Made by a program: the position numbers and the translations under genes. Below, one piece after another: positions 1-64,000 of a DNA stretch of 64,000 bases. The notes beneath the pieces were generated by a model. That model was not told where the DNA came from and made no database searches. It saw only the letters and a list, made by a program, of their open reading frames with translations. The DNA comes from a virus. Taxonomy: Duplodnaviria > Heunggongvirae > Uroviricota > Caudoviricetes. Where the stretch lies: IMG/VR virus record IMGVR_UViG_3300029186_000001; one strand, written 5' to 3'. Positions within the stretch are counted from its first letter, which is position 1; the number at the start of each line of letters is the position of its first letter.

Positions 1-208
1 TGGATTCACTATTTAATGTGTCTTCAGCGTTGTAGAGCGGCTCAGAAGGAAATGAGCAAACAGGGAAACCTTATACAACGGCATTACAGCTATGCATTGC
101 TCATCTTACACACAGCGCAATGTTGTTAGATTACCCCAGCATGGATCATGGGTGAAACAGTAGGTCAGAGCTTCAGGCTCTGTGTTGTCAATACAGTGAG
201 GCATAATT

Positions 209-418
209 ATGGCTTTCATTCCACCAACCATCGACGACGTTAGACATTGCTCTAACGCTTTATCTGTAGACCCCGCCGAAACCGACGCTGCCCGCGCCAT
301 TGCTGAACACTACTCAAAGATATCCAATCAGGAGTACCGCATCACCCAAGACGACCTGGATGATCTCACTGACACAATCGAATATCTCATGGCCACTAAC
401 CAGCCAGACTCACAATAA
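209..418 (+). CDS. Coi-like C1-repressor inactivator (69 aa)
   Basis: 69-aa ORF immediately upstream of and co-oriented with the 283-aa c1-like gene, GAGG RBS; assigned by size and synteny with P1 immC, not by recognised sequence. Confidence 0.5.
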   Translation: MAFIPPTIDDVRHCSNALSVDPAETDAARAIAEHYSKISNQEYRITQDDLDDLTDTIEYLMATNQPDSQ

Positions 419-434
419 ATGCACTAATAAATCT
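418..434 (+). promoter_or_regulatory. C1 operator-like 17-mer AATGCACTAATAAATCT
   Basis: 14/17 match to the P1 C1 operator consensus ATTGCTCTAATAAATTT as I recall it; overlaps the coi stop, upstream of c1. Confidence 0.4.
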
Positions 435-463
435 ATTATTTTCGTTGGATCCTTCTATAATGG

Positions 464-506
464 TGGCCAACAACTCCCAGTGTAATCCGCTGTGAGTTGT
501 TGGCCA
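464..506 (+). promoter_or_regulatory. 13-bp perfect inverted repeat between coi-like and c1-like genes
   Basis: TGGCCAACAACTC at 464-476 pairs with GAGTTGTTGGCCA at 494-506 around a 17-nt loop; no T-tract follows, so not a classical intrinsic terminator. Confidence 0.4.
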
Positions 507-528
507 TGTCAATTCTGGAGGAGGATCA

Positions 529-1380
529 ATGATAAATTATGTCTACGGCGAACAACTGTACCAGGAGTTCGTCAGCTTCAGGGATCTCTTTCTAAAAAAA
601 GCTGTTGCACGCGCCCAACACGTTGATGCCGCCAGCGACGGTCGTCCTGTTCGCCCGGTTGTCGTTCTGCCGTTCAAAGAAACGGACAGCATTCAGGCTG
701 AAATTGATAAATGGACTTTAATGGCGCGGGAACTGGAACAGTACCCAGACCTCAATATCCCAAAGACTATTTTATATCCAGTGCCTAACATCCTTCGCGG
801 TGTGCGTAAGGTTACTACTTATCAGACAGAAGCTGTGAACAGCGTCAACATGACCGCTGGCCGCATTATTCATCTGATTGATAAGGACATTCGCATCCAG
901 AAAAGCGCGGGGATCAATGAGCACAGTGCGAAATACATAGAGAACCTGGAAGCAACAAAAGAGCTAATGAAGCAGTACCCGGAGGATGAAAAATTCCGTA
1001 TGCGTGTACACGGCTTTAGCGAAACAATGCTGCGCGTCCATTACATTTCCAGTAGCCCTAACTACAATGATGGTAAATCAGTTAGTTACCATGTGCCGCT
1101 GTGTGGTGTGTTTATCTGCGATGAAACTCTCCGTGATGGAATCATCATCAACGGTGAATTCGAGAAAGCAAAATTTAGCCTTTATGACTCTATAGAACCG
1201 ATCATCTGCGACCGCTGGCCGCAGGCAAAAATATATCGCCTGGCAGATATTGAAAATGTAAAAAAACAAATTGCCATCACTCGCGAAGAGAAAAAGGTCA
1301 AATCAGCCGCATCAGTTACGCGCAGCCGTAAAACTAAGAAGGGGCAGCCAGTAAACAGCAACCCCGAAAGCGCGCAATAG
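529..1380 (+). CDS. c1: C1-like immunity repressor (283 aa)
   Basis: 283-aa ORF convergent with pacB, preceded by the coi-like ORF; many C1-operator-like 17-mers occur elsewhere in the window; size and synteny match P1 c1. Confidence 0.65.
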   Translation: MINYVYGEQLYQEFVSFRDLFLKKAVARAQHVDAASDGRPVRPVVVLPFKETDSIQAEIDKWTLMARELEQYPDLNIPKTILYPVPNILRGVRKVTTYQTEAVNSVNMTAGRIIHLIDKDIRIQKSAGINEHSAKYIENLEATKELMKQYPEDEKFRMRVHGFSETMLRVHYISSSPNYNDGKSVSYHVPLCGVFICDETLRDGIIINGEFEKAKFSLYDSIEPIICDRWPQAKIYRLADIENVKKQIAITREEKKVKSAASVTRSRKTKKGQPVNSNPESAQ

Positions 1381-1405
1381 TTTTCCATCCGGCATGGTCA
1401 AATTG

Positions 1406-2890
1406 TTATTCATTAAGCCATGCCAGAGCTTCATCAACCTGCGCTTCGTCTTCGACGCTAAGCACTTCATCTTGGGGAACATAGTTCGCCAACATAGCGA
1501 AACAATATGTATCCCAATGGTCCGGTGAGTGCAGGTTGAGTTTTTTCTTCATATCTTCCTTTGACATCACCTTCCATTGACCTGCGGAATTTATCCCTAC
1601 CGGTATCTTTGATGCTTCCTCTATAGTCGCAGCCCCCTTATCAAGCCTCATACGCCCTGATTTTACAGCTTCTGCCGCCTGAATATTCGCGAAAGCGCGC
1701 ATATCGAAATAAAGGCTTTTATCTTCACGGCTGTGCATCTTTTTACCCCAGCGGATACGCTGGACGGTAATGCCATAGCGTTCGTACATTAGATCAGCCG
1801 TCGATTTCCCCAAGCCATCGCCATCAATAGCTATGGTTATGTTCGGGAACCGTTCTGGGTTACATTCTGCGAAAATCTTGGCGGCTAACTGCGTTTCTGT
1901 AACGTCTGTGTATTCCAGCATACGATAGTTGATTACACGGCGTTTATTTCGCTGGCCGGACACCATCATGATATTAATAACGGACTTATCTCGTCCTGTG
2001 CCACCAGCAACGTCAACACATGCAACCCAGCCCCATCCTTTGGCAATCTTGACCTTTCGCCGCGTCGCCCGCTCAACCTCATCACGACCAAGAAGAAAGC
2101 CATCTTGAGATTTGGGAAATTCACCACGTACTTTGATCATGTACATGGGGTTATCACGACCGCCATACTCCGCAAGTTTTGCTCGTATAAATTTTGCATC
2201 TACAAGCGGAGATTCTTCACTATTCAGTATTATCGCAGTAAACAATCCATCAGGATTTCCCGGGCGAATAGCTAGTCTGTGGTGTGAATCGTAGAAATAG
2301 CCTGAAGGTCGCGTAGGCTGGGAAAGAAGCAGAATACGGTTATCCTTACCGGTCAGCGCACCTGTTATCACACTGAATGCTTTATCACTCACACCCGACG
2401 CTTCGTCGATGATATACAAGAGATGATCGGCGTGTTCACCAGCCAACGCCTCCTCATTTCCGGGGCGACAGGACTTTATCAATATTGTCCAAACACCCTT
2501 GCCAGTCACCTCAAAAAAAGACGTTTCTGTAAGAATGAAATACTTCGACAACCACGGGAATCTGCTAACAGCAGTAGCCCAATTGCTCTTTATGTATTTG
2601 AAAATACCATCAAGGACTTGCTGTCTTTTGTTAGCGACCAGAATGACGCGAGCGCCAGGGAAAAACATGATGAAGAGTATTGCAATGATACTCGTCATAT
2701 CCGATTTACCAGTACCATGGCCGGAGGTCACACTTGTCCAACTGCCGTCCTGCTGCGTGGACTCAATGATCTCATCCTGCTGCCAGGTTGGTGTCTTCCC
2801 AAACAACACATCAGCGGCCGCAATCCAGTCATAACGATATAGCGCCACCAGCTCGCGCCAACGTGGGTCCGTTACGCAACTTCTGGCCAT
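1406..2890 (-). CDS. pacB: Terminase large subunit PacB (494 aa)
   Basis: Walker A-like SGHGTGKS and Walker B-like LLYIIDEAS motifs; start overlaps stop of upstream pacA; size matches P1 PacB. Confidence 0.85.
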
Positions 2891-4083
2891 TAATCATCAT
2901 CCCCGTACAGTTTGCGGGTAACTTCTTCGTCTTCCTCCTCGTCTTCGTCCAGATCCTGTTCAAGCCATGCTTCGTTTGATATGCCTTCCGCATCGACATC
3001 ACCATAACCACCTGTATCGACGATATCGGCAATTTCTTCTCTACGATGCTCAATCCACAATGCCGCATCAGCGCGGCGGCTGGCGGCCCGTTCTCGCGCG
3101 ATTTTATCCAGATCTTCAAGTGATGGAGCGCCAGATGCTGTTTGGTTTTCCTCATCATCGGTATTGGTCTTAGGAGCACGCAGATCGGCTTTGATTTGCT
3201 CCAGCATCAGGGGCGGCACTTTTCCTCCATGCGCCTCGATGAATTCAGCCGCTTCCAGCACTGACCAGTTATTTTCACGCTTTCGTTCGTATGCCAGCTT
3301 AACAATGCCAGCTTGCCCCATAGATAAAGCGTGCTTTTCCGCCTCCCGGCTTTCTTTTCGATAGTTATTCCGGATGCTGTAAATGGTGTTGATCAGGCTG
3401 CTTATCTGCGCGGAACAGCTGTTTAGCATGCTCGCGATACGGTATTCAGGCGGAGTACCTTCATCATCGTCTTTTTGCTGATCGCGCATTTCCTGCACTA
3501 GGCGAATACACGTATCCCTGGCGTTCTCCAGCATAAGGAGATGCGAAAGAGACTTTTCCAGAAGAGTGGTTTCCAGAACATCGGCCCCGGACCGACGCAA
3601 CATAGCGCGCGCGGCCTTCCGCGCTTCAACGTTATCTATCAGGTAATCGCCAGCTTCGAATTCAAAGCGTTCACCATCATCATCCAGGGTGTCGCGTTCC
3701 AGGCGATCACGCAAGGTCCGGTGGGCGCGGGTGATCACGTCATGATCATCTGAACGATCATTTATGCGCTTATTTTGGCGCTTCGCATTCTCGACTGCGG
3801 CACTGACAACGGCATTAACTCTTTGTTTTTCCGCTATTTCAGCCGAAATGTGATCACCTGCATGTTGATCATTAGAGTGATCAATGATCATGCTTTTTAG
3901 TGGCTTCCTGACTGGCTTATTTGGCTTGCGGCTGTCCGTAGTCCTGGTGTCTTCTTTGAAGGCACGGAGATAACGACGTGCGGTATTAGGGTTAAGATTA
4001 AACTCGGCGGCATACTGTGCGATGGTGTAACCACCATCTCGCGCCAGGCGAGCAAAATTCTTCTTGTGATCGTCCCAGGTCAC
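2890..4083 (-). CDS. pacA: Terminase small / pac-recognition subunit PacA (397 aa, GTG start)
   Basis: Directly upstream of pacB; contains the hexamer-repeat pac site in its coding sequence; acidic C-terminus; size matches P1 PacA. Confidence 0.8.
3732..3890. other. pac packaging site: seven TGATCA/CGATCA hexamers in a 3+4 arrangement
   Basis: Hexamers at 3732, 3743, 3755 and 3851, 3866, 3878, 3885, each containing a Dam GATC, ~160 bp span inside pacA; matches the described P1 pac architecture. Confidence 0.7.
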
Positions 4084-4168
4084 TTATGCTTCCTTTCGTA
4101 AAAACTCTTTTTGACGCGAGGGTAACGAAAGTCACATGTCAAAAGGCCCGGAACGGGCAAGCAATCAA

Positions 4169-4621
4169 TCAGATACGTGCGGATGTGGCATTACCGTAAT
4201 GACGGTGCTGACGGGCCACCTTATTGAAAAGTTGACGCGCCATTACCCAAGGCTGGTGCTCCCGGCGTTCCTTTTCGTCCTGCGTCATATAGAGTTCGTT
4301 CTGGAGTTTTTCATCAAACCGGCGCGGAGCGCGGCTACGGCGAAAGAATTCAGGATTCAGAGAGTGGATCTGAAATCTACGTGGGCGTGTACTGTCATCT
4401 ATCAAAACAGACGAATACTTAGACACAGCGATAGCCTTTAAGCGCAGATAAACATCGCGCTTATCGACATCCAGATGCGGGTATTCCTTTTCAAGAATTG
4501 CTGCGAGTTCTTTCGCTGATAGAAGAGATTTAGTGCGGATCATGTAATCCGCAATCTCGTACGATGTTATTCGTGAGTGATTTATTTCCATGAAGTGGCG
4601 TCCCTGCCAGTTAAGTAACAT
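4169..4621 (-). CDS. Lpa-like late promoter activator candidate (150 aa)
   Basis: Position immediately upstream of pacA with a C1-operator-like site ~70 nt upstream; assigned by synteny and size only. Confidence 0.45.
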   Translation of the reverse strand: MLLNWQGRHFMEINHSRITSYEIADYMIRTKSLLSAKELAAILEKEYPHLDVDKRDVYLRLKAIAVSKYSSVLIDDSTRPRRFQIHSLNPEFFRRSRAPRRFDEKLQNELYMTQDEKERREHQPWVMARQLFNKVARQHRHYGNATSARI

Positions 4622-4691
4622 CCTGTCACCTACTGATTAGCCCATGTCAACTAATCAACGTGGAATATAATACCCTCGATTAAAGAAATAG

Positions 4692-4708
4692 CAATACATT
4701 AGAGCAAT
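4692..4708 (-). promoter_or_regulatory. C1 operator-like site (core ATTGCTCTAAT on minus strand)
   Basis: 11-nt core of the C1 operator consensus plus partial flank, located upstream of the lpa-like gene. Confidence 0.4.
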
Positions 4709-4709
4709 T

Positions 4710-5753
4710 TTATCTAACACTCGACGAATGACTTGTGATAACGCCCACTCCAAGCGCGTAATCAAAGAACAATCGTTGATGCATCGCCAACCTACCGTGC
4801 GTCTTCTCCCAATTATCGCGGTCACGCTCAATATCACGCTGGCATGACTGGCACAGAGGAATTGCGTAAATGTCATGCGCGCATAATCGACTATGACGAA
4901 CGATATAAGGCGTAATGTGAGCGCCAGCTCCCGCAGCTCCACACCCACAGCATGGACGGGAAGCAACAAAGTCCATGTACTCAGGTAATTTTAGCGATTG
5001 CAGTTTTGGTATTTTGAAATGCGCCATGCCAGGGTCGGAGTCAACATCCACAGGGCATACTTTTGCACGCATCGGCGCGGCGCGTTCTTCCATCATCTGA
5101 ACATATGCTGTAGCGCGATCGTCATACGGGCGAATATCCGCCTCTTTCAGAGGTCCGCTATCCTGCGGAGTAGCCTTCATCTTATTTATTGATATGCGGC
5201 AGACTTCTTCCGGCATCAGGTGCATCATGTTGCGCATGAAAGCCCACCAGCACAGCTCCTGAATACTTAAATCATGGCTATTTGAAAGGCCCATTTCCTG
5301 ACGGGCGACATCCAGTATCCAGTTAACGCGATTATTGTGCAGCGTTTCTTTCAGCTCATTAAAACCACGCATCCGGTAATGGTTATCGTGATGCCAGCAC
5401 AACAACACCGCGCTATTGTCTCGTTCAGCGTGGACAATATGGTTGTCACACCAACTACGATCTGCGGCCTGGCATTGACCCTCTTTCCTACGCAACCACG
5501 CCACCAGCGCGTCAATTCCACCAATACGGCGAAACAGTTCATCGCTGTTAAAAAACGGCTGCAACGCCTCATTTGTTGCCATGGTTTGCTCGGTAACAAC
5601 GAGGCCGTCTTCCATGTGCTCGATTAACTCACGCGGCACCGGCTCCATAATAAATTTACGGCCAGCCTCCACCAGCTTTCTGACCTCCTGATCCACTTTG
5701 AACGTGGCGAGGCCAAGCTCTTTCTGTACAAAGGGAGTAATTACGGCTTTCAC
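4710..5753 (-). CDS. Cys-rich PdcB-like protein (347 aa), function unknown
   Basis: Long ORF with C-terminal cysteine clusters (CCGCG, CQSCQ); position downstream of doc matches the P1 post-doc region. Confidence 0.5.
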
Positions 5754-5780
5754 ATCACACCTTTAATCACTGATTGGGCT

Positions 5781-5981
5781 TTATCTGCTGCCCGGCATTC
5801 TCTGTTTAAGCACAACCATTTCCTGACGGCATAACACAGCAATAGCGGTCCTGACTCCAATTTGCTTACCAACCAGGTATTGCTTTACCTCGCGGCGACT
5901 CACGCCATCAAGAAGCATCTTTAACGCTTCACGGGACAACTTGTTGTATTTACGTGCCATTAATCTACTCCGCAGAACCAT
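5781..5981 (-). CDS. Small basic protein (66 aa)
   Basis: ORF between doc and the 347-aa gene on the same strand. Confidence 0.4.
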
Positions 5982-6345
5982 ACAATCTACGTAACGTGTC
6001 GGCGACAGAAGATACAGATATCTCGCCAGTCGCAGCCCCTACAGTAAGGTCTGCCAGTTCAGGTGAATCAAATACCTGCACCCCGTTACGGCGTAGAAAT
6101 AGCAGCGCACTGTTTAGCGCGGTACGCTTATTGGCATCATTGAATATATGCCCTCTCGCTGTAGCCACCAGGTAGGTGGCGGAGACTTCGAAAAGGTCGG
6201 TGATCTCTTCGTAGGCAACTCTGGCCTGAACTCTCCCGATAATGGCCTCTGCCCTACCCGGATCTGACATTCCCGGCAGGCCGCCGTAGCGGTTTATATT
6301 CGCATCATGAAGCGCAATAAGTTCTTCAGGTGATATATGCCTCAT
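5965..6345 (-). CDS. doc: Doc toxin (death on curing), Fic/Doc family (126 aa)
   Basis: Sequence [17 protein letters not shown]...[19 protein letters not shown] essentially matches P1 Doc as I recall it; start overlaps phd stop. Confidence 0.95.
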
Positions 6346-6566
6346 TATCGGTTAACCAGTTCCTTGTTGGTGGAGTCCAGGGTGTCAAACAGGGATGCAA
6401 ATTCAGCATCCAGCGCCGCTTTTTTGTAGGCTTCGAAAGTAGCCTTGCTGACAATTACTGCTGGCTCACGGCCTCTGCGGGTGATTTCAACCTCTTCCCC
6501 GGCTTCAACATTGTTGAGCACTTCAGAAAGGTTGCCACGCGCGGTACGGAAGTTAATGGATTGCAT
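6345..6566 (-). CDS. phd: Phd antitoxin (73 aa from ATG at 6566)
   Basis: [49 protein letters not shown] matches P1 Phd; GAGGTG RBS before the ATG; the listed ORF extends 2 codons upstream from a GTG. Confidence 0.95.
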
Positions 6567-6575
6567 AAACACCTC

Positions 6576-6596
6576 GTGTACTCGTTATGTGTACAC
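6576..6596 (-). promoter_or_regulatory. phd-doc operator-like palindromes (GTGTAC ... GTGTACAC)
   Basis: Paired palindromic half-sites just upstream of the phd start, consistent with the Phd/Doc autoregulated operator. Confidence 0.5.
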
Positions 6597-6638
6597 AATT
6601 ATAAACTTCACAGGCATAAAGCACCAGCACTTTGCAGC

Positions 6639-7028
6639 TTAAATAACCGGACAATCATCAAATTCCCCACTTCGGGCATCATTGATGACATGAGTGATCA
6701 CACCAAAAACAGCATTACTGCCCGTGTATCCATCGTCATCTACTGGTAACGCCTCTTTCTTCCCGGTGCTTAAGTCCTCCAGGTGCTGGCGCGGATACTT
6801 CCTGTATCTCTTTATGCGATATTCACCCTCCATAGCGCACACAAGCAGAGAACCATCAACCGGAGTAAGCGAGGAATCAACCACCAGCAAAGCACCCTGC
6901 AATATTCCCTCACGGTGATGGCTATCAGCTGCCCGCATGAAGTAGGTCGCTGAAGGATGTCTAATTATCTGCTGATCAAGAGAAATTCGGCTTTCAACAT
7001 AATCCGCCGCAGGAGAAGGGAAGCCCAT
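6639..7028 (-). CDS. humD: HumD, UmuD-prime-like S24 peptidase-family protein (129 aa)
   Basis: UmuD/LexA C-terminal domain-like sequence; LexA box directly upstream. Confidence 0.85.
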   Translation of the reverse strand: MGFPSPAADYVESRISLDQQIIRHPSATYFMRAADSHHREGILQGALLVVDSSLTPVDGSLLVCAMEGEYRIKRYRKYPRQHLEDLSTGKKEALPVDDDGYTGSNAVFGVITHVINDARSGEFDDCPVI

Positions 7029-7046
7029 AGCGTTTTACCTCAATGA

Positions 7047-7066
7047 TACTGTTTATTCATACAGTA
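7047..7066. promoter_or_regulatory. LexA (SOS) box TACTGTTTATTCATACAGTA
   Basis: CTGT-N8-ACAG consensus, located ~20 nt upstream of the humD start. Confidence 0.8.
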
Positions 7067-7151
7067 TACATTGAAAAGGCATAGTTTGTGAAAGCGGGGT
7101 TTGTAGGCGCGCCACGCTGGGGGCTAATCACATTTCTCCCCCATCTTGCCG

Positions 7152-7403
7152 TTATTTTTTTGGTGCATCCTCGTTCTGATACACCGGATCGCTCCCTTTT
7201 GGCAACTGGAGGCTTAACTGCCGGTAGTGCCGTAGCCGTTCCATGAAATAGGCGCGCAGGTTTTCCGGTTGCTCACGGGCCACCTGCTCTGCAATCACAG
7301 GTATATTCAGCCGTTCTTTGTAAGCAACGCCGCTGGCGGCAAGGTCTACGTTCACCTTGTCTCGCTCTTCCTGGCTTTTAGCTGCTATATTTCGATCTGA
7401 CAC
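7152..7403 (-). CDS. hot: Hot, homolog of DNA polymerase III theta subunit HolE (83 aa)
   Basis: [39 protein letters not shown] aligns with E. coli HolE ([39 protein letters not shown]). Confidence 0.85.
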
Positions 7404-7435
7404 AAGAAACCTCCAGGAGTTAGTGGATCAGGCAC

Positions 7436-7786
7436 ATGCACAATAACGTTCTCAATGTTAGCCGTTCAATTCAGACAATCAGAGACTGCACCAGTGTGGT
7501 GGCATCAATCCCATTGCGAAACAGCATAGACGAACTGCAAATTCGTGTATTGAATCCGAATCAGGCTAATAAGCAATTGCGCTTTATTTTGACGCTGAAA
7601 AGTGAAACAGAGGGGATAAAGCACAGCGTAAAAGTGTTTTCTGAGGCCATTCTGCTTAATGGGAAGCTCCGGCATCTGGTAAGGCCAGAACGTCAATATC
7701 CTGACGTCCTGGCGCGTGAAAAAGACCTTCTTTCTGAAGTTCAGGATAGGGTGATCGATTTCGTCAAATGCTATCCCCTGCATTGA
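7436..7786 (+). CDS. Hypothetical protein (116 aa), doubtful
   Basis: Only plus-strand ORF in a minus-strand block; weak RBS; mutually exclusive with a 92-aa antisense ORF. Confidence 0.2.
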   Translation: MHNNVLNVSRSIQTIRDCTSVVASIPLRNSIDELQIRVLNPNQANKQLRFILTLKSETEGIKHSVKVFSEAILLNGKLRHLVRPERQYPDVLAREKDLLSEVQDRVIDFVKCYPLH

Positions 7787-8628
7787 GGGCAGGTGTTCCC
7801 TTCCGCAAAGTAGGGAAAATTGCTATCAAGTTCATCACACCATCTGCGATGGTCGTAGCACCAAAAAGCCTCCCACGGTAAACCAAAAGACTTCATCCAC
7901 TGGGACACTCGATCTGGTATATCTGCTGGTGGCAGTTCTTCTGGCAATAATTTGCCTGATAATTCCCTTTCCGCCCGCGACAGCATTTTTTTGAGGCTCG
8001 CGTTCTCTTTTTCAGCCACCAGCGGCAATAAAGCCCTGGCCATCTTATGAACCAATAGTGCATCAATAATGCCAAGCGTATGCCCCGGCTTAATGTTTAA
8101 TGCCGCCTCAAGGTGACACCTTTCCAAGTCACTTTTCTCGGCTTGTTTATGATGATCTGGTGTAATAACGTCGCCCAAAACACGGCTAATTCTTTCTCGT
8201 AATTGCTGGGTGCCAGCACACTTGATCGCTGTATCGTGGAGACGGTTAACCAGTTCGCGATAAACATGCGGCTTAATGCGGATACGTTCACCGGTGACGC
8301 CCTTTCCTGGCGCTGGCACCGAACTATCCGGAATATCCGGATAGTTGCCAGCCTCGTAAGCTACCCACAGCCAGTGCATGAATGTTTCAGTGGACACACA
8401 ACCACAGTCCACATCGATTTTTCCGCGTTGCTGTCCCAGCCAATGCTCAAAATTCAATCTACACGTATTACTTTCATGTTGCTCTTTTTGTCTCAAGGCC
8501 AGCATCTGCTGGGCTATTTCCAATACTTCATCTGCCGTATATCCAGCACCGTGACCATACATTTCGATACGGGAAATAATCTCTGATATGCGCTCTTCAG
8601 TGATTCTGGTCATTTCTTTTTGCGCCAT
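7771..8628 (-). CDS. Hypothetical protein (285 aa) with C-terminal Cys cluster
   Basis: ORF with C-terminal CYDHRRWCD...CPQC; shares the GNYP-IPD motif with the 412-aa protein. Confidence 0.6.
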   Translation of the reverse strand: MAQKEMTRITEERISEIISRIEMYGHGAGYTADEVLEIAQQMLALRQKEQHESNTCRLNFEHWLGQQRGKIDVDCGCVSTETFMHWLWVAYEAGNYPDIPDSSVPAPGKGVTGERIRIKPHVYRELVNRLHDTAIKCAGTQQLRERISRVLGDVITPDHHKQAEKSDLERCHLEAALNIKPGHTLGIIDALLVHKMARALLPLVAEKENASLKKMLSRAERELSGKLLPEELPPADIPDRVSQWMKSFGLPWEAFWCYDHRRWCDELDSNFPYFAEGNTCPQCRG

Positions 8629-8984
8629 TTCTTTTCACATTCCTTAGTCCATTCTTCAATGTTCATTTTGGCAATATCAGTCATTCCATCACCTAAGAAA
8701 TACTTTTTCCGGTATGTCTTGCACTTAAACCACACTACAACAGCCACCAGCCAGAAAATAAAAGGCCATACAGCAATACCAACGACAGCCGCGATAAAGC
8801 CCAATAGCCATAAATGAAGCTCTCCAACTTCTGTTTCCGGCAATATTCTTAAAGAATTAAACAGCAGGATGAACGAATGGTCGTATGCATTGGCAGTACA
8901 AGACATGCAATCCATATAATTAAAGTCATAGCCTGCGGCTGCCGCCCATAATGGGCGGTCAAGAAAATGTTTTAGTGTCATCAT
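8610..8984 (-). CDS. Small membrane protein (124 aa, two predicted TM helices, Lys-rich tail)
   Basis: Hydrophobic stretches LWLLGFIAAVVGIAVWPFIFWLVAVVVWF; AT-rich coding region. Confidence 0.5.
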   Translation of the reverse strand: MMTLKHFLDRPLWAAAAGYDFNYMDCMSCTANAYDHSFILLFNSLRILPETEVGELHLWLLGFIAAVVGIAVWPFIFWLVAVVVWFKCKTYRKKYFLGDGMTDIAKMNIEEWTKECEKKWRKKK

Positions 8985-8990
8985 ATAAAT

Positions 8991-9284
8991 TTAAGGTTCA
9001 GACCAGTTATCTTCAATAGCAATGCTTAATCTTTGTAGCCATTCTGCTAATTTCAGCATTGCTTCTCTTTCGCTTAAACCACGAGGAAAATCATCAAGCG
9101 AAATTGTTGGCTTGAATCCCCCGCAATTATCCATTTCAACTGTCAGATTTTGTTCCAGCACGGTATTTCTTACGCGGCTATTGTGCCGGAGCAAATATAC
9201 TGAGCGTGATTTATTGGTTTTGTGGTCTAGCTTATATTCGGTAAGTATCATCTGGCTTTTGCCATGATTATTACCTCTCCACAT
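8991..9284 (-). CDS. Hypothetical protein (97 aa from internal ATG)
   Basis: ATG at 9284 preceded by GAGGTAAG RBS immediately after the stop of the 40-aa peptide ORF; the listed 129-aa ORF starts at an upstream TTG overlapping that peptide. Confidence 0.45.
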   Translation of the reverse strand: MWRGNNHGKSQMILTEYKLDHKTNKSRSVYLLRHNSRVRNTVLEQNLTVEMDNCGGFKPTISLDDFPRGLSEREAMLKLAEWLQRLSIAIEDNWSEP

Positions 9285-9291
9285 ACTTACC

Positions 9292-9414
9292 TCACTTAAT
9301 AAAACAACTCCATGCGTAGTTGATGATTTTTTCCCACGTAATATAAATCTGCACTCCGGCAGTAAAACCAAAGCCAACAATTGCTGAAAAAATCAAAACA
9401 TTTACTTTTGACAT
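9292..9414 (-). CDS. Small hydrophobic peptide (40 aa, one predicted TM helix)
   Basis: ORF MSKVNVLIFSAIVGFGFTAGVQIYITWEKIINYAWSCFIK, absent from the ORF track because under 60 aa; stop lies 7 nt before the next ATG. Confidence 0.35.
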   Translation of the reverse strand: MSKVNVLIFSAIVGFGFTAGVQIYITWEKIINYAWSCFIK

Positions 9415-9462
9415 TATAAATTTTCTCTCGGTGTCGTAGGTGATAGCACCATAATTGATAAT

Positions 9463-9696
9463 TTAGTGAGTTAGCAGTTCCATTTTTTTGATGATTTCCG
9501 CATGAGCATCATCGTTATCAACACTTAGCTCGTTTAATGCTTCTCGCACTACATCAACTTCTTCAGGCTGAAAGAAGTCGTCGCGGTAATCACCAAATAG
9601 AACCGAAACCAGCCTGCCACCAGCAACATCAAGATTGGCGCTAACAGGTGGCTCTTTGCCATCCTCAAATTCGACTACAAAAGTTAATTTTCCCAT
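9463..9696 (-). CDS. Small acidic protein (77 aa)
   Basis: ORF with GGGGGT RBS, tightly packed in the minus-strand operon. Confidence 0.5.
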   Translation of the reverse strand: MGKLTFVVEFEDGKEPPVSANLDVAGGRLVSVLFGDYRDDFFQPEEVDVVREALNELSVDNDDAHAEIIKKMELLTH

Positions 9697-9772
9697 CGTT
9701 ACCCCCAGAAGATAAAAATAGCGGCAATCGCCATAGCTACGCCTACAATCGCAAATGCTTCAGGCCAGCTTA

Positions 9773-10033
9773 TTACCTCACCTCCAGTCTCCATACCGCC
9801 TGACCAATCCGGCTGGCATGGGTATCTTTGGATACTGTTCCATCTTTAGCCATCTCCATAAGAATTTTGCGCAAATCTGCCGAACGCCATTCTTCATCAG
9901 GAAATTCCTTCTCCATTGCCAACCGCAGATTCCAGGTTGCCATCCTGAATGGATATTTCCCGCCGAGAGCTTTATCTTGCAGGGCAGCCCGGGAACGCAT
10001 CACCTGCAAAACCTTCTCTTTTACATCCATCAT
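9773..10033 (-). CDS. Hypothetical protein (86 aa)
   Basis: ORF whose start overlaps the stop of the upstream 412-aa gene. Confidence 0.5.
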   Translation of the reverse strand: MMDVKEKVLQVMRSRAALQDKALGGKYPFRMATWNLRLAMEKEFPDEEWRSADLRKILMEMAKDGTVSKDTHASRIGQAVWRLEVR

Positions 10034-11268
10034 TTCGCCTCCTGCGGCGGTTCTGGTAGAGGCATCCAGTGAGTTACATGTGCCCCGTAATGATTCCAGA
10101 ACGACGCAACTGGCGCACTGTCTCCATCAGGGACAACCCAGTAATCGTGATGAACTTTATTATTAAGCCCATCAAACACCAGATACTCTTTACAACTTCC
10201 GGGAATGTTCTCAGGCATTCGCTCACTACAGCTTATCCAACCATCCGGAATTACCGGATAGTTGCCAGCCAGTCTACGCAAAACAGCCTTAACAGCCTCA
10301 ATACGGTCATCATCGCAATTTTCCAGCGTATCTATGCGGTCGAGCATGATGATGGCGTTATCAATATCAGGATTGCCAGTCCACTCATTATCGCGATTGG
10401 ATTCGGCAGCCTGGTTGCCAGATGCTGGCTGATTGTCGGCTTGGCTATAGCTAACAGCACGGCAGGCATCCTCTACGCCTTTAACTGCATCTGCACAGTA
10501 GTTATAGCGATTGCATTCCACTAACTTCTGCTTGAGATTTTCAATTGCTTGCGCGACATCAGCCTGTATTTCTGGAACTGGCGGAACGGCTGTCTGCTGC
10601 TCTCGAACGTCATTAGCCGCTATCGGTTCTGCTGCCAACTGACTGGCATATTTGTTAATGGTAACGATAAGCTCTTGCTCAGCCTCATCCAGACAATCAC
10701 CGATACCTCGCCTGTCACCGTCAAAATCATCGAAATCGGCACGAATCCTGGCAACCTTCAGGATTGCGGACAACACCTCACTAGGAATTGCCGGATAGTT
10801 GGTTGACGTTTCCGCGATTTCCCGAAAATTATTGGTTGACGAATTCTTGTTTTCCCGAAAGTTTCCGGACTGAAGCATGGCGGCGCGGCAGGCGTTCCAT
10901 ATTTCGGCAGCAATATCGCGCTCGCTATCGGTTAATTTGTACGTTGAAACATAGCCAGAGAGCATTTCTACGTTTTCCGGAGTTGCTTCTTCAGGCACTA
11001 CCGGTGCTGGAGGGGCGGCGTAAATGCCCTCTATCACTAAATGTTTGCGCTCAAAATCATCTGGCTCTCGATGATATACGTAACTCCAATCACCAAGGTT
11101 ATCATTGCGCCTGCAACGGAAACCTATCGGCTCTGCTTCCAGCGATGCCAGAGCAATTCGTGCCAGTTCTTCCGCTTCTTCTGCTGGCAGTACAACGTTG
11201 CTACCAGGTCCGTATGTTTCGCGCCACTGCCTGATTGTCAGCAGTCGCTCTTTGGTAATAGTGGTCAT
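10030..11268 (-). CDS. Hypothetical protein with DUF551-like C-terminus (412 aa)
   Basis: C-terminal YWVVPDG...HWMPLPEPP resembles the DUF551 phage family; internal repeated GNYP-IP motifs. Confidence 0.55.
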   Translation of the reverse strand: MTTITKERLLTIRQWRETYGPGSNVVLPAEEAEELARIALASLEAEPIGFRCRRNDNLGDWSYVYHREPDDFERKHLVIEGIYAAPPAPVVPEEATPENVEMLSGYVSTYKLTDSERDIAAEIWNACRAAMLQSGNFRENKNSSTNNFREIAETSTNYPAIPSEVLSAILKVARIRADFDDFDGDRRGIGDCLDEAEQELIVTINKYASQLAAEPIAANDVREQQTAVPPVPEIQADVAQAIENLKQKLVECNRYNYCADAVKGVEDACRAVSYSQADNQPASGNQAAESNRDNEWTGNPDIDNAIIMLDRIDTLENCDDDRIEAVKAVLRRLAGNYPVIPDGWISCSERMPENIPGSCKEYLVFDGLNNKVHHDYWVVPDGDSAPVASFWNHYGAHVTHWMPLPEPPQEAK

Positions 11269-11278
11269 GTGTTAGTCC

Positions 11279-11542
11279 TTATCCTGCTGTACTTTCAACT
11301 GATGAGGGGAATAAAATCTTTTCATCAAATCCGGCATTCATATCATGAACAGCAACACACCAATCCATTGACGAACGATTATCAAGAGCCTCCATGATTT
11401 CATCCATGCGGCGCAGGTCATACAGGTAAATGCTTTTATCGCCAATGGTGTAAAAACCAATTTTTTTCGGTGATGGGCAGCGATCAAGAACGTCCTGTAA
11501 TTCGCTCAACCATGCTTGTTCTTTTTTTGTCAAAGTTGCCAT
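11279..11542 (-). CDS. Hypothetical protein (88 aa from ATG at 11542)
   Basis: AAGGAGAG RBS before the internal ATG; the listed 101-aa ORF would overlap the upstream gene. Confidence 0.5.
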   Translation of the reverse strand: MATLTKKEQAWLSELQDVLDRCPSPKKIGFYTIGDKSIYLYDLRRMDEIMEALDNRSSMDWCVAVHDMNAGFDEKILFPSSVESTAG

Positions 11543-11543
11543 A

Positions 11544-12101
11544 TCACTCTCCTTTGATGCCAATGCCAGCGGCGCGGGAATCATCCCATCGCTTTACTTC
11601 TTCACGAATTACGTCAATGCATTCTTTCGAATCCATTAGGTAATCTTCATCAAAAAGACGTTCCTGTTCGTTTTCTATCGCAACAATGATTGCTTCAACT
11701 AACTTTTGTGCCTGAGAACCACTTTCTAACTCTGCTATGCGCTTACTCCCATCAGAGATAACACCTTCGTAATACTCACGCTGCTCGTTGAGTTTTGATT
11801 TTGCTGCTTCCAGCTCAACGCGCAACTTCCCTACCGTTAGTGCAATATCCTCGTTCTCCTGGTCGCGGGATTTGATGTATTGCTGGTTCCTTTCCCGTTC
11901 ATCCAGTAGTGCCAAAGCAATCTTTGGATTAAAGGCAGCAATAAATTCAGCGTTGTTTTTCAGAACGTGTTGCGCAATGGCCTGACTACTTAGTCGGACC
12001 TCATAACCACGTGCGCCACGGTGTGGTTTATATGAGTCCCAGTCTCCCCACGTTGCCTTCTCTGCCGCCTCACGCAGTGCCTGATAGTCAATCTTGTTCA
12101 T
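11544..12101 (-). CDS. Ead/Ea22-like protein (185 aa)
   Basis: N-terminus MNKIDYQALREAAEKAT typical of lambdoid Ead/Ea22-like proteins; paralogous to the 241-aa ORF. Confidence 0.6.
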   Translation of the reverse strand: MNKIDYQALREAAEKATWGDWDSYKPHRGARGYEVRLSSQAIAQHVLKNNAEFIAAFNPKIALALLDERERNQQYIKSRDQENEDIALTVGKLRVELEAAKSKLNEQREYYEGVISDGSKRIAELESGSQAQKLVEAIIVAIENEQERLFDEDYLMDSKECIDVIREEVKRWDDSRAAGIGIKGE

Positions 12102-12102
12102 G

Positions 12103-12435
12103 TCACATCACCCTGAATCCGTTGCATTTACGTAAGAAATCGCAGATATAGCCCTTCATTTTTTCATGCCAATCTCGATCATTCCCATTGCACCAACCAT
12201 CAGGTGGAGTCCAGTTTTCTATCAGAGCAGCCATTTTCTTTGCTTTCGCCGGAGTAGCTGTTGCGGTATCGCAGTAATGACGAGTGTCAACCAACGCATC
12301 CATACCATCGATATCAAGTACGCAAAACCATGTGTGATTCGGAATTCCTACAGGTGGTATTTGTTGCCCACGTCGACGTTTATCAATAAGATATACACTC
12401 ACTGCTTGCCTCCTTTGCGAATCTGTTCCGCCCAT
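12103..12435 (-). CDS. Hypothetical protein (110 aa or shorter, start uncertain)
   Basis: ORF overlapping the 3-prime end of the upstream gene by 37 nt; a downstream internal start is possible. Confidence 0.35.
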   Translation of the reverse strand: MGGTDSQRRQAVSVYLIDKRRRGQQIPPVGIPNHTWFCVLDIDGMDALVDTRHYCDTATATPAKAKKMAALIENWTPPDGWCNGNDRDWHEKMKGYICDFLRKCNGFRVM

Positions 12436-13124
12436 TCTTCAAGGGATTTCTCCGCATATTCACCGGACAGGCCATCAATCGGATGCGGTTCATTAGCCAA
12501 CTCTTCTTTCGCTGACAAAATCATGCGTGTAACGTCGAAAACTTCACGCAAAGATTTATTGATAAATCCGTGATTGAACGCAGCAGCAAGACGGCTGGCG
12601 GTATAGTTAATCCCCTCGTTGCGTGCTTCCGCACGAATTTCAGCCAGAAAAGCATCGGTGGCTGAAATATTTCCTGTTGCCTTCATGGCCCCCAAAATAA
12701 CCAGAACGCCATCTCGCCCAACCTCCTCAGCGATAACCTCGGTGTTGTCGCCAACAACATCGCAGAATGCCTGAACTGCCTTACGAGCCAGCTCATTCTC
12801 CGCCGCCAGCGCCGCGCACTTGGCCTCAAGAGCGGCAACCACTTCCTGATGGTCTTTGTACTTAACGTATGAGCCGGAGATGTCATCACCTTCGGTGTTT
12901 AGCCATGCGTCATTGCAATTCACTGCGTAGGTTCTGATGCTCATGTTGATGCTCTCCCGCCCCTGACAGACGCTAGGCCAGTCAATAAAGTATCCGCAAT
13001 GCCTACCCTCAGACGTGCGCGCAGGATAAATGCCGTTATGACCCGGCAAAATATATGCTACCCATTCATCTTGCGTTGCCTGTTTCGCCGCCTCGCGCAG
13101 TTCTTTATAGTTAATTTCGCTCAC
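12399..13124 (-). CDS. Ead/Ea22-like protein (241 aa)
   Basis: N-terminus MSEINYKELREAAKQAT; C-terminal IRKGGKQ shared with the adjacent 79-aa ORF. Confidence 0.6.
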   Translation of the reverse strand: MSEINYKELREAAKQATQDEWVAYILPGHNGIYPARTSEGRHCGYFIDWPSVCQGRESINMSIRTYAVNCNDAWLNTEGDDISGSYVKYKDHQEVVAALEAKCAALAAENELARKAVQAFCDVVGDNTEVIAEEVGRDGVLVILGAMKATGNISATDAFLAEIRAEARNEGINYTASRLAAAFNHGFINKSLREVFDVTRMILSAKEELANEPHPIDGLSGEYAEKSLEEWAEQIRKGGKQ

Positions 13125-13360
13125 TGGTTGCCTCCTTTACGGATCTGCGCTGCGATGCGCGAAAAAAAAGACTCCCGCGTATGACTGTTAAGAGCTGGCG
13201 CGAACGCTGCGTTAAGAACAGCAGCATCACAGCCGTCATCAATATAGAGCGCAATTTTTTTCTCCAGGCGCGCTTTGGCTTCCTGCAACTGCATACCCCG
13301 GCACGCACGCGGGATATAATCAGCAATTTGAGCGATAGCCTTTTCGTTCTGTTTAAACAT
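13121..13360 (-). CDS. Hypothetical protein (79 aa) with shared C-terminal motif
   Basis: Ends IRKGGNQ, matching the end of the 241-aa paralog; start overlaps upstream stop. Confidence 0.5.
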   Translation of the reverse strand: MFKQNEKAIAQIADYIPRACRGMQLQEAKARLEKKIALYIDDGCDAAVLNAAFAPALNSHTRESFFSRIAAQIRKGGNQ

Positions 13361-13556
13361 GCTTCACCTCGATAGGCTTGATGGTGTCTAACAGCAGTCG
13401 GCGGCGCGTATTTTCTGCAAAATGGCGGCGTCCAGTTTCTTTGTGGTAAAACTCGTTTTTGCCGACGACCCACATCCGCTCTGTTTGGTGCAGTTTTTTT
13501 ACCTGCGGACCGTCTTTGGTGATCACGGTGCCGGTATGGGTTTTTACGATTGTCAT
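13353..13556 (-). CDS. Hypothetical protein (67 aa)
   Basis: ORF in operon context. Confidence 0.4.
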   Translation of the reverse strand: MTIVKTHTGTVITKDGPQVKKLHQTERMWVVGKNEFYHKETGRRHFAENTRRRLLLDTIKPIEVKHV

Positions 13557-13639
13557 GCCACTACCTATTCGAACAGATGAACGAGACAGGCCGATGCTCG
13601 TCCACCTGAAAAACTGACGATTTGATGCATACTCACGGT

Positions 13640-14368
13640 TTATTCCTGAATGCGCTTAAACTCGATTACCCACACCCAGGGATTAGCGTTCCAGCTTTCT
13701 TCACCATAGATGGATTCCCACAGACGCTGGAACGCAACCTTGGCCATTGCGAAATCCCCCTTGGGAGTAAGGAATGTTCCCGGGTGATCAGGAAGCAAAC
13801 TTCCAGCAGGCGGAACGCCCTCATCCCTTGCATCGCATTCGCTGATATCGTTCAACCGCTCAACGCGCACGTTGGTAATTTCCAACAGGATGCGTGATGC
13901 CCATCGCGGCATGTGAATTGATGGACGCCACCCACCATCAAACTTTTCATTCACAGTGTGAGGTTTCCAGTCGGCATCATCGGGTATCGACCATAAACCG
14001 TAATCACCAGGCTTTTGCTCACAACTGGCCCGATAAATCCTTGCTGCGTTCTTCTCATCGCCACGACAAAGGTTGTCGTTCCAGTCCACACTGCAACCAT
14101 CTTCATTGCCTAATATCGCCCATGTTTCACGAACCCAAATTCGATCGCCGACGATACCAAAGGGGCAATTGAAAACACTGCTTACACCATCAGCCCCGTA
14201 CCACTGAAAACCTGCACCAATTTCCCTAACCATCACTGGTGCTTCTGGACCAACTTCCGCAGGCTGATTTTTCATTATCCGCCGCGTCTGCGTTTTCCTT
14301 CCTTCGAGGATGGCTCGGACCATCTCATCGTTGAAAATCATGCCGCGCTCTTTCACTTCGCCTTTCAT
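13640..14368 (-). CDS. ASCH/PUA-like domain protein candidate (242 aa)
   Basis: N-terminal MIFNDEMVRAILEGRKTQTRR resembles ASCH-domain phage proteins; AAGGGGGG RBS. Confidence 0.5.
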   Translation of the reverse strand: MKGEVKERGMIFNDEMVRAILEGRKTQTRRIMKNQPAEVGPEAPVMVREIGAGFQWYGADGVSSVFNCPFGIVGDRIWVRETWAILGNEDGCSVDWNDNLCRGDEKNAARIYRASCEQKPGDYGLWSIPDDADWKPHTVNEKFDGGWRPSIHMPRWASRILLEITNVRVERLNDISECDARDEGVPPAGSLLPDHPGTFLTPKGDFAMAKVAFQRLWESIYGEESWNANPWVWVIEFKRIQE

Positions 14369-14377
14369 GCACCCCCC

Positions 14378-14464
14378 TTACCCATGCGCGACGATGCCGC
14401 CAAAAGTGATAGAGAACAGCCAGAAATAGATCGCGGCCATAATGATTTTGAATGCCGTGTTCAT
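14378..14464 (-). CDS. Small hydrophobic leader peptide (28 aa)
   Basis: MNTAFKIIMAAIYFWLFSITFGGIVAHG with AGGAG RBS; its stop codon lies inside the RBS of the 242-aa gene. Confidence 0.3.
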   Translation of the reverse strand: MNTAFKIIMAAIYFWLFSITFGGIVAHG

Positions 14465-14546
14465 ATTTTCAGCTCCTGTGATTGATTGGATACATGCCGC
14501 GCCTTGCGGCATGTTTTTATTTTCACTTTCTCTGTTTTAAAAATCA

Positions 14547-14563
14547 ATATTTATTAGAGCAAT
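14547..14563 (-). promoter_or_regulatory. C1 operator-like 17-mer (16/17 to consensus)
   Basis: ATATTTATTAGAGCAAT on plus strand; ~85 nt upstream of the 28-aa peptide ORF. Confidence 0.55.
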
Positions 14564-15069
14564 TATTGTTGGTGGAGAAGCGCGTTTTCATACTCCCTGA
14601 CCATTAACGTAAGTACGCCGTGACTCCTGAAAACACGCGCCACTTCAATCTTATCTTCCAGCGCGAACGCAATTTTACTTAGACCAATTTTCTTCAGGAG
14701 ATCAATCTTTGCTGGACCGTCATTTCTGTCATCGGTGGCAGGACGCATAGATAGCAAAGGCTCAGCCCCGTTTGTTACGTACTTCCGCAGCCAGGCTCGT
14801 GTTTTATCCCTTGCGATCTCACAGCGCCCGGTTACAAACCAGACCGTGTAAACGTTAAATAACTGGCGCACCATATCAATAACCGGAGTGATGGGAGTAT
14901 CGGTGTCACAGGCGAGATTAAACTCGTTCCAGTCCTTTGTTAATGCACCTTTACCTGGTGGCGGAAGCAAATGCAGTCTGTCTTCAGTTGCCTCTGATAT
15001 TGTTCCATCAATATCGACTATGACGATATACGGACGTTCCTGGTGTGCGTGTTTATTGAAAATACTCAA
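14563..15069 (-). CDS. HAD-superfamily phosphatase-like protein (168 aa)
   Basis: N-terminal IVIVDIDGT (DxDxT) motif typical of HAD phosphatases. Confidence 0.55.
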   Translation of the reverse strand: MSIFNKHAHQERPYIVIVDIDGTISEATEDRLHLLPPPGKGALTKDWNEFNLACDTDTPITPVIDMVRQLFNVYTVWFVTGRCEIARDKTRAWLRKYVTNGAEPLLSMRPATDDRNDGPAKIDLLKKIGLSKIAFALEDKIEVARVFRSHGVLTLMVREYENALLHQQ

Positions 15070-15141
15070 ATGCCCTCCTCATTGGACGAAAAAAATGCTG
15101 GTGGGCGCACTCCACCAGCATTAAAAGTGACGCTGTAACTA

Positions 15142-16404
15142 TCAGCGGACGTAAATAGTGCCGCCGTTCTCTTTTTCCCATGCATCGCTACGTGCATAGC
15201 AAACATCGAGAAGTCTTCTTGCCGCTGTTTCCTCTAAACCCAATTCGACAACCAACTGCTCATGACGGCGGGTAACCACATCAAACAGGGTATGCAACCC
15301 TTTAGTTGCCAGATCATCAATGAATTCCGGTTCGAACGGCAGCTCTGCATCTGCCAACATAACCTCTTGCGCCCACTCAACTCGACGGACCAATTCCGGG
15401 CGGCGGCTTTCCATCTCTTTACAGATCAATTCATGGAAGAACTCTACCCAACCTTCCGGCTGGAACTCGCGGAAAATTGCCAACGGCTGGAAGTTTGGCA
15501 TCAACCATTCGTTGATTCGGATATCAATGGCATAGCCCATGTCGCAGCAGAACTGATAAGCAAAGTCCAGCTTAGAAACGATATAAGGACGCTCGTTATT
15601 GAACTCTTTAGGCGATGAGATCCCATAAGCCAGGAGGCGCGGGAAGAAGGAGATTTGCCCTAACGTCGGATGAAGTTTGCTTGCAGGGAAACGGCGCTCA
15701 GTAATGCCATACATTTCCTTCTTGAGCGTCGCAAATTTGGCATTCTCATTAACCAGCGCGGTAACCTCTGCTTTTTTATTAGCAAATGCCACGCGCGCTT
15801 CGCTTGCATCTTTAATAGTTTTTTTGAGCTGTTGGTTAAGGTCGGCGACCTGCTTACGCAGTTCCTGTCGCTCGCTTTTAGCTTTGTTATAGCGTTTCTC
15901 AAGGTTAAAAGGATCAAGTTTCATGATCTCTTTATATTGAGATTTTAGCGTTGAAATCTGTGAGTTCCGCAGTTCAACCATCGCGGTCATTTCATTGAGT
16001 TTTGTTTCCAGCTCAATGCTTATACGTTCGGCATTATCAGCACGCTGGTTGGCGTCATGCGTCGCATTGTCGATCGCGTCCTGTTGCTGGCGTTTCAAAT
16101 GTTCAATTTGTAGCTGAAGCTCTTCAATTTCTTTACCCTTCAGACCGAGATCCAACTGCATATTTTCAGCTGCATCTACCAGGGAGTTATGGCTATCAGC
16201 TTCTGCGTTATAAACATCAATAAGCTGTGCGTGAAGCATCTCCGCTGACTGAACCGCATTATCAAAAAAACGCGCTGTGAGGTCATCACAACTAACGCGG
16301 CGTTGCGCGGCCCGGATGTTCTGGATAATGGCCGGGATACCGGCATTCAGGACGTCAGGGATAGATACATTTTCGATTGATTGGTTTTGTGCTGAAGTGA
16401 TCAT
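15142..16404 (-). CDS. Coiled-coil protein (420 aa)
   Basis: Long heptad-rich N-terminal half; start coupled to stop of the 72-aa ORF. Confidence 0.6.
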   Translation of the reverse strand: MITSAQNQSIENVSIPDVLNAGIPAIIQNIRAAQRRVSCDDLTARFFDNAVQSAEMLHAQLIDVYNAEADSHNSLVDAAENMQLDLGLKGKEIEELQLQIEHLKRQQQDAIDNATHDANQRADNAERISIELETKLNEMTAMVELRNSQISTLKSQYKEIMKLDPFNLEKRYNKAKSERQELRKQVADLNQQLKKTIKDASEARVAFANKKAEVTALVNENAKFATLKKEMYGITERRFPASKLHPTLGQISFFPRLLAYGISSPKEFNNERPYIVSKLDFAYQFCCDMGYAIDIRINEWLMPNFQPLAIFREFQPEGWVEFFHELICKEMESRRPELVRRVEWAQEVMLADAELPFEPEFIDDLATKGLHTLFDVVTRRHEQLVVELGLEETAARRLLDVCYARSDAWEKENGGTIYVR

Positions 16405-16405
16405 T

Positions 16406-16624
16406 TCAAAGTTCCGTATTAGCTTGTGCTTCGGTCATTTTTCCTAAGTATGAAGGAGGAAGGACTACGCAATTTGTATCCAGTCCCTCACCTATGGCAG
16501 CCTGTAAAATTCTGGCTAAGGTGAGTCTCTTGTTGCGATACCTGGTGATGACATGCCTGATACCGCCGGTCGGCGTAACAAAGGCGATCAGCCAGTAGTG
16601 ATATTTCCGTCGGAATGGCCACAT
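16406..16624 (-). CDS. Small protein (72 aa)
   Basis: First ORF downstream of the dual C1-operator region. Confidence 0.45.
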   Translation of the reverse strand: MWPFRRKYHYWLIAFVTPTGGIRHVITRYRNKRLTLARILQAAIGEGLDTNCVVLPPSYLGKMTEAQANTEL

Positions 16625-16638
16625 AGTGCACCTTGTAG

Positions 16639-16655
16639 ATTGCTCTAATAAAAAA
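16639..16655 (+). promoter_or_regulatory. C1 operator-like 17-mer ATTGCTCTAATAAAAAA
   Basis: 14/17 to consensus; one of a facing pair flanking a hairpin. Confidence 0.5.
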
Positions 16656-16676
16656 CGTGATGAGTGTACATCACGT
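16655..16676. terminator. Palindromic hairpin flanked by A and T runs (bidirectional terminator candidate)
   Basis: ACGTGATG / CATCACGT 8-bp stem with 6-nt loop, T-run on both strands. Confidence 0.45.
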
Positions 16677-16687
16677 TTTAAAAATAT

Positions 16688-16704
16688 GGAATTATTAGAG
16701 CAAT
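16688..16704 (-). promoter_or_regulatory. C1 operator-like 17-mer (GGAATTATTAGAGCAAT on plus strand)
   Basis: 14/17 to reverse-complement consensus; partner of the 16639 site. Confidence 0.5.
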
Positions 16705-16705
16705 A

Positions 16706-17407
16706 TTATTCTGATCCTCGCTCAAAAAATGAGCTGATAAGGGGGAGCCAATCCTCTGACACTTCGCGAGGTCGCGGTTTGCCGTGGAAAAAGATTATTC
16801 GGCAGTCTTTTGGTAATGCCCCATTCCCCCTGGAGTAACGCGCGCTCGCATATTTTGAACCAGGTTCCACAACATCGGCCTTGTAACTTACAAACCATCC
16901 TGGATACAGATCCTGAAATGCTGGTGTATCATCGCCCATAACCTTTCGTAAGAACCCCTGGTCACCCCAGCACTCAGTAGTGACACAACGAGAAATCCAA
17001 CCTTCCGGATCTTGCCAGAATGAACTCCAGATATGCGCTTTAACACTATTTGGTATCCACAGGGCACCGCTACCACGATATTGTGGATGGTAAAAATCCC
17101 TAAGCATGGTGAAGCTGGTTGGTGGATGCTCTAGGATTGGGCGTATATCACCGGCAATAACCGTGTCCAAATCCAGATAGAACAGATCATCGGTTATATC
17201 CGGTCGGAACAACTCGATTTTCGCCCACCAGCCACGGCACTTTTGCCACTGGTTGATCAATGGGATAACTTTGACGCCAGGTACATGTAAACACTTCAGG
17301 TCTGTCAGGCAAATAATTTCATAGTCTTTTGGCAGTTGATTAACCAGCCACTGCACATCGGAAGCGTTATAGTCACCACCAGAGCGAAGAACTAAAGCAA
17401 TCTTCAT
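16706..17407 (-). CDS. Putative nucleotide-sugar transferase-like protein (233 aa)
   Basis: DLDTVIAGD (DXD-like) motif; weak evidence. Confidence 0.4.
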
Positions 17408-18096
17408 GCTGCACCATCACCTTTCACTTTCATCAATGTCAGGTTTCCGCAAAATACGGCACCAGTGTCGATATACTGCTGATTCCAGAATGTCTTCGGG
17501 CTTTTCACCGGAGTGTGACCAAAGATAAAACGATCTGCGCCCGAAATTTCGCCACCAATATCATCCATCGAATCACTGATACGCTCGCGCGCCCAGACAA
17601 CGTTGAAAAGCGGCACCTCCTTACCGAATTGGTATTCATTATCCGGATAGTCGGCATGGGCTATAACGATAGTTTCTTGCCCGGTGTTCAACTCAATGAT
17701 ATGAGGCAATTGCCTTACCAGCTCCACCAGCGTCCTGGCTAAAACTTCCTTATCACTATCCAGCATAAAGAACCACTGACCGCCATTCATTAGCCAGTTA
17801 TTCACGTTGCCATCAGGACTTAACGCATCGAGCATCAACCGCTCATGGTTCCCCATCACTGCCCTGAACCAGGGCATCTGCAATAGTTCCAGACATTCGA
17901 CATTTTCAGTACCGCGATCGATAAGGTCGCCGACCGATATCAGTAAATCCTGCGCCGGGTCAAAATCCACACGATGGAGTTCGGACATCAGTCTGGTGTA
18001 GCAACCATGCAGATCACCAACAACCCAGACATTCCTGTATTTGGTACCGTCGATACGGTGATAAATTGTGGGTGCCATCATGTATTCTTCAGCCAT
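17404..18096 (-). CDS. Ser/Thr protein phosphatase, PP-lambda/PrpA family (230 aa)
   Basis: GDLHG, GDLIDRG and GNHE metallophosphatase motifs. Confidence 0.85.
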
Positions 18097-18704
18097 TCTT
18101 TAAGAGTCATCTGCGGAATACCTCCCATTTTCCCGCATGAAACAACGTCAATCTGTTCACGCGCAGACTGGAATAACAAAGGCAGGTGACTTAGATTTTT
18201 TGGCGTGCCGCCGGAGTGAACGCGTAGTTCTTGCGTAGCGTCAACGCCCACCAGAGCTACATGTTTGAATCCGATATGGAAAGCCAGGTTCAGAGCACCA
18301 TATGCACTATTGCCGCTGGCAATTTCATTCTCATCTTCGCAAAGGCCGAAATGTGCGGACCAGCGCCACGCCCACCACTCGGGAGAATTCGTATTTTTTG
18401 GCTCCATGCCGCGTTCAGCCACACGACGGAAGCACAGAACGCCATCTCTGACTTCACGTTCTTTAACATCGGGTAGTGCCATGCAATAACAAACACCACG
18501 GCGACGGCGGCCACGACCAACGCGCCGCATATTGTCTGGGGATGGATCAAGGGTGAAAAAATAAGAAGCGCGGTTAAGCCAGTCGATGGCCCCATTGACC
18601 GCTATAATCGGCACTCCGCGCGGCGCAACAAAGTTTGCGGCGCTTGGGCCACTGCCGACGATAATAACGCGATCACTGCCTCTAAATTTATTCTTGGGAA
18701 ACAT
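18078..18704 (-). CDS. GSGPS-motif Rossmann-like protein, possible GT42/Maf-like glycosyltransferase (208 aa)
   Basis: VIIVGSGPS...IIAVNG...LVGVD pattern resembling sialyltransferase-like enzymes; paralog of the 220-aa ORF. Confidence 0.45.
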
Positions 18705-19264
18705 TGAATTGCACTGCTCCTACTTGCATTCAAAATATGTAAATCTGCGTGTTTTTTGCGGGTATCCAGGAACTGCTGTTGCCATTTTGAAATAGACACC
18801 TGCGTTGGATTCCGTAGTGCTTGAGGGTGCGCGCCATGCCAATGAAGGCCGTTTTGCAGAGAACAGTCATAGCCGACTAATACCACTACTTCAGCCCCTG
18901 ATTCAGCAGCCAGACTGATAGCCTGCGCGCCGCTATTTACCCCTTCCGCCGGTCCACAATATCGCCTGTACTCCAACGAAAATGATTTCGCCGCCGCCAG
19001 GTTGGCTGTCACTTTGCGGAACCTCCCTCCCGGTATGGTGGAACCGTATTGCTTCCACCATGACAAATCACCGGCGTATAAGGCATAAATGTCATCGAAC
19101 ATCTGCCAGGAATTGTTAACCGCGATGATTGAACAGCCAGTTTTTTCTATAGCAGCACAGTCCTCACGAGTGAGTGACGGACCGCTACCGACACAAAAAA
19201 CAGTCCTAGTCGCCCTGGGTGGTATGTTCATTCTCAGCTGCAAATTCAGCCTCCAGGCGAGCAT
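18602..19264 (-). CDS. GSGPS-motif Rossmann-like protein paralog (220 aa)
   Basis: VFCVGSGPSL...IIAVNN...VLVGYD; its 3-prime end overlaps the downstream paralog by ~100 nt in another frame. Confidence 0.45.
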   Translation of the reverse strand: MLAWRLNLQLRMNIPPRATRTVFCVGSGPSLTREDCAAIEKTGCSIIAVNNSWQMFDDIYALYAGDLSWWKQYGSTIPGGRFRKVTANLAAAKSFSLEYRRYCGPAEGVNSGAQAISLAAESGAEVVVLVGYDCSLQNGLHWHGAHPQALRNPTQVSISKWQQQFLDTRKKHADLHILNASRSSAIQCFPRINLEAVIALLSSAVAQAPQTLLRRAECRL

Positions 19265-19404
19265 TCATTTCAGCGATTACAGGGTCCACTACAGCATCTG
19301 TTTCCTGTTCATTACGCGGCATGACCGATGCCAGCGACTCATAATTAACCTTGGATGACACGATTATTCTCCCGATGTTAAAGTGCACTACCACAAAGAG
19401 CGCA

Positions 19405-19421
19405 CATGCACTAATTAATTT
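19405..19421 (+). promoter_or_regulatory. C1 operator-like site (13/17)
   Basis: CATGCACTAATTAATTT between the VRR-NUC gene and the GSGPS paralogs. Confidence 0.35.
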
Positions 19422-19427
19422 ATTATT

Positions 19428-41100: not shown

Positions 41101-42807
41101 TTGAGTAACTTACGCGAATACCAGAATCGTATTGCAGATATCGCAAAACGCTCTAAAGCTGTGCTTGGCTGGGCAAGCACTGCGCAGTTCGGTACTGATA
41201 ACCAATTCATTAAAGATGATGCCGCGCGTGCCGCATCTATCCTTGAAGCTGCACGTAAAGACCCAATTTTTGCGGGTATCTCTGATAATGCCACCGCTCA
41301 AATCGCTACAGCGTGGGCAAGTGCACTGGCTGACTACGCCGCAACACATAAATCTATGCCACGTCCGGAAATTCTGGCCTCCTGCCATCAGACGCTGGAA
41401 AACTGCCTGATTGAGTCCACCCGCAATAGCATGGACGCCACCAATAAAGCGATGCTGGAATCAGTCGCGGCAGAGATGATGAGTGTTTCTGACGGGGTTA
41501 TGCGTCTGCCTTTATTCTTGGCGATGATCCTGCCTGTTCAGTTGGGGGCAGCTACCGCTGATGCGTGTACATTCATTCCGGTTACGCGTGACAAGTCCGA
41601 AATCTATGAAATCTTTAACGTAGCGGGTTCTTCTTTTGGCTCCTATGCTATTGGTGATGTTCTGGACATGCAATCCGTTGGCGTGTACAGCCAGTTGCGC
41701 CGCCGCTATGTGCTGGTTACAAGCTCCGACGGCACCAGCAAAACTGCAACCTTCAAGATGGAAGATGTCGAAGGTCAGAATGTCCCGATTCGCAAAGGTC
41801 GCACAAACATCTACGTTAACCGTATTAAGTCTGTTGTTGATAACGGCTCCGGTACTCTGCTTCACACATTCAATAACAAAGCAGGCGAACAAATCACTGT
41901 TACTTGCTCTTTGAATTACAACGTTGGTCAGATTGCCCTGTCGTTCTCCAAAGCGCCGGATAAAGGCACTGAGATCGCCATTGAGGCGGAGATCAATATA
42001 GAAGCAGCTCCTGAGCTGATCCCACTTATCAACCACGAAATGAAGAGTTACACCCTGTTCCCAAACCAGTTCGTCATCGCGGCTGAGCACACGGTACAGG
42101 CGGCGTATGAAGCACAGCGTGAATTTGGTCTGGATCTTGGCTCCCTACAGTTCCGCACCCTGAAGGAATACCTGTCCCATGAGCAAGATATGCTTCGTCT
42201 TCGTATCATGATTTGGCGAACTCTTGCGACCGACTCCTTTGATATTGCACTACCAGCTAACCAGACCTTTGATGTGTGGGCAACCATCATTCGAGGCAAA
42301 TTCCAGACGGTATATCGCGGTATTATTGAGCGTGTTAAATCTTCTGGTGCGATGGGGATGTATGCCGGTGCTGATGCGGCATCTTTCTTCAAACAATTGC
42401 CGAAGGATTTCTTCCAGCCAGCAGAAGATTACATCCAGACCCCATACGTCCACTACATTGGCACTCTGTTCGGCAACGTCAAAGTGTTCGAAGTACCAGA
42501 AGGTATTTGTACGAACCTGACCGCCGACGGTATCCAGTTCAGCCCAATGGATGTGCTGTGCTACGTCCGTGATGAAAATCCGGGCAAAGCGGGCTTCGTA
42601 ACTGGTGATGCAGTCCCGGCTGTCCCATTCCAGCATCCGACCACCCCGGCACTAGTCAACCGAACCACTCTGTGGGGTTCGGCTATCAACGATATGCATC
42701 CACGCAACGGTGCTGACTACTTCACCCGTGTAACTCTGACTATGGCAAAAAATGGCGGAATTAACTTCCTGACCGGTAACACGATTGATGCTGGTGACTC
42801 TGAGTAA
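41101..42807 (+). CDS. Major head protein candidate (568 aa from TTG at 41101)
   Basis: Large ORF after a candidate late promoter, AGGAAG RBS before the TTG; assigned by size and synteny, fold not verifiable by eye. Confidence 0.45.
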   Translation: MSNLREYQNRIADIAKRSKAVLGWASTAQFGTDNQFIKDDAARAASILEAARKDPIFAGISDNATAQIATAWASALADYAATHKSMPRPEILASCHQTLENCLIESTRNSMDATNKAMLESVAAEMMSVSDGVMRLPLFLAMILPVQLGAATADACTFIPVTRDKSEIYEIFNVAGSSFGSYAIGDVLDMQSVGVYSQLRRRYVLVTSSDGTSKTATFKMEDVEGQNVPIRKGRTNIYVNRIKSVVDNGSGTLLHTFNNKAGEQITVTCSLNYNVGQIALSFSKAPDKGTEIAIEAEINIEAAPELIPLINHEMKSYTLFPNQFVIAAEHTVQAAYEAQREFGLDLGSLQFRTLKEYLSHEQDMLRLRIMIWRTLATDSFDIALPANQTFDVWATIIRGKFQTVYRGIIERVKSSGAMGMYAGADAASFFKQLPKDFFQPAEDYIQTPYVHYIGTLFGNVKVFEVPEGICTNLTADGIQFSPMDVLCYVRDENPGKAGFVTGDAVPAVPFQHPTTPALVNRTTLWGSAINDMHPRNGADYFTRVTLTMAKNGGINFLTGNTIDAGDSE

Positions 42808-42833
42808 TCAGGGGAAGCTCTCCGTTTAACATA

Positions 42834-42852
42834 GCGCCCCCGCGCGGGGCGC
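42834..42852 (+). promoter_or_regulatory. GC-rich hairpin between head and sheath candidate genes
   Basis: GCGCCCC / GGGGCGC stem with 5-nt loop, no T-tract; possible attenuator. Confidence 0.3.
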
Positions 42853-42867
42853 ATAACAGGGAAAGTT

Positions 42868-44457
42868 ATGTCTCAATATTCAATTCAACAGTCATTAGGT
42901 AATGCATCCGGCGTCGCGGTTAGCCCGATCAATGCCGATGCGACGTTATCTACCGGTGTTGCATTAAATAGCAGCTTGTGGGCTGGTATTGGCGTATTTG
43001 TGCGTGGCAAGCCGTTTACTGTTCTTGCGGTTACTGAGTCCAATTACGAAGATGTTCTTGGCGAACCGCTGAAGCCGTCTTCCGGCTCACAGTTTGAACC
43101 AATTCGCCATGTGTACGAAGCTATTCAGCAAACGTCTGGTTATGTTGTCCGTGCTGTTCCGGATGATGCGAAGTTCCCGATTATTATGTTCGATGAATCA
43201 GGCGAACCGGCTAACAGTGCGTTGCCATACGGTTCTGAAATTGAACTTGATAGCGGCGAAGCCTTTGCTATCTACGTTGATGATGGTGATCCGTGTATTT
43301 CACCTACCCGTGAGTTAACCATCGAAACGGCAACAGCGGACAGCGCGGGTAATGAACGCTTCCTCTTAAAACTGACCCAGACGACTTCGCTCGGTGTGGT
43401 AACGACCCTGGAGACACACACTGTGTCTTTGGCGGAAGAAGCGAAAGATGACATGGGCCGCTTGTGTTATCTGCCTACGGCTCTGGAAGCCCGTTCTAAA
43501 TATCTGCGTGCGGTTGTTAATGAAGAGCTGATTTCTACAGCGAAAGTAACAAATAAAAAATCGGTGGCATTCACTGGCGGTACCAATGGCGATCAGTCGA
43601 AAATCTCAACCGCTGCTTACCTGCGTGCGGTTAAAGTGCTGAATAATGCGCCGTACATGTACACCGCTGTTCTTGGCCTGGGCTGCTATGACAATGCGGC
43701 TATCACCGCATTAGGTAAAATCTGTGCAGATCGCCTGATTGATGGCTTCTTTGATGTCAAACCGACATTAAGGTACGCAGAAGCACTAACAGCTGTTGAG
43801 GGTACCGGTTTACTTGGTACCGATTATGTAAGCTGTTCTGTCTATCACTACCCGTTCTCCTGCAAAGACAAATGGACCCAATCCCGTGTGGTCTTCGGTC
43901 TGTCTGGCGCGGCGTATGCGGCGAAAGCTCGTGGCGTCAAGAAAAACTCTGATGTCGGCGGTTGGCATTACTCACCGGCTGGTGAAGAACGTGCCGTCAT
44001 TGCTCGTGCGTCAATTCAACCGCTGTATCCGGAAGATACCCCGGACGAAGAAGCAATGGTCAAGGGCCGTCTCAATAAAGTATCTGTTGGCACCTCTGGC
44101 CAGATGATCATCGACGATGCTTTAACTTGCTGCACGCAGGATAACTATCTGCACTTCCAGCACGTCCCATCCCTGATGAATGCAATCAGTCGTTTCTTTG
44201 TCCAGTTAGCCCGACAGATGAAGCATAGCCCGGACGGTATTACTGCGGCTGGCCTGACTAAAGGGATGACCAAACTTTTAGATCGCTTTGTCGCCTCCGG
44301 CGCTCTGGTGGCTCCTCGTGATCCCGATGCTGACGGTACAGAACCGTATGTGCTGAAAGTTACGCAGGCGGAATTCGATAAATGGGAAGTAGTCTGGGCC
44401 TGCTGCCCGACTGGCGTAGCCCGTCGTATCCAGGGCGTACCGCTGCTTATTAAGTAA
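42868..44457 (+). CDS. Tail sheath protein candidate (529 aa)
   Basis: Size and position after the head gene; no motif confirmed. Confidence 0.45.
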   Translation: MSQYSIQQSLGNASGVAVSPINADATLSTGVALNSSLWAGIGVFVRGKPFTVLAVTESNYEDVLGEPLKPSSGSQFEPIRHVYEAIQQTSGYVVRAVPDDAKFPIIMFDESGEPANSALPYGSEIELDSGEAFAIYVDDGDPCISPTRELTIETATADSAGNERFLLKLTQTTSLGVVTTLETHTVSLAEEAKDDMGRLCYLPTALEARSKYLRAVVNEELISTAKVTNKKSVAFTGGTNGDQSKISTAAYLRAVKVLNNAPYMYTAVLGLGCYDNAAITALGKICADRLIDGFFDVKPTLRYAEALTAVEGTGLLGTDYVSCSVYHYPFSCKDKWTQSRVVFGLSGAAYAAKARGVKKNSDVGGWHYSPAGEERAVIARASIQPLYPEDTPDEEAMVKGRLNKVSVGTSGQMIIDDALTCCTQDNYLHFQHVPSLMNAISRFFVQLARQMKHSPDGITAAGLTKGMTKLLDRFVASGALVAPRDPDADGTEPYVLKVTQAEFDKWEVVWACCPTGVARRIQGVPLLIK

Positions 44458-44466
44458 GGGAATACA

Positions 44467-45282
44467 ATGAGCAAAAACTTTTTTCAATCCGGGGCATTTT
44501 TGGGGAATGGACTGTCCCGTTTCGCTTTGAACTCTGATCCTGTGCAGCTGATGGAGTCTGCCCGAGCAAGCGCCGAACCGCCAACAGATCCGGTTATTAA
44601 TAATAATCCGGAACCGGCGGCACAGACTAACGATAACGTTCCATCTGCCCCGGCTCCAGAGCAAATCCTGGAAGGGAAAGACGGTAAAGAATGGACCGTC
44701 GAACAGGCGCACCAGATGATTCTGGAAGCTGCAAATCGAAGTGCTATGCAGAATGCGTTGAGTGATGCGGCCGACGCCGTTTTCTCCTGGGCTGATAGCG
44801 GTGATCTGACTTTCGACTCCCTTGATGGTTTCGTTCAGGCTATCGCTGGTATCTCTGATGACGACGACTCCGAAGTTACAGAAGAACAGGACGATGCCTA
44901 TAACGAAGCATGGGCAAATGTTGCTGACTTCCTCGCAGCATGCGGTGTAGATGATGACCTGATCGAAGCACTGGCTGACGATGAAGACGACGACGCTGCT
45001 GCTGATGTTGGTGCCTCTATCGCTGGTTTAGATAGCGACGACCGCGACGAACTGGAAGCGGCGTTTGTTGTTGCTGGCACTTCTGATGAAATGCTGACTG
45101 AAGCATTTAAGAAGGTTGTTCGTAACGGTGAGATCAAACTCATCCGTAAACGCCTGCGTAAAAAACGTCTGACTGCGGCTCAAAAATCGGCGCTGAAAAA
45201 AGCGCGTCGAAAAGCCCAGACCGGCGCGGCAAAACTTGCCCGCAAAAAGTCAATGAAACTGCGCCGTAAGCGCCTTGGCTAA
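44467..45282 (+). CDS. Acidic protein with strongly basic C-terminal tail (271 aa)
   Basis: Asp/Glu-rich core followed by a Lys/Arg-rich C-terminus. Confidence 0.55.
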   Translation: MSKNFFQSGAFLGNGLSRFALNSDPVQLMESARASAEPPTDPVINNNPEPAAQTNDNVPSAPAPEQILEGKDGKEWTVEQAHQMILEAANRSAMQNALSDAADAVFSWADSGDLTFDSLDGFVQAIAGISDDDDSEVTEEQDDAYNEAWANVADFLAACGVDDDLIEALADDEDDDAAADVGASIAGLDSDDRDELEAAFVVAGTSDEMLTEAFKKVVRNGEIKLIRKRLRKKRLTAAQKSALKKARRKAQTGAAKLARKKSMKLRRKRLG

Positions 45283-45289
45283 AGGAGGA

Positions 45290-45310
45290 GGCCGGAGAAC
45301 TCCGGCCTTT
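45290..45310 (+). terminator. Weak terminator-like hairpin
   Basis: GGCCGG / CCGGCC stem followed by TTTAACTT. Confidence 0.35.
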
Positions 45311-45317
45311 AACTTGA

Positions 45318-45899
45318 ATGGCACCTATACCTTATGGGGTTTACAGCCAGGCTGACGGTGTATCGCCATTTCTGAAAGTTACTTTAACGAACTCTCAGTA
45401 CCAGGTTACCGGATATATCAGCCAGGGAGCGGCAATGAACATGGCCCAGAATTGGGAAGCGCCGTTTACCGGTATGTCCATGGGATCTGTTTCTGGTGCT
45501 CTGGGTGGTTTTGTGCAAGTAGGTACTGAAACAACGTCGGTTGCCCGTTGGAATAGCTTAATGGTTTGGGAAGGGGGGACTCCGCCGACGTTCACGCTGC
45601 CTGTAACTTTCATTGCTTTGAACAATCCATTCATTGAAGTTTCAGGCGCTATCGCCGCGTTGACAGCCATGATTAGCCCGGAACTAAAAGCGGCCAATGT
45701 TGGTGGTCGAATCCCGGAGCGCGTGACGCTAAACATTGGTCGCCGGATCAACATCACCGATGTCGCCATCCAGGACTTAAGTTTTGATCTCGATGCGCCA
45801 AGGGACAGTAATGGATATTTCCTGAAAAACACCGTCAACCTCCAGTTGACCGGTTCTTCGATATATAACAGCTCCGATATTGTTCGGGCGTTCCAGTAA
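45318..45899 (+). CDS. Structural-operon protein (193 aa)
   Basis: ORF. Confidence 0.5.
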   Translation: MAPIPYGVYSQADGVSPFLKVTLTNSQYQVTGYISQGAAMNMAQNWEAPFTGMSMGSVSGALGGFVQVGTETTSVARWNSLMVWEGGTPPTFTLPVTFIALNNPFIEVSGAIAALTAMISPELKAANVGGRIPERVTLNIGRRINITDVAIQDLSFDLDAPRDSNGYFLKNTVNLQLTGSSIYNSSDIVRAFQ

Positions 45900-45910
45900 A
45901 AGGATTTTAT

Positions 45911-46420
45911 ATGGGGCACAATAACACTAAGGGAAACCGTAAATTTATTAAGGGCCGCTATACTGCCAACGCGGCCAAAGGCGAACGACTGGTATCTTCT
46001 GAATTCCAGCTCACTTTTGCAGGCCATGAAGATATCAGCGTACTGGTTCGCACGTCGCAAATCCCTGAAATGACACGCGAGGATGTGGAGGACTATGGTC
46101 CGAATGGTGTGAAGTTCAACCAGCACGGACCAATTCGAAACTCTGGGGAAATCCAGGTCCAGTGCGTGGAGACTATCGAAGGCGATATTCTTCAGTTCAT
46201 CAAGGATCGCATTGCGGCGAAGGACTATGTTGATATCACGATGGCTGCTACCCCTGAATCCAAATCTTCCGGGGTTAACGCTGTGACAAAAGCTGCTACA
46301 ACAATTGAAATGTTGGACTGCAAAATCTACAGTGATGCAATCGACTTTAGTACCGAAGATGTGACTGCCGCTGTGCGCCCGTCACTTCGTATCGTCTACA
46401 ACTGGATTGAGTGGGATTAA
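45911..46420 (+). CDS. Structural-operon protein (169 aa)
   Basis: ORF. Confidence 0.5.
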   Translation: MGHNNTKGNRKFIKGRYTANAAKGERLVSSEFQLTFAGHEDISVLVRTSQIPEMTREDVEDYGPNGVKFNQHGPIRNSGEIQVQCVETIEGDILQFIKDRIAAKDYVDITMAATPESKSSGVNAVTKAATTIEMLDCKIYSDAIDFSTEDVTAAVRPSLRIVYNWIEWD

Positions 46421-46439
46421 GAGTCATCCCTTGTATTTT

Positions 46440-46463
46440 AAAGCTCCTTCGGGAGCTTTTTTT
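46440..46463 (+). terminator. Intrinsic terminator
   Basis: AAAGCTCC-TTCG-GGAGCTTT hairpin followed by TTTTTTTA. Confidence 0.7.
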
Positions 46464-46591
46464 ATAACTATTTTATATAAGAATGCATCGATAACATTGT
46501 CTTGAGTTTTATGTTAGATTATTAATGTTCTAATAAACTACAATTATTGAGGTAGATGTTTGTGCCTGTACTGTTAAAGGGGGACTCTAAA

Positions 46592-47188
46592 ATGGCTGTG
46601 ATTCCAATGTCGTACTCCCCGGGTACTGTCGCTCGTCGATTTTCGATCCTGGACGGAGTTACCATCCAGGGTGTGCTTTACCAGGTTATATGGGATTCCA
46701 AAACCCCATTTGCAGCTGTAATAGAGGCTGCGCCTTCTGTTATCGATGGTGATATGCGCCATAAGGTTGTCGCTACTCTTGAACTTCAACGTCGCCCGCA
46801 GCTTGAAGGCGTACTGGTAAGGAAGTTCTGGGAGGATAGCGATGTTGCCCAGATTGAAGGTATCGTGGTTGATGGAACCGTCCGGGATGTCGGTTTAGCT
46901 ACTTTTGTTTACGAAACCGTAGCCTCAAAAGCTGGTGTTGTTTTGCTCAGTGATAATGAGCAATACGAAGGTGGAAAAGCTCTTTGGCAACACATCGCCC
47001 GTCGCTCTTCCGAGCTAAAAGTGTTTATCCTCGACACCGATGCCGCTCAGTATTACCCGTTTGACGGCGAACGTGTTTGCTATGACGGGGTAAGTATTCC
47101 TGAATCCGAGATATGGAGTGAACACCCAGATCGAAGTAAGCATGGGGTTGTTCTGGTCGCTGAATCCATAATTGGAAAGGCGGCATAG
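46592..47188 (+). CDS. Hypothetical protein (198 aa from ATG at 46592)
   Basis: AAGGGGG RBS 8 nt before the internal ATG; a weak C1-operator-like 17-mer at 46524-46540 (13/17) lies upstream. Confidence 0.5.
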   Translation: MAVIPMSYSPGTVARRFSILDGVTIQGVLYQVIWDSKTPFAAVIEAAPSVIDGDMRHKVVATLELQRRPQLEGVLVRKFWEDSDVAQIEGIVVDGTVRDVGLATFVYETVASKAGVVLLSDNEQYEGGKALWQHIARRSSELKVFILDTDAAQYYPFDGERVCYDGVSIPESEIWSEHPDRSKHGVVLVAESIIGKAA

Positions 47189-47370
47189 CAGTAAAAAATT
47201 CCTTGCTCCTAAAAAGGGGAGAGGGCTAATCTACGTATGCTAAGCATAGATATGGCCTCAGATTAATGTTAAGCGTCTTGCAGGACGCGTAATGTTATCT
47301 GGGGCTTTCTTCTATCTGCTTGTCGGGTAATGCCTGAAGCAGATAGCCTCAAGCACCCGCAGCGATTGTA

Positions 47371-47697
47371 TCAATGTCTGGCTTTTTTTCTATAGAAATC
47401 ACCTGGAAGGGTGAATATCCACATCAGAAGAAATGTTGCAGCAAACATGATCCCTAATGGCCAGACCGCGCCAAAGAAAATCCATACTAAGATCTCCTCT
47501 GCTCGTTCTTTGCGGTCGATATCGACAAGCATTTTTCGGCTGATCATGTATACACAGAAGCCAATACAAACATATCCTGCAAAAGCGATCGCTAACTGTA
47601 AAAAATCAGATTGCATCTCCGACCTCAAACTGAAAACGCCAGGTGACTCCAGATTAGAGCAATCTATCACCCTCTGAATCCTGCCGGTATACCCCAT
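47371..47697 (-). CDS. Small membrane protein candidate (108 aa or shorter)
   Basis: Two hydrophobic helices; overlaps the repL 3-prime end by 31 nt, so start uncertain. Confidence 0.3.
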   Translation of the reverse strand: MGYTGRIQRVIDCSNLESPGVFSLRSEMQSDFLQLAIAFAGYVCIGFCVYMISRKMLVDIDRKERAEEILVWIFFGAVWPLGIMFAATFLLMWIFTLPGDFYRKKARH

Positions 47698-48512
47698 TTT
47701 TCGTTATCTTTATTTTTGGCTAAAACCGCATTAAGAGCTTCGTTTACCGTCATGCAATGCGGCAAATTATCGAAGTTTGATACCCCGCCAATATCAGGAG
47801 AACGCTTGTTCTTCAGGTAAGCATATTTCCGCGCTGCCGCCTCTACTTTCTGCTTGAACTCATGTTTTTGTGCGCGTTTTTTGGATAACCGCAGATTGTC
47901 AGCCTTTGCTTTTGTCTCAGCGATCCATGAAGTCAATTTTTTGAGTCTGCTCGTTCCGGCACCGCCGGAAACTGATCTTTTTGTTTTTTTAACTTGTGAC
48001 TTCTTATTCTTTATTGCCACGTCATCCTGACAGGGGGAGGGGGTATCATTTTGACATGGGGGTGTGGATAAAAAATTAAATAAAGCCAATGTCTTAGCGA
48101 GAACAGCTTTAACCTTGGTTGCCGCTGAAGAGATCTTTAATTTGCTTTCAATCAGCGCATTTTTGGCTTGTTGTGCGAAGGCCAAAAAGGATGGTGTAAA
48201 CCGGTACAGGTTAGCGCGACGTTCACGGTGATCGCCGATAACAATCTCTACAGACAGGATTCCTTTGTTTACAGCTTCACGGAATGCACGAACGACGGTT
48301 GATTGGCTATAACCAGTTTCTGCCGCGATCAGGCGGTGAGGCTTGTGAATGAAGTATTCACTGGTTGTTGCCGCGAGATTTGCACATTGCGACAGGATAT
48401 GCCCGGCGCTACGGGATAGACCGGAGTGTGTTACAAAGCAGGCCAATTCATAGCCAGAAAAAGTAAAATCGCTCATCGTTATACAGCTCAGGAAAGTGAC
48501 TTTAGCCAGCAT
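47667..48512 (-). CDS. repL: RepL lytic replication protein (281 aa)
   Basis: Downstream of kilA in a C1-operator-controlled operon; sequence consistent with P1 RepL as I recall it. Confidence 0.8.
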   Translation of the reverse strand: MLAKVTFLSCITMSDFTFSGYELACFVTHSGLSRSAGHILSQCANLAATTSEYFIHKPHRLIAAETGYSQSTVVRAFREAVNKGILSVEIVIGDHRERRANLYRFTPSFLAFAQQAKNALIESKLKISSAATKVKAVLAKTLALFNFLSTPPCQNDTPSPCQDDVAIKNKKSQVKKTKRSVSGGAGTSRLKKLTSWIAETKAKADNLRLSKKRAQKHEFKQKVEAAARKYAYLKNKRSPDIGGVSNFDNLPHCMTVNEALNAVLAKNKDNEKWGIPAGFRG

Positions 48513-48541
48513 TACAATGCTGGTGGTTCTTACTACGTCTG

Positions 48542-49342
48542 TTAGCGCGTTGCCGCGACAGGTACCAGCACACCAGCATCAAGCAATCGCTTCATCAGCC
48601 ACTGCTGACCTTTGCCGGTTATACGAGTCGTGAAAGAAATCCTGCTTCCATTGCTTGTATCGATCACGGTTTCTTTAAGGGTGAAATACCCACGGGATAT
48701 GTATTCTTGTTTGGGGACGTTCCTGCGTTCACCGGTTGCGATCAGAATTCCGTTATCACGCAACCAGGTGAAGAGATAGTTTTGGCCCAGGCCGAGCACT
48801 TTGGCATAGTTGCCGATTAGAACCCCGCTGGCGGTAGCAACGCGTTCAGCGAATTCGACTTTAGGTGCATCCATAAGCATTTTTTGCTCCAGCCGTTGCT
48901 TTTGCTCTGCCAGGTCGGCAGCCAAACGGAGAGCTTCAGGGAGACTCTGCGGAATAGCAGGTTGTAATCTTCCGGTTCGATAGTCGATAAATGTCTGGTT
49001 TACCTTCAGCCGAAACGCGGGAGAAATCCAGCCTGCGTACTCCACAGCGAGCAATTCATGGGCAAAAGTGCCGCCGCCACGGCCTTCGAACGAAACTATG
49101 CAATTCTGCATAGTTTCTTTTTCAAGCTCTTCGATGAGCTGTTTAGCTGACAGCGTTCTTAGCCATTGAGCTGGCGCTTTATGGGCACCGAGTCCGCTCG
49201 CTCTGTGTAGAGCATTAAGGTTGTAACGGCCAGCGCGGTCGGTCGTAATTTCAACACCACAAATAACGGGCAGAGTGGTTGAAGGATCGACATTTTGATG
49301 AAGGTTTGATATATTCATATCCGCATTGAATGTTTGTTGCAT
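48542..49342 (-). CDS. kilA: KilA (KilA-N domain protein, 266 aa)
   Basis: KilA-N-like segment RYNLNALHRASGLGAHKAPAQWLR; C-terminal domain shared with Ant. Confidence 0.8.
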   Translation of the reverse strand: MQQTFNADMNISNLHQNVDPSTTLPVICGVEITTDRAGRYNLNALHRASGLGAHKAPAQWLRTLSAKQLIEELEKETMQNCIVSFEGRGGGTFAHELLAVEYAGWISPAFRLKVNQTFIDYRTGRLQPAIPQSLPEALRLAADLAEQKQRLEQKMLMDAPKVEFAERVATASGVLIGNYAKVLGLGQNYLFTWLRDNGILIATGERRNVPKQEYISRGYFTLKETVIDTSNGSRISFTTRITGKGQQWLMKRLLDAGVLVPVAATR

Positions 49343-49411
49343 TTTTTCTCCAAATTTGCATCAACCTTCAATCACCAGCTCGAAATGGTGATTCTTTGCA
49401 CTTAGAAAACG

Positions 49412-49428
49412 AAATTTATTAGAGCAAA
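49412..49428 (-). promoter_or_regulatory. C1 operator-like 17-mer (16/17), Op53-type
   Basis: AAATTTATTAGAGCAAA ~70 nt upstream of kilA. Confidence 0.6.
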
Positions 49429-49506
49429 TTTTTTTGGCTCGATCCAGATCGGGTTGGACGATCTGCTCAGAAACCTGCCAGTTTGCTGGCAGGTTTTTTT
49501 CTTTTG

Positions 49507-50916
49507 TTAACCTATTGCTACTGGTTTTAACAAACCAGCATCAAGTAGCTTGCGAGTTAACCACTGCTGGCCTTTACCCGTTAATTGGGGCGTCAGCCGT
49601 ATCTGGTAGCCATTTTCATCATCCAGCACCACTTCTTTCACCGTGAAATACCCGGCGTTAATGTACTGCTGGCGCGGTACGTTTTTGCGCGCACCAAAAG
49701 CCATGAGAATGCCGTTCTGGCGCAACCATGAGAAAAGGGCGTTTTGCTTAAGTCCAACGACCTTTGCAAAGTTCCCGATCAGGATTCCATTAGCCGCTGA
49801 TACCCGGTCGGCAAAATCGACTTTAGGGGCTGCGGCCACCAGCTGTTGATTTAGCTGGTGGGTTTTCTGTTCCAGTAGCTGCTTTTGTTCAGCCAGCTCG
49901 GCAGCCAGGCGCAGAGCTTCGGGAAGCGTCTGGGGGATTGCGACCGGTTGCTGTTCTTTTTGCCGGAAGTAGCTGTCTTCCAGTTTTTCAAAGAATGCCC
50001 ACGCTTGCTCTGTGTCTACGATCTTAGACATGCGTGCCGCTCCGCGTTCGGTCCAGAGTATTAAGGATCTGGTCTTGGGGGAAATTTGCAACTCGCTAAA
50101 AGATAGTCGCAAACTTTTTATCTCATCTCCTTTGATTTTAAAGAAGTGTTTACCCTCTACAAATCGTTCTTCATTGCGATTGTAGTTCTGCTGAATACGA
50201 GTAGGTGTAGTGCCATACCCTCTAGCAAGAGTCTCGGTTGTCACGACGCGTACTCCCTGCCATTCCAGAACGGGAATTTCATCAGGATGATTTTCAACAT
50301 TTATAGGTTCCAATGCCTGAATCATGGTATGTAGCGAACGGCGGACCGCTTTTGACTCGCGCGCGGCAACTCGCAGGGCTTGTTTGTAGGTCATGGTTAT
50401 GACAACCATAGGCGTACCGCCACCTGGCGGCACGGTTGCACTTTTTGTGTAACCGTCCTCACCTTCTAATTCGTCGAGTATTTTTTCGATGAATTTGTTG
50501 TTCCGAACCTCTGGTTCCCCACATAACTTACGCGCTTCATTGACCATCTTTAACAGTGTCTGGCTGTCGATTGTGTCTCCAGTGTTGGAGATAACATTCA
50601 CAGCTGGTGATGGCGTAGCTGAAGCAACAGGTGCTGTTTTTTCAACATTTAAATTATTACCGGTCATTCTATGTGCCTCCTTTCTCATTTCTGCTGCCAC
50701 TGTTGCGTAACGTAGACGTCCTTGTTCAATCAAATAATCCCTGATCTCGGCTATCAGTAGCCTGTTGATCACAGCCTTATCTGTTCGGGTATAAAAACGT
50801 CTGGTTATCATGAAATAGTTAGCAATTGCGCCGGGGATCTCCCGTGTCGGCATACAGGCAGTATGCAAGGCGATCGCTTCGGCTATTTCATTACGGGTGA
50901 CGAGAGGTGTTTTCAT
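49507..50916 (-). CDS. ant: Ant antirepressor (469 aa)
   Basis: Downstream of the c4 region and icd; C-terminal ~110 aa homologous to the KilA C-terminus (PQTLPEALRLAAELAEQKQ). Confidence 0.75.
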   Translation of the reverse strand: MKTPLVTRNEIAEAIALHTACMPTREIPGAIANYFMITRRFYTRTDKAVINRLLIAEIRDYLIEQGRLRYATVAAEMRKEAHRMTGNNLNVEKTAPVASATPSPAVNVISNTGDTIDSQTLLKMVNEARKLCGEPEVRNNKFIEKILDELEGEDGYTKSATVPPGGGTPMVVITMTYKQALRVAARESKAVRRSLHTMIQALEPINVENHPDEIPVLEWQGVRVVTTETLARGYGTTPTRIQQNYNRNEERFVEGKHFFKIKGDEIKSLRLSFSELQISPKTRSLILWTERGAARMSKIVDTEQAWAFFEKLEDSYFRQKEQQPVAIPQTLPEALRLAAELAEQKQLLEQKTHQLNQQLVAAAPKVDFADRVSAANGILIGNFAKVVGLKQNALFSWLRQNGILMAFGARKNVPRQQYINAGYFTVKEVVLDDENGYQIRLTPQLTGKGQQWLTRKLLDAGLLKPVAIG

Positions 50917-51134
50917 AAACCCCCCTGAACGTCGGCAGAGAAGGGGAGGCTCCAGTAACTAAGTGAATTGCGCGAGTTAGTTGAAAAACGGGCAGTAAAA
51001 ATGCAGGGGCCATCAGGCAATTGAGAGCGTGCTTCGTCTTCTGTTGCTGCGATAACGAAGTGATAGTGGTGTTTTTGGCAGGAGTAAAAGCGCCAGATAA
51101 ATTCAGGATGAGTAGGGGTAGGGATAGTAGCCAC
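50913..51134 (-). CDS. Icd-like small protein (73 aa, GTG start) overlapping the ant start
   Basis: ORF with AAGGAGG RBS; position and size match the P1 icd gene. Confidence 0.5.
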   Translation of the reverse strand: MATIPTPTHPEFIWRFYSCQKHHYHFVIAATEDEARSQLPDGPCIFTARFSTNSRNSLSYWSLPFSADVQGGL

Positions 51135-51194
51135 AATGGCAGCCTCCTTTTGCTAATTTAAGGAGCTACCGCGTGAGGTTCCAATCTCAATGGC

Positions 51195-51290
51195 GGTAGC
51201 ACTGACTGGGTTGGAACTACCGGCGCAAAAGGGAACCGGCCTGCCTTTCGGCAGCCCAGCCAGCACTACCATTGATCTCGGAGCTATGTG
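51195..51290 (-). ncRNA. c4-type antisense repressor RNA region (approximate bounds)
   Basis: Between operator and icd the transcript carries GTTCCAA (51208-51221 region) complementary to ATTGGAACC elements at 51364-51378 and 51175-51188, fitting the c4 a-prime/b-prime logic; ends not determined. Confidence 0.35.
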
Positions 51291-51468
51291 CTACGTATGG
51301 TTGTGCGATGGCATGACACAAAAAAAGACGCTTTTGGCGTCTATGTCGCCTTTTGCATTATCCGGGGTTCCAATCCCGGCATCCGTTTTACTAAGATGCC
51401 TGTTTAGGATAAACCGAAAATGCATTAGCACGCAAGCAAGTTAATGTAGCATATGAAGCTAAAAAAAT

Positions 51469-51485
51469 AAAATAATTAGAGCAAC
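51469..51485 (-). promoter_or_regulatory. C1 operator-like 17-mer (14/17), Op51-type
   Basis: AAAATAATTAGAGCAAC upstream of the c4-icd-ant operon. Confidence 0.5.
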
Positions 51486-51553
51486 TTGCAACCATGTAAA
51501 TTATTTCTCTGGTAACTAAAATGTATGAGTTTAATTGATATGGGTCAAAGATT

Positions 51554-51582
51554 TTGACCATTGCATGGTGAAACTTTATGCT
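51554..51582 (+). promoter_or_regulatory. Sigma70-like promoter for the AT-rich cassette
   Basis: TTGACC -35, 17-bp spacer, TATGCT -10, ~50 nt upstream of 51632; overlapped by palindrome GGTCAAA-GAT-TTTGACC at 51543-51559. Confidence 0.4.
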
Positions 51583-51631
51583 ACAAAATGTTATTTTAAG
51601 GCGTTTTATCTGTGGCAGGAGATAGTTAATC

Positions 51632-62775: not shown

Positions 62776-64000
62776 ATGAATGACGTTACAGTTGTTACAT
62801 CGGTTACTTACCCATCACCCGAGTCGTTGGCTCTGGTGGCTGATGTGCAATACCACGAACCATATCTGTCAGCCGCTCTAAACCGAAAATTCAGGGGAAT
62901 TGTTGACCCGGGATTTTATGCTGGTTTCTTGCCTAAGCCTGGCGGTGGGATGAACCTGTTAATCACCTCAGTGGATGGAGATAAAACCGCTGGCGCGGCG
63001 TCAGTGGATATTGGTGAATTCTACCAGGTAACTATTCAGCATCGTAAGGATATCTCTCTTGCACTTAACGCAGGCAAGAAATATGCAATTGTGCTGAAGG
63101 GAAGATACCTTCTTGGAGAAGATACCTATCAGGTGAATACCGCGTCACATATTCATGCAGCTGAATTTGTTGCCAGAACCTATACCGATTCATATCAGTT
63201 AGGTGATGGGGAACTGCTGGTTTGTACGGTGAATATCCCTGCTGGCGTATCTACCATTACTCAAGAGATGATTGATACATCCGAGCGTATCAACCGCACG
63301 ATCGGCATTGATATTTCAGACTCTGTAACCAGTACCAGAAGTGATGTTGCTGCGAGTTCGCTGGCAGTTAAAAAAGCCTACGATCTGGCGAAAAGCAAGT
63401 ATACGGCGCAGGATGCAAGCACAACGCAAAAGGGATTAGTTCAGCTCAGTAGTGCCACTAACAGTACGTCCGAAGTGCTGGCCGCCACACCGAAAGCTGT
63501 CAAGGCTGCATATGACCTGGCTAACGGGAAGTATACAGCCCAGGATGCAACCACGACACAAAAAGGGATAGTTCAGCTCAGTAGCGACACCAACAGCACT
63601 TCTGAAACATTAGCTGCAACGCCAAAAGCGGTTAAAGCTGCATACGATCTAGCAGCCGGAAAGGCACCATCCAGTCATACACATCCATGGAATCAGATCA
63701 CTGGTGTGCCAACAGCTTCATTGACAGCGAAAGGCATCACTCAGCTCAGTAGTGCCACTAACAGCACGTCTGAAGTGCTGGCCGCTACACCGAAAGCTGT
63801 CAAGGCTGCATATGATTTGGCTAATGGAAAGCAAGCGGCAGACGCTACGCTCACTGCTCTAGCGGCACTAGCTACCGCAGCAGATAAACTCCCTTATTTC
63901 ACAGGGGTTGATCGTGCCGCGTTAACTGCACTGACAAGTGTTGGACGTGCAATTCTTAGTAAGCCCAGTATTCAGAGCGTTCTTAATTACCTTGGTTTAG
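62776..64000 (+). CDS. Tail fibre protein, N-terminal constant part (partial, runs off the window end)
   Basis: Open frame from ATG at 62776 to the window end with three copies of TTQKG(L/I)VQLSS-TNSTSE-LAATPKAVKAAYDLA, the classical phage tail-fibre repeat. Confidence 0.8.
   Translation, partial: MNDVTVVTSVTYPSPESLALVADVQYHEPYLSAALNRKFRGIVDPGFYAGFLPKPGGGMNLLITSVDGDKTAGAASVDIGEFYQVTIQHRKDISLALNAGKKYAIVLKGRYLLGEDTYQVNTASHIHAAEFVARTYTDSYQLGDGELLVCTVNIPAGVSTITQEMIDTSERINRTIGIDISDSVTSTRSDVAASSLAVKKAYDLAKSKYTAQDASTTQKGLVQLSSATNSTSEVLAATPKAVKAAYDLANGKYTAQDATTTQKGIVQLSSDTNSTSETLAATPKAVKAAYDLAAGKAPSSHTHPWNQITGVPTASLTAKGITQLSSATNSTSEVLAATPKAVKAAYDLANGKQAADATLTALAALATAADKLPYFTGVDRAALTALTSVGRAILSKPSIQSVLNYLGL

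What the first reader, a model, noticed from the sequence alone, without database searches (positions are those of the whole stretch)
464..506. Perfect 13-bp inverted repeat between the coi-like and c1-like genes
The hairpin lies in the short spacer before the c1 RBS and lacks a T-tract, so it is more likely an mRNA structural element or a protein-binding palindrome than a terminator. It could tune repressor translation relative to its inactivator.
Basis: seen in the sequence. Interest (0 to 1): 0.28.

Follow-up and report, generated by a model that had tools for sequence, protein, structure and literature searches.

The report
Conserved RNA hairpin leading P1 c1
The inverted repeat between coi and c1 is real: it is an RNA stem-loop, kept across P1-like phages by compensatory mutations, that begins right at the c1 promoter, so it most likely caps and protects the 5' end of the repressor mRNA rather than acting as a terminator or a protein-binding site.

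Summary
The window is a P1/P7-type phage. The perfect 13-bp inverted repeat (464-476/494-506) is confirmed. It is the core of a 19-bp stem-loop (463-507, about -33 kcal/mol, z = -5.5). Chance expectation is 0.025 such repeats per 64 kb.

Eight P1-clade lineages (C1 at least 71% identical) carry a hairpin of different sequence but the same architecture at the same place:
- 92% of cells pair, against 33-49% in slid controls.
- 13 of 19 pairs changed on both sides.
- G.U wobbles pair only in the + strand RNA.

So it is a selected RNA structure, not a DNA palindrome. It has no conserved T-tract, no C1-operator match and no Rfam family, and the Shine-Dalgarno sequence stays unpaired.

A Pc1 transcript would therefore begin with 0-1 unpaired nucleotides.

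Best reading (inferred, start site not mapped): a 5'-terminal protective stem-loop for c1 mRNA. In five lineages the stem extends upstream of the predicted start, so a longer helix exists only in coi-c1 read-through RNA. That leaves a processing role (for example RNase III) open.

The element is unannotated in the P1 record. I rate it a new member of a known kind, of moderate interest.

The parts
209..418 (+). coi (C1 inactivator, 69 aa), the upstream cistron; transcribed only from P1coi
   Evidence: ORF; annotated coi in P1 NC_005856 at the homologous position; promoter usage from PMC8546580
418..445 (.). Bivalent C1 operator Oc1ab (old Op99a/b)
   Evidence: P1 record annotation transferred by window = locus - 190; operator consensus match at 418-434
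432..437 (+). Pc1 (old P99a) -35 hexamer
   Evidence: P1 record annotation
456..461 (+). Pc1 -10 hexamer TATAAT, invariant in all eight lineages
   Evidence: P1 record annotation; invariant columns 1-6 of alignments A3 and A4
469..469 (+). Predicted (not mapped) Pc1 transcription start: A469 after C468, the 8th nt after the -10
   Evidence: Inference from the usual 7-8 nt distance and the pyrimidine(-1)/purine(+1) preference; a start here leaves 0-1 unpaired 5' nt
463..476 (+). 5' arm of the lower stem (14 nt); 463-468 lie upstream of the predicted Pc1 start
   Evidence: Folds; covariation
477..477 (+). 5' side of the 1x1 internal loop (C477 opposite U493); closed to A-U in variant L034
478..482 (+). 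5' arm of the upper stem (CAGUG)
   Evidence: pairs 24/36 and 27/33 of A4 change on both sides between alleles A and B
483..487 (+). Apical loop UAAUC (P7 has UAAUU)
488..492 (+). 3' arm of the upper stem (CGCUG)
494..507 (+). 3' arm of the lower stem
508..516 (+). Single-stranded A/U-rich spacer between stem and SD
   Evidence: Unpaired in the folds; identical in A and B carriers
517..524 (+). Shine-Dalgarno GGAGGAGG of c1
   Evidence: Sequence read; not paired with the hairpin in any lineage
529..1380 (+). c1 repressor gene (283 aa)
   Evidence: 99-100% identity to the C1 proteins of P1, P7 and SJ46

Best explanation
Shown: the repeat encodes an RNA stem-loop on the c1 sense strand that is under selection for pairing rather than sequence. 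It occupies a fixed slot between the invariant -10 hexamer of promoter Pc1 and an unpaired A/U-rich spacer plus SD.

Inferred: RNA polymerase starting at Pc1 (predicted A469, 7-8 nt after the -10) makes a c1 mRNA whose first nucleotide is already base-paired (0-1 unpaired 5' nt). Its stem-loop is worth -14 to -26 kcal/mol across the lineages.

Such a flush 5'-terminal helix denies RppH and the 5'-monophosphate sensor of RNase E the single-stranded 5' end they need. It would therefore prolong the life of the weakly transcribed, autoregulated repressor message in the lysogen while leaving the ribosome-binding site open. This is the same logic as the ompA and papA 5' stem-loops.

Transcripts that start upstream at P1coi (imcA-imcB-coi-c1) carry the same element internally. 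In five of eight lineages it is then 5-6 bp longer, which may add a second, transcript-specific role (see the first rival).
For: Source and anatomy:
- The window is 98.5-99.5% identical to P1, P7, phiW39 and SJ46.
- The P1 record places Oc1ab and Pc1 immediately upstream, with the -10 at window 456-461.

RNA structure under selection:
- A/B alleles are co-linear: 95.6% of cells pair against 28-50% in slid controls; 5 of 19 pairs changed on both sides against 0-1; 0/500 shuffles reach the covariation score.
- U.G intermediates exist at pair 467/503: C-G, then U.G, then U-A.
- Structural alignment of 16 distinct sequences from 8 lineages: 92.1% paired against 32-49% slid; 13 of 19 pairs with double changes against 3-4.
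- G.U/U.G occupies 39 cells in at least 9 pair columns, against 4 A.C/C.A cells, so pairing works on the + strand only.
- Sister lineages K and K2: the hairpin is 90% identical while c1 third codon positions are 61% identical, and all 4 differences form 2 compensatory pairs.
- Population variants of alleles A and B are mostly loop changes, wobble-preserving or pair-improving; the two disruptive ones hit only the outermost pairs 465 and 466.

Position:
- In all 8 lineages the stem starts 1-4 nt after the -10.
- A start at position 7-8 leaves 0-1 unpaired 5' nt.
- In JK004, Salmonella Newport and L217 types the strong stem begins exactly at nt 7-8.
- The SD is free, 5-11 nt downstream.

Other:
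- The hairpin folds as an independent domain with or without the coding context.
- RppH and RNase E both need single-stranded 5' termini, which explains stabilisation by 5' structures (PMC3997798).
- c1 is transcribed from both Pc1 and P1coi (PMC8546580).
Against: - The Pc1 start site is predicted, not mapped here, and the old primary papers could not be read.
- No half-life or expression data exist for this element.
- In lineages A, B, K, K2 and M the helix extends 3-6 bp upstream of the predicted start and is 5-9 kcal/mol more stable than with random 6-mers there. A purely Pc1-specific function does not explain this.
- Only about 10% of E. coli mRNAs respond to RppH loss (PMC3997798), so 5' protection need not matter for c1.
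- The CM-based alignment leans towards the modelled structure. The co-linear A/B alignment does not have that problem.
Confidence: 0.5

Rival explanations
1. Processing or stability element of the coi-c1 read-through RNA (not exclusive with the best explanation). Only transcripts started at P1coi contain the full helix of about 20 bp with a central 1x1 loop. It would act as an RNase III site or a 3' exonuclease barrier that uncouples coi and c1 mRNA fates, setting the Coi:C1 ratio during infection. Pc1 transcripts carry a helix too short to be cut.
For: Nucleotides 1-6 after the -10 cannot be in Pc1 RNA, yet they are paired in every lineage (37 paired against a null mean of 21.5, P about 0.001). 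They add 5-9 kcal/mol in A, B, K, K2 and M. Pairs 465/505, 466/504 and 467/503 covary. Total helix length is a fairly constant 17-20 bp with a conserved central 1x1 loop or bulge, which is the size class of RNase III substrates (my knowledge of T7 R1.1 and lambda sib). c1 is co-transcribed with coi from P1coi. A lambda precedent for promoter-dependent hairpin length is listed in PMC3997798, ref 41.
Against: No cleavage data exist. In the JK004, Salmonella Newport and L217 lineages the outer extension is marginal, at most 2 kcal/mol better than random. The only pair-breaking natural variants sit in this outer part (G465T, G466C), suggesting weaker constraint there. No open paper links RNase III to P1 c1.
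Confidence: 0.25
2. Translation tuner of c1. The stable helix close to the RBS modulates 30S loading, either as a steric hindrance or as a structural insulator or standby platform that keeps the SD accessible whatever lies upstream.
For: The stem ends only 5-11 nt before the SD in all lineages. The spacer is A/U-rich and unpaired and is identical between A and B carriers. The hairpin folds as an autonomous domain in both transcript contexts.
Against: No pairing between the hairpin and the SD or start codon in any lineage. No conserved anti-SD sequence in the arms, which differ completely between alleles. Insulation alone does not explain the strict adjacency to the -10 hexamer.
Confidence: 0.12
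3. Transcription terminator, attenuator or pause site that limits read-through from P1coi into c1.
For: It is a strong G+C-containing hairpin directly after the coi cistron. One lineage (L211) has a T-run after the stem, TAGTTTTTT.
Against: It is not called terminator-like. The T-run is absent in 7 of 8 lineages and is lost in the sister lineage L221, which has TAGTAATTC. It would equally terminate Pc1 transcripts, since the inner stem is retained. The current model has c1 expressed from P1coi as well.
Confidence: 0.07
4. DNA palindrome bound by a dimeric protein, or a cruciform affecting Pc1.
For: It is a perfect 13-bp palindrome abutting the -10, a position where a bound protein would repress Pc1.
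Against: Arm sequences are unrelated between lineages with near-identical regulators and hosts. Changes pass through G.U wobbles, which are C.A mismatches on the other strand (39 against 4 cells). The + strand RNA fold is stronger than the - strand fold (-35.3 against -28.0 kcal/mol). There is no C1 operator match.
Confidence: 0.03

Closest known systems
5'-terminal stabilising stem-loops of E. coli mRNAs (ompA hp1, papA; Emory, Bouvet and Belasco 1992, as cited in PMC3997798)
   Same: A strong hairpin within 0-1 nt of the (predicted) 5' end, followed by a single-stranded A/U-rich segment and the RBS. Pairing rather than sequence is conserved.
   Different: The 5' end is not mapped. In five lineages the helix continues upstream of the start. 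The same element is also internal to a longer polycistronic RNA. No half-life data exist.
Lambda sib/tI retroregulation of int (Schmeissner et al. 1984, ref 41 in PMC3997798)
   Same: In both cases two promoters would yield RNAs containing different extents of one hairpin. In lambda only the longer version is an RNase III substrate, which gives promoter-specific gene expression in a lysis-lysogeny circuit.
   Different: Here the difference would lie on the 5' side (promoter inside the helix) rather than the 3' side (terminator read-through), and it would affect the downstream gene. RNase III involvement is purely hypothetical.
Intercistronic RNase III sites of T7 early mRNA (R1.1 type) (my knowledge)
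   Same: A helix of about 20 bp interrupted by a central internal loop, sitting between two cistrons of a phage operon.
   Different: No cleavage evidence. T7 sites have asymmetric internal loops, whereas here it is a 1x1 mismatch that one natural variant closes (L034).
Intrinsic (Rho-independent) terminators
   Same: A stable hairpin after a stop codon.
   Different: No U-tract in 7 of 8 lineages. The position is downstream of, not upstream of, the next promoter.
P1/P7 immI c4 antisense RNA system
   Same: An RNA-level control element in P1 immunity whose stem-loop sequences differ between alleles.
   Different: No complementary partner was found in the window. P1 and P7 share the same hairpin allele apart from one loop base, so it is not a heteroimmunity determinant.

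Membership tests
Intrinsic terminator | G+C-rich stem-loop | tested here: met
   19-bp helix, -33.5 kcal/mol
Intrinsic terminator | U-tract immediately 3' of the stem, conserved in relatives | tested here: not met
   The tail is GUCAAUUCU and is not called by the terminator scan. A T-run occurs in only 1 of 8 lineages and is lost in its sister.
5'-terminal stabilising stem-loop (ompA/papA type) | Stem-loop no more than a few unpaired nt from the transcript's 5' end | tested here: inconclusive
   Met for the predicted start: 0-1 unpaired nt for starts at positions 7-8 after the -10 in all 8 lineages. The Pc1 start itself is not mapped in any source I could read.
5'-terminal stabilising stem-loop (ompA/papA type) | Pairing, not sequence, is what matters (compensatory changes tolerated) | tested here: met
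   Covariation; K versus K2
5'-terminal stabilising stem-loop (ompA/papA type) | Lengthens mRNA half-life in an RNase E/RppH-dependent way | not testable with these tools
   Needs rifampicin chase experiments
RNase III processing site | Roughly two helical turns (about 20 bp) of dsRNA, often with an internal loop | tested here: met
   14 + 5 bp around a 1x1 loop in the read-through RNA; 17-20 bp in the other lineages
RNase III processing site | Specific cleavage by RNase III | not testable with these tools
   No data; no literature link found
C1 operator | Match to the asymmetric 17-bp consensus ATTGCTCTAATAAATTT | tested here: not met
   12 matches in the window with up to 3 mismatches, none within 462-507; the nearest is Oc1a at 418-434
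SD-sequestering translational repressor hairpin | SD or start codon paired within the element | tested here: not met
   The SD lies 5-11 nt 3' of the stem and is unpaired with it in 8 of 8 lineages
Any Rfam family | Score at or above the family gathering threshold | tested here: not met
   The best overlapping hits score 19.2 and 16.8 bits against thresholds of 60 and 58, with E > 3

The most novel reading that the evidence does not exclude
The Pc1 promoter is deliberately embedded in the 5' arm of the hairpin, so one DNA element yields two RNAs. P1coi read-through RNA would carry a full helix of about 20 bp that is cleaved (for example by RNase III), inactivating or uncoupling c1 on the lytic-phase coi-c1 message. 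Pc1 RNA would carry a truncated, uncleavable helix flush with its 5' end that stabilises c1 mRNA in the lysogen. This would be a 5'-side mirror image of lambda sib retroregulation. It would set the Coi:C1 ratio, a parameter central to the P1 lysis-lysogeny decision.
Probability: 0.18. Interest if true: 0.65.

Novelty: new member of a known kind. Interest (0 to 1): 0.4.

Why it matters
P1 immC is a textbook lysis-lysogeny switch that is currently modelled entirely through proteins (C1, Coi, Lxc), operators and two promoters. A selected RNA structure at the exact 5' end of the repressor message, also internal to the coi-c1 message, adds a post-transcriptional layer. That layer could set C1 level and the Coi:C1 ratio, the quantity that recent single-cell work identifies as decisive.

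It is directly testable with stem-disrupting and compensatory mutants. Natural allele swaps (A versus B) provide ready-made controls. P1-type phage-plasmids are also common carriers of resistance genes in Enterobacteriaceae: 717 plasmids in PLSDB carry this c1.

Tried and rejected
- Rfam scan at permissive E-value: only sub-threshold noise.
- Terminator and promoter scan: no terminator call at the hairpin and no antisense promoter.
- C1-operator similarity of the arms: none.
- Trans-pairing partner or second copy of the hairpin in the window, as an antisense-RNA idea: nothing better than E = 0.45.
- Alternative pairing of the 3' arm with the near-copy of the 5' arm in c1 codons 7-10 (547-557): not chosen in folds and not conserved in allele B.
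- Anti-SD pairing of CUCCCAG (474-480) with the SD: not conserved in other alleles (considered by eye).
- General hypervariability or diversifying selection on the hairpin: rejected. Only the A/B pair shows it, and K/K2 show the opposite.
- MAFFT alignment of all lineages: too poorly registered for the divergent rows, so RNAalifold recovered only an 8-bp core. I replaced it with a covariance-model alignment.
- Homologous element in the distant C1 clade (53-59% identity; L213-L216): absent. That clade has a different operator and a short leader whose weak hairpin pairs with the SD.
- Reading the primary P1 literature (Lobocka 2004, Osborne 1989, Velleman 1987): not held. Full-text searches found no mention of this hairpin. 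I therefore cannot exclude that a 1987-1990 sequence paper remarked on the inverted repeat.

Full report
**1. What the window is and where the feature sits**

Bases 1-1400 are 98.5-99.5% identical to phages P1, P7, phiW39 and SJ46. I transferred the rich annotation of the P1 reference record (window coordinate = locus coordinate - 190). This gives:
- coi at 209-418.
- The bivalent C1 operator Oc1ab (old Op99a/b) at 418-445.
- Promoter Pc1 (old P99a), with -35 at 432-437 and -10 TATAAT at 456-461.
- c1 at 529-1380.
- pacB convergent from 1406.

None of the record's 535 features covers 462-507. The current published model is that c1 is transcribed from both P1coi (upstream of imcA-imcB-coi) and Pc1, while coi is transcribed only from P1coi (PMC8546580).

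**2. The observation**

The 13-bp perfect inverted repeat (464-476/494-506) is real. On the + strand RNA it is the core of a larger stem-loop:
- G463.U507 plus 13 Watson-Crick pairs.
- A 1x1 internal loop (C477/U493).
- A 5-bp upper stem (478-482/488-492, with a U481.G489 wobble).
- The loop UAAUC (483-487).

Energy is -33.5 kcal/mol, z = -5.5, and 0 of 200 shuffles fold as well. The - strand fold is weaker, at -28.0 against -35.3 kcal/mol for the same 91 nt. Perfect hairpin repeats of this size are expected 0.025 times per 64 kb. The window has two, and this is one of the four longest local inverted repeats. No T-tract follows and the terminator scan does not call it. Rfam has nothing above noise.

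**3. Comparative evidence: a selected RNA structure**

I collected c1 loci from three kinds of source:
- Genomes, IMG/VR, phage and plasmid records.
- Contigs encoding diverged C1 homologues.

Among about 200 P1-type loci there are two common alleles:
- Allele A is the window's allele, shared by P1 and P7.
- Allele B is ATAGGTCAGTAATGACCGGTTTTCTCAGCCGGGCGTTATTGACCA.

The two alleles have identical length (45 nt) and identical flanks: operator, TATAAT and TGTCAATTCTGGAGGAGGATCAATG.

On the co-linear A/B alignment, the named structure gives:
- 95.6% of cells paired, against 28-50% when partners are slid.
- 5 of 19 pairs changed on both sides, against 0-1 in slid controls.
- 0 of 500 shuffles reaching the covariation score.

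Pair 467/503 shows the full path C-G (A), U.G (variants L010 and L079), U-A (B).

Six further lineages have C1 71-79% identical. They are the JK004/Klebsiella type, the Salmonella Newport plasmid, and the L217, L211, L221 and L219 types. Each has an unrelated-looking sequence that folds into the same architecture in the same slot.

A covariance-model alignment of 16 distinct sequences gives:
- 92.1% of cells paired, against 32-49% slid.
- 13 of 19 pairs with double changes, against 3-4 slid.

This alignment leans towards the model's structure. The A/B result does not.

Wobble pairs that work only in the + strand RNA outnumber the reverse kind by 39 to 4 cells.

Sister lineages L211 and L221 differ at four hairpin positions, which form exactly two compensatory pairs. 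Their hairpin is 90% identical while c1 third codon positions are 61% identical. That is purifying selection on structure.

Natural single-nucleotide variants are loop changes, wobble-preserving transitions, a change that closes the internal loop, or changes next to it. The two pair-breaking variants hit only the outermost pairs, 465 and 466.

A DNA palindrome for a protein would conserve sequence, not complementarity, and the arms do not resemble the C1 operator. I conclude with high confidence (about 0.9) that this is a functional RNA stem-loop on the c1 sense strand.

**4. Anatomy that constrains the mechanism**

(a) *Position relative to the promoter.* In all eight lineages the stem starts 1-4 nt after the invariant -10 hexamer. 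E. coli RNA polymerase normally starts 7-8 nt after the -10, preferring a purine after a pyrimidine. In the window that is A469 after C468. A Pc1 transcript starting at position 7-8 has 0-1 unpaired 5' nucleotides in every lineage and keeps a hairpin of -14 to -26 kcal/mol. In the JK004, Salmonella Newport and L217 lineages the strong G+C-rich stem begins exactly at nt 7-8.

(b) *The ribosome-binding site.* The SD is never paired with the element. It lies 5-11 nt downstream, after an A/U-rich single-stranded spacer.

(c) *No conserved U-tract.* Only L211 has one, and its sister L221 has lost it.

(d) *Autonomy.* The hairpin folds as an autonomous domain whether or not upstream or coding sequence is included.

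(e) *The outer stem.* In lineages A, B, L211, L221 and L219 the helix continues 3-6 bp upstream of the predicted start. The six nucleotides after the -10 make the fold 5-9 kcal/mol more stable than random 6-mers do. In the other three lineages the gain is at most 2 kcal/mol. Summed over lineages, 37 paired nucleotides are observed against a null mean of 21.5 (P about 0.001).

**5. Mechanism**

The feature common to all lineages is a strong helix flush with the predicted 5' end of the Pc1 transcript and an open RBS. That is the defining arrangement of 5'-terminal stabilising stem-loops. RppH and the 5' sensor of RNase E both need a single-stranded 5' terminus, which explains the long-known stabilising effect of 5' secondary structure (PMC3997798 and its references 92-95).

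I therefore propose, as inference, that the element protects the repressor message made from the weak, autoregulated Pc1 promoter. The steps not shown are the start site, any effect on half-life, and the nuclease dependence. Confidence is about 0.5.

The outer stem in five lineages cannot be present in Pc1 RNA. It argues that the full helix of about 20 bp with its central mismatch also matters in coi-c1 read-through RNA. An RNase III site or exonuclease barrier that uncouples the two cistrons is the obvious candidate (confidence about 0.25, not exclusive). It would resemble lambda sib retroregulation, where promoter choice determines how much of a hairpin is present.

Translation tuning (0.12), termination or attenuation (0.07) and a DNA-level protein site (0.03) are less likely, for the reasons given under the rival explanations.

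**6. Comparison with known systems and novelty**

The element works like an ompA/papA-type 5' stem-loop. Membership cannot be declared until the 5' end and a stability effect are shown. It fails the tests for an intrinsic terminator, a C1 operator, an SD-sequestering hairpin and every Rfam family.

It is absent from the more distant C1 clade (53-59% identity). That clade has a palindromic operator and a short leader with a weak SD-pairing hairpin.

I found no description of it in the annotated P1 or P7 records or in the searchable literature. The 1987-2004 primary papers were not readable, so an early passing mention of the repeat cannot be excluded.

I class it as a new member of a known kind: an unannotated, well-supported cis-acting RNA element in a classic switch.

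**7. An unexplained detail**

Between A and B carriers the 45-nt hairpin segment is 42% divergent. By contrast coi is 2.9% divergent, c1 is 2.5% (third positions 94% identical), and the SD spacer and the 208 nt upstream are identical. This sharp hot spot is not a general property, since K versus K2 show the opposite. It is most simply explained by short-patch recombination from an unsampled lineage, because P1-type genomes are mosaic: divergence jumps again just after the c1 stop. The coincidence of the patch with the hairpin borders remains unexplained. No trans-pairing partner was found in the window.

**8. Verdict**

It is an RNA structural element, not a terminator and not a protein palindrome, and probably not a translational occluder.
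- The key missed fact is that the c1 promoter abuts the stem.
- Interest is moderate, at 0.4.

Noticed in passing
window 462-506 versus L003, L005, L036 and L069: The hairpin segment is 42% divergent between allele A and B carriers, while coi and c1 differ by 2.5-3% and the flanking spacer by 0%. This is a sharp-edged divergence hot spot exactly on the hairpin. The cause is unknown: either short-patch recombination or accelerated compensated evolution.
   Followed up: partly
window 1380-1468: Just after the c1 stop (the 3' end of pacB on the - strand) divergence between A and B carriers jumps to roughly 40% of positions. This looks like a mosaic recombination boundary.
   Followed up: no
window 547-557: c1 codons 7-10 (GGCGAACAACT) are a 10/11 copy of the hairpin 5' arm (465-475) and so are complementary to the 3' arm. 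The pairing is not used in predicted folds and is not conserved in allele B, so it is probably chance.
   Followed up: yes
window 517-527 with about 583-594: When the early c1 coding region is included, the MFE fold pairs the SD region (GGAGGAGGAUC) with GAUCUCUUUC in c1 codons about 19-22. The helix is G.U-rich and appears in both transcript contexts and in allele B. Its ensemble frequency is low and I did not test it for conservation.
   Followed up: no
window 40931-40971: This is the only other perfect hairpin repeat of at least 13 bp in the window (AAATTTCAAGGTGAAATCG / CGATTTCACCTTGGATTTT, 3-nt loop, ending in a T-run). It looks like an intrinsic terminator.
   Followed up: no
window 30726-30765: Two overlapping, oppositely oriented C1 operator matches form a palindrome (30732-30748 + with 2 mismatches; 30743-30759 - with 0 mismatches). 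This is a bivalent operator like Oc1ab.
   Followed up: no
window-wide (418, 2178, 4692, 14547, 16639, 16688, 20312, 30732, 30743, 34265, 49412, 51469): There are 12 matches to the C1 operator consensus with up to 3 mismatches, against 0.32 expected. This is the dispersed C1 regulon of a P1-type phage.
   Followed up: no
window 53697-53743 and 38174-38232: Two further long local inverted repeats: 21-nt arms at 86% with a 5-nt loop, and 16-nt arms at 94% with a 27-nt loop. Their function was not examined.
   Followed up: no
L213-L216 (C1 homologues, 53-59% identity): A distant C1 clade has a different, palindromic operator-like sequence (CTCTAAAAAAATCAATTTTTTAGAG), a divergent HTH_3 gene upstream, and a short c1 leader whose weak hairpin pairs with the SD (GCUC...GGAGC). 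This is a different regulatory layout from P1.
   Followed up: partly
L003 and L006 (JAFAFU010000035.1, JAEXLD010000103.1): Short contigs labelled 'MAG: Bacillota bacterium' carry a 99%-identical P1-type c1 locus. They are most likely mis-binned enterobacterial phage-plasmid DNA.
   Followed up: no
L221-L223 (protein P0009): The gene caller extended this C1 homologue to 304 aa by starting at the ATG that directly follows the Pc1 -10 hexamer. The extension runs through the hairpin, and the conserved start (MV.Y motif) lies 21 codons downstream. This is an annotation artefact.
   Followed up: yes

What the first reader, a model, noticed from the sequence alone, without database searches (positions are those of the whole stretch)
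8610..9414. AT-rich module of small membrane proteins including an unlisted 40-aa peptide gene
Within the minus-strand accessory operon, 8610-9414 is visibly more AT-rich than its neighbours. It encodes a 124-aa two-TM protein with a poly-Lys tail, a 97-aa protein and, just upstream, a 40-aa single-TM peptide missing from the ORF track. The peptide stop sits 7 nt before the ATG of the 97-aa gene and supplies its RBS (TGA-GGTAAGT-ATG), so the listed 129-aa ORF is probably an artefactual fusion. Small membrane peptide plus partner modules in phages are often toxins, holin-like factors or exclusion proteins.
Basis: seen in the sequence. Interest (0 to 1): 0.5.

Follow-up and report, generated by a model that had tools for sequence, protein, structure and literature searches.

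The report
Three shuffled accessory genes in P1-like plasmid
The AT-rich stretch holds three real but uncharacterised small genes, including a 40-residue membrane peptide, in a known hypervariable, dispensable early operon of P1-like phage-plasmids; each gene is swapped between phages on its own, so they are ordinary accessory cargo, not a toxin or lysis module.

Summary
The sequence-level observation holds. Interval 8610-9414 has 38.9% GC against 47.5% for the window. On the minus strand it carries a 40-aa gene (9292-9414), a 97-aa gene (8991-9284) and a 124-aa gene (8610-8984). The peptide's TGA lies 7 nt before the 97-aa ATG and forms part of a strong Shine-Dalgarno site. The 129-aa TTG ORF is an artefact.

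None of this is new. The window is a P1-like (SJ46/RCS47-type, IncY) phage-plasmid. The interval lies in published "variable region 8" (pmgT to humD), which is low in GC and dispensable in P1. The three proteins match PHROG families 5525, 1258 and 2638 over their full length; all three families have unknown function. The exact 40-aa sequence is deposited in NCBI and UniProt and occurs on at least 1000 contigs. Only RefSeq/PGAP and the first-stage ORF track omit it.

The "peptide plus partner" reading fails, because the genes assort independently:
- The 97-aa gene occurs without the 40-aa gene in 16 of 80 loci, and without the 124-aa gene in 8 of 80.
- Lambdoid phages carry a 40-aa homolog next to unrelated genes.

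No toxin-antitoxin, holin, defence or RNA family matches. The "two-TM" call for the 124-aa protein is unproven. The operon lies under P1's C1 operator OpmgT, which implies early lytic expression. Function remains unknown.

The parts
9292..9414 (-). 40-aa peptide gene: MSKVNVLIFSAIVGFGFTAGVQIYITWEKIINYAWSCFIK. It has one moderately hydrophobic, Gly-rich segment (residues 6-27) containing a GxxxG motif (G16-G20), and a short amphipathic C-tail.
   Evidence: Full-length match to PHROG 5525, E 1.2e-24. Annotated as J46_0090 in phage SJ46. The exact sequence is in NCBI and UniProt on at least 1000 contigs. 40-aa homologs of about 50% identity occur in lambdoid-type phages. pS 0.71 against pN 0.38 in this frame only. 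The SD is weak, -3.0 kcal/mol. PGAP does not call it.
9285..9294 (-). Junction: TGA stop of the peptide gene followed by GGTAAGT. TGAGGT supplies the Shine-Dalgarno site for the 97-aa gene. This point is also a mosaic (recombination) boundary.
   Evidence: Sequence read directly. Duplex energy -9.6 kcal/mol. Homology to genomes that lack the peptide gene starts about 6 nt before the ATG.
8991..9284 (-). 97-aa soluble protein: four-stranded antiparallel sheet plus a conserved C-terminal helix (DFPxGLSEREAMLKLAxWLxRL..IEDNWS).
8991..9380 (-). 129-aa TTG ORF: an artefactual 5' extension of the 97-aa gene that overlaps the peptide gene in another frame.
   Evidence: No SD, +0.6 kcal/mol. The extension is not conserved where the peptide gene is absent. 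Only some automatic callers (JGI, ENA, Logan) report 129- or 140-aa versions.
8610..8984 (-). 124-aa membrane protein. It has a conserved N-terminal motif (KHFxDxPxWAAAAGYDFNxxDC), a 31-residue hydrophobic stretch (57-87) with a central Pro, and a basic C-terminal region. There is no SD, and the ATG lies 6 nt after the 97-aa stop, which suggests translational coupling.
   Evidence: PHROG 2638. The family is small: 36 representatives among 1.84 billion proteins. Alignments. Hydropathy and charge. AlphaFold pLDDT 55. RBS energies.
9463..9696 (-). 77-aa acidic protein (PHROG 3876). It travels with the P1-type 40-aa gene and belongs to the same low-GC block.
7771..8628 (-). Next gene in the operon (285 aa, a mosaic of several PHROGs). 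Its start overlaps the last 19 nt of the 124-aa gene, which encode that gene's Lys-rich tail.
14547..14563 (-). C1 repressor operator (P1 OpmgT/Op88) overlapping the PpmgT promoters. This is the inferred control point of the minus-strand operon that contains the interval.
   Evidence: One mismatch to the operator consensus. The region aligns at 96% identity with the annotated P1 OpmgT and P1/P2pmgT region. No terminator signal above chance lies between it and the interval.

Best explanation
The interval is a string of independent, horizontally exchanged accessory gene cassettes: [77 aa + 40 aa], [97 aa] and [124 aa]. They sit in the hypervariable, dispensable pmgT-to-hot segment ('variable region 8') of a P1-like phage-plasmid.

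Shown here:
- The genes are packed head to tail in a minus-strand operon that begins at the C1-operator-controlled PpmgT promoters.
- The 97-aa gene starts at ATG 9284, using a strong SD that overlaps the peptide gene's stop codon.
- The 124-aa gene has no SD and starts 6 nt after the 97-aa stop.
- The next gene overlaps the 124-aa gene by 19 nt.
- Recombination joints fall at gene boundaries.
- Each gene also occurs on its own in the early accessory regions (ea/exo-xis, nin, recombination/Dam) of lambdoid and other temperate phages.
- The four genes from 77 aa to 124 aa have low GC3. This fits recent import from a lower-GC donor pool; 124-aa relatives occur in Proteus, Morganella and Yersinia phages.

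Inferred:
- The genes are silent in the lysogen and are transcribed early once C1 repression is lifted.
- The 124-aa gene is translated by termination-reinitiation coupling.
- The 40-aa GxxxG peptide and the 124-aa protein insert into the inner membrane. Positive-inside charge favours a cytoplasmic C-terminus for the 124-aa protein. Each acts separately on a host or competitor target at the envelope during lytic growth.
- The 97-aa protein is a soluble binder that acts through its conserved C-terminal helix.

Their biochemical targets are unknown.
For: Identity and context:
- The interval is 100% identical to IncY plasmid pEC13-3 and 97-98% identical to phages SJ46 and vB_EcoM-813R1.
- The flanks match P1 pap, hot, humD, phd and doc.
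- The operator and promoter are conserved with P1 OpmgT/PpmgT.
- Variable region 8 and its low GC are described in PMC9603915. pmgT through hot are non-essential in P1 according to PMC10695390.

Independent assortment:
- Among 80 loci, 64 carry the 40-, 97- and 124-aa genes (63 of them also the 77-aa gene), 8 carry 97+124 only, and 8 carry 97 only. Some loci have a 234-nt insert between the 97-aa and 124-aa genes.
- The P1-type 40-aa gene is always found with the 97-aa gene (65/65; the 77-aa gene is detected in 64 of these), whereas the lambdoid-type 40-aa gene never has either (0/15).
- 97-aa homologs sit in lambdoid nin or early-left regions with varying neighbours.
- 124-aa homologs sit after O/P, or in an RdgC-exonuclease-[gene]-Dam-DinI arrangement.

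Starts and RBS.
Coding test for the 40-aa gene.
GC3.
Prevalence: 309 of 5426 complete E. coli genomes carry the interval, and 314 of 318 places are on plasmids.
Against: - No expression data exist for this element. Control by C1 is inferred from sequence conservation with P1, about 5 kb upstream.
- Internal promoters in the AT-rich DNA cannot be excluded. The scan found none above chance.
- The 40-aa gene has only a weak SD (-3.0 kcal/mol).
- Protein-level constraint on the 40-aa gene is moderate (pN/pS about 0.5).
- Membrane insertion and topology rest on hydropathy alone. A simplified Hessa sum for the 40-aa segment is borderline, +2.3 kcal/mol for 19 residues.
- Within P1-like elements the 40-aa gene is always next to the 97-aa gene (65/65), so a lineage-specific functional link is not formally excluded.
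- The function statement is generic.
Confidence: 0.75

Rival explanations
1. Superinfection-exclusion or anti-competitor role. The 40-aa peptide and/or the 124-aa membrane protein would sit in the inner membrane and block DNA entry or membrane functions used by other phages, as T4 Imm/Sp or HK97 gp15 do. This is a specific version of the generic 'envelope-acting accessory' idea.
For: Both are small predicted inner-membrane proteins. They are encoded in variable accessory regions of several temperate phages. They are dispensable for growth by analogy with P1 region 8. The resemblance to known exclusion proteins comes from general knowledge and was not tested here.
Against: There is no sequence or profile similarity to any known exclusion or defence protein (PADLOC, Pfam, NCBIfam). 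Exclusion genes of temperate phages are usually expressed in the lysogen, whereas this operon appears to be C1-repressed. No phenotype data exist.
Confidence: 0.2
2. Toxin-antitoxin or toxin-immunity pair. The hydrophobic 40-aa peptide (or the 124-aa protein) would be a membrane toxin, neutralised by its neighbour or by an antisense RNA, as in type I systems or CptA/YgfX-like systems.
For: The peptide is short and hydrophobic. The 124-aa protein gives a weak Pfam hit to Cpta_toxin (E 0.075, 13.6 bits). A promoter-like site on the plus strand at 9259-9287 faces into the peptide gene.
Against: The Cpta_toxin score is well below the 27.3-bit cut-off, and only 2 of 29 family members hit the model. 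The genes assort independently, so no obligate partner exists. There is no Rfam antitoxin RNA and no plus-strand terminator, and the promoter-like count is at chance level (7 found against 8.7 expected). There is no PADLOC hit. The genes are embedded in a long operon and do not form a self-contained locus.
Confidence: 0.06
3. Holin or lysis-timing factor. The 124-aa protein, with a hydrophobic core and a highly charged C-terminus, and/or the peptide would act as holin, antiholin or spanin-like lysis proteins.
For: A TM segment followed by a Lys/Arg-rich cytoplasmic tail resembles the general architecture of holins.
Against: None of the phages examined has an endolysin or lysis cassette next to these genes. 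The neighbours are replication, recombination, Dam, ea22 and DUF551 genes. The upstream promoter is of the C1-controlled sigma-70 type, with no late promoter. The equivalent P1 region is dispensable for plaque formation.
Confidence: 0.04
4. The 40-aa ORF is not a functional protein gene. It would be a translated or untranslated leader whose only role is to deliver ribosomes, or the SD, to the 97-aa gene.
For: The SD is weak. PGAP does not call the ORF. One contig has ATG changed to CTG, and another carries a frameshift. pN/pS is only about 0.5. In genomes without it, the 97-aa gene has its own GGAG.
Against: The exact 40-codon length and the motif N-x-L...GFG..AG...YI.W...IN.AWS are kept between the P1-type and lambdoid-type copies, at only 57% nucleotide identity and with different downstream genes. 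Constraint is specific to this frame: the pN/pS ratio is 0.53, against 0.91 and 1.30 in the other two frames. The match to PHROG 5525 is full length. The ORF is intact in 144 of 148 copies.
Confidence: 0.08

Closest known systems
[quoted passage not shown]
   Same: Same genomic slot, between pap/OpmgT and hot/humD/phd/doc. The region is low in GC, its content varies between P1-like elements, and it is dispensable in P1.
   Different: Reference P1 and P7 carry pmgT/U/V and upfM/N/O here, and have no homolog of the 40-aa or 124-aa genes detectable by tblastn. This window carries the SJ46/RCS47-type replacement set: ead/Ea22-like, DUF551, and the 86-, 77-, 40-, 97- and 124-aa genes.
PHROG families 5525 (40 aa), 1258 (97 aa) and 2638 (124 aa), all of unknown function
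   Same: Full-length, high-scoring profile matches with E 1e-24, 1e-49 and 1e-62.
   Different: Nothing differs. These are members of those families, and no function is attached to any of them.
Early accessory genes of lambdoid phages (ea22/eaa, exo-xis and nin regions)
   Same: Short, tightly packed or overlapping genes that are exchanged at gene boundaries and non-essential. Homologs of the 40-aa, 97-aa and 124-aa genes actually lie in those regions of lambdoid-type phages and prophages. Ead/Ea22-like and DUF551 genes lie in the same operon here.
   Different: Here they sit in a P1-type genome under a C1-operator promoter, where lambdoid phages use pL/pR with N antitermination.
Small phage inner-membrane exclusion proteins (T4 Imm and Sp, HK97 gp15); comparison from general knowledge
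   Same: Size class, predicted membrane location and accessory status.
   Different: No detectable sequence or profile similarity. No phenotype was tested. This is an analogy of kind only.
CptA/YgfX membrane toxin (Pfam PF07254)
   Same: Weak sub-threshold similarity over the hydrophobic region of the 124-aa protein.
   Different: The score of 13.6 bits is below the 27.3 cut-off. Only 2 of 29 family members hit the model. There is no CptB/SdhE-like partner gene.

Membership tests
PHROG 5525 (40-aa phage protein, unknown function) | Full-length match to the 40-position family profile | tested here: met
   E 1.2e-24, residues 1-40 on profile positions 1-40 of 40
PHROG 1258 (97-aa phage protein, unknown function) | Full-length match to the 97-position family profile | tested here: met
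   E 1.4e-49, positions 1-97 of 97. Homolog lengths are 97 aa.
PHROG 2638 (about 120-aa phage protein, unknown function) | Full-length match to the family profile | tested here: met
   E 1.5e-62, residues 1-122 on profile positions 1-120 of 120
P1-like variable region 8 cargo | Located between pap/OpmgT and hot-humD-phd-doc in a P1-type genome | tested here: met
   The region is defined in PMC9603915.
Type I toxin-antitoxin | Small hydrophobic toxin peptide | tested here: met
   40 aa with a hydrophobic segment at residues 6-27
Type I toxin-antitoxin | Cis- or trans-encoded antisense RNA with its own promoter and terminator | tested here: inconclusive
   No Rfam family matches. One plus-strand promoter-like site lies at 9259-9287, but the count is at chance level and no plus-strand terminator follows. 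No transcript data exist.
Type I toxin-antitoxin | Self-contained locus that moves as a unit | tested here: not met
   The gene is embedded in a long operon. Its neighbours differ between the P1-type and lambdoid-type copies.
CptA/YgfX toxin (PF07254) | Score at or above the Pfam gathering threshold | tested here: not met
   13.6 bits against a 27.3 cut-off. Only 2 of 29 relatives hit the model.
Holin | Encoded in a lysis cassette next to an endolysin or spanin | tested here: not met
   Neighbours in nine different contexts are early, replication, recombination or methylase genes.
Holin | Late expression | not testable with these tools
   Only inference is possible. The upstream control element is the C1 operator with sigma-70 promoters, and no late promoter is present.
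Holin | At least one TM segment and a charged C-terminal tail | tested here: met
   The 124-aa protein has a hydrophobic stretch at 57-87, and its C-terminal domain has net charge +6.
YidC/Oxa1 insertase (a label attached to the 40-aa protein in one public source) | Score at or above the Pfam PF02096 threshold | tested here: not met
   12.8 bits against a cut-off of 35. The label seen is spurious.
Known anti-phage defence systems (PADLOC) | Match to any PADLOC model | tested here: not met
   No hit at E up to 1 for any of the seven operon proteins

The most novel reading that the evidence does not exclude
The 40-aa GxxxG peptide (PHROG 5525) would be a functional phage micro-protein that binds and modulates a host inner-membrane complex early in lytic growth. 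It would be one of several hidden hydrophobic micro-ORFs in the same C1-controlled operon; the others are the 28-aa ORF at 14378-14464, which is unannotated even in reference P1, and the 31-aa ORF at 9699-9794. P1-type phages would then deploy an unrecognised set of membrane micropeptides.
Probability: 0.12. Interest if true: 0.5.

Novelty: already known. Interest (0 to 1): 0.18.

Why it matters
The practical value is mostly for annotation:
- The 97-aa start is settled, and the 129/140-aa calls made by some pipelines are wrong.
- RefSeq/PGAP systematically omits a conserved 40-aa gene that is present in about 5% of complete E. coli genomes.
- Several public names attached to these proteins ('YidC insertase', 'conotoxin', 'ribonucleotide reductase') are spurious.

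Biologically, the interval is a clean example of gene-by-gene mosaicism between P1-like phage-plasmids and lambdoid phages. It does not reveal a new system. The small membrane proteins are reasonable, low-priority candidates for screens of phage early-gene function.

Tried and rejected
- Pfam, NCBIfam, PADLOC and Rfam searches of the operon proteins and DNA gave nothing at or near threshold.
- A profile search of PDB sequences with the 97-aa and 124-aa alignments gave nothing.
- The afdb50 library was unavailable.
- The AlphaFold model of the 124-aa protein had low confidence (pLDDT 55), so it was not used for fold search or topology.
- I considered a His/Cys metal site (H6, C26, C88, C116) in the 124-aa protein. 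These residues are invariant among close relatives but not across the wider family, so I dropped the idea.
- The 77-aa protein was tested as a relative of the Ea22/Eaa proteins that precede the lambdoid 40-aa gene. No similarity was found.
- The gene downstream of the lambdoid 40-aa gene was tested as a 97-aa homolog. It is not one.
- The promoter and terminator scan found nothing above the shuffled expectation.
Full report
**What the window is.** The interval is 100% identical to E. coli IncY plasmid pEC13-3 and 97-98% identical to the P1-like phages SJ46 and vB_EcoM-813R1. A 20-kb stretch around it matches P1, P7, RCS47 and related phages at about 98%, except for a variable middle part. Downstream on the minus strand lie hot (7152-7403), humD (6639-7028), and then phd and doc. 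Upstream lies a pap-like gene (14563-15069). Next to it, at 14547-14563, is a C1 operator with one mismatch to the consensus. This region aligns at 96% identity with P1's annotated OpmgT (Op88) operator and P1/P2pmgT promoters. The finding therefore lies inside the C1-controlled operon that in P1 carries pmgT, pmgU and pmgV. A comparative study of P1-like phage-plasmids lists this segment (pmgT to humD) as one of eight highly variable regions and links such regions with low GC (PMC9603915). CRISPRi and deletion data for P1 show that every gene from pmgT to doc is non-essential (PMC10695390).

**Checking the observation.** GC over 8610-9414 is 0.389 against a window mean of 0.475. Only 3.3% of equal-sized windows are as low, and these cluster in this region and at 51179-53916. 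By GC3, the low-GC block consists of four genes: 77-aa 0.35, 40-aa 0.34, 97-aa 0.36 and 124-aa 0.42, against 0.45-0.55 in the neighbours. It therefore extends to 9696, beyond the reported end. The junction reads AAG-TGA-GGTAAGT-ATG. TGAGGT pairs with the anti-SD at -9.6 kcal/mol, within the top 7% of positions in the region. The TTG at 9380 has no SD (+0.6).

**The 97-aa start is settled.**
- In 16 of 80 related IMG/VR loci the peptide gene is absent. There the sequence upstream of the same ATG (MWRG...) is unrelated and carries its own GGAG and stop codons.
- Homologs of 48-70% identity in Klebsiella, Citrobacter, Salmonella, Erwinia and Pantoea prophages are almost all exactly 97 aa. W2 and Q11 are conserved, while Met12 (the start used in the SJ46 record) is not always present.
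- PHROG 1258 is a 97-position profile matched over positions 1-97.
- PGAP aa.
- The 129-aa and 140-aa versions appear only in some automatic gene calls.

**The 40-aa ORF is a real gene, but it is already known.**
- It matches PHROG 5525 over all 40 positions (E 1.2e-24).
- It is annotated as J46_0090 in phage SJ46.
- The exact sequence is deposited in NCBI and UniProt and seen on at least 1000 contigs.
- tblastn finds 40-aa homologs of about 50% identity in lambdoid-type phages (EC.W1-9, phiv142-3). There they are annotated and begin at the stop codon of an ea22/Eaa gene.
- P1-type and lambdoid-type copies share only 57% nucleotide identity. They keep the length and the motif N-x-L...GFG..AG...YI.W...IN.AWS, which includes a GxxxG.
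- pS is 0.71 and pN 0.38 in this frame, a ratio of 0.53. The other two frames give 0.91 and 1.30.
- The ORF is intact in 144 of 148 copies. The exceptions are one contig with ATG changed to CTG and one with a frameshift. A further variant reads through the stop for 7 codons.

Three caveats apply. The SD is weak (-3.0 kcal/mol). The constraint is moderate. PGAP does not annotate the gene. The first-stage track missed it only because of a length cut-off.

**The 124-aa protein.** It matches PHROG 2638. An exhaustive profile search found only 36 representative relatives among 1.84 billion proteins, all 58-131 aa except for two long proteins with weak repeat hits. Conserved features are an N-terminal motif (KHFxDxPxWAAAAGYDFNxxDC), an acidic DxEVRELP stretch, a hydrophobic stretch of about 30 residues with a central Pro-Phe, and a basic region after it. 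The hydrophobic stretch (57-87) is too short for two ordinary membrane spans. AlphaFold draws a single helix over 55-97, but at pLDDT 55. The charge distribution is N-domain -4 and C-domain +6, which favours a cytoplasmic C-terminus. 'Two-TM' is therefore unproven. The terminal KKK lies in the 19-nt overlap with the next gene and varies among relatives. The sub-threshold Cpta_toxin hit (13.6 bits against 27.3) occurs in only 2 of 29 relatives and is rejected.

**It is not a module.** Among 80 loci found with the 97-aa protein, 64 carry the 40-, 97- and 124-aa genes (63 of them also the 77-aa gene), 8 carry 97+124 only and 8 carry 97 only. Some have a 234-nt insert between the 97-aa and 124-aa genes. 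Among 80 loci found with the peptide, the P1-type copy is always followed by the 97-aa gene (65/65) and is preceded by the 77-aa gene in all but one (64/65). The lambdoid-type copy has none of them (0/15), and its downstream gene is unrelated to the 97-aa protein. In distant prophages the 97-aa gene sits in nin or early-left regions with changing neighbours such as DUF551, Ead/Ea22, methylases and dATP/dGTP pyrophosphohydrolase. The 124-aa gene sits after O/P, or in an RdgC-exonuclease-[gene]-Dam-DinI arrangement. Megablast breakpoints against RCS47-type genomes fall at 9290 and 8609, which are gene boundaries. These are independent cassettes of the ea/nin kind. The same operon here also holds ead/Ea22-like and DUF551 genes.

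**How it most likely works.** What is shown is the operon architecture, the gene starts, and the independent exchange of the genes. The rest is inferred:
- Transcription begins at PpmgT once C1 is removed, so the genes are early lytic and silent in the lysogen.
- The 97-aa gene is translated from the SD embedded in the peptide's stop codon.
- The 124-aa gene is translated by reinitiation 6 nt after the 97-aa stop, since it has no SD.
- The peptide and the 124-aa protein insert into the inner membrane and act separately on envelope targets.
- The 97-aa protein binds a partner through its C-terminal helix.

No toxin-antitoxin, holin, defence or RNA family is matched, and promoter-like and terminator-like sites are at chance level. 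I rate exclusion-type activity as the most plausible specific function, at about 0.2. The toxin-antitoxin, holin and 'non-coding leader' readings are each rated at 0.08 or below.

**Verdict.** The feature itself is ordinary: already catalogued genes of unknown function, in a known hypervariable and dispensable region. They are carried by 309 of 5426 complete E. coli genomes, almost always on plasmids. Novelty is 'already known' and interest is low. The residual value lies in annotation fixes, and in the observation that this operon contains several unannotated hydrophobic micro-ORFs.

Noticed in passing
window 14378-14464 (-): 28-aa hydrophobic ORF (MNTAFKIIMAAIYFWLFSITFGGIVAHG) with an SD (-6.6 kcal/mol). 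It lies between the C1 operator OpmgT and the pmgT-like gene. The sequence is identical in reference P1 (NC_005856), where no CDS is annotated at this position.
   Followed up: partly
window 9699-9794 (-): 31-aa hydrophobic ORF (METGGEVISWPEAFAIVGVAMAIAAIFIFWG) between the 86-aa and 77-aa genes, ending 2 nt before the 77-aa ATG. In 15 related loci the first ATG is followed by a stop, but an internal ATG gives MSWPEAF... (24 aa). Diverged versions keep MSWPEAF plus a hydrophobic tail, which suggests another unannotated micro-gene.
   Followed up: partly
window 51179-53916: The only other stretch of the window as AT-rich as the finding. It contains plus-strand ORFs of 116, 158, 344 and 188 aa. 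It was not examined.
   Followed up: no
window 9259-9287 (+): Sigma-70-like site (TTGCCA-17-CATACT, 9 of 12 positions) pointing antisense into the 40-aa gene. The overall count of such sites is at chance level, and no terminator follows.
   Followed up: partly
window, 12 sites (e.g. 30743-30759, 34265-34281, 49412-49428, 14547-14563): Twelve matches to the P1 C1 operator consensus ATTGCTCTAATAAATTT with at most 3 mismatches, against 0.3 expected by chance. This is consistent with a P1-type immunity network across the window.
   Followed up: partly
related records: plasmid NZ_CP056963.1 (hit H17); Yersinia phage P840 locus L006 2501-2860; Proteus phage records; 40-aa protein cluster listing: An IS1 element interrupts the module in an E. 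fergusonii plasmid. Several public names for these proteins are spurious: 'membrane protein insertase Oxa1/YidC' for the 40-aa peptide, 'conotoxin' for the Yersinia phage 124-aa homolog, and 'ribonucleotide reductase large subunit' over the Proteus phage homologs.
   Followed up: no
window 7771-8628 (-): The 285-aa gene after the module is itself a mosaic of several PHROG families (21459, 3797, 60, 924 and others). In the otherwise identical plasmid pEC13-3 it is replaced by a 214-aa gene.
   Followed up: no

What the first reader, a model, noticed from the sequence alone, without database searches (positions are those of the whole stretch)
14378..14464. Unlisted 28-aa hydrophobic peptide ORF leading a C1-operator-controlled operon
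About 85 nt downstream of a 16/17 C1 operator match, an AGGAG-preceded ORF encodes MNTAFKIIMAAIYFWLFSITFGGIVAHG. Its TAA stop lies inside the AAGGGGGG RBS of the next gene (242-aa ASCH-like), implying translational coupling. It could be a real small membrane protein or a leader peptide regulating the operon.
Basis: seen in the sequence. Interest (0 to 1): 0.38.

Follow-up and report, generated by a model that had tools for sequence, protein, structure and literature searches.

The report
Missed small membrane-protein gene in P1
A 28-codon gene for a tiny membrane-spanning peptide, absent from the reference annotation of phage P1, sits at the head of a repressor-controlled early operon and is conserved across P1-like phage-plasmids (about 10% of complete E. 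coli genomes), but its function is still unknown.

Summary
The window is a P1-like phage. The known C1 operator OpmgT/Op88 lies at 14563-14547. The ATG at 14464 is preceded by AGGAG with an 8-nt spacer and opens MNTAFKIIMAAIYFWLFSITFGGIVAHG. The TAA at 14380-14378 lies inside the very strong RBS of the next gene (ATG 14368).

The ORF is most likely a real gene. It is intact in 163 of 170 related loci. The SD-led start is kept even where the 44-aa database form is broken (38 of 169 loci). It persists where the downstream gene is replaced by a convergent type I R-M system (47 of 169).

A divergent P1-like lineage (Cronobacter phage JK004 and relatives) has a syntenic 53-aa ortholog. It shows the same operator, promoter geometry, 5' hairpin and SD, and an in-frame dN/dS of 0.14-0.41.

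Within the P1 lineage the selection test is only suggestive (P about 0.02 to 0.11). The peptide matches no known family and no paper describing it was found.

The leader-peptide and type I toxin readings are poorly supported. Translational coupling is plausible but probably not required. "ASCH-like" for the neighbour is unconfirmed.

This is a modestly interesting new member of a known kind.

The parts
14547..14563 (-). C1 repressor operator OpmgT (former Op88), ATTGCTCTAATAAATAT. Its first base is the last base of the pap stop codon and its last base is the first base of the -35 hexamer.
   Evidence: 16/17 match to the consensus; 6 sites in the window against 0.04 expected. Annotated in P1 AF234172 at the homologous position. 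Conserved in JK004, L127 and L128.
14519..14547 (-). Predicted sigma-70 promoter P1pmgT: -35 TTGATT (14547..14542), 17-nt spacer, -10 GAAAAT (14524..14519).
   Evidence: Coordinates transferred from the AF234172 annotation. The same -35/-10 geometry is readable in the diverged lineages. Predicted only; the simple scan did not score it at >=9/12.
14492..14514 (-). GC-rich stem-loop (ACATGCCGC-AAGGC-GCGGCATGT) at the predicted 5' end of the mRNA. On the + strand it reads as a terminator-like hairpin followed by TTTTTATTTT.
   Evidence: The stem is invariant and the loop variable across about 100 P1-type loci. A hairpin of unrelated sequence sits at the same position in JK004, L127 and L128, with one compensatory A-T to G-C change and G.U pairs that form only on the sense strand.
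14473..14488 (-). Conserved AAYCAATCAC motif followed by the Shine-Dalgarno AGGAG (14477..14473), 8 nt before the ATG.
   Evidence: Invariant columns in the cross-lineage alignment. SD duplex -6.6 kcal/mol. SD unchanged in the ORF-anchored sample.
14378..14464 (-). Small ORF of 28 codons plus TAA, encoding MNTAFKIIMAAIYFWLFSITFGGIVAHG. Predicted single transmembrane helix at residues 7-25.
   Evidence: Orthologs.
14369..14380 (-). RBS of the downstream gene, UAAGGGGGGUGC, which contains the small ORF's stop codon.
   Evidence: Duplex energy -11.7 kcal/mol, near the window's strongest of -12.3.
13640..14368 (-). Downstream gene (242 aa, PmgT/Upf86.8-type). It is the first gene of the variable region of P1-like phage-plasmids.
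   Evidence: PHROG 874, function unknown. Variable region 8 / RD-5 in PMC9603915 and PMC6906374.
14563..15069 (-). Upstream gene pap (168 aa, HAD-type polynucleotide-kinase 3'-phosphatase domain). It marks the end of the conserved block.
   Evidence: (PF25109, E 7.8e-12).

Best explanation
The ORF is a genuine protein-coding gene that the P1 reference annotation missed. It encodes a 28-residue peptide that is essentially one transmembrane helix.

It is the first cistron of the early transcript made from the sigma-70 promoter that the C1 operator OpmgT/Op88 overlaps. The peptide should therefore be held low in the lysogen and produced when C1 repression is lifted.

The predicted mRNA begins with a conserved stem-loop, followed by an open SD (AGGAG) and the ATG. 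Ribosomes finishing the ORF stop inside the strong RBS of the next gene and can re-initiate there. This is a secondary consequence of tight operon packing, not the reason the ORF exists.

Shown here: the ORF, its start signals and its conservation; orthology to a 53-aa gene under purifying selection in a diverged P1-like lineage; and persistence whatever lies downstream.

Inferred: actual translation, membrane insertion, the transcription start, and the activity of the peptide. My best guess for the activity is a membrane-inserted modulator of a host envelope function during early lytic development.
For: 1. Start signals. AGGAG sits 8 nt before the ATG with a -6.6 kcal/mol duplex. The alternative upstream ATG (14512, the 44-aa form) has -2.7 kcal/mol, lies inside the hairpin, and is broken by a stop or frameshift in 38 of 169 loci while the 28-codon ORF stays intact.
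2. Integrity. In upstream-anchored samples 108 of 109 viral-contig loci and all 54 complete genome and metagenome loci keep the ORF, with no nonsense or frameshift mutation. Pooled, 163 of 170 are intact.
3. Diverged orthologs. Cronobacter phage JK004 (Pap 74% identical) and three other contigs have, at the same position after pap, the same operator, promoter spacing, hairpin, AAYCAATCAC-GGAGC motif and ATG. The ORF there is 53 aa, and its first 24 or so residues align with the P1 peptide (M1, K6, A11 and W15 invariant; WLFS shared with P0023).
4. Selection. Among the 53-aa genes dN/dS is 0.14-0.41 in frame, against pN/pS of 0.5-1.8 in the shifted frames. blastn finds no DNA similarity between the lineages beyond pap and the operator.
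5. Within the P1 lineage, the ORF frame is the only one of six with a synonymous excess (9 S: 11 N, P 0.018-0.046). Synonymous variants are the common ones (99 occurrences against 39). Third-position diversity is 0.054 against 0.017 at positions 1 and 2.
6. Independence from the downstream gene. The ORF is intact in 47 of 169 loci where a convergent hsdRSM replaces pmgT through humD.
7. Hydropathy. The best 19-mer averages KD 2.0-2.4 in all four forms.
Against: - There is no direct evidence of transcription, translation or membrane insertion, and no paper describing the ORF was found.
- With all loci pooled, the within-lineage substitution test is not significant (14 N: 9 S, P=0.11).
- The P1 form lacks the 29-residue hydrophilic tail that is itself conserved in the 53-aa lineage, so it could be a truncated relic.
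- Natural variants extend the peptide by 9-37 residues after losing the stop, or interrupt it with an insertion, and these persist in a few to about 20 contigs.
- No homolog exists outside P1-like elements, even in an exhaustive HMMER scan, so nothing can be said about activity.
- pap and pmgT are nonessential for lytic growth, so any phenotype is probably subtle.
Confidence: 0.65

Rival explanations
1. Truncated relic. The ancestral gene was the 53-aa form. In the P1/P7 lineage, recombination at the left edge of the variable region removed the tail. The remaining 28-codon ORF is no longer functional and looks conserved only because the lineage is young and the ORF sits between selected signals (promoter/SD upstream, the next gene's RBS downstream).
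For: - The hydrophilic tail is under purifying selection in the other lineage but absent here.
- The pooled within-lineage N:S test is not significant (P=0.11).
- C-terminal read-through variants, an insertion variant and an IS1-truncated copy all persist.
- Similarity between P1-type genomes ends within a few nucleotides of the stop codon.
Against: - 163 of 170 loci are intact, with no nonsense or frameshift mutation, whereas the adjacent non-coding 44-aa extension is broken in 22% of loci.
- The ORF frame is the only one with a synonymous excess, and the synonymous variants are the frequent ones.
- Diversity at codon positions 1 and 2 (0.017) is well below that of the operator/promoter stretch (0.042).
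- The SD and ATG are unchanged.
Confidence: 0.15
2. Regulatory leader or ribosome-loading ORF. The ORF is translated, but the peptide has no function of its own. Translation serves to load ribosomes at the head of the early transcript and hand them to whatever gene lies downstream, either by translational coupling or by protecting the transcript against Rho.
For: - The stop codon lies inside the next gene's SD, 9 nt before its ATG.
- The stop and next start overlap as ATGA in the 53-aa lineage.
- A predicted long-range pairing joins ORF nt 16-33 to codons 8-12 of the next gene and encloses that gene's RBS.
- The downstream cargo is highly variable while the ORF is constant.
Against: - The amino-acid sequence is constrained, which a pure ribosome-loading ORF does not need (dN/dS 0.14-0.41; conservative hydrophobic replacements; invariant K6 and W15).
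- 47 of 169 loci have no co-directional downstream gene, yet the ORF is intact in them.
- No terminator or alternative structure fits between the ORF and the next gene.
- The whole-region fold is not better than shuffles (z -1.4), and the long-range pairing shows no covariation; its three rare variants each break a pair.
- The next gene has its own very strong SD at -11.7 kcal/mol.
Confidence: 0.12
3. Type I toxin-antitoxin-like module. The hydrophobic peptide is a membrane toxin. A short antisense RNA covering its SD and start, ending at the + strand terminator (14492-14514 plus U-run), keeps it silent.
For: - The peptide has the size and hydrophobicity of type I toxins.
- There is a strong terminator-like hairpin followed by TTTTTATTTT on the + strand, immediately upstream of the SD (z -2.9).
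- A CATAAT -10-like hexamer lies at 14438-14443 (+).
- Weak sRNA-like Rfam hits fall on the + strand at about 14431-14520.
Against: - No antisense promoter reaches 9/12, and the CATAAT hexamer has no usable -35.
- The Rfam hits are far below the gathering score (20 against 42 bits).
- The antisense U-run is absent in JK004, L127 and L128, although the hairpin is kept there. In L128 the stem pairs fully only on the sense strand.
- The toxin-like gene is driven by a repressor-controlled early promoter and has an open, strong SD, unlike the sequestered toxin mRNAs of typical type I systems.
- There are no PADLOC, NCBIfam or Pfam hits.
Confidence: 0.07

Closest known systems
Small single-pass membrane proteins of enterobacteria and their phages (own knowledge: e.g. 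AcrZ, MgtS, KdpF, CydX; phage small proteins reviewed in PMC11323111)
   Same: Under 50 residues and essentially one TM helix. SD-led short ORF that is often missed by annotation. Often the first or last cistron of an operon.
   Different: No sequence similarity to any of them. No known partner. Restricted to P1-like elements. Expressed from a phage-repressor-controlled promoter.
Other C1-operator-controlled early transcription units of P1 (OpmgT/Op88 as annotated in AF234172)
   Same: A 17-bp asymmetric operator overlapping the -35 of a sigma-70 promoter. The site is the annotated OpmgT itself.
   Different: The annotated unit starts with pmgT. The data here add a conserved 5' stem-loop and a 28-codon first cistron that persists when pmgT is replaced.
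Type I toxins (own knowledge: TisB, IbsC, ShoB, ZorO, Hok)
   Same: Peptide of 19-50 aa dominated by one hydrophobic helix.
   Different: No conserved antisense RNA. Open SD. Repressor-controlled promoter. No sequence similarity.
Leader peptides and attenuators (own knowledge: trpL, pheL, mgtL/mgtP)
   Same: A short ORF immediately upstream of the first long gene of an operon.
   Different: No terminator/antiterminator structures. The peptide sequence is under selection. The ORF is retained without a downstream gene.
5'-terminal stabilising stem-loops of bacterial mRNAs (own knowledge: ompA 5' UTR)
   Same: A stable hairpin beginning within a few nucleotides of the predicted transcript 5' end, with the structure conserved but not the sequence.
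   Different: The transcription start is only predicted and no stability data exist. In the P1 lineage the same hairpin also resembles an antisense intrinsic terminator.

Membership tests
Protein-coding small ORF (small membrane protein) | Start codon with a Shine-Dalgarno sequence at functional spacing | tested here: met
   AGGAG 8 nt before the ATG; duplex -6.6 kcal/mol, in the top 28% of the window's long ORFs. GGAG and ATG are invariant across lineages.
Protein-coding small ORF (small membrane protein) | Reading frame kept open across relatives | tested here: met
   163 of 170 loci are intact. There is no nonsense or frameshift mutation. The exceptions are one insertion and six junction deletions that remove the stop.
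Protein-coding small ORF (small membrane protein) | Purifying selection in the ORF's frame | tested here: met
   For the 53-aa orthologs, dN/dS is 0.14-0.41 in frame against 0.5-1.8 in the shifted frames. Within the 28-aa lineage the result is only suggestive: P 0.018-0.046 in the first sample and 0.11 pooled.
Protein-coding small ORF (small membrane protein) | Hydrophobic segment long enough to span a membrane | tested here: met
   The best 19-residue window averages KD 2.10 (P1 form) and 2.04-2.36 (orthologs). This is a hydropathy calculation only; no dedicated TM predictor was available.
Protein-coding small ORF (small membrane protein) | Direct evidence of translation or of the peptide | not testable with these tools
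   No Ribo-seq or proteomic data are accessible. Full-text searches for the peptide sequence returned nothing.
C1-controlled early operon of P1 | 17-bp C1 operator overlapping a sigma-70 promoter | tested here: met
   16/17 match at 14563-14547. It is homologous to the annotated OpmgT/Op88 with the predicted promoters P1pmgT and P2pmgT.
C1-controlled early operon of P1 | C1 binding and repression at this site | not testable with these tools
   This relies on the P1 record's annotation of Op88. The window's site differs from P1's by one base (…AAATAT against …AAATCT).
Leader peptide / attenuator | Terminator or alternative RNA structures between the leader ORF and the regulated gene | tested here: not met
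   Only 9 nt separate the stop and the next ATG. No sense-strand terminator was found. The region's fold is not better than shuffles, z -1.4.
Leader peptide / attenuator | Constant association with the regulated downstream gene | tested here: not met
   47 of 169 loci have a convergent hsdRSM instead of any co-directional gene, and the ORF is intact in them.
Translational coupling (termination-reinitiation) | Stop of the upstream ORF overlapping or within about 10 nt of the downstream start | tested here: met
   The TAA lies inside the next gene's SD, 9 nt before its ATG. The 53-aa lineage has an ATGA overlap.
Translational coupling (termination-reinitiation) | Downstream translation depends on upstream translation | not testable with these tools
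   The downstream SD is very strong (-11.7 kcal/mol) and its region has a mean P(unpaired) of 0.39, the same as the transcript average. Dependence is therefore doubtful but untested.
Type I toxin-antitoxin | Cis- or trans-encoded antisense RNA with its own promoter and terminator | tested here: not met
   A terminator-like hairpin with a U-run exists on the + strand only in the P1 lineage. No promoter reaches 9/12. Rfam hits are sub-threshold. The hairpin's G.U pairs favour the sense strand.
Type I toxin-antitoxin | Toxicity of the peptide | not testable with these tools
   No experimental data are available.
ASCH domain (claimed for the downstream 242-aa protein) | Significant match to the ASCH profile or fold | tested here: inconclusive
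   No Pfam hit at E<=1. The best PDB sequence hit is ASC-1 at E=0.84. The single-sequence AlphaFold model has pLDDT 32 and is unusable.

The most novel reading that the evidence does not exclude
The operator, promoter, 5' stem-loop and small ORF together form a conserved 'expression head' placed at the left edge of the main cargo-exchange region of P1-like phage-plasmids. The peptide is a C1-repressed, membrane-acting host-takeover or kil-type factor released on induction. In the P1 lineage it may be additionally damped by an antisense transcript ending at the + strand terminator. If so, a classic model phage, and about one in ten complete E. coli genomes, carry an uncharacterised repressor-controlled membrane effector.
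Probability: 0.12. Interest if true: 0.55.

Novelty: new member of a known kind. Interest (0 to 1): 0.35.

Why it matters
P1 is one of the most used and best annotated model phages. P1-like phage-plasmids occur in about 10% of complete E. coli genomes and carry resistance genes.

A conserved, repressor-controlled first cistron that the reference annotation lacks changes the map of the Op88/pmgT early operon. Many database records also annotate it with the wrong start: 44 aa instead of 28, and 38 aa instead of 53 in JK004. The gene adds an orphan small membrane protein to the list of phage small proteins that need a function.

It also marks exactly where the conserved backbone ends and the pap-lxr variable region begins. 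That region can hold type I R-M systems and lambdoid-type early genes. This is useful for anyone engineering or comparing these elements. The practical consequence is a cheap and clear experiment: tag or mutate 28 codons.

Tried and rejected
1. Family searches with the 28-, 44- and 53-aa forms against Pfam, PHROGs, NCBIfam and PADLOC gave nothing significant.
2. The word-indexed search and the exhaustive HMMER search with the P1 form found only sequences at least 92% identical.
3. Protein-pattern scans of the species-representative genomes and of IMG/VR with the family alignment gave no tblastn-confirmed relatives. A DNA-module pattern found only two Escherichia contigs in the representative genomes.
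4. The apparent recombination hot spot, with six or more different sequences joined at CATGGGTA|, was examined and downgraded. These are deletions whose right-hand partners mostly end in TA. They were found through a protein search that can only detect junctions inside the stop codon.
5. Antisense RNA / type I TA: a sensitive + strand promoter scan and Rfam gave no support, and the antisense U-run is not conserved.
6. The long-range pairing between the ORF and codons 8-12 of the next gene shows no covariation, and its rare variants break pairs.
7. ASCH identity of the neighbour: Pfam, PDB sequence search and a single-sequence AlphaFold model were all uninformative, so no fold search was run.
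8. Literature: 'Op88' and 'pmgT' searches mostly returned unrelated papers. The P1 genome paper (PMC523184) is not held.

Full report
**What is there**

The window is a P1-like phage. The 1.5 kb around the finding is 99.9% identical to Escherichia phage vB_EcoM-813R1 and about 97% identical to P1. The feature lies on the minus strand.

Reading that strand, the elements come in this order:
- The gene pap ends at 14563.
- Its last stop base is the first base of ATTGCTCTAATAAATAT (14563..14547). This matches the C1 operator consensus at 16 of 17 positions. It is one of six such sites in the window, where 0.04 are expected by chance.
- The P1 record AF234172 annotates the homologous site as the monovalent C1 operator OpmgT (former Op88). 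It overlaps two predicted sigma-70 promoters and is followed by pmgT, with no CDS in between.
- In window coordinates the predicted P1pmgT promoter is TTGATT (14547..14542), a 17-nt spacer and GAAAAT (14524..14519).
- A GC-rich stem-loop follows at 14514..14492, then AATCAATCAC, then AGGAG (14477..14473), an 8-nt spacer and ATG (14464).
- The ORF has 28 codons (MNTAFKIIMAAIYFWLFSITFGGIVAHG) and ends with TAA at 14380..14378.
- GGGGGGTGC and the ATG (14368) of a 242-aa PmgT/Upf86.8-type gene come next.

An SD-led ATG ORF of at least 25 codons arises in about 1% of dinucleotide shuffles of this stretch.

**Which start codon**

Databases mostly list a 44-aa form that starts at ATG 14512. Examples are the SJ46 'membrane protein' and the PGAP 'hypothetical protein' WP_001426503.1.

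That ATG lies inside the hairpin and has a poor SD (-2.7 kcal/mol, against -6.6 for the 14464 start). In 38 of 169 related loci the extension is destroyed by a stop codon (CAA to TAA in the hairpin) or by 2- or 4-nt indels, while the 28-codon ORF stays intact. The diverged orthologs described below also start at the homologous SD-led ATG. The 28-aa form is the real unit.

**Conservation in the P1 lineage**

- All 19 P1-like phage records that match encode the peptide, 18 of them at 100% identity, and most do not annotate it.
- The full region is present in 588 PLSDB plasmids and in 564 of 5,426 complete E. coli genomes.
- To avoid biasing the ORF, I collected loci with patterns anchored upstream of it. 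Of the viral-contig loci, 108 of 109 keep an intact 28-codon ORF, as do all 54 complete genome and metagenome loci. None has a nonsense or frameshift mutation, and one has an insertion.
- In the first sample the ORF's frame was the only one of six with an excess of synonymous changes (9 S: 11 N, P = 0.018-0.046).
- With all loci pooled the count is 14 N: 9 S (P = 0.11). The synonymous variants are the frequent ones, with 99 occurrences against 39.
- Diversity is 0.054 at third positions and 0.017 at first and second positions, compared with 0.042 in the adjacent operator/promoter DNA.

Within this young lineage the coding signal is suggestive, not decisive.

**The decisive comparison**

A tblastn search with Pap found one divergent P1-like phage, Cronobacter phage JK004 (Pap 74% identical). 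Directly after its pap gene it has the following:
- the same operator;
- a -35/-10 pair with the same spacing;
- a GC-rich hairpin of entirely different sequence;
- the motif CCAATCAATCAC, then GGAG and ATG;
- a 53-aa ORF, MHLIFKLAITAFYAWMLTVVITSFKPDANMKASRYLGNLSASYDCDQQGDDSL, whose stop overlaps the next gene's start as ATGA.

Its annotators called only the internal 38-aa part.

Searching with this sequence found two further 53-aa variants at 66-71% identity, on three other contigs with the same synteny pmgS-pap-ORF-next gene.

The first 24 or so residues align without gaps with the P1 peptide. M1, K6, A11 and W15 are invariant, one variant shares WLFS with P1, and the other differences are conservative hydrophobic exchanges.

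Among the 53-aa genes dN/dS is 0.14-0.41 in the ORF frame and 0.5-1.8 in the shifted frames. blastn detects no DNA similarity between the lineages beyond pap and the operator.

An ORF that keeps its start, its SD and a transmembrane-type segment through that much divergence is a gene. All four forms have a 19-residue window averaging KD 2.0-2.4. In the long form the basic residues lie just after the helix, which suggests a cytoplasmic tail. That topology is an inference.

**The 5' hairpin**

On the + strand the P1 hairpin, followed by TTTTTATTTT, scores as an intrinsic terminator pointing against the operon. This raised the idea of an antisense RNA.

Cross-lineage comparison argues otherwise:
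- A hairpin is kept at the same place in JK004, L127 and L128 with unrelated sequences.
- L127 and L128 differ by one compensatory A-T to G-C change and one A-U to G.U change.
- In L128 the 11-bp stem forms only on the sense strand.
- The antisense U-run is absent outside the P1 lineage.

In P1-type loci the stem is invariant while the loop varies. No antisense promoter reaches 9/12, and the Rfam hits are far below threshold.

The conserved object is therefore a stem-loop on the mRNA, starting at about the predicted transcription start. It is most simply read as a 5' stabiliser (inference).

**Relation to the downstream gene**

The stop codon is part of the next gene's SD (UAAGGGGGG, -11.7 kcal/mol, close to the strongest in the window). 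Termination-reinitiation is geometrically possible, but that gene hardly needs it.

A predicted pairing of ORF nt 16-33 with codons 8-12 of the next gene encloses that gene's RBS. However, the fold is no better than shuffles (z -1.4) and the pairing shows no covariation.

More importantly, the ORF does not depend on its neighbour:
- The region after it is the known variable region of P1-like phage-plasmids. It is called region 8 (pmgT-humD) in PMC9603915 and RD-5 (pap-lxr) in PMC6906374.
- In 114 of 169 loci a PmgT/Upf86.8-type gene follows.
- In 47 of 169 loci a convergent type I hsdRSM follows immediately after TAAGGGG, leaving the small ORF as the only ORF on the Op88 transcript. It is intact there.
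- Rare variants carry other cargo, including Ead/Ea22, DUF551 and DUF4752 genes.

This argues against a pure leader-peptide role.

**Caveats**

- The P1 form lacks the conserved hydrophilic tail, so it may be a truncated and possibly decaying derivative.
- Variants that lost the stop and gained 9-37 residues exist, as does an insertion variant.
- An IS1-truncated 87-bp remnant of the ORF sits beside hsdR in several hundred IncF plasmids. This is the 'R124/3 downstream of hsdR' similarity noted in the P1 record.
- pap and pmgT are nonessential for lytic growth in a CRISPRi screen (PMC10695390).
- No family, structure or paper gives a function.
- The claim that the 242-aa neighbour is ASCH-like could not be confirmed.

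**Verdict**

This is a real, previously uncharacterised and frequently mis-annotated small membrane-protein gene at the head of the C1-controlled OpmgT/Op88 early operon of P1-like phages (confidence about 0.65).

The rivals are:
- a truncated relic (0.15);
- a ribosome-loading leader (0.12);
- a type I toxin-like module (0.07).

It is a new member of a known kind, of moderate interest, and directly testable with a tag, a start-codon mutant and Ribo-seq.

Noticed in passing
window 14492-14525 (+ strand): Terminator-like hairpin (ACATGCCGCGCCTTGCGGCATGT) followed by TTTTTATTTT, pointing against the pap-pmgT operon. All neighbouring genes are on the other strand, so it is unclear what it would terminate. 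The U-run is specific to the P1 lineage.
   Followed up: yes
L004/L005 4001-4087 (IncF plasmids NZ_CP014498, NZ_AP022550); about 280 PLSDB records and about 320 E. coli genomes: An 87-bp remnant of the small ORF (codon 4 to the stop plus GGGG) lies between an IS1 end and the 3' end of a type I hsdR. It is evidently a fragment of a P1-like hsd-carrying element captured on IncF plasmids. It equals the 'R124/3 downstream of hsdR' misc_feature in AF234172.
   Followed up: yes
window 14378-14381; L120, L123, L125, L066 and proteins P0009-P0013: At least six different downstream sequences are joined to the conserved block at exactly CATGGGTA|, inside the stop codon. They are deletions, and four of the five traceable right-hand partners also end in TA. 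This may be a TA-microhomology deletion hot spot, or an ascertainment effect of finding the variants through read-through proteins.
   Followed up: partly
window 14432-14449 and 14334-14347 (- strand): Interrupted inverted repeat AAAATCAT(TATG)GCCGCG / CGCGGCATGATTTT links the start of the small ORF to codons 8-12 of the next gene and encloses that gene's RBS. It shows no covariation, and its three rare variants each break a pair.
   Followed up: partly
window 14478-14488 (- strand); L126 3054-3066: The motif AAYCAATCAC between the hairpin and the SD is invariant across all lineages although the flanking sequence has diverged. In a few P1-type loci (L052, L055, L072) one CAAT unit is missing. 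Its function is unknown.
   Followed up: no
window 20312-20328 (+), 30732-30748 (+) / 30743-30759 (-), 34265-34281 (-), 49412-49428 (-): Five further C1-operator matches with 0-2 mismatches, including an overlapping inverted pair at 30732-30759 that looks like a bivalent operator.
   Followed up: no
L126 3075-3236 (Cronobacter phage JK004, MZ188976): gene_94 is annotated from an internal ATG (38 aa), although the SD-led ORF conserved in relatives is 53 aa. Likewise, the 44-aa annotation in SJ46 and in PGAP-annotated plasmids starts at a non-conserved ATG.
   Followed up: yes
L128 4159-4473; L126 3233-3547: In the 53-aa lineage the next gene, whose start overlaps the stop as ATGA, is a 104-aa winged-helix protein (MarR_2, E 1.8e-6; PHROG 142 'Ren-like exclusion protein', E 1.2e-5).
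   Followed up: partly
window 15094-15122 (- strand): A strong intrinsic-terminator-like hairpin (11-bp stem followed by TTTTTCG) lies between pmgS and pap. This suggests that pap is not simply co-transcribed with the upstream late genes.
   Followed up: no
window 13640-14368 (- strand): The PmgT-type protein is 242 aa here, against 309 aa annotated in P1. P7 and SJ46 share only its N-terminal part. The N-terminal motif ILEGRKTQTRR resembles ASCH proteins (from memory), but no search confirmed this.
   Followed up: partly

What the first reader, a model, noticed from the sequence alone, without database searches (positions are those of the whole stretch)
16706..19264. Glycosyltransferase-like genes and two phosphatases in C1-controlled accessory operons
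The window carries a 233-aa DXD-motif protein, two paralogous GSGPS-motif Rossmann proteins (208 and 220 aa) and, at 25199-26197, a GT-B glycosyltransferase-like gene. A PP-lambda Ser/Thr phosphatase and a HAD phosphatase lie next to them. The two paralogs overlap by ~100 nt in different frames, since the conserved motif sits at residues 14-21 of the downstream gene. A phage that adsorbs to LPS core could use such enzymes to modify host glycans (receptor masking) or its own DNA or proteins; the family calls are motif-level only.
Basis: partly seen in the sequence, partly recalled or inferred. Interest (0 to 1): 0.45.

Follow-up and report, generated by a model that had tools for sequence, protein, structure and literature searches.

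The report
Phage P1 four-glycosyltransferase module
The flagged genes are phage P1's known but uncharacterised pmgO, pmgP, pmgQ and dbn, which appear to be four real sugar-transferring enzymes forming one module conserved in many unrelated phages, probably building a Kdo-containing glycan on a target that is still unknown.

Summary
The window is a P1-type phage, 99% identical to P1 over this region. All the ORFs exist as described. They are pmgQ (233 aa), ppp, pmgP (208 aa), pmgO (220 aa), pap and dbn.

- **PmgQ** is a GT8-like retaining GT-A enzyme. The model has pLDDT 94.8 and the top 50 PDB fold hits are all retaining GT-A glycosyltransferases, mostly GT8. The DxD motif is invariant.
- **Dbn** is GT4-like, with an invariant EX7E motif, but its Pfam score is below threshold.
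- **Overlap:** the 103-nt pmgO/pmgP overlap is real and old. The pmgP start lies in the same PmgO Cys codon in distant relatives, and one relative has an in-frame fusion.

What goes beyond the current annotation is that the four genes form one module. They lie contiguously, in the order O-P-Dbn-Q, in an unrelated 111-kb coliphage. O-P-Q recurs in many prophages, sometimes directly after the capsid gene. A distant P1 relative adds a kdsB (CMP-Kdo synthetase) gene to the block, which points to Kdo as the donor sugar.

Ppp (a λ phosphatase homolog) is a P1-lineage insertion and not part of the module. Masking of the receptor in lysogens is unlikely, because the operons are C1-repressed. The acceptor (virion or other protein versus LPS core) remains unresolved.

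The parts
19206..19361 (-). pmgN (51 aa, GTG start), first gene of the pmgN-pmgQ operon. Its 3' end overlaps the pmgO start by 59 nt.
   Evidence: P1 annotation, sequence alignment, PHROG 2350 of unknown function.
18602..19264 (-). pmgO, 220 aa. A Maf/Cst/MptE-fold enzyme and putative CMP-ulosonic-acid (Kdo) transferase. Residues 1-20 and about 201-220 are low-confidence, non-conserved tails.
18078..18704 (-). pmgP, 208 aa, a paralog of pmgO with the same fold class. It keeps the shared N37, D53, S133, G153 and D155 positions.
   Evidence: hhalign A4 against A5: 99.5%, E=9e-23. Relatives pass the Pfam PF01973 cutoff. 247 family clusters. Invariant columns.
18602..18704 (-). The 103-nt pmgO/pmgP overlap, with pmgP in the -1 frame. 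The pmgP ATG is formed by ..A TGy across the conserved PmgO Cys188 codon.
   Evidence: The same start position occurs in L086, L088 and L089. There is an in-frame fusion in P0051/L003.
17404..18096 (-). ppp, a λ-type PPP-family Ser/Thr phosphatase, inserted between pmgP and pmgQ in the P1 lineage.
   Evidence: 1G5B E=1e-94. Metallophos. Absent between P and Q in every non-P1 locus.
16706..17407 (-). pmgQ, 233 aa, a GT8-like retaining GT-A glycosyltransferase with DxD at residues 79-81.
   Evidence: Profile against PDB: AgtA 3.9e-8, glycogenin 2.7e-5. AF2 pLDDT 94.8. Foldseek top 50 are all retaining GT-A glycosyltransferases, mostly GT8, plus AgtA and UGGT.
16639..16704 (.). Two inverted C1 operators (Op86b and Op86a) flanking a hairpin plus T-run (AAAACGTGATG-TACACT-CATCACGTTTTTT). 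This marks the end of the pmgN-Q operon and the control region of pmgR-pmgS.
   Evidence: P1 annotation.
19405..19421 (+). Op83 (Oppp), the C1 operator upstream of pmgN. It has 4 mismatches to the 17-bp consensus.
   Evidence: P1 annotation mapped onto the window; sequence read.
25199..26197 (-). dbn, 332 aa, a GT4-like (GT-B) glycosyltransferase. It is the last gene of the ban operon; its ATG overlaps the ban stop codon (TTAATG).
   Evidence: PF00534 E=3.5e-5 at 23.8 bits, below the 26.4 cutoff. 13 of 15 family members hit PF00534. E248-x7-E256 is invariant. Junction sequence. Contiguous with O, P and Q in EP_H11.
14563..15069 (-). pap, a HAD phosphatase of the PNKP-phosphatase type. It lies behind a terminator and is doubtful as a module member.
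   Evidence: HAD_PNKP 7.8e-12. PHROG 415. The Pap homolog is translationally coupled to kdsB in L086.
15094..15122 (-). Intrinsic-terminator-like hairpin (11 pairs plus a T-run) between pmgS and pap.
30732..30759 (.). Overlapping pair of C1 operator matches, assigned to Op72 (the ban operon operator that governs dbn expression) from my own knowledge of the P1 map.
   Evidence: 0 and 2 mismatches. The assignment to Op72 is from memory and was not checked against an annotation, because the region fetched does not reach it.

Best explanation
pmgO, pmgP, pmgQ and dbn encode four soluble cytoplasmic glycosyltransferases that together form one conserved phage glycosylation module. In P1 the module is split between two C1-repressed operons: pmgN-pmgO-pmgP-ppp-pmgQ and the ban operon.

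PmgO and PmgP are paralogs of the Maf/Cst-sialyltransferase/WaaZ fold class, whose members use CMP-activated 2-keto-3-deoxy sugar acids. In E. coli K-12 the only such donor is CMP-Kdo, so they most likely transfer Kdo. They are translationally coupled through a conserved 94-109-nt gene overlap and can work as a single polypeptide. PmgQ is a Mn2+/DxD-type retaining GT8-like hexosyltransferase. Dbn is a GT4-type enzyme.

After C1 derepression, during lytic growth, the four enzymes would build a short Kdo-plus-hexose glycan on an acceptor in the cytoplasm. I judge a protein acceptor (virion or other phage or cell protein) somewhat more likely than the LPS core. Ppp (a λ-type phosphatase) and probably Pap are independent accessory genes.

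**Shown:** fold and family assignments, paralogy, conservation of the module, conservation of the overlap.
**Inferred:** the donor sugar, the order of action, the acceptor.
For: **Identity.** 99% identity to P1; the genes are annotated as pmgO, pmgP, pmgQ and dbn.

**PmgQ.** The profile hits AgtA at 3.9e-8 and glycogenin at 2.7e-5, with DxD, GDQ and H-G columns aligned. The model has pLDDT 94.8, and all top 50 Foldseek PDB hits are retaining GT-A glycosyltransferases, mostly GT8.

**PmgO and PmgP.**
- hhalign 99.5% between the two families.
- The joint profile has Cst-II as its top 7 PDB hits (E=1.6e-4), against MptE at E=1.4.
- N, D, S, G and D positions are invariant in both families. Their spacing resembles that of the Maf residues shown to be essential, an acidic residue, a Ser and an acidic residue.
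- Maf enzymes transfer Kdo from E. coli's CMP-Kdo pool onto Ser/Thr.

**Module.**
- O-P-Dbn-Q are contiguous and overlapping in phages EP_H11 and IME392.
- O-P-Q occur together in phiNP/L089, L088, L003, L086, L101, L107, L108 and Pseudescherichia.
- Dbn occurs with P and Q in Serratia and Buttiauxella.
- An O-P fusion protein exists, P0051.

**Kdo.** A kdsB equivalog (TIGR00466, 270 bits against a cutoff of 155) lies in the same gene block of a distant P1 relative.

**Protein acceptor.** The module sits directly after the major capsid gene in L101 and inside the head-tail module in L090. In chromosomes, PmgO-like genes abut Big_1 inverse-autotransporter genes.

**Lytic timing.** C1 operators are present, and P1 annotates a late promoter, LPpmgL.
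Against: - No biochemical data exist for any of these proteins.
- All four genes, plus ppp and pap, are non-essential for plaque formation.
- The window's PmgO, PmgP and Dbn all fall below Pfam gathering scores, and PmgQ matches no Pfam family.
- The Dbn profile found no GT-B structure in the PDB, and no fold model of Dbn could be made.
- kdsB is linked in only one lineage.
- The WaaZ similarity is weak.
- No Big_1 protein or other obvious acceptor was found in the window.
- In EP_H11 the module lies among early DNA-metabolism genes, not structural genes.
- One phage (L088) also carries a Wzz homolog, which hints at LPS.
Confidence: 0.55

Rival explanations
1. The module remodels the LPS core of the infected cell during lytic growth, for example WaaZ-like addition of extra Kdo plus hexoses. 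This would remove or mask the P1 receptor, so that progeny are not lost on debris and superinfection is reduced.
For: - The enzyme set mirrors the host core-assembly enzymes: WaaZ-like, GT8 like WaaO/WaaJ, and GT4 like WaaG. WaaZ gives weak hits to PmgP, and P0051 carries a faint PF27901 WaaZ_KDO_III hit.
- A third Kdo added by WaaZ goes together with outer-core truncation in K-12.
- kdsB is linked in L086.
- A Wzz homolog lies beside the module in L088.
- Cst enzymes act on lipooligosaccharide, and the GT8 hit LgtC is a lipooligosaccharide enzyme.
- P1 needs galU-dependent LPS glucose; this is cited as a reference in the paper read.
Against: - The WaaZ similarity covers only about 37 residues at 66% probability, and NCBIfam gives 11.9 bits against a cutoff of 200.
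- The module's position right after the capsid gene (L101) or inside the head-tail module (L090) is not expected for an LPS enzyme.
- The chromosomal copies sit beside adhesin genes, not waa genes.
- The module occurs in a Bacteroidota genome as well as in Proteobacteria, across hosts with differing cores.
Confidence: 0.27
2. PmgO and PmgP are not glycosyltransferases. They are MptE/thiamine-pyrophosphokinase-like nucleotide-dependent pyrophosphokinases, or some other small-molecule enzymes, that merely neighbour true glycosyltransferases.
Against: - The sequence profile prefers Cst-II by about four orders of magnitude over MptE.
- The genes are constantly linked to two bona fide glycosyltransferase families, and once to kdsB.
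Confidence: 0.1
3. One reading: the genes are lysogenic-conversion functions that mask the LPS receptor in lysogens, or they glycosylate phage DNA.
For: P1 adsorbs to the LPS core. Many temperate phages carry O-antigen-modifying glycosyltransferases (general statement in the paper read).
Against: - Both operons carry C1 operators, so they are repressed in the prophage state.
- The module also occurs in EP_H11 and IME392 amid early replication genes.
- The window has no hydroxymethylase or other hypermodified-base pathway. The known DNA glucosyltransferases I can recall are of other fold classes (from memory).
Confidence: 0.05
4. The pmgO/pmgP overlap serves programmed -1 ribosomal frameshifting, which would make a PmgO-PmgP fusion protein.
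For: - pmgP is in the -1 frame in P1, L086, L088, L089 and EP_H11.
- A natural in-frame fusion exists (P0051).
- The overlap in P1 contains heptamers of the form X XXY YYZ: T TTC CCA and A AAT TTA.
Against: - L088 and L089 have no slippery heptamer in the overlap.
- The pmgP ATG is conserved at the same position in all of them.
- A shift at the P1 heptamers would delete the conserved C-terminal helix of PmgO, which the natural fusion keeps.
Confidence: 0.05

Closest known systems
Maf (motility-associated factor) flagellin nonulosonic-acid glycosyltransferases, PDB 5MU5, Pfam PF01973/DUF115
   Different: Maf proteins are about 630 aa and have extra N- and C-terminal substrate-binding domains. 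PmgO and PmgP are 208-220 aa and consist of the catalytic core only. No flagellin genes are in the context. The window proteins score below the PF01973 gathering threshold.
Campylobacter Cst-I/Cst-II sialyltransferases (CAZy GT42)
   Different: From memory, E. coli K-12 makes no CMP-sialic acid and P1 encodes no synthesis genes for it. The Cst-II catalytic His188 and Tyr156/162 could not be mapped. PmgO has its own invariant H-W-H-G-x-H motif.
WaaZ, the Kdo III transferase of the E. coli K-12 LPS core (CAZy GT73 from memory; TIGR04437/PF27901)
   Same: The N-terminal nucleotide-binding motif region aligns with PmgP (hhalign 66%, 37 residues). P0051 has a faint PF27901 hit. The predicted donor, CMP-Kdo, is the same.
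   Different: Scores are far below the family cutoffs: 11.9 bits against 200. The similarity to PmgO is not significant. Membership is not established.
GT8 retaining glycosyltransferases (glycogenin, LgtC, GlyE, WaaO/WaaJ) and the related AgtA
   Same: PmgQ shares the GT-A fold, the DxD motif, and the GDQ and H-G motif columns.
   Different: PmgQ matches no Pfam family, Glyco_transf_8 included, at E≤1. It is only 12-17% identical to these enzymes, and at 233 aa it is shorter than most.
Mycobacteriophage virion glycosylation (Che8-type glycosyltransferases; Freeman et al. 2023, as summarised in PMC11256854)
   Same: Phage-encoded cytoplasmic glycosyltransferases. In some relatives here the genes sit within the structural module.
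   Different: The host group is different (Gram-negative), the enzyme families are different, and the proposed sugar is a ulosonic acid. There is no experimental evidence that P1 virions are glycosylated.

Membership tests
GT8-like retaining GT-A glycosyltransferases (PmgQ) | GT-A fold resembling solved GT8 members | tested here: met
   AF2 pLDDT 94.8. The top 50 Foldseek PDB hits are all retaining GT-A glycosyltransferases, mostly GT8 plus AgtA and UGGT, with E 2.5e-8 to 2e-6 and TM 0.5-0.6.
GT8-like retaining GT-A glycosyltransferases (PmgQ) | DxD metal/nucleotide-sugar motif and downstream conserved motifs | tested here: met
   D79-L80-D81 is invariant. K63, G148-D149-Q150 and H208-G209 are conserved and align to the glycogenin and AgtA motifs.
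GT8-like retaining GT-A glycosyltransferases (PmgQ) | Passes the Pfam Glyco_transf_8 model | tested here: not met
   No Pfam family at E≤1, and no NCBIfam hit. PmgQ is therefore a GT8-like outlier, not a curated member.
GT8-like retaining GT-A glycosyltransferases (PmgQ) | Glycosyl transfer with retention of configuration from a UDP-sugar | not testable with these tools
   Needs an enzyme assay.
PF01973 MptE-like / DUF115 superfamily (PmgO, PmgP) | Pfam gathering score of 34.6 bits | tested here: not met
   The window's PmgO scores 23.4 bits and PmgP 20.9 bits. Relatives P0051 and P0233 pass, at 44 bits.
PF01973 MptE-like / DUF115 superfamily (PmgO, PmgP) | Shared fold with Maf and MptE | tested here: met
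GT42 Cst-type sialyltransferases | Sequence-profile similarity, including the CMP-binding motifs | tested here: met
   E=1.6e-4 to 1e-3 for seven Cst-II sequences, with two motif blocks aligned. The match is weak but specific.
GT42 Cst-type sialyltransferases | Catalytic His188 and the phosphate-binding Tyr156/Tyr162 of Cst-II (recalled from memory) | tested here: inconclusive
   The aligned block ends before His188. PmgO has an invariant HWHGxH motif, and PmgP a near-invariant H173, but their equivalence is unproven.
Maf flagellin glycosyltransferases | Multi-domain protein of about 600 aa with flagellin-recognition domains, and a flagellar gene context | tested here: not met
   PmgO is 220 aa. 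Only 163 of the 632 Maf residues align. No flagellar genes lie nearby.
WaaZ Kdo III transferase (TIGR04437 / PF27901) | Family model cutoff | tested here: not met
   PmgP scores 11.9 bits against a cutoff of 200. hhalign gives 66% over 37 residues only. PmgO against WaaZ gives 8%.
GT4 / GT-B glycosyltransferases (Dbn) | Pfam Glycos_transf_1 gathering score of 26.4 bits | tested here: not met
   23.8 bits, E=3.5e-5. 13 of 15 family members match at E≤0.01, with a best E of 1.2e-5. This is a near miss.
GT4 / GT-B glycosyltransferases (Dbn) | EX7E motif | tested here: met
   E248-SLGLTVL-E256 is invariant in 15 homologs. It aligns with the WaaG EX7E region in a non-significant hhalign.
GT4 / GT-B glycosyltransferases (Dbn) | Two-Rossmann-domain GT-B fold | not tested
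   The structure-prediction jobs were exhausted. The profile search against the PDB gave no GT-B hit.
PPP-family λ phosphatase (Ppp) | Full-length homology to λ phosphatase and the GDxHG/GDxxDRG/GNHE motifs | tested here: met
   1G5B E=1.1e-94 over 219 residues, with the motifs visible in the alignment. Metallophos 59 bits.
HAD phosphatases, PNKP-phosphatase type (Pap) | Pfam HAD_PNKP cutoff and the DxDGT motif | tested here: met
   46 bits against a cutoff of 27.6. 'DIDGT' is present in the translation.
Programmed -1 frameshift sites | Slippery heptamer conserved at the overlap across relatives | tested here: not met
   None is present in L088 or L089.

The most novel reading that the evidence does not exclude
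P1 and many other phages of Gram-negative bacteria use this four-enzyme module to put a Kdo-containing O-glycan on their own virion proteins, or on another protein target. That would be the first virion glycosylation system described for phages of Gram-negative hosts, and a natural case of protein O-Kdo glycosylation. The chromosomal copies would glycosylate Big_1 inverse-autotransporter adhesins in the same way.
Probability: 0.25. Interest if true: 0.75.

Novelty: new variant of a known kind. Interest (0 to 1): 0.45.

Why it matters
P1 is one of the most used phages in genetics, yet about a tenth of its genes, including these, have no known role.

If the module glycosylates virions, it would affect phage stability, immune recognition and host range, which matters for therapy and for P1-like phage-plasmids that carry resistance genes. 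If it remodels the LPS core, it would be a lytic-phase receptor-editing mechanism.

In either case it would supply compact (about 200 aa) Maf/Cst-type enzymes that probably use CMP-Kdo, which could be useful for glyco-engineering. The conserved module also gives a testable functional link between dbn (in the replication ban operon) and the 'pmg' genes.

Tried and rejected
- Single-sequence PDB searches of all four candidates gave nothing significant. Profiles were needed.
- The PmgO-only profile (A1) and the PmgP-only profile (A5) against the PDB were not significant. Only the joint profile reached 1.6e-4.
- The Dbn profile against the PDB returned only a spurious Rossmann match to tandem KtrA. 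hhalign against WaaG was not significant.
- An alignment meant to model the natural fusion P0051 placed the PmgO homologs on the wrong domain, so PmgO alone was folded.
- The afdb50 fold library was unavailable, so structural similarity to WaaZ could not be tested.
- The IMG/VR scan with the PmgP profile returned only near-identical P1-like contigs. The first genome scan failed for lack of a conserved stretch.
- The Freeman et al. 2023 paper was not held.
- A search for Big_1 or adhesin-like acceptors in the window and in the phage loci found none.
- A sequencing frameshift at the overlap was rejected.
- Programmed frameshifting was considered and is judged unlikely.
- A literature search found no functional study of pmgO, pmgP, pmgQ or dbn.
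Full report
**Identity of the region.** Window 14500-20300 is 99.6% identical to phage vB_EcoM-813R1 and 98.9-99.0% identical to the P1 records. The flagged ORFs, all on the minus strand, correspond to these annotated P1 genes:

| Gene | Window coordinates |
|---|---|
| pap | 14563-15069 |
| pmgS | 15142-16404 |
| pmgR | 16406-16624 |
| pmgQ | 16706-17407 |
| ppp | 17404-18096 |
| pmgP | 18078-18704 |
| pmgO | 18602-19264 |
| pmgN | 19206-19361 |
| pmgM, pmgL | further upstream |
| dbn | 25199-26197 |
| ban | 26197-27567 |

GenBank calls the pmg genes 'putative morphogenetic function' and calls dbn a 'possible glycosyltransferase'. RefSeq already labels pmgO 'alpha-2,3-sialyltransferase' and pmgQ 'glycosyltransferase'. 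A genome-wide CRISPRi screen and an earlier knockout study score pmgO, pmgP, ppp, pmgQ, pap and dbn as non-essential. I found no functional study of any of them.

**Operon structure.**
- The 17-bp C1 operator consensus has 12 matches in the window, against 0.32 expected by chance. These include Op86a/b at 16639-16704, Op88 at 14547-14563, Op82 at 20312-20328 and an overlapping pair at 30732-30759. I assign that pair to Op72, upstream of the ban operon that ends with dbn, from my own knowledge of the P1 map.
- Op83, upstream of pmgN, is annotated in P1 but has four mismatches here.
- Between pmgQ and pmgR, the two inverted Op86 sites flank a hairpin followed by a T-run.
- A strong terminator-like hairpin separates pmgS from pap.
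- Within pmgN-pmgO-pmgP-ppp-pmgQ every junction overlaps, by 59, 103, 19 and 4 nt. The ban stop overlaps the dbn start.
It also means these genes are off in the prophage.

**PmgQ.**
- No Pfam or NCBIfam model matches it.
- It has 131 homologs.
- A 43-sequence profile hits the retaining GT-A enzymes AgtA (E=3.9e-8), glycogenin (2.7e-5) and GlyE (9.5e-5). The invariant D79-L80-D81 and the conserved K63, G-D-Q148-150 and H208-G209 fall on the corresponding motifs.
- The AlphaFold model is confident (pLDDT 94.8, pTM 0.92).
- All top 50 Foldseek PDB hits are retaining GT-A glycosyltransferases: mostly GT8 (glycogenin, LgtC, GlyE, WbbM), plus AgtA and UGGT.
- PmgQ is a GT8-like retaining glycosyltransferase that lies outside the curated family models.

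**PmgO and PmgP.**
- Both give sub-threshold hits to Pfam MptE-like/DUF115. Some relatives of PmgP pass the threshold.
- Profile-profile comparison shows that they are paralogs: 99.5%, E=9e-23.
- The PmgO model (pLDDT 89.2) has low confidence only in residues 1-20 and about 201-220.
- At the sequence level, the joint O+P profile has seven Cst-II sialyltransferases as its top PDB hits (E=1.6e-4), aligned at the G-x-G-P-S...N and (T/N)-S-G...G-x-D blocks. MptE scores E=1.4.
- N50, D66, S111, G131 and D133 (PmgO numbering) are conserved in both families. Their spacing resembles that of the acidic, Ser and acidic residues shown by mutagenesis to be essential in Maf enzymes.
- I conclude that both are catalytic-core-only transferases of the class that uses CMP-activated ulosonic acids. 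A pyrophosphokinase chemistry is a minor alternative.
- Similarity to WaaZ, the K-12 Kdo III transferase, is only suggestive.

**Dbn.**
- Pfam Glycos_transf_1 matches at E=3.5e-5, with 23.8 bits against a cutoff of 26.4.
- 13 of 15 family members give the same match.
- An E-x7-E motif (E248...E256) is invariant.
- One source names the cluster 'glycosyltransferase family 4 protein'.
The GT4 assignment is therefore likely but is the weakest of the four.

**The overlap.**
- pmgO and pmgP overlap by 103 nt, with pmgP in the -1 frame.
- Over 921 nt spanning the overlap, the window shows only base substitutions relative to the P1 reference and no indels.
- Eighty independent P1-like contigs encode full-length PmgP.
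- In relatives only 40-60% identical (L086, L088, L089), the pmgP ATG is created at the same place, by ..A TGy across the conserved Cys codon of the PmgO 'C-F/Y' motif. In those relatives pmgO stops inside the pmgP codons for G-V-T, giving overlaps of 94-109 nt. In P1 that stop is lost and pmgO runs three codons further.
- The conserved C-terminal helix of PmgO overlaps the variable N-terminus of PmgP. The variable tail of PmgO overlaps the conserved GSGPS strand of PmgP.
- One phage has an in-frame O-P fusion, P0051.
- L088 and L089 have no slippery heptamer, so programmed frameshifting is unlikely.
- The overlap is real and ancient, and it indicates coupled expression of two proteins that work together.

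**The module.** Profile HMMs of the four families were run on loci from elsewhere.
- In Escherichia phage EP_H11 (111 kb), the genes are contiguous and overlapping in the order PmgO-PmgP-Dbn-PmgQ. They lie among early genes such as an NAD-ligase and a Pol-β-like protein. Its relative IME392 carries the PmgP homolog in a matching gene layout.
- PmgO-PmgP-PmgQ occur together in the following places:
  - Citrobacter phage phiNP, between the lysis genes and the terminase;
  - L088, with an extra GT-A-like gene and a methyltransferase;
  - L003, with the O-P fusion;
  - a distant P1-like element, L086;
  - prophages or genomes of Zhongshania, Brevundimonas, Sinomicrobium (Bacteroidota), Pantoea and Pseudescherichia.
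- Dbn accompanies P and Q in Serratia and Buttiauxella.
- Ppp lies between P and Q only in close P1 relatives. Phage D6 keeps ppp at the DNA level but nothing else of this region. Ppp is a true λ phosphatase homolog (E=1e-94) but an unrelated insertion.

**Donor sugar.** In L086 the block runs PmgM-x-PmgO-PmgP-PmgQ-PmgR-PmgS-x-x-KdsB-Pap. The KdsB protein passes the equivalog model for CMP-Kdo synthetase (270 bits against a cutoff of 155), and it overlaps the start of the Pap homolog. Maf enzymes expressed in E. coli transfer Kdo from the host's CMP-Kdo pool onto Ser/Thr. From my own knowledge, K-12 makes no other CMP-ulosonic acid. Kdo is therefore the most probable donor for PmgO and PmgP. 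This is an inference resting on one linked lineage plus the fold class.

**Acceptor (unresolved).**
- For a protein target:
  - In a Zhongshania prophage the module sits directly after the major capsid gene and before the head-tail connectors.
  - In L090 a PmgO-like gene lies inside the head-tail module, beside a collagen-like protein.
  - In L102 the module follows the terminase.
  - In Pseudescherichia and Serratia chromosomes, PmgO-like genes abut an inverse autotransporter with seven Big_1 domains and other Big_1 proteins.
  - Maf, glycogenin, GlyE and AgtA all act on proteins or on protein-linked glycans.
  - Virion glycosylation has a precedent in mycobacteriophages.
- For LPS:
  - The enzyme set mirrors the host core enzymes.
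  - The WaaZ hints point the same way.
  - The third Kdo added by WaaZ is coupled to outer-core truncation.
  - A Wzz homolog lies next to the module in L088.
- My estimates are about 0.35 for protein, 0.27 for LPS, and the remainder for something else.

**Verdict.**
- *The observation:* accurate.
- *The interpretation, supported:* the glycosyltransferase calls survive structural testing, and the four genes do belong together.
- *The interpretation, not supported:*
  - The receptor-masking-in-lysogens idea conflicts with C1 repression.
  - The phosphatases are not part of the module, although Pap is possibly linked through kdsB.
  - Nothing points to DNA modification.
- *Novelty:* the genes themselves are already annotated. 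What goes beyond the annotation is the conserved four-enzyme module, the conserved gene overlap and fusion, and the link to Kdo.

Noticed in passing
L086:12658-13425 (Logan SRR14843460 contig, a distant P1-like element): A kdsB equivalog (CMP-Kdo synthetase, 270 bits) lies in the pmg block, and its end overlaps the start of the Pap-like HAD phosphatase. Two unknown genes (103 and 271 aa) precede it. This raises the idea that Pap acts as a KdsC-like Kdo-8-phosphate phosphatase.
   Followed up: partly
L096:5357-9512 (also L095, L097-L099) and L004:10001-12442: In Pseudescherichia and Serratia chromosomes, PmgO-like genes sit next to a 1178-aa inverse autotransporter (IAT_beta plus 7 Big_1 domains) and other Big_1 proteins. 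PmgP, PmgQ, a phage lysozyme or holin and, in Serratia, Dbn lie nearby. This may be an adhesin-glycosylation island derived from a prophage.
   Followed up: partly
L003:10001-11131 (protein P0051): A natural in-frame fusion of PmgO-like and PmgP-like domains (376 aa) in a phage with an SU10-type portal. It is followed by PmgQ and by a 192-aa protein with a weak hit to the nucleotide-diphospho-sugar transferase family.
   Followed up: partly
L088:5797-7153; L100, L102, L103; L101:10570-11139; L108:10646-11272; L090: The module has optional extra parts in other phages: a fifth GT-A-like family of about 190 aa (weak PF03407 hit), and SAM-dependent methyltransferases (Methyltransf_23 and FkbM types). 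Some PmgP relatives are fused to methyltransferase domains (P0257, P0262).
   Followed up: partly
window 16639-16704: The two Op86 C1 operators are inverted repeats that flank a terminator-like hairpin, so a repressor-binding region and an operon terminator share the same 66 bp.
   Followed up: no
window 19206-19361 (pmgN): The CRISPRi screen scores pmgN as essential (EOP 1.4e-2), while the knockout study cited in the same table scores it as non-essential. All downstream genes of the operon are non-essential, so this is not a simple polar effect.
   Followed up: no
window 19231-19264: The annotated pmgO start has no Shine-Dalgarno sequence. Residues 1-20 are not conserved and are modelled with low confidence. 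Met12 (ATG at 19231) could be the real start.
   Followed up: partly
window 51001-54000: A marked drop in G+C, to 0.34-0.41 against about 0.48 elsewhere, with positive GC skew. This may be a foreign insertion in the P1 backbone.
   Followed up: no
L088:184-1332: A Wzz (O-antigen chain-length determinant) homolog is encoded just upstream of the lysis cassette, in the same phage contig that carries the O-P-Q module.
   Followed up: no
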